Shown here in pieces: positions 1 to 27,449 of a stretch of DNA of 27,449 nucleotides. This DNA is from an uncultured Thiobacillus sp. Lineage in GTDB: Bacteria > Pseudomonadota > Gammaproteobacteria > Burkholderiales > Thiobacillaceae. The translations under genes and the position numbers were made by a program. How positions within the stretch are numbered: the first letter of the stretch is position 1; each line of letters opens with the position of its first letter. The stretch spans positions 1-27,449 of the forward strand of contig CAZVNY010000002.1 of the NCBI GenBank assembly GCA_964628785.1, in the 5' to 3' direction. Below the pieces are notes generated by a model that searched no databases, had not been told where the DNA came from, and worked only from the letters and a program-made list of their open reading frames with translations.

Positions 1-58
1 GCGCAAAAGTCCCGGCAAGGCCACAGCTATACTGCCGCCACCACAGCCCCGGACTGCC

Positions 59-1684
59 ATGTATCAGAGCTATTTCGGCTTGCACGAGGCGCCCTTCTCC
101 ATCGCGCCGGCGCCCCGCTACCTGTTTATGAGCCAGCGCCATCAGGAGGCCCTGGCCCATCTCCTCTACGGCATGGGGGGGGAAGGCGGCATCGTCCTGC
201 TCACCGGAGAGGTGGGTGCGGGCAAGACCACGGTGTGTCGCACCCTGCTGGAGCAGATCCCGGAAGCCTGTGACGTGGCCTACGTGTTCAACCCCAAGCT
301 CACCGTGGAGGAGCTGCTCGCCACCATCTGCAGCGAGTTCGGCATCGCCTGTCCGGCGGGCAACACCAGCATCAAGGTCTTCATCGATGCCATCAACGCC
401 TATCTCCTGGATGCCCATGCCCGGGGGCGCAACACCGTATTGATCATCGACGAGGCCCAGAACCTGTCTGCGGAGGTGCTGGAGCAGATGCGCTTGCTGA
501 CCAACCTGGAGACCAACGAACGCAAGCTGCTGCAGATCGTGCTCATCGGCCAGCCGGAGCTGGCGGACATGCTGGCCCGGCCCGAATTGCGCCAACTGGC
601 CCAGCGCATCGTGGCCCGCTACCACCTGGCGCCCCTGAGCAAACCGGAGGTGGGCACCTACATCCGTCATCGCCTGGAGGTGGCCGGCACCCAGCGCCAA
701 CTCTTCCCCCAGTCCCTCATGGGTCTGGTGTATCGCTTGAGTGGCGGCATTCCCCGGGTCATCAACCTGCTCTGCGACCGGGCCCTGCTGGGGGCCTATG
801 CCCAGGGCAAGGAGCGGGTGGATCGTCGCACCCTGCTGCGGGCGGCGCGGGAGGTTTCACCCTTGACCAGCACGTCCAGGGGCCGCTGGTGGCAGTTGGC
901 GGCCCTGGCCCTGGCGTTGTCGTTGCTGGTGGGAGCTGCCCTGCTCGGCCTTTGGTCCGGCAAAAAGGATGCGGCCCCGGAGCCGGCAACGGTGGCCCGG
1001 GTTGGCGTGGCCGCCGACAAGCCGAAGACCGGGTCCCAGGATGTGCTGGCGGGCACGCCCCTGAGCTGGCCGGCGGGCCTGCCCCGCAGTCAAAGCGAAT
1101 CCCGGGCCTATGCCGCCCTGTTCCACAGCTGGGGAGTGACTTATCCGGGGGGGGATCCCTGTGGCTTGGCCGAGGCCCAGGGCCTGCGTTGCCGGTCCGC
1201 CCGGGGGGGCCTGGATGAATTGCGCCAGCTCAACCGACCTGCGGTGCTGCGGCTCAATGCCCCGGATGGAGGCACGTTCTTTGCTGCCCTGATTCGTCTC
1301 GGGCCCCGCAGCGCCACATTTTCCCTGGCGGGCGAAAAGCGCTCCCTCGCCCTGGGTGTTCTGGCGGCGCAATGGTCTGGTGATTACAGCCTGTTCTGGC
1401 GCTGGCCCCAGGCCGTGCAGGGCACCCTGCGTCCCGGCGACCGGGGGCCAGGGGTGGTCTGGCTGCGCGCCCAGCTGGCCCGTATCCAGGGCGAGAAGGG
1501 TGGGAAGAGGGATGCAGCCGGTCCTGCCGAGCTCTTCGACGATGCCCTGGTGGCCCGGGTGAAACTCTTCCAGCTGGAACAGGGCCTGAATCCGGATGGG
1601 TCCGTGGGACCCCAAACCCTGATCCGGCTGGCGAATGCGGTGGATGACGGTGCCCCCAGCCTGGATACCGATGCTGGAGACTGA
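59..1684 (+). CDS. exeA: ExeA/GspA-type AAA ATPase with TM segment and C-terminal peptidoglycan-binding domain
   Basis: N-terminus MYQSYFGLHEAPFSIAP, Walker A GEVGAGKTT, Walker B IIDEAQNL, hydrophobic segment (LAALALALSLLVGAALLGLW), C-terminal PG_binding_1-like FQLEQGLNPDGSVGPQT; followed by exeB. Confidence 0.9.
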   Translation: MYQSYFGLHEAPFSIAPAPRYLFMSQRHQEALAHLLYGMGGEGGIVLLTGEVGAGKTTVCRTLLEQIPEACDVAYVFNPKLTVEELLATICSEFGIACPAGNTSIKVFIDAINAYLLDAHARGRNTVLIIDEAQNLSAEVLEQMRLLTNLETNERKLLQIVLIGQPELADMLARPELRQLAQRIVARYHLAPLSKPEVGTYIRHRLEVAGTQRQLFPQSLMGLVYRLSGGIPRVINLLCDRALLGAYAQGKERVDRRTLLRAAREVSPLTSTSRGRWWQLAALALALSLLVGAALLGLWSGKKDAAPEPATVARVGVAADKPKTGSQDVLAGTPLSWPAGLPRSQSESRAYAALFHSWGVTYPGGDPCGLAEAQGLRCRSARGGLDELRQLNRPAVLRLNAPDGGTFFAALIRLGPRSATFSLAGEKRSLALGVLAAQWSGDYSLFWRWPQAVQGTLRPGDRGPGVVWLRAQLARIQGEKGGKRDAAGPAELFDDALVARVKLFQLEQGLNPDGSVGPQTLIRLANAVDDGAPSLDTDAGD

Positions 1685-1686
1685 GC

Positions 1687-2433
1687 ATGTCCTACATCCT
1701 GGATGCCCTGAGAAAGGCCGACCAGCAGCGTAAGCACGGCAGTGTCCCCACCCTGCCCGGCAGCCAGGGGGCCGCCGCTGCAACGTCCCGCAGCGTCTGG
1801 CCCCGTAATCTGGGGCTGGCTGCCCTGGTGCTGCTCTTCGGTATGGCCATAGGCTGGCTGCAACCCTGGCGTGGGCAATCTGCCACTCCGGCCCCCGCCC
1901 CCTCTGCAAGCGGGCCGAAGCCGCCGTCGGCTGGATCGGAGCAGCGTCCCCAGACCTTGGCTGTGCCCGCCGCCGGAGCGTCCGGGTTGGCCGTGCCGGC
2001 CGGATCGCCCCCTTCGGCGCCGATGCATGCCCGCTCCGGGACAACGGCCACGGCAAGCCCCGATGTCCGCCCTGGAAGCCAACAGATTCCCCCCATGCCT
2101 GCGGGGTCCGTGACCTTTGCCCCCTCCGGCGGGGAGGCAGGGGACATGGCCCCGATCCCGGCGCCCGATGCAGCCGCTCGGGATGCGCGCCCTGCCGGAA
2201 AAAGAGTTTTGCCCCTGCAGGAGCTGCCGGCCTCCGTGCGTCAGGGCATCCCCAATCTGGTGATTGCCTTCCATGCCTACAGTCCCCGACCAGTGGAGCG
2301 CCGTGTCATGGTGAACAACGAGCTCCTGCGCCAGGGGGATGCACTGGCTGGGGGCCTGCAGCTGGAGGAAATCACCCCGGATGGGGTGGTGTTCAGCTAC
2401 CGGGGCCATCGTTTCGCGCAGGCCGTGCGTTGA
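1687..2433 (+). CDS. exeB: ExeB/GspB (T2SS protein B)
   Basis: Canonical N-terminus MSYILDALRKADQQR, one TM helix, Pro/Ala-rich linker, C-terminal T2SSB-like domain (HAYSPRPVERRVMVNNELLRQGD...LEEITPDGVVFSYRG); starts 2 bp after the exeA stop. Confidence 0.88.
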   Translation: MSYILDALRKADQQRKHGSVPTLPGSQGAAAATSRSVWPRNLGLAALVLLFGMAIGWLQPWRGQSATPAPAPSASGPKPPSAGSEQRPQTLAVPAAGASGLAVPAGSPPSAPMHARSGTTATASPDVRPGSQQIPPMPAGSVTFAPSGGEAGDMAPIPAPDAAARDARPAGKRVLPLQELPASVRQGIPNLVIAFHAYSPRPVERRVMVNNELLRQGDALAGGLQLEEITPDGVVFSYRGHRFAQAVR

Positions 2434-2443
2434 CGGCCCCGGC

Positions 2444-3676
2444 CTAATTGCCTGCGCGCGCGGTCTCCTGCGCCGAGGCATCCATGGGTGCGGCAGCCAG
2501 GGTCTGCTGCATGTGTTCCAGCAGGCTCAGGGAAGGATAGCCGTCCGCCGGCAGGCCGTTCTGGCGCTGGTAGCTGCGGATGGCGGCCTTGGTCTGGCTG
2601 CCCAGCACCCCGTCGGTCTCACCCTGGTAGAGGCCCAGTTGCTTCAACTCCGCCTGCAGGGTCTGGGCTTCGGCCCGGGGGATGGGGCGGTTGTCGGCGC
2701 TGCGCCCATTTTGTATGCCTGGCAGGCCCACCAGCTGGTCTGCCAGCAAACCCACCGTCAGGGCGTAGTTGATGGAGCGGTTCCAGGTGAGCATGGCGTC
2801 GAAATTGCGATACACCAGGAAGGCCGGGCCAGCATGGCCCTGGGGCAGCAGGAGGCTGCCGCTGATGTGCTCCAGGGCCGGCAGGGGCTTGCCGTCCGCG
2901 CGGGTCACGCCCAGCCTGCGCCAGGCCGCCACGCTTTGCTTGACCTCCGGGCCGGCCAGGGCCAGGTCGAAGCCCTTGGACAGGCGTACCTCCCTGCCCC
3001 AGATCTCGCCGCTGCGCCAGCCCAGCTCATTCAGGTAGTTGGCGGCGGAGGCAAAGGCGTCCGGCAAGGACTGCCAGATGTCCTTGCGCCCGTCGCCATC
3101 CCCATCCACGGCATAACGCCGAAAGGTGCCGGGCATGAATTGCACCTGTCCCATGGCCCCCGCCCAGGACCCTCGCATGGCTTCGGGCGTGACATGACCG
3201 GCCTGCAGGATGTCCAGGGCATCCAGCAGCTGGCTGCGGAAGAAGCTGGCGCGACGATTGTCATAGGCCAGGGTGGCCAGGGCGGCAGGCACCGGGAAGT
3301 TACCCAGGAATTTGCCGTAATGGGTCTCCAGTCCCCAGAAGGCCACCAGCACATTGGCGGGGATGCCGTACTGGCGCGCGATGCGCTGCAGCAGCGTGCC
3401 GTGCACGCGCATCAGCCTGCGGCCTTCCGCGATGCGCTCCCGGGTGACGCGGCGATCCAGGTAATTGAGAAAGGTGTCGGTGAATTCGGGCTGGCGCTGG
3501 TCCAGTTCCAGGATCCGGGGAATGGGTTCGACCTGGCCCAGGGCCGCCTCCAGGATGTCCTGGCTCACCCCCCGGGCACCGGCCTCCTGGCGCAGCTGGG
3601 CCAGCCAGGTCTGAAAATCGGTGACAGGTGCATCGGCATGGCCCGCTACCGGCAACAGGAGGGACAGGCAGCACAA
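2444..3676 (-). CDS. Lytic murein transglycosylase (MltB/SLT_2 family) with C-terminal PG-binding domain; start uncertain
   Basis: Catalytic-Glu motif WGLETHYG, GSWAGAMGQVQFMPGTF, EF-hand-like DGDGDGRKD, YNRS-like WNRSINYA, C-terminal DGVLGSQTKAAIRSYQRQNGLPADG. Annotated start is TTG; see the finding on a possible ATC start at 3724. Confidence 0.9.
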   Translation of the reverse strand: MCCLSLLLPVAGHADAPVTDFQTWLAQLRQEAGARGVSQDILEAALGQVEPIPRILELDQRQPEFTDTFLNYLDRRVTRERIAEGRRLMRVHGTLLQRIARQYGIPANVLVAFWGLETHYGKFLGNFPVPAALATLAYDNRRASFFRSQLLDALDILQAGHVTPEAMRGSWAGAMGQVQFMPGTFRRYAVDGDGDGRKDIWQSLPDAFASAANYLNELGWRSGEIWGREVRLSKGFDLALAGPEVKQSVAAWRRLGVTRADGKPLPALEHISGSLLLPQGHAGPAFLVYRNFDAMLTWNRSINYALTVGLLADQLVGLPGIQNGRSADNRPIPRAEAQTLQAELKQLGLYQGETDGVLGSQTKAAIRSYQRQNGLPADGYPSLSLLEHMQQTLAAAPMDASAQETARAGN

Positions 3677-3818
3677 CAGATGTGCAAAGCGGCGCGGGAA
3701 ACGGCTGGGTTGCGGGGTAACGATCTCTTGTCTCCGGTTTGTCTGTTTTTTTCAGGGTACAGGAAACCGGCAGAGGGCACGGGGCAGCTTGTGCCGGTCC
3801 TCGGTCATCCACCCAGTA

Positions 3819-4069
3819 TCAGGTGTCCCGCTCCCAACAGGGGTTCGGACCCAGGCGGACGGTGAGGAAGTCGATGCAGGCCCGGGTCTTGGCCGGGAGA
3901 TGGCGGGTGCTGCGCTTGAGCAGACGTGCCCCCAGGCCTTTTCCAGTTTGGCCACCGCCTTGCGCACGGCGGAGCGCGACATGCCCAGACGAGGCGCCGC
4001 TTCGGACAGGCTGCCGGCCTTGGCCACATGGACAAATAGGGCCATCAATTTCAAATCCTGTATGGGCAC
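3819..4069 (-). pseudogene. LysR-family (CrgA/DmlR-like) regulator remnant: frameshifted and internally deleted
   Basis: GTG-started HTH (LFVHVAKAGSLSEAAPRLGMSRSAVRKAVAKLEK). After a frameshift near 3935 it reads LGARLLKRSTR joined directly to the typical LysR C-terminal tail HLPAKTRACIDFLTVRLGPNPCWERDT* (TGA at 3821-3819). The effector-binding domain is missing. Confidence 0.85.
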
Positions 4070-4153
4070 GTGTCGCTTGTATGGAAACAGTATTGTGTAT
4101 ATCTTGGGCCTACTCTCTCCGCAACAGGCTCCCTATGATCAATAGGGAAAATC

Positions 4154-4177
4154 ACCGCCGCCCCTTTGGGTGGCGGT
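4154..4177 (+). terminator. Terminator/attenuator-like hairpin upstream of rnk
   Basis: ACCGCCGCCC-CTTT-GGGTGGCGGT: 10-bp stem with one G-U pair, followed by only a short T run. Confidence 0.35.
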
Positions 4178-4199
4178 TTGGCATGGATGGAATTTGGCT

Positions 4200-4589
4200 A
4201 TGAATTTTGAAGAGTTGTTGATTTCCGCCCAGGACTTTGCCCAGCTGATGCCCCTGGCGGAAGGCCTGGAGCTGGCAGAGGAACTGAGCCGCGCCACTGT
4301 CCTCCCGGAGGACCGCATGCCCGCGGACATCGTGCGCATGCACTCCCGGGTTACCTATGTGGATGAAACCTCGGGTGAGCACCGGGAAGTGGAGCTGGTC
4401 TATCCCAATGAAGTGGATCTGCCCAAGGGCCGGGTCTCGGTGCTCTCCCCCGTGGGCTCGGCCCTGTTGGGCCTGCGGGTGGGCCAGACCATAGACTGGC
4501 CCTTTCCGGATGGACGCCCGCGACGCCTGCGTGTGTCCCATACCCAGGCCCCGGCGCCGCAAACGGACGCAGGTTCGGCAAATACATAA
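4200..4589 (+). CDS. rnk: Nucleoside diphosphate kinase regulator Rnk (GreA/GreB C-terminal domain family)
   Basis: MPADIVRMHSRVTYVD, LVYPNE and VSVLSPVGSALLGLRVGQTIDWPFPDG match the Rnk/Gre C-domain signature; the N-terminal coiled coil is short as in Rnk. ATG 4200 preferred over GTG 4170. Confidence 0.85.
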   Translation: MNFEELLISAQDFAQLMPLAEGLELAEELSRATVLPEDRMPADIVRMHSRVTYVDETSGEHREVELVYPNEVDLPKGRVSVLSPVGSALLGLRVGQTIDWPFPDGRPRRLRVSHTQAPAPQTDAGSANT

Positions 4590-4594
4590 ACAGG

Positions 4595-5116
4595 ATGCGC
4601 GCTGAGTTTCCGGTCGAATTACTTGCCAGGCACCCCAGTCACGATATTCAGCAGGACTTCGCTCAGCGGGCCATGGAGCTGTTGCCACCCTCCGAGGTGC
4701 ATGGTCTGCATGCATTGCCCACGGGCCTGCTGATCCAGGCCTGTGACGAGGAAACCCTGGCCGGACCCGTGGCCATCTTGCAGGATGTCTATGGTGGACA
4801 TCTGCATCTGTCATCCCCCCGGCCACGCCTGCTGTTTCTGGATGGCTATTGGTGTGAGCCGGTCATGGTCCTGCGCGTGCGTGTAAGACGCAAATATGCC
4901 GATGCCGTGCTGCGGGACCTGCTGCAGCGGGAGGCCCTGCTCTTGGAGCAGGACGCACAGTTCGAAGCCGTGGTGCTACGGGCCCAGGCCCCCATGAGCC
5001 GTTTGCTGGGCTATGGCCAGGACCTGGCGGCCCTGAGCGAGTCCAGTGGCATACATTGGATCTGGTTGGACAACTACTGTCCCATGGCCAGCCCGCCGAA
5101 AGATCTGGCGGCCTGA
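4595..5116 (+). CDS. Stand-alone protein resembling EF-G/LepA domains III and V, with no GTPase domain
   Basis: The C-half EPVMVLRVRVRRKYADAVLRDLLQRE...VLRAQAPMSRLLGYGQDLAALSESSG...LDNYCP aligns by eye with EFG_C (EPVMxVEVxxPxEYxGxVxGDLxxRR...IxAxVPLxEMFGYATDLRSxTxGRG...FxHY). The N-half GLLIQACDEETLAGPVAILQDVYG...SSPRP resembles domain III. Confidence 0.7.
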   Translation: MRAEFPVELLARHPSHDIQQDFAQRAMELLPPSEVHGLHALPTGLLIQACDEETLAGPVAILQDVYGGHLHLSSPRPRLLFLDGYWCEPVMVLRVRVRRKYADAVLRDLLQREALLLEQDAQFEAVVLRAQAPMSRLLGYGQDLAALSESSGIHWIWLDNYCPMASPPKDLAA

Positions 5117-5159
5117 CACCCCCCCTGTCTTGCTGTCGGTTTGTGACCGATGAGCGGCC

Positions 5160-5894
5160 TCAACGCCCCCGACCCAGGGCCAGGCGGGCGAAGCGCCGTG
5201 TGATGAGGGCGGCCGCCGGGGTGTCTTCCACGCCTTCCCGCAGCGCATGCCAGTTCTTTTTCGGGGCGTTGGGCTTGTCGGCCCAGCGTTGCACATAGGC
5301 GCGCATGGCCGCGGTATCGAATTCCGGGTGAAACTGCACGCCCCAGGCCCGTTTGCCGACCCGGAAGGCATGGTGGGGTTCCTGCCGGCTGTGGGCCAGA
5401 TGCACCGCACCGGCAGGCAGACGCCGGGCCGATTGCACGTGACTGGCATGGGCTGGGAAACGGGCGGGCAGGGCATGGAACAGGGGATCGTCCCGACCCG
5501 CGTCCGTGAGGGCGACACAAACCGTGCCCACTTCCGGCTCCGGTTCCAGGTTGGCTACCTCACCCCCCAGGGCATGGGCCAGGAGCTGATGCCCATAGCA
5601 GATGCCCAGAATGGGCAGACCGGCAGGCACGGCTTGTCTCAACCAGCCCGCCAGGGCTTCACTCCATTCCGCCCTGTCCGTCACCATGGCATGGGAGCCG
5701 GAGATGATGGCACCCGCCAGATGTCTGACTGGGGGCAGGGCCTCACCCTGGGCCACGGCCACCACGATGCTGTGGTCTCGGGCCTCCCCCAGGCTGCGCA
5801 ACAGCCAGGTATCGATGTCACCCCGGTCCTGGATCATGGCTGGCCAGGTGGAGCCCATCTTGAAGATGGCCAGGGGTTTTTGTCGCGCTGCCAT
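5160..5894 (-). CDS. Class I glutamine amidotransferase (GuaA/YfeJ-like single domain)
   Basis: GAIISGS, nucleophile elbow LGICYGHQLL, and GVQFHPE His-Glu motif complete the catalytic triad. Confidence 0.9.
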   Translation of the reverse strand: MAARQKPLAIFKMGSTWPAMIQDRGDIDTWLLRSLGEARDHSIVVAVAQGEALPPVRHLAGAIISGSHAMVTDRAEWSEALAGWLRQAVPAGLPILGICYGHQLLAHALGGEVANLEPEPEVGTVCVALTDAGRDDPLFHALPARFPAHASHVQSARRLPAGAVHLAHSRQEPHHAFRVGKRAWGVQFHPEFDTAAMRAYVQRWADKPNAPKKNWHALREGVEDTPAAALITRRFARLALGRGR

Positions 5895-6101
5895 ACTCGG
5901 GGGTGCCTGTTGCTCTGAAGCTGCAATGGATTACTCAGCCATGGTAAAGGCATATCGACCCGGGAGGCAGCAAACCCGGGTAGTTTCACCCATGTGCCGC
6001 CCGGGCTGTGGTGGTCGGGCAGCATGCACAAGCCCATGGGCATGGGGATGGCTAAACTATGGCCAGTTGCTCTACCGATCCGTTTTTTTCAGGAAGACGA
6101 C

Positions 6102-7268
6102 ATGTCTCTATCGATGCGTATGGCTTGTGTTCTCGCCCTGCTTCTTACAGCAGGACCGGGCAACACTCTGGCTTCGCCTTCTGCAGCACCTGTCACAAGC
6201 TGCGGTCAGCGAGGGGACTGGATCATCCCCCAGGAGGGACAGGCCAGTACCGCCGACCCCACCCGCTTGCTGGCGGACCTGGCCCGGCGGCAGGTGGTGT
6301 TGCTGGGGGAGAGGCACGACAGCGCCGAGGATCATCGCTGGCAGCTGCATACCCTGGCCCGCCTCCAGGCCCATCAACCCAAGCTGGCCATTGCCCTGGA
6401 AATGCTGCCCCGACGCCTGCAAGGGGTGCTGGACCGCTGGGTGGCGGGAGAGCTGGGTGAGGCTGAATTCCTGACCCAGGTGGAATGGCGTCAGGTCTGG
6501 GGTTTTGATCCCGCCCTGTATCTGCCCCTGTTCCACTTTGCGCGCATGCATCGCCTGCCCCTGCTGGCGGTCAATGTGGAACGCAGCCTGGTGGACAGCG
6601 TGGGACGGGAGGGCTGGCAGCAGGTGCCGGAGGCACGACGGGAAGGGGTGGAGGTCCCGGCGCCCCCGGCAGCCGCCTATCTCGAGGAGTTGCGTCAGAT
6701 CTATGCCTATCACCCGGAACGCAGTCAGGAACCCGAGGCCTTCGCCCGTTTCGTGGAGGCCCAGACCGTTTGGGACCGGGCCATGGCCCAGGGCATGACG
6801 GATTATCTGCGTGCCCAGCCCGATGCCCTGGTGGTGGGCATCCTGGGGGCCGGACATGTGCGGCGCGGGCATGGGGTGGCGCATCAGCTCAAGGCCCTGG
6901 GGGTGGAACGGGTGGCCGGGCTCATGACCTGGGATACGCAGCATGGCTGTATGGGCATGCAGGCCGGCCTGGCGGATGCCCTCTTTCTCGAGCGTCCGCC
7001 GGCGGACGACCCACCCCGGTTGGGTATCGCCATGGGCATGGAGGGCGCTCGGGTGAAGGTCTCCGGGGTACAACCCGGCAGCGTGGCGGAGCAGGCGGGT
7101 CTGCAGGCGGGGGATCTGTTGCTGCAGATGGCGGGTCGGCCCGTCAAGAGCATGCAGGACGTGCGTGCTGTGGTGCAACGCCAGGCCCCGGGCACCTGGC
7201 TGCCCCTGCGGGTACAGCGTGACGGCCGGGAGCAGGAACTGGTGGCCCGCTTCCCCCTGGAGCCATGA
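6102..7268 (+). CDS. ChaN-like (EreA/ChaN/Tiki fold) exported protein with C-terminal PDZ domain
   Basis: AGGAAG RBS before ATG 6102, signal peptide, VVLLGERHD, LAIALEM, FVEAQTVWDRAMA and GAGHVRRGHGV motifs; PDZ RLGIAMG...VQPGSVAEQAGLQAGDLL. Confidence 0.8.
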   Translation: MSLSMRMACVLALLLTAGPGNTLASPSAAPVTSCGQRGDWIIPQEGQASTADPTRLLADLARRQVVLLGERHDSAEDHRWQLHTLARLQAHQPKLAIALEMLPRRLQGVLDRWVAGELGEAEFLTQVEWRQVWGFDPALYLPLFHFARMHRLPLLAVNVERSLVDSVGREGWQQVPEARREGVEVPAPPAAAYLEELRQIYAYHPERSQEPEAFARFVEAQTVWDRAMAQGMTDYLRAQPDALVVGILGAGHVRRGHGVAHQLKALGVERVAGLMTWDTQHGCMGMQAGLADALFLERPPADDPPRLGIAMGMEGARVKVSGVQPGSVAEQAGLQAGDLLLQMAGRPVKSMQDVRAVVQRQAPGTWLPLRVQRDGREQELVARFPLEP

Positions 7269-7404
7269 GCCTAAAAACCGCAGTGGATCGCGCAATTTTC
7301 TTACGGACATCGCATGCATGCTGAATTTTATGGCTTCACTCGCCGTCACCTGTTGGGTGGACCCGCTACGCAGCATCGGGCGCGTCCAACTGCGGTTTTT
7401 AGGC
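7269..7404. mobile_element. 136-bp MITE-like insertion with 16-bp perfect terminal inverted repeats and 3-bp TGA target duplication
   Basis: GCCTAAAAACCGCAGT (7269-7284) and ACTGCGGTTTTTAGGC (7389-7404) are exact reverse complements; flanked by TGA at 7266-7268 and 7405-7407; no transposase. Confidence 0.8.
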
Positions 7405-7406
7405 TG

Positions 7407-9401
7407 ATGCGTGCCTGGCTGTTCTGCCTACTCTGCCTGGGCAGCCCGTCCTTGCAGGCGGCCCATCTGGATCTGGACGTGAACCTGGACCCCGGCAGCC
7501 GGCGCCTGGTGTCCCGGGCAATCCTGGACCTGGACCCAGCACAAAACGGTTTCAGTCTTGCCCCCGGCCTGGTGGTGCACAAGGCCCTGCTGGATGGCAG
7601 GCCCTTGCAGCTGTCCCCGTCCAGATGGGAAGGGGGCCTGGCGCTGTATACATGGCCGTCAAGACCAGGCAAGAGCCGGCTGGAACTGCATTACAGCGGC
7701 CAACTGGCTTCCCTGGAGGCATTGGATCACCGCCAGGTGCTGGGTTGGCAGCCCCCCATGGCAGACCCCCAGGGCTCATATCTGCCCGCTGGCAGCGGCT
7801 GGTATCCCGACCCGGGCACGGTCTTCAGCTATCGCGTGCGTCTCAGCCTGCCTCCGGGACAAAAGGGGTTGGTGCCCGGCAATCCCCTGGATGAGACATC
7901 GGGTCCCAAGCGCTACGTGGCACGTTACGACTTTCCCCATGCCGCCCAAGGCATCGATCTCATGGCCGGGCCCTATGTGACCGCCGCACGCAATCTGGTC
8001 CTGCCCGGTGGCAAATCCGTACGCATACGCACCTGGTTCCATGCCGAGCTGGGAGATCTGGCGCAGACCTACCTGGCGGACAGCGCCCGTTACCTGGAGC
8101 GCTACAGCCGGCAAATCGGGGATTACCCCTTCAGCAGCTTCAGCGTAGTGTCCAGCCCCCTGCCCACGGGTTTCGGCATGCCTTCCCTCACCTATCTGGG
8201 CAGACAGGTGCTGCGTCTGCCCTTCATCCGGGCCACCTCCCTGGGCCACGAGGTGTTGCACAACTGGTGGGGCAATGGTGTGTATCCGGACTGGGAAAAG
8301 GGGAACTGGTCCGAAGGCCTGACCACTTTCATGGCGGATTACGCCTACAAGGAAGACGAATCCCCGGCCGCAGCCCGGGACCAGCGTCTGGCCTGGCTGC
8401 GGGACCTGGCGGCGGTACCCGTGGATGCGGACATGCCCCTGCAGGACTTCGTCAGCCGTCAGCATGGCATCTCCTCCATCGTGGGCTACAACAAGGCGGC
8501 CATGGTGTTTTTCATGCTGCGGGACCGGATCGGGGCCGAGGCCTTCGCGAAGGGCTTGCGCCTGTTGTGGCAGAGAAAGCGTTTCCAGACCGCCTCCTGG
8601 ATGGACCTGGAGGCCGTTTTCTCCGAGGCGTCGAGCCAGGATCTGGGGGCGTTTTTCGCGCAGTGGGTGTCCCGGCCAGGGGCGCCCCGGCTGCGCCTGG
8701 GCCAGGTGGTGCAACAGGGCAACACCCTCACGGTGCAGGCCCAGCAGGAGGAGGACTTCCATGTGCGTCTGCCCCTGGGCCTCATGGTCTACCCGGATGG
8801 CATCGAGACCCGGGTCATGGATCTGCAGGGCCCTGCAGGCACGGCCCGTTTCAATGTCCAGGGCCTGGTGCAGGCCGTGGAGCCGGACCCGGACTACCGT
8901 CTCTGGCGTCGCCTGGACCCGGCCTTGTTCCCCGCCATCCTGCGCGAGGTGTTTGCCGCTCCCAGGGTCAGCCTGGTGCTGGGGGAGGCCGACGCCGACT
9001 TCCAGGGCGCGGCCCGCAGCCTGGCGGCAGGCGTGCTGGACGTCGTCCCCACAGAGATCCGCACGGACAGCCCCCTGCCTCCGGGGGCCCTGCTCATCAT
9101 TGTGCCCCGGCAGCAGGCCCAAGCCCTGCTGGCGCGGCTGTCTCTGCCAGGCGTCCCCGGGGCCCTGGCCGATGCAGGCAGTGCCCGTGTATGGGCGGGG
9201 CGGGCTGCGCAAGGTCGGCCCTATGCTGTCATCGCCGCCCGGGACACAGCCAGTCTGCAGGCCCTGGGTCGAGGCCTGCCCCACTATGGTCGCCAGAGCT
9301 GGCTGCTGTTTGCCGACGGGCGGGTACTGGACAAGGGGGTGTGGCCGCCGCGACCCGAGCGTACCCGGGTCCTGCAACAGGGGACGCCGGTCCGGCCCTG
9401 A
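7407..9401 (+). CDS. M1-family zinc aminopeptidase-like exported protein
   Basis: Signal peptide MRAWLFCLLCLGSPSLQA; HEVLH...(18 aa)...E zinc motif (LGHEVLHNWWGNGVY...NWSEGLTTF); VGYNKAAMVFFML catalytic-Tyr motif. ATG 7407 preferred; the 7314 extension lies inside the MITE. Confidence 0.85.
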   Translation: MRAWLFCLLCLGSPSLQAAHLDLDVNLDPGSRRLVSRAILDLDPAQNGFSLAPGLVVHKALLDGRPLQLSPSRWEGGLALYTWPSRPGKSRLELHYSGQLASLEALDHRQVLGWQPPMADPQGSYLPAGSGWYPDPGTVFSYRVRLSLPPGQKGLVPGNPLDETSGPKRYVARYDFPHAAQGIDLMAGPYVTAARNLVLPGGKSVRIRTWFHAELGDLAQTYLADSARYLERYSRQIGDYPFSSFSVVSSPLPTGFGMPSLTYLGRQVLRLPFIRATSLGHEVLHNWWGNGVYPDWEKGNWSEGLTTFMADYAYKEDESPAAARDQRLAWLRDLAAVPVDADMPLQDFVSRQHGISSIVGYNKAAMVFFMLRDRIGAEAFAKGLRLLWQRKRFQTASWMDLEAVFSEASSQDLGAFFAQWVSRPGAPRLRLGQVVQQGNTLTVQAQQEEDFHVRLPLGLMVYPDGIETRVMDLQGPAGTARFNVQGLVQAVEPDPDYRLWRRLDPALFPAILREVFAAPRVSLVLGEADADFQGAARSLAAGVLDVVPTEIRTDSPLPPGALLIIVPRQQAQALLARLSLPGVPGALADAGSARVWAGRAAQGRPYAVIAARDTASLQALGRGLPHYGRQSWLLFADGRVLDKGVWPPRPERTRVLQQGTPVRP

Positions 9402-9448
9402 ACCGGCCCTGAACCCTCCTGGGCCAGGCGCAGTCCGCTACGGGGCGC

Positions 9449-9820
9449 TCAGTCCTGCCCGCTTTCTGGGCCTGTATAGATGCAGCCGGACACCGCAGTT
9501 TCCTGCACCACGATGCGCCGCAGACCGGGCAGGGTGGGTTGCAGGCGCTGCCAGATCCACATGGCCAGGTGTTCGCTGGTGGGGTTCTCCAGACCAGCCA
9601 CCTCGTTCAGGCAACGATGGTCCAAGGCCGCATGGATGGGCTGCCAGGCCCGCTGCAGATCGGCAAAATCCAGTACCCAGCCCAGCTCCGTATCCAGGGC
9701 TCCCCCTACGTGGACTTCCACATGGAAGCTGTGCCCATGCATGCGGGCACAGGGGTGCTCTGCGGGCAGTTTGGGCAGGTAACGGGCGCATTCCAGGGTG
9801 AAGCGGTTGAAGATATCCAT
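9449..9820 (-). CDS. queD: 6-carboxytetrahydropterin synthase QueD/PTPS homologue (variant)
   Basis: HPCARMHGHSF, GWVLDFADL, LDHRCLNEVAGLENPTSEHLA and VQETAVSGCIY match QueD. The first Zn-ligand His position reads Arg (ECAR instead of EAAH). Confidence 0.85.
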   Translation of the reverse strand: MDIFNRFTLECARYLPKLPAEHPCARMHGHSFHVEVHVGGALDTELGWVLDFADLQRAWQPIHAALDHRCLNEVAGLENPTSEHLAMWIWQRLQPTLPGLRRIVVQETAVSGCIYTGPESGQD

Positions 9821-9882
9821 GTCTGGGCCCTATCCCTGCATCCTTCCGCATAGTGTGGAACTGCCTGGACGTGTGGGCATGC

Positions 9883-11850
9883 TCAGTCCTTGCTTTCGCT
9901 GGCGGACGGCGCGGACTTCGCCATCACCCGCTCCAGCAGGACATCGTCCAGCGCCTGGCCGGTGAAGCCATCCATGCCCAGTTCCCGCAGCTTTTCCATT
10001 TCTGCCCGGGACTCCACGCCTTCGGCCAGGACCTGCAGGCCGAGCTTGTGCGCCGTTTCCACCAGGCCCGCCAGGAAGGCCTGGTTGCCCGGATGCACAT
10101 GGATGTCCCGGATGAAGCTGGTATCCACCTTGATGAAATCCAGGCCCAGATCGTAGAAATCCCCGATGCGGCTGAACTGGTGACCGTAATGGGACAGGCC
10201 CAGATGGCAGTCCAGAGGCTGCCTGATGCGCACCAGTTCCCGCAGGCTGTCCAGGTACTGCAGGGCACCGATCTCCCGTACCTCCAGGCGCAACCGGCCC
10301 AGGTTCTTGCGACGCAACATGAGCAATTCCATGAGGCGGTCACGGAAGTCGGCGTCGGCCACGGAACGGGGCGAGAGGGTTACCCAGCGGGGTGTGGAAT
10401 TGGGGTCCATTTCCAGGGCATCCAGGGCCAGGGTGACGGCAGCCAGGTCCAGATCCGAGGCCATGCCCAGGCGCTCCGCCTGGGGCATGAAGCGATGGGC
10501 CGGCAACCATTCGGGACTGCCGGCCAAACGGATGCGCAGGTGGCATTCACACTGGGTCACTTCGTTCAGGAGCAGGGGATAACGCGCCAGGGTGAGATGA
10601 TCCGTGTGGGCCAGGACATGGCGCAGGGCAAGACGCCAGTCCTCGGTAGTGACGGGGGTGTTGCTCTGGTCGGAAGGCGAGGCCTCGCATACCGCGTCAT
10701 GGCCTGCACTCTCCGCCACGGCCACGGCCTGGTCGATGCGTGCCAGCAGGTCGGGCACCGGCTCACCTGGCTGGAAGGTGGCAAAGCCGATGTAGCTGGA
10801 GCCCATGCGCTCGGCATAGGGCTCCATGATTTCGGCCAGCTTGTCCTGCAGGATGTCCAGCACCGAGCGGGGGTCGCATTCCGAGGCCAGCAGCAGGGCA
10901 AAGTCCGCACCCTTCAGGCGGGCGGCAAAGATATCCGGGCACTCCGCGCCCATGGCACCCAGGGTCTGGCTCACCCGCACCAGCAGGCTGTCCGCCACCT
11001 CGCGTCCGAAATGGCGGTTGATATGCTCCAGGCGCGCCACCCGGATGATGGCCAGACTGCCACCGACGCTATCCTCATCCGCCAGGGTGCGGCTCAGGTT
11101 GGCCATGAAGAAGCTGCGGTTGGCCAGGCCGGTGAGGGTGTCGTAGTTGGCGGCCCGGCGCAGACCTTCGTAGTGCTGGGCATCCTCCTGCAATTCCTGT
11201 CGCAGACGGGACACCATGTCATTCATGGCCGCCGCCAATTCACGCAATTCCGGCAGGGCCGGTTCCGGGATGGTGGTGAAACGTCGCTCCCGTATGGCGT
11301 GGGCCTGATCGATGACGCTGCGGATGGGTTTGCGCAGACGGCCCAGGGCCAGGCTGCCCAGGCCACCGCCCAGGAGCCCGGCCAGCAACATGACCACACA
11401 CAGGGTGATGACGCCGGCCCACAGATCCCGGTAGGCGAAATGCGTATGGCTCATGAGGGACAGGGTGCCCACCTGTTGCCAGCCACTGCTGATCTGGGCC
11501 GTGCCGGGATTGGGCCGGATAGGCAACAGGCTCATGAACCAGCGTGGGGCCTCCGGCTCGGCTGGTGGCGCGATGCGCTCCACCAGGCTGCGGCCCTGGG
11601 GGTCGGTGATGAGGAGGTACTCGTACTGTCCGCTGTTGAACTGGGCGGTGATGGCCACCGCCAGGTCGTCCGCGGTCATCCCTTCCTGGCTCAGGGCCAG
11701 GGCCAGGGTGGCGGCGTTGTCCCGGTTCTTCAGGCTGAGTTGGGTTTCCAGATAGGCCCGGCCGTTGTACAGGGTCACGAACAGGCTGGCGACGAGGGCC
11801 AGCAGCATACTGGAAATGATGGACAACCAGACTTGACGGTAGAGGGACAT
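9883..11850 (-). CDS. lapD: LapD-type c-di-GMP receptor (periplasmic output domain, HAMP, degenerate GGDEF and EAL)
   Basis: MSLYRQVWL...QLSLKNRDNAATLAL N-terminus, GWQQ LapG-binding loop, HAMP (PELRELAAAMNDM), DTLTGLANR, degenerate GGDEF (RLKGADF), degenerate EAL (ECHLR, LSHYG, DFIKVD, AEGVE); RBS GGAGG upstream. Confidence 0.9.
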   Translation of the reverse strand: MSLYRQVWLSIISSMLLALVASLFVTLYNGRAYLETQLSLKNRDNAATLALALSQEGMTADDLAVAITAQFNSGQYEYLLITDPQGRSLVERIAPPAEPEAPRWFMSLLPIRPNPGTAQISSGWQQVGTLSLMSHTHFAYRDLWAGVITLCVVMLLAGLLGGGLGSLALGRLRKPIRSVIDQAHAIRERRFTTIPEPALPELRELAAAMNDMVSRLRQELQEDAQHYEGLRRAANYDTLTGLANRSFFMANLSRTLADEDSVGGSLAIIRVARLEHINRHFGREVADSLLVRVSQTLGAMGAECPDIFAARLKGADFALLLASECDPRSVLDILQDKLAEIMEPYAERMGSSYIGFATFQPGEPVPDLLARIDQAVAVAESAGHDAVCEASPSDQSNTPVTTEDWRLALRHVLAHTDHLTLARYPLLLNEVTQCECHLRIRLAGSPEWLPAHRFMPQAERLGMASDLDLAAVTLALDALEMDPNSTPRWVTLSPRSVADADFRDRLMELLMLRRKNLGRLRLEVREIGALQYLDSLRELVRIRQPLDCHLGLSHYGHQFSRIGDFYDLGLDFIKVDTSFIRDIHVHPGNQAFLAGLVETAHKLGLQVLAEGVESRAEMEKLRELGMDGFTGQALDDVLLERVMAKSAPSASESKD

Positions 11851-11859
11851 GGGGACCTC

Positions 11860-12990
11860 CTATTCGAATCCTTCCGCGCGGGCGCGCTGCACAGTTTTCT
11901 GCCACGCCGACAGGTTGTATGTGGACGCCTCGGGCTGGCTGGGCACGGACTGGCTGTTGAAACTGAACACCGGCCGCAGATCCTTGCGCTGGGAGGCAGG
12001 TTTGATTTCCGGCTCCCGGTCATCCAGCACCAGGGGATCGCCACCGGCCTTGGGATAGTAGGCCAGGACCATGTGCACCGGGTCCTTGCCACCTGGCTTC
12101 TCATCATCCCGGCGCACGTAGACCAGACGCAGCCGCTCGTTGGGGATATCCAGACTGAGGAGGCTGAAATATTTCGCCACGGCGATGTCCTTGCAGTCCC
12201 CCCGGCCGGCCCCCAGGGTTTCCCCGGGAGTGGCCCAGTAGTCAGCCTGACCCCAGGCCTGGCGGGTATCCGTGAACCTGACCCGCTGATTGACGTAGTC
12301 GTTGACGCCGGCCAGCTTGTTGGTCTCGTTCTGCTTGGCCAGGTTTTCCCGCAGGCGCTGCCACTGCCGGAAGACCTCGGCACCGGTACCGCCGTAGCGC
12401 CGGGTCAGCATGTTCTCGAACCTGCCCAGGTCCATGGCGTATACCAGGCGTACACTGGGACCGCCCCGCTCGGCCCACCATTTGTTCATGAAGCTGAGGA
12501 CCTGGCTTTTGCGTAACTGGCCGGGGATGAACATGACGATCTCCCCGGTGGGGTCATACAGGTAGGAGGTGGGGAAAAAATCCACCGGCCCCACCTGGCG
12601 ATAAGGGCTTTTGGTGTCCCGTCGGTTTCCCCCGGCCACCTGGGCCGCATATTCCAGGCCGTGGGAGGCCACGGCCTGGCGCACGCTGTCCACGTCATCG
12701 CCGTAGTCCAGGCTGATGCCGATGACCACCAGATCGTCCCGCTTGTTGAGGTTGTTCAGGGTGGGAATGCCCAGGCGGCACATGGGACACCAGTGGGCCC
12801 AGAAGTTCACCAACACCCATTTGCCGCGAAAGTCCTCGAGCCGCAGGGTGCGTCCCTGCAGATCCACGAAGCGGAAGGGGATGGCCTTTTTTCCCCCACT
12901 GACGGCAAAAGACGGTGTCACTCCCAGGCCTGTGACCAGCAACAGGCAGATCAGGGACAGCGCAAGAAAGATGGGGCGGGGGCGCTGCAT
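11860..12990 (-). CDS. lapG: Fusion: signal peptide + TlpA/ResA-like thioredoxin (CxxC) + LapG-type transglutaminase-like cysteine protease
   Basis: Single open frame: MQRPRPIFLALSLICLLLV (signal), FRGKWVLVNFWAHWCPMC...VIGISLD...FFPTSYLYDPTG (TlpA), then VNDYVNQRVRFTD...WGQADYWATPGETLGAGRGDCKDIAVAKYFSL...LRLVYV...HMVLAYY...PLVLDD...RKDLRPVFSFN (peptidase C93). Confidence 0.88.
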   Translation of the reverse strand: MQRPRPIFLALSLICLLLVTGLGVTPSFAVSGGKKAIPFRFVDLQGRTLRLEDFRGKWVLVNFWAHWCPMCRLGIPTLNNLNKRDDLVVIGISLDYGDDVDSVRQAVASHGLEYAAQVAGGNRRDTKSPYRQVGPVDFFPTSYLYDPTGEIVMFIPGQLRKSQVLSFMNKWWAERGGPSVRLVYAMDLGRFENMLTRRYGGTGAEVFRQWQRLRENLAKQNETNKLAGVNDYVNQRVRFTDTRQAWGQADYWATPGETLGAGRGDCKDIAVAKYFSLLSLDIPNERLRLVYVRRDDEKPGGKDPVHMVLAYYPKAGGDPLVLDDREPEIKPASQRKDLRPVFSFNSQSVPSQPEASTYNLSAWQKTVQRARAEGFE

Positions 12991-13096
12991 GAGTAACGGT
13001 AGCGAACCGCTGCTTGCCTCGGATGATGGGAGCTTAAGCGGCAAAGCTGCCTGGGTCAAAGCGTTGGCCCCCAGTGGCGCGGGCGTTGGCTTAAAT

Positions 13097-13211
13097 CCGT
13101 CATCGCGCGCAGCGAAGCCACGTGGCGATCCAGAAGTTATTGATTTCGTATGGATTCTGGCTTGCCGCGCTGCGTGCGCAATGATGGCAATGGATTCGTT
13201 CGGCGTTTCCT
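13097..13211. repeat. Palindromic repeat copy A (91-bp hairpin core 13097-13187 plus 24-bp arm)
   Basis: Core CCGTCATCGCG...CGCAATGATGG matches the core at 22079-22169 at 77 of 91 positions by manual alignment. Confidence 0.8.
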
Positions 13212-13225
13212 CAGGGCGTACAAAC

Positions 13226-13251
13226 AAAAAACCGGGCAGTGCCCGGTTTTT
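13226..13251 (-). terminator. Rho-independent terminator downstream of prkB (potentially bidirectional)
   Basis: AAAAAA-CCGGGC-AGT-GCCCGG-TTTTT; on the minus strand the stem is followed by TTTTTTGTTTG, about 30 bp after the prk stop. Confidence 0.8.
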
Positions 13252-13281
13252 CAATGCTGCCAGGTTGCTTTGTGTAGCGTT

Positions 13282-14169
13282 CTATTGTCTGGAGTTGGCC
13301 ACCAGTTCCTGGATCCGCGGCTCCAGGATCAGCTCCATGGCAAAACCCATCTTGCCGCCGGGGACCACGATGTTGTTGCGCCGGGACATGAAGGAGTTGG
13401 GGATCATGTTCAGCAGATAGGGGAAGTCCACCCCCTTGGGATCACGGAAGCGGATGATGATGAAACTCTCGTCCGGAGTGGGTATGTCCCGGGCGATGAA
13501 GGGGTTGGAGGTGTCCACCGTGGGCACCCGCTGGAAGTTGATGTCCGTCAGGGAGAACTGGGGCGTGATGTAGTTCACGTAGTCGGGCATGCGGCGCAGG
13601 ATGGTGTCCACGATCACCTCGGCGGAGTAGCCCCGCTCGGCGCCGTCCCGGTGGATCTTCTGGATCCACTCCAGGTTCACCACCGGCACCACGCCGATGG
13701 CCAGGTCCACGTACTGGGCCATGTTGACCTTGTCGGTCACCACCATGCCGTGCAGGCCTTCGTAGAACAAGAGATCGGTGCCTGTGGGGATGTCTTCCCA
13801 GGGGGTGAACTCGCCGGGCATCAGGTTGGTACCCAGGCGGGCGTTGAGGGCAGCGGCCTCTTCGTCACTGTGGATGTAATAACGCTTCTTGCCGCCCCCG
13901 GTCTTGCCGTAGGTCTCGAAGATGCTGGCCAGGCCGGCGAAGTCATTGGCCTCCGGGCCGAAGTGGGAGAAGTGCTTGTTGCCCTCGGTCTCGGCCTTTT
14001 GCATGGCCTCCTTGAAGTCCGCACGTCCCAGGCAATGCATGCTGTCGCCCTCGATGACGGCGGCAGTCAGGTTCTCGCGCTTGAAGATGTGCTCGAAGGC
14101 ACGCTTGACGGTGGTGGTGCCGGCGCCGGACGAACCGGTCACCACGACGACGGGGTGTTTCTTGGACAT
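13282..14169 (-). CDS. prkB: Phosphoribulokinase (proteobacterial type, CbbP/PrkB)
   Basis: MSKKHPVVVVTGSSGAGTTTVK P-loop variant, IEGDSMH, FSHFGPEAN, LLFYEGLHG, PVVNLEWIQKIHRD, INFQRVPTVDTSNPFIAR. Confidence 0.95.
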   Translation of the reverse strand: MSKKHPVVVVTGSSGAGTTTVKRAFEHIFKRENLTAAVIEGDSMHCLGRADFKEAMQKAETEGNKHFSHFGPEANDFAGLASIFETYGKTGGGKKRYYIHSDEEAAALNARLGTNLMPGEFTPWEDIPTGTDLLFYEGLHGMVVTDKVNMAQYVDLAIGVVPVVNLEWIQKIHRDGAERGYSAEVIVDTILRRMPDYVNYITPQFSLTDINFQRVPTVDTSNPFIARDIPTPDESFIIIRFRDPKGVDFPYLLNMIPNSFMSRRNNIVVPGGKMGFAMELILEPRIQELVANSRQ

Positions 14170-14213
14170 GGGAGCTTCCCTTAAAGGAGGTAGGAATGCA
14201 GTTGATCCGGGCT

Positions 14214-14243
14214 AGTATAAACGCCGAATCCAAGGCCTGTCAT
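14214..14243 (-). promoter_or_regulatory. Putative sigma70 promoter for prkB
   Basis: Minus strand ATGACA (14243-14238), 18 bp spacer, TATACT (14219-14214), about 45 bp upstream of the ATG. Confidence 0.45.
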
Positions 14244-14260
14244 CCGAAGCCCGGCTATAA

Positions 14261-16921
<2,661 letters not shown>

Positions 16922-16929
16922 GGCACGAC

Positions 16930-17412
16930 ATGAAACGAAGCGTATGGGGCTGGCTGGTACTGTGTGTACTCCTGTTGTCCGGCTGTGGTTTCCAGCTGCG
17001 TGGCGAGGCCCAGCTGCCCTTTGCCAGCGCCTCTGTGCAGGCGGCCGAGGACTCCCCCCTGGCCAGGGAGCTGCGTCGGGCCCTGGCTGAGCAGGGCAAG
17101 CTGGCGGAGCGGGCCGAGGATGCGCCGGTAAACATCCAGGTGTTGGCCGAGGCCCATGACAAGAAGATCCTCTCCCTCTCCGGCGGCGGCAAGGTGCGGG
17201 AATACCGCCTGCTCTACAAGGCCCTGCTCAAGGTGACGGATGGCCAGGGCATTGAACTCATCGCCCCCATCGATCTGGAGCAGACGCGGGAGTATTCCTA
17301 TGATGACACCCTGATCCTGGCCAAGGAGTTGGAGGAAACCACCCTGCGACGGGCCATGGAACAGGATGCCCTGCGTCAGGCCCTGCGTCGTCTGTCCTAT
17401 GTGAAACGCTGA
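16930..17412 (+). CDS. lptE: LPS assembly lipoprotein LptE
   Basis: Lipobox LLSGC followed by GFQLRG; conserved position between leuS and holA. Confidence 0.92.
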   Translation: MKRSVWGWLVLCVLLLSGCGFQLRGEAQLPFASASVQAAEDSPLARELRRALAEQGKLAERAEDAPVNIQVLAEAHDKKILSLSGGGKVREYRLLYKALLKVTDGQGIELIAPIDLEQTREYSYDDTLILAKELEETTLRRAMEQDALRQALRRLSYVKR

Positions 17413-18443
17413 TGCGCGTACGTGGCGATCAGATGGCTGCCGTCCTGAAAAAAGGACTTGCGCCGATCTGGCTGGTCAGTGGTGACGAGCCCTTGCTGGT
17501 GGATGAGGCGGTGGGCCTGATTCGCAGCGCCGCCCAAGCCCAGGGCTATGACGAACGTCTGACGGCCCAGTCGGAGACGGGCTTCGATTGGCAGGCCTGG
17601 GCCGCGGGTTTCGACTCCCTGTCCCTGTTCGCCAGCCGCCGTCTGGTGGAATTGCGCCTGCCCACGGGCAGGCCCGGGGTGGAGGGTGGCAAGGTGCTGG
17701 AGGCCTGGGCCGCCCAGCCGCCGCCCGATACGGTATTGCTGATCACCGCGCCCCGCCTGGACAAGGCCGCCCTGGCGGTGAAATGGGTCAAAGCCGTGGA
17801 AGGGGCCGGGGTGCTGGTGCAAAGCTGGCCCCCCAGCCTGGAGAGGCTGCCGGACTGGATCGGCGAGCGCCTGGGCCGGCATGGCCTGAAGGCAGATCGG
17901 GAGACCCTGGCCTGGCTCACCGCCCGGGTGGAGGGCAACCTCTTGGCGGCGCATCAGGAAATCGAGAAACTGGCCTTGCTGCTGCCGCCGGGCCCCGTGG
18001 ACTTGGAGACCGTCCGGGCTTCGGTGGCTGACGTGGCGCGCTATGATGTGGGGGATCTGTCCGAGGCCTTTCTCAAAGGGGATGCGGTGCGTTTCTGTCG
18101 CATCCTGGACGGCCTGCAGGCAGCAGGTGAAGGCCTGGCCCTGGTGCTGGCGGTGTTCGGCAATGAGGTGCGCACCCTCTATCGCCTGACCACGGGCCTG
18201 CAGCGCGGAGGGCGTCTACCGGCGCTGATGGCCGCCCTGCGGGTTTGGGAAAGCCGCCAGGGCTTGGTGGAACGGGCCCTGAAACGCACCGATGGCCAAC
18301 ACCTGGATCGGGCCATGCAGGCCCTGGGCCGCCTGGATCGGGCCGCCAAAGGCCTGTTGCGGGAAGACGCCTGGGACGAATTGAAACAGCTGGGTCTGGC
18401 CCTGATGCATCGGGGCCGGGCGCCGGCCTTCGCAGCGGTGTAA
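17412..18443 (+). CDS. holA: DNA polymerase III subunit delta
   Basis: [46 protein letters not shown]; overlaps the lptE stop. Confidence 0.95.
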
Positions 18444-18472
18444 TGGCCGCTGCCCGATGCACGGAGCATGAC

Positions 18473-19753
18473 ATGAGCGATATGGACATCAAGGCCTACA
18501 TGCAGACCCTGGGGCAGAACGCGCGCAGGGCGGCCACGGACATGGCCCGGGCCTCCACCCAGGCAAAGAACGACGCCCTCACCGGCCTGGCCCGTCTGCT
18601 GCTGCAGGCCGGTACCGAGCTGGCCGAGGCCAACGCCCGGGACATAGCCAAGGCCCAGGAGGCGGGTCTGGCCGCCCCCATGGTGGACAGGCTGCGCCTC
18701 ACGCAGCAGATCATCGCCACCATGGCGGAAGGCTGTGAACAGCTGGCGGCCATGCCGGACCCCGTGGGCGAGATCACCGGGGTGAAGCGCCGTCCCAGCG
18801 GCATCAACGTGGGCCAGATGCGCGTGCCCCTGGGGGTGTTCGGCATGATCTACGAGAGCCGCCCCAACGTCACCATCGAGGCCGCCTCCCTGGCCATCAA
18901 GAGCGGCAACGCCTGCATCCTGCGGGGGGGCTCCGAGGCCCTCCACTCCAACCTGGCCCTGTGGCAGCTGGTGCGCCAGGCCCTGACCGCCGCCGGCCTG
19001 CCGGCGGACGCGGTGCAACTGGTGGAGACCACCGACCGGGCCGCCGTAGGCGAGCTCGTCGCCATGCCCGCCTACGTGGACGTCATCATCCCCCGGGGGG
19101 GCAAGGGACTCATCGAACGCATCAGCAACGAGGCCCGGGTGCCGGTGATCAAGCACCTGGATGGCAACTGCCACACCTATGTGGACGCCGAGTTCGACAT
19201 GGACAAGGCCCTGCGCGTGACGGAGAACGCCAAGACCCAGCGCTACAGCCCCTGCAATGCCACCGAATCCCTGTTGGTGCACGAGCAGGCCGCGGCCAGC
19301 TTCCTGCCCCGCATCGGCGCCATCTTTGCCGCCAAGGGCGTGGAGATGCGCTGCGATGTGGGCGCCAAGGCCATCCTGTCGGGGGTGGCCGGCGCCAGGC
19401 TGGCGGATGCGACGGAGGCGGACTGGAGCACGGAATACCTGGCCCCCATCGTCAGCGTGAAACTGGTGGCCGACGTGGACGCGGCCATCGCCCACATCAA
19501 CCGCTATGGTTCCCACCACACCGACGCCATCATCACCAACCACCACCCCAATGCCATGCGCTTCCTGCGGGAGGTGGATTCCAGTTCCGTCATGGTGAAC
19601 GCCTCCACCCGCTTCGCCGACGGCTTCGAATACGGCCTGGGGGCGGAGATCGGCATCTCCACCGACAAGATCCATGCCCGGGGCCCGGTGGGTCTGGAAG
19701 GCCTCACCAGCCAGAAATGGGTGGTCCTGGGAGACGGTCACGTTCGTGGCTGA
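18473..19753 (+). CDS. proA: Gamma-glutamyl phosphate reductase
   Basis: [38 protein letters not shown], catalytic PCNATE, HGSHH-like [30 protein letters not shown]. Start 18473 (GGAG RBS) or 18482. Confidence 0.97.
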
Positions 19754-20399
19754 AGCCATCGGCCTCCTGGGGGGCACCTTCGACCCCATCCACTACGGCC
19801 ACCTGCGTCTGGCGGAGGAGATGGGCGAAGTCCTGGACCTGGGCGAGGTGCGCATCCTGCCCGCAGGCCAGCCCCCGCACCGGGGACAGCCCCGGGCGGC
19901 CAATCACCACCGCCTGGAGATGGTGCGCCGCGCCGTGGCCGACAACCCCCGCTTCGTCCTGGACAGCCGGGAAGTCCACAAGCCCAGCCCCAGTTACAGC
20001 GTCGAGACCCTGGCGGCCCTGCGACAGGAGCTGCCGGCGGATACCGCCCTGATCCTGTTCATGGGGGCGGATGCATTTCTCGGTCTCACAACCTGGCACC
20101 GCTGGCAGGAACTGCTGGATCTGGTCCATCTGGCCGTGGCCCATCGCCCCGGCTTCACCTCGGCCATGTGGGAGGACGCCCTGCCCGAGTCCCTGCGCCG
20201 GCTTTTGGCCACACGGCGCAGCGACCAGGCTGGCGAGCTGTCGGAGAAATCCGCCGGCCTGATCCATCTGCACGCCATCACCCAGCTGGACATCTCCGCC
20301 AGCCAGATCCGGGAGCGGGTCCTGCGTCGCAAGAGTCTGCGCTATCTGTTGCCGGACAGTGTCATCGATTACATTTACGAGAACCATTTGTATGCCTGA
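19746..20399 (+). CDS. nadD: Nicotinate-nucleotide adenylyltransferase
   Basis: GTG start overlapping the proA stop; [12 protein letters not shown] (HxGH), PPHR, MGADAF, ISASQIR. Confidence 0.95.
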
Positions 20400-20751
20400 T
20401 TCCCTCACCGCCGACCAACTGGTCAAGATCGCCGTCGCCGCCCTGGAAGACATCAAGGGCAAGGACATCACCGTCCTGGACGTCAGCCATCTCACCGTGC
20501 TGTTCGACCGCATGATCATCGCCAGCGGGGATTCCACCCGCCAGGTGAAATCCCTGGCCGACAACGTGCATGAAAAGCTCAAGGAAGCCGGGGCCGACAT
20601 CATCGGCACGGAAGGCGCCGAAGTGGGGGAGTGGGTGCTGGTGGACGCCGGCAGCCTGGTGGTGCATGTCATGCACCCCGCCGTGCGCACACATTACAAT
20701 CTGGAAGAGCTCTGGGGCGCGGTCGAACAGTCCCGCCGGATCGCATCCTGA
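20392..20751 (+). CDS. rsfS: Ribosome silencing factor RsfS
   Basis: ALEDIKGKDI, MIIASGDSTRQVKSLA, WVLVDAGSLVVHVM, YNLEELW; overlaps the nadD stop. Confidence 0.95.
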   Translation: MPDSLTADQLVKIAVAALEDIKGKDITVLDVSHLTVLFDRMIIASGDSTRQVKSLADNVHEKLKEAGADIIGTEGAEVGEWVLVDAGSLVVHVMHPAVRTHYNLEELWGAVEQSRRIAS

Positions 20752-20754
20752 CTT

Positions 20755-20854
20755 GGCCATGCCTGTTGCCCTCTCCCCCACCCCCTCTCCCGCCTGCGGG
20801 AGAGGGAAACGCCAGGAAGCCGCTACGCGGCTTTCGCGTTAAGCGGGCATGGCC
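20755..20854. repeat. REP-like palindromic element
   Basis: Core CCCTCTCCCGC-CT-GCGGGAGAGGG (20783-20806) preceded by a second CCCTCTCCC, second hairpin AAGCCGC-TAC-GCGGCTT, all bounded by GGCCATGCC / GGCATGGCC inverted repeats. Confidence 0.6.
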
Positions 20855-20893
20855 GGAGTTGCCCCACGCAAGCCATTGACTGAGGAAGAAGCC

Positions 20894-21298
20894 ATGGCGA
20901 ACAACCTGATCCCCGAGGCCCAGCTCATGCCCAAGGAAGGCATGATCAGACTCACCCACGTGATGTACGGCCTGCACGTCTTCAGCGCCGTCACCGGCCT
21001 GGTGAGCGCGGCCTTCATCGTCACCGCCTTCCTGACCGGCTGGCCCTCCATCATCGCCATCGTGTTGAACTACGTGAACCAGGGCGAGGTACGGGGCACC
21101 TGGCTGGAGTCCCACTTCCGCTGGCAGGCCCGCACCTTCTGGTATGCCCTGCTGTGGGCCGTGGTGGGCCTCATGCTGGCCTTTACCTTCATCGGCATCC
21201 CCCTGGCCATCCTCCTGGTCGTGATTGCCGGCATCTGGGTGTTGTACCGGCTCATCCGGGGCTGGAGTGCCCTGGCGGCCGAAAAAGCCATGTTTTGA
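20894..21298 (+). CDS. Small integral membrane protein (DUF4870-like)
   Basis: Hydrophobic helices and motif IIAIVLNYV...RGTWLESHFRWQARTFW...W..YR.IRGW; GAGGAAG RBS. Confidence 0.75.
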   Translation: MANNLIPEAQLMPKEGMIRLTHVMYGLHVFSAVTGLVSAAFIVTAFLTGWPSIIAIVLNYVNQGEVRGTWLESHFRWQARTFWYALLWAVVGLMLAFTFIGIPLAILLVVIAGIWVLYRLIRGWSALAAEKAMF

Positions 21299-21427
21299 CC
21301 TGCCCGGGTCCGGGTGTCCGCCAGCCGCTGTACATGGCCTGCAACATCCCGGGGCCCAGGGACTGCTGATTCATCCTGACAACCGCCACTACAGCAAATC
21401 GGCCTGGGACCCGAGGAGAAACACGAC

Positions 21428-21982
21428 TTGAGAACGGACATCCTGCTCATCTGCCGGGCCTTGGACTTTTCTGCGCGCAAGCACGTGGACCAGCGCCGCA
21501 AGGGCCTGGTCGCCGAGCCCTACGTCAACCACCTGACCGAAGTGGCCTTTCTCCTGGCGGAGGCCACGGATGGCGAAGACAGCAAGCTGGTGGCGGCCGG
21601 CCTGCTGCACGACAGCATGGAGGATCAGGGCGTGTCCCACGCTGAACTGGTGGCCGCCTTTGGCCAGGACGTGGCCGATCTGGTGCAAGAGGTCACCGAC
21701 GACAAGGGATTGTCCAAGGAAGCGCGCAAACGCCTGCAGGTGGAGCAGGCACCCCATAAATCTGCGCGCGCCAGGATGCTCAAGATCGCCGACAAGATCA
21801 CCAACCTGCGGGCCATCCTCAGCAGCCCGCCGCCGGACTGGGGCACGCCCCGCAAGCAGGCATATTTCATCTGGGCCCGCCAGGTCGTGGCCGGGTGTCG
21901 CGGCGTGAACCCCCGGCTGGAAGCCATCTTCGACGAGACCTGGGCGGCCGGTGCGCGGGCGCTTGGCCTGCAGGAGGACTGA
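21428..21982 (+). CDS. Stand-alone HD-domain (p)ppGpp hydrolase-like protein (Mesh1/small alarmone hydrolase)
   Basis: RKHVDQRRKG, EPYVNH, LLHDSMED, VQEVTDDK, KIADKITNL, W...RKQAYFIWA; TTG start with GAGGAG RBS. Confidence 0.85.
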   Translation: MRTDILLICRALDFSARKHVDQRRKGLVAEPYVNHLTEVAFLLAEATDGEDSKLVAAGLLHDSMEDQGVSHAELVAAFGQDVADLVQEVTDDKGLSKEARKRLQVEQAPHKSARARMLKIADKITNLRAILSSPPPDWGTPRKQAYFIWARQVVAGCRGVNPRLEAIFDETWAAGARALGLQED

Positions 21983-22054
21983 GCCGGCTCGGTCCGTGGT
22001 GCCAAGATGGGCCGCTGGGCCATGCAGGCCGGGACAGTCAGACAACGTACCCAA

Positions 22055-22187
22055 GGGAAACGCTGCACAAATCCATTGCCGTCATCGCGAGGAGCGAAGC
22101 GACGTGGCGATCCAGGAGTCATGAATTTCGCGTGGATTCCGGATTGCCGCGCTGTGCGCGCAATGACGGACTTAACAAGCGTTTCCC
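22055..22187. mobile_element. MITE-like composite repeat copy B (10-bp TIRs around the 91-bp hairpin core)
   Basis: GGGAAACGCT (22055-22064) ... AGCGTTTCCC (22178-22187), enclosing core 22079-22169 homologous to 13097-13187. Confidence 0.7.
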
Positions 22188-22211
22188 CCAGGCCCCGGCG
22201 CGCAGGTGTTT

Positions 22212-25200
22212 TCAGTCTTGCAGCCCGGCGTAAACCCCCTGGTCGCGCTCCGGGTAACTTTCATACACATGCTCGAACACGGCGGAGCATTTCTGCTTGA
22301 ACAACTCGGGCGTGTAGGCCCGGGGCAGGCCCGTGTCCAGGGTGTCTTCTATGGCCAGCTTCAGCTGTGAGCGTGCCGAGGCCTTCCCACGCCAGTTCAA
22401 CACCAGCAGGGACTGCAAGCTGGCCAGCAGCGCCCTGGCAACCTTCCTGACTGCATCCCGCTCGGCGGGCGTGAGCTCCGGCGCGGGCCGGGTCAGGATG
22501 TCGAAAATCACCAACTCTTCCTCGCTCAGGTTCTCCCGCACATGGCGCTGCTCCTCCTCGTTCAGGCTGTGGGAGAGGGCCAGCAGCGCGTTGTACAGGA
22601 CCTCGATGCTGGCGCTGCCGGCGTTGTAGTTTTCGATCAGGACCTCGAATTTCTGCAGAAAATCGGTGCGTGTGCGGTTCAGCCGGAGCAGCCTTTCCAG
22701 CTGGCCGCGGACCGCGGTCTTGAGCACTGCGAGCGCGGTGTTCTTGTGCTTTGCTGCCTTGAAGCGGCTGGCCAGGGCCTGGAAGTCGATCTTCGAGAGG
22801 TCCAGGGCCGGGGGTGATTCCACCCGCATGGCATGGCCGGTGATGGATGCATCGAGCAAGGCGTTGACCTGGCCCATTACCCGGGAGATGTCCCGCAGGT
22901 TTGACGGCAATTTGGCGCGGATGGTCCCGGCCAGTGTGCCCAGACAGGCCACCCGACTGGCGAATTCCAGTGCCACCGGGTCCGGTTTCACGGCGGCATG
23001 AAGGGTGTTCACCCGTCTCTCGTGGCCGAGGAAGTCGCGCCGCAGGCTGTCGGGGGCGATCAGTGTGTCGATGGCGTCCTCCAGCGCTGCCAGACGCTCC
23101 ATGCTGCTCTCCGGTGTTGCCTCGATCTCCTCCAGCCGCACCTGATGTTCGGCGCAGAATGCCGTGGCATCGGCCAACGCCTGCCGGAGTTCCTGCACCA
23201 GTTGCTGTTTGTCCCGGACCGGGGTGAGTCCATTCCTGCCCGCGCCATAGATGGCCAGCGCCTTCTCCAGCGAGGCAAAGACGTTGGCATAGTCCACGAT
23301 CACGCCGCTGTGCTTGCCGGGAAACACCCGGTTGGCCCGGGCAATGGTCTGCATCAGGGTGTGGTTGCGCATGGGCTTGTCGAGATAGATCGTCGCGCAG
23401 CTGGGTGCGTCAAAGCCAGTCAGCCACATGGCACACACGAATACCAGGCGCAGCGGGTCGTCCACGTCCTTGAACTTCTCATCCAGGCCCGGCTGGGACT
23501 GATTCATGCGCTGGCGGTGGGGCCGGATGTCCAGGCCCAGGGCCTGCATGTGGGCGATTTCGTTCTGCCCCGGCGATACGATGAGCGCCATGTCGGTGCT
23601 GCGCAGCACGTCCAGGCGTGCTTTCAGTTCCGCCCTGCGGGCGTCCCGACGGGCCTGCCCGGGACTGCCCTCGCCACCGGGGGTGTAGGCCAGCCTGCCC
23701 AGTTCCTGCTCGGTGCTTGCGATCTCCGTCGTCCAGTGCCCGCGCACCTTGTCGTGCATCTTCAGCGCCGTGGCCTTGTCGATGGATACCACCATGGCCT
23801 TGCCCACCACCCGGCCCAGGCTCGCACGCCCCAGGAAGTGGTGCACGATGTCCGCCGCTACCGTCTCCAGGCGGTCGTCCCGGGTGATGAGGTGGTATTG
23901 CCGGCCCAGTGTCTTCTCCAGCCTTTCCTCCTGGGCCTCGTCCAGACCGGCGTCTTCGATCAGGCGGTAGATGTCCTCGTTGAGGTCCGGGTTGACCAGC
24001 GCCAGCTCCGGGGTGCGGTTCTCGTAGAACAGGGGCACGGTGGCGCCGTCCTCCACCGACTGCTGGAAGTCGTAGATGGACACGTAGTCGCCAAACACCT
24101 CCCGGGTGCGCTCCTCGCCGGCGATCAGGGGCGTGCCGGTGAAGGCCAGGAACATGGCCCGGGGCAGGGCCGTGCGCATGTTCAAGGCCAACAGGTCGTA
24201 CTGGCTGCGATGGGCTTCATCCGTGAGCACGATGACATCGGTGCGCTCGGTGAGCAGTTCGGGCTTCTGGAACTTGTGGATCAGGGTAAACACATAGCGA
24301 TGATTGCCGCGCAGCAGCTCGCGCAGGTGGCTGCCGCTTCTGGCATGGCAGGTGTCGCTCTCCGCCTTGCTCACCGCGCCCACGTCCTTGAAGGTCTTGG
24401 CGATCTGCTCGTCCAGCTCCACCCGGTCGGTGATCACCACGAAGGTCCAGTTGCCCCTCAGCCGGCGCAGCACCTTCTGCGCAAAGAACACCATGGAAAA
24501 GCTCTTGCCGCTGCCCTGGGTTTGCCAGAACACGCCGCCGCGGCCATGGCCCCTCTCCCGGGCTTGCAGCATGGAGGCAATGGCATTGTTCACCCCCAGA
24601 TACTGGTGGTTCTGCGCCAGCACCTTCACCAGCCCCGTCTTGTGCTCGGAAAACAGGGTGAAGTTCTCCACCAGATCCAGCAGCCGTGTCTTTTCGCAGG
24701 TGCCGCGCAGCATCACCTCCAGGGACACGCGGCACGGTTCGTCCTCGCGCTGCACGCGTTTCCACTCGAAGAAGCGCTCCCAGTCGGCACTCAGGGAGCC
24801 CACGCGGCTGTCCGTGCCATTGCTGGCGATGAGCAGGGCGTTGTAGGAGAACAGCTGGGGGATTGCCTGCTTGTAGTGGGTTAGGTTGTCGTCGAACGCC
24901 GTGCGCGCCGGCACGCCGGGCTTCTTCAGCTCGATCACCACCCAGGGCAGGCCGTTGACGAAGCCCACCAGGTCCGGCCGGCAGGTGTACAGGCTGCCCA
25001 CCAGCGTGAACTGGCTCACCAGCAGGAAGTCGTTGTTCTGCGGCTGCTCCCAGTCCACCACCTGCAGGCGCTCGACCTTCTGGCCGCCATGCACGGGGTC
25101 GGGCACCGAGACGGCAATGCCGTCCTTCAGCAGCCCATAGATCTCGCGGTTGGCCGCCACCGGGTCCATGGCCGAGCGGTCGCGCAACAGCTCGTCCATG

Positions 25201-25421
25201 GCGGTCTGGATGGCCGCAGGCGGCAGGCCGGGGTTCAGGCGGGTGAGGGCGGCACGCAGGCGGTTGCCCAGCACCACTTCGCCCTTGGTCTCACGCCCCA
25301 GGGTGGCATCCCTGCCCAGGGTTTCCTCCAGTGCCGAGGCGGTCTGCCAGCCGAGTTCCGCGAACAGCGCGATGGCGGGCTGCTCGACGAGCTGGTCTTC
25401 ACTCCAGGCGTGGGGGCTCAA
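22212..25421 (-). CDS. hsdR: Type I restriction enzyme R subunit
   Basis: Nuclease motif RPDLVGFVNGLPWVVIELKK, Walker A QTQGSGKS, DEAH, FTGTP, MWLTGFDAP, QTIARANR. Likely TTG start at 25421 (MSPHAWSEDQLVEQPAI) overlapping the DUF4411 stop. Confidence 0.95.
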   Translation of the reverse strand: MSPHAWSEDQLVEQPAIALFAELGWQTASALEETLGRDATLGRETKGEVVLGNRLRAALTRLNPGLPPAAIQTAMDELLRDRSAMDPVAANREIYGLLKDGIAVSVPDPVHGGQKVERLQVVDWEQPQNNDFLLVSQFTLVGSLYTCRPDLVGFVNGLPWVVIELKKPGVPARTAFDDNLTHYKQAIPQLFSYNALLIASNGTDSRVGSLSADWERFFEWKRVQREDEPCRVSLEVMLRGTCEKTRLLDLVENFTLFSEHKTGLVKVLAQNHQYLGVNNAIASMLQARERGHGRGGVFWQTQGSGKSFSMVFFAQKVLRRLRGNWTFVVITDRVELDEQIAKTFKDVGAVSKAESDTCHARSGSHLRELLRGNHRYVFTLIHKFQKPELLTERTDVIVLTDEAHRSQYDLLALNMRTALPRAMFLAFTGTPLIAGEERTREVFGDYVSIYDFQQSVEDGATVPLFYENRTPELALVNPDLNEDIYRLIEDAGLDEAQEERLEKTLGRQYHLITRDDRLETVAADIVHHFLGRASLGRVVGKAMVVSIDKATALKMHDKVRGHWTTEIASTEQELGRLAYTPGGEGSPGQARRDARRAELKARLDVLRSTDMALIVSPGQNEIAHMQALGLDIRPHRQRMNQSQPGLDEKFKDVDDPLRLVFVCAMWLTGFDAPSCATIYLDKPMRNHTLMQTIARANRVFPGKHSGVIVDYANVFASLEKALAIYGAGRNGLTPVRDKQQLVQELRQALADATAFCAEHQVRLEEIEATPESSMERLAALEDAIDTLIAPDSLRRDFLGHERRVNTLHAAVKPDPVALEFASRVACLGTLAGTIRAKLPSNLRDISRVMGQVNALLDASITGHAMRVESPPALDLSKIDFQALASRFKAAKHKNTALAVLKTAVRGQLERLLRLNRTRTDFLQKFEVLIENYNAGSASIEVLYNALLALSHSLNEEEQRHVRENLSEEELVIFDILTRPAPELTPAERDAVRKVARALLASLQSLLVLNWRGKASARSQLKLAIEDTLDTGLPRAYTPELFKQKCSAVFEHVYESYPERDQGVYAGLQD

Positions 25422-25837
25422 GGAGATACTGCTCCAAGGATGAATCGAGTTTTCTCGATTCTCAGCATCTGATATGGCGTCATGAACTGCACTCCCAGGC
25501 CGATGCATGCATTGGGAATCTTGATACGTGCTCTGGAATCGGAAACTACCTCAAGCGTAACGATCACATGGTCACCTGCCAACGCATGGGCAAGGAGATA
25601 GAAATCGGCCGCCTGAAAAAAGGTATTGATGGCGGCCGGCGTGTACTGCTGGCCGTTCGCCCACTCCGAGAGCTTGTCATTGCCGGCCCTGATCTCGTCT
25701 GCGACCTTGTCGATGCTGAAGACTGCTCCCGTGTTTGCAGCGTGGATCAGCCAGTCCCGGTACCCTGGGCAGAAATCCATTCCATAGTGACGGTTGCTGG
25801 CATCGATGAGAACGTTGGCATCGAGCAGATAGCTCAT
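25418..25837 (-). CDS. DUF4411-family PIN-like protein, apparently shortened by an internal in-frame deletion
   Basis: YLLDANVLI...HYGMDFCPG...SIDKVADEI...AADFYLLAHA...KIPNAC.GLGV.FMTPYQML motifs; only 139 aa; ATGA overlap with the upstream gene. Confidence 0.8.
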   Translation of the reverse strand: MSYLLDANVLIDASNRHYGMDFCPGYRDWLIHAANTGAVFSIDKVADEIRAGNDKLSEWANGQQYTPAAINTFFQAADFYLLAHALAGDHVIVTLEVVSDSRARIKIPNACIGLGVQFMTPYQMLRIEKTRFILGAVSP

Positions 25838-26991
25838 GTCGTCACCCCGAGCTGTCGCGCTGCTGCATTGAATGTCGAGGTCTTGCGTATCCCCAGAAGC
25901 TGAAATGCCTCGGTAAAGGGCGTGCTTCCCTCCAGCGTGCTGGCGATGATCGCTCGTACAAAGCGGCGACCGGCCCGCATGCCGAGGGTGCGATAGAAAT
26001 CGCCACCAGTAGCGCCCTGACGACGGTCGAGTTTTTTCAGTCGTTCCAGTTCTCCGCGATAGTGGCTCCATAACTGCTCCCGATCGATCAGGCCGGTATC
26101 GAACAGGCGGCGTAACGCAACCAGGCTGCTGACCTTGAATGCGCGCGCCAGGCGTTGCATGGCCTCGGCGATCGGCTCGCCGGGTCGATGAACTGCTTCC
26201 AACTGCTCTGCCGGTACCAGCAGTTCGGCGGCAACCTGGTTGCACCAGCGTTCGGTTTCCTGCGGGGGCACTCGTCCCGCTTGCACATCCGATACTCCGC
26301 TCGCCCCCAGCCACAGGTGGGCTAGTTCATGAGCCAGCGTGAACATCTGGGCAGCCTTGCTGTCTGCTGCGTTCACGAAAACCAGCGGGGCCAGGTCATC
26401 CACCAGGGCGAAACCGCGAAACTCCCCCACATCCAGCTTGCGATGACTGTTGCTGCCCACGATGGAACTGGCCATCACCAGCACTCCGGCTTCCTGTGCC
26501 TGCATCATCAGGAGGCGCAACGCATCGGTCCAGGTGCCCAGTGCGCGACGTTGCTCGACGGAAAACCCGATGGTGTCGCGTATCTCGCGCGCCACCGCTT
26601 CGTGCGCATCGCCGACACGAGCGCTCCCTACGAATGGCAACGACGTTTCGCCAGATTGTCGAAGATATCCCCGGTACCAATCCTGCCGCTGCTGACACAG
26701 GTAGATCGTATCGAGAAGGTCGCTGCTCGGACCTGTCAGCGTCCGCTCGCCCACCGTCCGGAAATCCGACACCGGCAGCTCCAGCACGGGCGGCTGGGGC
26801 AGAAAGAAGTAGCCCATGGCCGTGTGGGTGCGCCCGGCAAATGCCTCGAGCTGCCGCAGGGTCGGTTGCGCTTCCTCAGTCAGCCAGAGCGGCCATTTCG
26901 GGAAATGGCGCCGAAGGTCATCGTCGGAAAGTCGGGCACGCTCCGCAGCCCAGCGCAGAACCGGAACGGACACTGTCACGGTGTTGCTCAT
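25834..26991 (-). CDS. HTH + ImmA/IrrE-family zinc metallopeptidase (peptidase M78)
   Basis: N-terminal XRE-like region (VLRWAAERAR...QPTLRQLEAFA...GYFFL), EFRGFAL, VFVNAADSKAAQMFTLAHELAHLWLG (HExxH), ERWCNQVAAELLVP. Confidence 0.9.
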   Translation of the reverse strand: MSNTVTVSVPVLRWAAERARLSDDDLRRHFPKWPLWLTEEAQPTLRQLEAFAGRTHTAMGYFFLPQPPVLELPVSDFRTVGERTLTGPSSDLLDTIYLCQQRQDWYRGYLRQSGETSLPFVGSARVGDAHEAVAREIRDTIGFSVEQRRALGTWTDALRLLMMQAQEAGVLVMASSIVGSNSHRKLDVGEFRGFALVDDLAPLVFVNAADSKAAQMFTLAHELAHLWLGASGVSDVQAGRVPPQETERWCNQVAAELLVPAEQLEAVHRPGEPIAEAMQRLARAFKVSSLVALRRLFDTGLIDREQLWSHYRGELERLKKLDRRQGATGGDFYRTLGMRAGRRFVRAIIASTLEGSTPFTEAFQLLGIRKTSTFNAAARQLGVTT

Positions 26992-27146
26992 GTTTCTGCT
27001 CTCGCGTCGTCGGTGCGCAGACATGCTGTCGCCTGTTTCCGGATGACACGACAGCAACGCTTCCTGCGCATCATCCGTGAAGTGGCGTCAAGCCTTTGGG
27101 TGTTGGCTGCTTCCGGCATGTCAGGTTCAGGCGATAGAGCCATACC

Positions 27147-27449
27147 TCAATAGCCCGTGTCGTCCTGCTGCGAGAGAGTGGCCAGTTCGTCCAGCGCGTG
27201 GGCGCGCTCGGTGTAGATGCGCTCGCGGTAGGCCAGCACGTCGCTCAGCAGCACGCGCCGGTGGGTGCCGACCTTGCGAAACGGCATCTGCCCCTGTTCC
27301 AGCAGGCCCACGAGGAACGGGCGGCTGACGTTGAGCAGGTTGGCGGCGTCCTGCGTGCTCAGCTCCTGATGCACCGGCATCAGGCTCACCGCATTGCCCT
27401 GCGCCATCTGCGCCAGCGCATCCAGCAGCACCTGCAGCACCGCGCCGGG
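27147..27449 (-). CDS. Excisionase-type HTH (HTH_17) DNA-binding / antitoxin-like protein, 5'-truncated by the window edge
   Basis: MAQGNAVSLMPVHQELSTQDAANLLNVSRPFLVGLLEQGQMPFRKVGTHRRVLLSDVLAY; frame stays open to the window end. Confidence 0.85.
   Translation of the reverse strand, partial: PGAVLQVLLDALAQMAQGNAVSLMPVHQELSTQDAANLLNVSRPFLVGLLEQGQMPFRKVGTHRRVLLSDVLAYRERIYTERAHALDELATLSQQDDTGY

Follow-up and report, generated by a model that had tools for sequence, protein, structure and literature searches.

LapG cleaves the N-terminal retention module of LapA-like adhesins of type I secretion systems (T1SS) at (T/A/P)AAG. Together, LapG and LapD form the c-di-GMP "inside-out" switch described in Pseudomonas fluorescens and Legionella pneumophila (PMC3032545, PMC3032553, PMC4359373; PDB 4u65, 4fgo), in which a GWQQ-type loop of LapD anchors LapG (PMC3032553, PMC4359373). 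The activity of LapG and of DvhG from Desulfovibrio vulgaris requires both the Cys nucleophile and a D-x-E Ca2+ motif, and DvhG is inactivated by D/E-to-A mutations (PMC13090378). The DvhG/DvhD pair is also a precedent for lineage-specific N-terminal additions and for a divergent c-di-GMP receptor (PMC13090378, PMC10990149).

The window analysed here, a 27,449-nt stretch of DNA from an uncultured Thiobacillus sp. (contig CAZVNY010000002.1), contains a gene that joins a CxxC thioredoxin-fold domain to a LapG-like domain (Table 1). Like lapG, it lies directly upstream of a lapD gene of LapD_MoxY_N-HAMP-GGDEF-EAL organization with a Gly-Trp loop, and its product has a signal peptide, the BTLCP fold and 36% identity to P. 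fluorescens LapG; the PVxSFN strand, the His, the Asp, and most of the Ca2+-site acids are conserved as well. It differs from described LapG/LapD systems in the added redox domain, in a family-wide loss of the Cys nucleophile (the window protein has Cys, but Lys for the Ca2+-ligand Glu), in the lack of adjoining adhesin or T1SS genes, in scores that do not reach the equivalog cutoffs of NCBIfam for LapG and LapD, and in the loop of most partner LapDs. In DvhG the N-terminal addition is a transmembrane helix with some 180 residues of disordered linker rather than a redox domain. DvhG is a demonstrated Ca2+-dependent protease that keeps a strict C-H-D triad as well as the D-C-E motif, and its receptor is a dCache/PAS/HD-GYP protein rather than LapD. 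The first-pass annotation of this DNA did not recognize the architecture from characterized Lap systems, and we likewise found no description of a thioredoxin-LapG fusion in the literature; where PMC3032553 mentions Thiobacillus, it does so for an unrelated EAL protein.

Table 1 Features of the fusion-lapD locus (positions in the window)
Feature	Position	Strand	Details
Fusion CDS: signal peptide, thioredoxin-fold CxxC domain, linker, LapG-like BTLCP domain	11860..12990	-	376 aa + stop; ORF list, translation
Predicted Sec signal peptide	12907..12990	-	aa 1-28, cleavage after SFA; by inspection
ResA/TlpA/DsbE-like thioredoxin-fold domain	12469..12894	-	aa 33-174; Pfam, PDB, Foldseek
CxxC active site	12778..12789	-	C68-P-M-C71; C68 in 121/121, C71 in 120/121 family members
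cis-Pro P140 of thioredoxin fold	12571..12573	-	conserved in 121/121; FFPT = aa 138-141
Interdomain linker	12430..12468	-	aa 175-187; WWAERGGPSVRLVYAMD = aa 171-187; variable in family; pLDDT about 70
LapG-type BTLCP domain	11863..12429	-	aa 188-376; Pfam PF06035, PDB, Foldseek
Nucleophile codon C266 and K267	12190..12195	-	C266 TGC, 12193-12195; K267, 12190-12192, replaces Ca2+-ligand Glu
H306 of triad	12073..12075	-	family alignment
D323 of triad	12022..12024	-	family alignment
Fusion stop and 9-nt spacer with AGGAGG Shine-Dalgarno for lapD	11851..11865	-	TAGGAGGTCCCCATG on minus strand
lapD: LapD_MoxY_N periplasmic domain, HAMP, degenerate GGDEF, EAL	9883..11850	-	Pfam
LapD GWQQ loop with LapG-anchoring Trp	11473..11484	-	G123-W124-Q125-Q126
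Upstream non-coding region, presumed promoter of fusion-lapD unit	12991..13226	-	between prk terminator-like hairpin and start codon
Terminator-like perfect 12-bp hairpin followed by T-run, downstream of prk	13227..13251	-	sequence

The fusion gene is real and transcribed

The ORF list and translation show a continuous minus-strand frame from the ATG at 12990 to the TAG at 11860-11862, uninterrupted by a stop and containing neither a second signal peptide nor a ribosome-binding site, as the first-pass annotation had read it. By inspection, the N-terminus (MQRPRPIFLALSLICLLLVTGLGVTPSFA, followed by VSG) resembles a Sec signal, and the AF2 model has a helix at residues 6-22 and a low-pLDDT segment at 25-34. 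A lipoprotein anchored through C15 was ruled out: the sequence lacks a lipobox, and C15 varies across the family, which makes this processing unlikely. A longer, TTG-initiated ORF reaching to 13254 was likewise rejected, since homologues are ~376 aa long and align from residue 1; this extension would also cross the prk terminator region. The presumed promoter region yielded no sigma-70 consensus in a promoter scan and no Rfam match.

The gene is confirmed as real and transcribed. Three independent DNA studies supply single contigs that reach across 11700-13300 with a T>G at 12652 as the sole difference, and metatranscriptome (RNA) contigs cover the junction and the gene; the linker is spanned by both kinds of contig without a variant, and the nucleophile and Ca2+-ligand codons are invariant among the independent contigs. 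The best 120 database matches are all full-length fusions (120/120), and clustering at 50% leaves a single full-length fusion representative (P0011). A junction created by mis-assembly or a missed stop between two separate genes, which the first-pass annotation had wished to see checked in reads and relatives, can be dismissed, being refuted by DNA and RNA contigs that cross it without indel or variant, by more than 120 full-length homologues of the same architecture down to 44% identity, and by the same continuous frame at eight related loci, with nothing found in its favor.

A ResA/TlpA-like thioredoxin-fold domain

The N-terminal domain combines a thioredoxin fold with a CxxC motif and a cis-Pro loop. 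Pfam places AhpC-TSA/Redoxin at aa 33-165 (E 8e-14; AhpC-TSA 52 bits vs a cutoff of 26, Redoxin 40 bits vs 26.6), a PDB search by sequence matches aa 32-170 to ResA (4nmu, E 6e-16), and Foldseek with the AF2 model returns ResA at a TM-score of about 0.77 on the target. The initial reading of a TlpA/ResA-like domain with NFWAHWCPMC (aa 62-71) and FFPT is supported by Pfam, PDB, and AF2 alike. By sequence and fold, the domain is closest to ResA (4nmu, 1st9), TlpA (1jfu), and CcmG/DsbE (1kng), which share the fold, the WCPxC active site (WCPMC, aa 67-71), and the cis-Pro-Thr, with P140 aligning to the Pro-Thr of ResA. Unlike these proteins, the domain here is fused to a LapG-like domain and has no cytochrome c or Cu-maturation gene context, and it belongs to none of the named equivalogs (ResA, TlpA, DsbE/CcmG, StoA), all its NCBIfam matches falling far short of their cutoffs (ResA 71 vs 170, TlpA 48 vs 230, DsbE 40 vs 123). 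A peroxiredoxin, suggested by the top Pfam match (AhpC-TSA), was ruled out, since that class has a peroxidatic Cys in a PxxxT/SxxC motif and no WCxxC, whereas the domain has WCPMC as its active site and matches ResA, TlpA, and CcmG best.

Standalone homologues about 60% identical to this domain adjoin YeeE/YedE-type sulfur-transporter genes, not lap genes. At one such locus (L008), a gene upstream of the homologue encodes a membrane protein that carries CPHC and NPC motifs and looks CcdA/DsbD-like by eye; this protein matched no Pfam or NCBIfam model, and therefore no CcdA/DsbD claim is made.

A LapG-like domain paired with LapD

The C-terminal domain belongs to Pfam Peptidase_C93 (PF06035; aa 218-333, E 2e-12, 47.5 bits vs a cutoff of 27), matches P. 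fluorescens LapG over aa 192-375 (4u65_E, E 2e-34, PDB by sequence), and has the BTLCP/transglutaminase-like fold, with a Foldseek TM-score of 0.86 on LapG as target. The AF2 model of the whole fusion has a pTM of 0.61, and both folds were matched in it. The NCBIfam model for the cysteine protease LapG (NF045674) scores 160.7 bits, below its cutoff of 320. The domain had been annotated as a complete LapG/C93 protease. The triad stands (C266/H306/D323); the Ca2+ motif does not, being D265-C266-K267-D268 in place of the canonical D-C-E-D. The Ca2+-ligand Glu is found in 101 of the 121 clusters of the fusion family, and the subclade of the window protein has Lys, Arg, or Gly in its place. Because K267 replaces this ligand, protease activity of the window protein is uncertain; it may or may not have regained the activity of a thiol protease. 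Its mature form has exactly three Cys.

The adjoining LapD has the domain set and GWxQ loop of a predicted c-di-GMP receptor, with the Trp predicted to dock the LapG-like domain. By eye, its GGDEF domain is degenerate (KGADF), and the DDFG motif of the EAL domain reads SHYG; its NCBIfam LapD score (384 bits) is below the cutoff of 1020. The 9-nt distance between the fusion stop and the lapD ATG at 11850 and the intact-looking GWQQ loop were both as first annotated. The lapD Shine-Dalgarno sequence overlaps the fusion stop codon, and the two genes are probably translationally coupled. Among relatives, lapD lies directly 3' of the fusion in 10/10 cases examined, in at least three different neighborhoods, with a spacer of 2-15 nt, and the Gly-Trp of the loop is kept in 10/10 partners. 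The Gln of the otherwise strictly conserved GWxQ is Pro or Arg in most of them (GWQP or GWKR), so the interface with LapD may differ. The fusion and lapD form a two-gene cassette that is conserved in a single Thiobacillaceae/Hydrogenophilales-like clade of more than 120 protein clusters; genomes with the cassette include the MAGs GCA_035356765.1, GCA_016703155.1, GCA_024235835.1, and GCA_040752475.1. That a redox-active module has been added to a Lap-type switch, as the first-pass annotation proposed, therefore holds: the architecture is real, conserved, transcribed, and placed beside an intact-looking LapD, and no description of it was found in the literature.

Genes for adhesins, T1SS, or DsbD/CcdA were found neither in the window nor within 10 kb in 10 related loci. 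The presence of prk in the window and the Thiobacillaceae relatives make the host look like a sulfur-oxidizing autotroph. The clade that carries the fusion is abundant among sulfur-oxidizing denitrifiers of wastewater and activated sludge.

Loss of the Cys nucleophile across the fusion family

The family alignment comprises 121 fusion clusters, including the query. The nucleophile position is occupied by Ser in 97, Gly in 15, Ala in 5, Cys in 2, and Val and Asp in one each; the Cys is thus replaced in 119/121 and present only in the query and P0001, whereas standalone LapGs keep it in 114/116 (98%). In a simple numpy neighbor-joining tree without support values, the fused LapG-like domains form a monophyletic group, and the query sits within it behind eight sister groups that lack the Cys. 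The window codon is TGC, compared with AGC (Ser) in 8/8 relatives, a single-base A-to-T change. From the tree and codons we infer that Ser was the ancestral state of the clade and that the Cys of the window protein is a nested reversion. About 17 changes at this site are counted over the tree.

The rest of the domain is well preserved. Apart from the nucleophile and one Gly, all columns conserved in standalone LapG are also conserved in the fused proteins; the Ca2+-site acids, the His (89% of clusters), the Asp (98%), and the LapD-contact strand PVxSFN are kept, and 25 or more invariant or near-invariant positions are common to fused domains and genuine LapGs. Gly and Ser variants retain D265/E267/D268/H306/D323 at equal rates. 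Lineages with Gly or Ala are old: their identity to the nearest Ser relative is 64-75%, and the members of one Gly clade are 67-80% identical to each other. Mean pairwise identity is 0.68 in the thioredoxin domain vs 0.57 in the LapG-like domain. Judged from these alignments, the enzymatically conserved part of the family is the CxxC domain. Family members should not be annotated as active LapG cysteine proteases by homology alone.

A proposed LapD-gated oxidoreductase and alternative readings

The first-pass annotation suggested that the fused CxxC domain could protect the catalytic Cys of LapG. This purpose is contradicted by a nucleophile other than Cys in 119/121 clusters that keep the CxxC, by the ancestral Ser, by the nested AGC-to-TGC origin of the window Cys, and by the missing Ca2+-ligand Glu. 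With the Cys replaced in nearly all relatives, the fusion probably places a reductase under c-di-GMP control instead of guarding a protease thiol. Our best explanation, to which we assign a probability of roughly 0.45, is a secreted two-domain protein working with LapD, in which the LapG-like domain serves for docking and recognition without cleaving, and LapD gates a periplasmic CxxC oxidoreductase in response to c-di-GMP. At high c-di-GMP, LapD would capture the LapG-like domain through its Gly-Trp loop, keeping the fusion at the inner membrane until low c-di-GMP allows its release. The nucleophile-less cleft of the released protein would then act as a natural substrate trap for a LapG-type target, on or near which the tethered CxxC domain would perform thiol-disulfide (or persulfide/thiosulfonate) chemistry. 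Control would run from c-di-GMP to a periplasmic reductase, not from redox state to a protease. This explanation presumes LapD binding, an absence of proteolysis, reductase activity, an electron source, and a target, and it retains, in modified form, the earlier suggestion of an output tied to the reducing power of the periplasm. Adhesins of T1SS generally contain few Cys, which makes a disulfide in such an adhesin no obvious substrate. Pseudoenzymes and natural substrate traps similarly have a small residue for the nucleophile and a conserved cleft, and the fused domain may bind without cleaving; no description of a pseudoprotease or substrate-trap role for LapG/BTLCP proteins was found in the literature.

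The family domain might alternatively be an active Ser-His-Asp, serine-type protease that evolved against thiol poisoning in a sulfur-rich periplasm, with the thioredoxin domain as an accessory, for example, in substrate preparation. Ser is kept in 80% of clusters and inferred to be ancestral, and the His, the Asp, and the D/E/D of the Ca2+ site are retained with it, so a working site of this kind could be meant. We regard this as unlikely. Gly, Ala, Val, or Asp replaces the Ser in 22/121 clusters through about 16 independent changes, and some of the non-Ser lineages are old and have diversified while keeping the other active-site residues at the same rate; as the standalone LapGs illustrate, a true nucleophile is not that dispensable. 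In addition, exchange of Cys for Ser normally abolishes the activity of papain- and transglutaminase-fold enzymes (general enzymology).

Cys protection might still apply to the window lineage alone, where an active Cys-His-Asp LapG would have its C266 kept reduced (or desulfenylated or depersulfidated) by the CxxC, and release would require both low c-di-GMP and reducing power. The window protein is the exception in its family: the AGC-to-TGC change recreates Cys-His-Asp in a protein whose Ca2+-ligand Glu is Lys. Independent assemblies all carry the Cys codon, the remaining LapG residues are intact, the mature protein has few other Cys, and periplasmic thiols would be at risk in an apparent sulfur oxidizer. 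DsbG and DsbC of Escherichia coli protect single-Cys periplasmic enzymes, and the concept of a reductase servicing a lone catalytic Cys could extend to this revertant. These are V-shaped homodimers with a dedicated dimerization domain that act in trans; the homology of the fusion to them is limited to the thioredoxin fold, no DsbC/DsbG family or structure is among its Pfam, PDB, NCBIfam, or Foldseek matches, and 119/121 family members have no Cys to protect. Since the fusion is older than the Cys, protection cannot be the reason for it, and since the site tolerates S/G/A/V/D, the window Cys may be another near-neutral substitution. The inactivity of DvhG D/E-to-A mutants (PMC13090378), set against the Lys at the Ca2+ ligand, and the lack of a nearby adhesin or T1SS also weigh against this reading, which we consider improbable.

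It is more doubtful still, and indeed very unlikely, that the two halves are uncoupled, with a general periplasmic reductase for cytochrome c/Cu-protein maturation or sulfur metabolism carrying a decaying LapG remnant and the adjacency of lapD being a leftover. The standalone homologues beside YeeE/YedE-type genes would fit such a role, but purifying selection clearly acts on the LapG-like domain at the positions it shares with genuine LapGs, the fusion-lapD pair stays intact and closely spaced across unrelated neighborhoods, and the LapD Trp is kept.

Significance

To our knowledge, LapD/LapG is the textbook case of control over a periplasmic enzyme by cytoplasmic c-di-GMP, and all outputs characterized so far are proteolytic. 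The clade described here suggests that the same receptor can gate thiol-disulfide exchange, with LapG serving only as an adaptor. We tentatively extend this to a rewiring of LapD inside-out signaling in a clade of sulfur-oxidizing Betaproteobacteria, a broader proposal that we hold with some doubt, in which LapG would have become a trap that delivers CxxC chemistry, the release or modification of surface proteins would be reductive rather than proteolytic, and the window lineage would have secondarily recreated a Cys-His-Asp site. The behavior of biofilms and flocs is of practical relevance in the wastewater and activated sludge systems where these bacteria are abundant. The family is also a natural experiment in pseudoenzyme evolution, from Cys to Ser, Gly, or Ala, followed by a single return to Cys in a protein that has lost the Ca2+ ligand. 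If our reading is true, the repertoire of inside-out signaling would be wider than is known, and the window lineage would offer a natural before-and-after pair for the loss and regain of a cysteine protease.

Structure of the fusion gene

The minus-strand gene from 12990 to 11860 is a single uninterrupted frame of 376 codons (ORF list and translation). By inspection, its N-terminus (MQRPRPIFLALSLICLLLVTGLGVTPSFA followed by VSG) shows the three-part layout (n, h, c) of a Sec signal peptide, and an AlphaFold2 model has a helix at 6-22. Pfam assigns AhpC-TSA/Redoxin to aa 33-165 (E 8e-14) and Peptidase_C93 to aa 218-333 (E 2e-12), both above the gathering score. In a search of solved structures, aa 32-170 resemble ResA and TlpA, and aa 192-375 match two LapG structures, that of P. 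fluorescens in complex with LapD (4u65_E, E 2e-34) and that of L. pneumophila (4fgo). The AlphaFold2 model, built from 64 homologues (mean pLDDT 84.9, pTM 0.61), has two confident domains and a linker of lower confidence at 175-187; in Foldseek its target-normalised TM-scores were 0.86 for LapG and about 0.77 for ResA. These results bear out the first-pass annotation, which had read signal peptide, TlpA/ResA-like domain, and LapG in one frame, and its motif positions, the 9-bp gap to lapD, and the GWQQ loop of LapD (G123-W124-Q125-Q126) were all found as described.

At least ten runs on wastewater or activated sludge, produced by several studies, contain near word-for-word copies of the stretch. 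Single contigs of three independent DNA studies span 11700-13300; the domain junction is free of indels and the Cys codon of variants. The sole difference from the window across this 1.6 kb is T>G at 12652 (E113D, thioredoxin domain), seen in 4/4 runs examined and also in protein cluster P0001. Metatranscriptome contigs cover 12200-13007, including the domain junction, and 11724-11886, including the fusion-lapD boundary. The gene is thus genuine and transcribed. Since a 12-bp perfect hairpin and T-run (13227-13251) lie downstream of prk, the fusion and lapD probably form their own transcription unit. In three metagenomes, assembler depth over the intergenic segment 13088-13142, upstream of the fusion, is about 9-fold that of the adjoining sequence, and many 31-mer contigs terminate there. 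Present once in the window and without an Rfam match, the segment is probably a multi-copy REP-like intergenic repeat of the organism or community.

Features of the window, the fusion protein, and loci of thioredoxin-domain relatives
Feature	Position	Strand	Remark
ExeA-like AAA ATPase with peptidoglycan-binding domain	59-1684	plus	
GspB-like T2SS protein	1687-2433	plus	follows ExeA-like gene
Lytic transglycosylase (SLT_2 + PG_binding)	2444-3676	minus	opposite to ExeA-like/GspB-like genes
ChaN/Tiki-type haem-binding domain fused to PDZ	5994-7268	plus	
M1-family peptidase	7314-9401	plus	follows ChaN/Tiki-PDZ gene
lapD start	11850	minus	9 nt after fusion stop
Fusion stop TAG	11860-11862	minus	overlapped by AGGAGG Shine-Dalgarno
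NFWAHWCPMC	aa 62-71		fusion thioredoxin domain
FFPT	aa 138-141		fusion thioredoxin domain
Interdomain linker	aa 171-187		fusion
Triad	C266/H306/D323		fusion LapG-like domain
Phosphoribulokinase	13282-14169	minus	immediately upstream of fusion-lapD cassette
HsdR (type I restriction enzyme R subunit)	22212-25508	minus	adjoins next two
DUF4411 protein	25418-26314	minus	
IrrE/Peptidase_M78 protein	25834-27057	minus	
P0122/P0123 loci (four contigs)	L087 4823-6513; L088 1819-3656; L089; L090		queE/queC-like genes adjoin
Standalone thioredoxin homologues and L008 upstream gene	L008 1167-2408 and 2757-3443; L007 4850-5518		

Distribution and gene neighbourhood

The best 120 matches from a search over 5.8 billion proteins are all full-length fusions (about 376 aa) rather than two separate genes, nearly all with both Pfam domains, at 100% down to 44% identity to the query. 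They come from Thiobacillaceae, Thiobacillus, Hydrogenophilales, and Betaproteobacteria MAGs. An exhaustive HMMER search against representatives clustered at 50% identity gave P0011 as the sole full-length fusion and all other matches as single-domain, so the fusion is one compact clade.

In 10/10 related loci with downstream DNA, lapD begins 2-15 nt after the fusion. The wider surroundings vary among these loci: prk/queD, as in the window, type I-E CRISPR-Cas, or slyX/V-ATPase-I-like. No adhesin, T1SS, or DsbD/CcdA gene was found within 10 kb in the ten loci or in the window. Phosphoribulokinase in the window and NapA/NapB in a syntenic relative (L081, 1-1850) fit a Calvin-cycle autotrophic, nitrate-reducing, Thiobacillus-like organism. 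The ChaN/Tiki-PDZ and M1-family peptidase genes are both syntenic in that Thiobacillaceae MAG, and the HsdR/DUF4411/IrrE group at the window's end is a small defence or toxin-antitoxin-like island.

The fused thioredoxin domain falls among ResA/TlpA/DsbE-like reductases in NCBIfam, below every cutoff, and standalone proteins 57-64% identical to it occur in related MAGs. Two of about 60% identity (P0122, P0123) follow a YeeE/YedE-type transporter gene for sulfur compounds (PF04143) at a distance of some 40-85 nt. This arrangement, a lead only, is consistent with a function in sulfur or thiol chemistry of the periplasm. Hydrogenophilales MAGs L007 and L008 carry a standalone homologue of 64% identity. 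The gene upstream of it in L008 encodes a multi-pass membrane protein of 413 aa that carries an NPC motif and, at the N-terminus, a CPHC motif; the protein is DsbD/CcdA-like by eye but has no Pfam or NCBIfam match.

Loss of the catalytic cysteine

In an alignment of the query and 120 fusions, the thioredoxin active site is near-invariant (C68 and cis-Pro P140 in 121/121, P69 and C71 in 120/121). The LapG nucleophile column holds Ser in 97, Gly in 15, Ala in 5, Val and Asp in 1 each, and Cys in only 2, the query and P0001, its own 90% cluster. Cys is present in 114 of 116 standalone LapGs from a representative search. The two exceptions among these 116, which fall outside the fusion clade, are P0173 (DGED) and P0204 (DSED), and thus the loss is not wholly confined to fusions.

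Neighbour-joining of 239 LapG domains places the fused domains in one clade, sister to Cys-bearing standalone LapGs, in which eight Cys-less sister groups branch off one after another before the query. By Fitch parsimony, the ancestral residue is Ser and the site has changed about 17 times; the codon is AGC in 8/8 relatives (51-74% identity) and TGC in the window, one A-to-T change. The complete Cys-His-Asp triad noted initially, which the window does have, is therefore a lineage-specific reversion at a site relaxed across the family. The proposal that the thioredoxin domain guards the LapG catalytic thiol fails as a reason for the fusion, since the family lacks that thiol.

With two exceptions, the nucleophile and a Gly, all columns at least 85% conserved in standalone LapGs are also conserved in the fused clade (P. 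fluorescens numbering: N99, N103, W115, D119, W121, P124, E126, G133, D134, D137, K142, Y143, L146, R157, Y160, H170, D187, R199, L202, P204, S207, F208, W233). The LapG-LapD crosslinking positions V205/Y206 (PMC4359373) fall in the PVxSFN strand. Gly variants keep D265/E267/D268/H306/D323 at 0.93/0.87/0.93/0.93/1.00, and Ser variants at 0.95/0.87/0.97/0.92/0.97. The non-Ser lineages are more than recent offshoots: most share 64-75% identity with the closest Ser relative, and members of one Gly clade share 67-80% with each other. Selection on the cleft thus acts independently of a nucleophile. This pattern would be expected of a binding module, a natural substrate trap, not of a protease. Mean pairwise identity is higher in the thioredoxin domain than in the LapG-like domain (0.68 vs 0.57).

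The LapD partner

The window LapD has LapD_MoxY_N, HAMP, GGDEF, and EAL domains (Pfam). By eye, GGDEF is degenerate (KGADF) and the metal-binding DDFG of EAL is SHYG, which fits a receptor rather than an enzyme. The anchoring Gly-Trp is kept in 10/10 LapD partners of the fusion. The Gln of GWxQ, described as 'strictly conserved' (PMC3032553), is retained in LapDs partnered with standalone LapGs and in the window's subclade, and the window, L001, and L084 have GWQQ or GWRQ; it is Pro in six partners (GWQP; L002, L003, L004, L006, L085, L086) and Arg in one (GWKR; L083).

Possible functions of the fusion

With Ser ancestral, the LapG-like domain could be a Ser-His-Asp protease, which we consider improbable given the recurrent, long-lived Gly and Ala variants. 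Somewhat less likely still, thiol guarding may operate solely in the window's revertant lineage. LapG and DvhG activity requires Cys plus the flanking Ca2+ motif D-C-E, and DvhG is inactive when mutated to D316A/E318A or to C317A (PMC13090378). The window protein has D-C-K-D, its nearest relatives D-S-R-D (P0002) and D-S-G-D (P0003), and the remaining family D-S-E-D; the missing Ca2+ ligand weakens this model, though as speculation a Lys/Arg side chain in place of the cation is conceivable. An uncoupled tether of the two domains seems quite unlikely, and an artefact is barely credible, as contigs from three DNA studies and RNA contigs cross the junction, where mis-assembly had been a concern, with the frame intact.

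Full-text literature searches found no description of a thioredoxin-LapG fusion or of nucleophile-less LapGs. The nearest precedent is DvhG, a LapG with an N-terminal addition, but that addition is a transmembrane helix and disordered linker, and the DvhG active site is fully intact. Databases already list the fusion sequences themselves, with generic labels ('redoxin domain-containing protein', 'transglutaminase-like cysteine peptidase'), whereas the architecture, nucleophile loss, and reversion appear unreported.

The reading we favour, at a probability of roughly 0.45, is that LapD, in response to c-di-GMP, sequesters or releases a CxxC oxidoreductase. The fusion would bind LapD and, given a supply of electrons, act as a reductase, and its LapG-like domain would provide LapD docking and recognition of a target without proteolysis.
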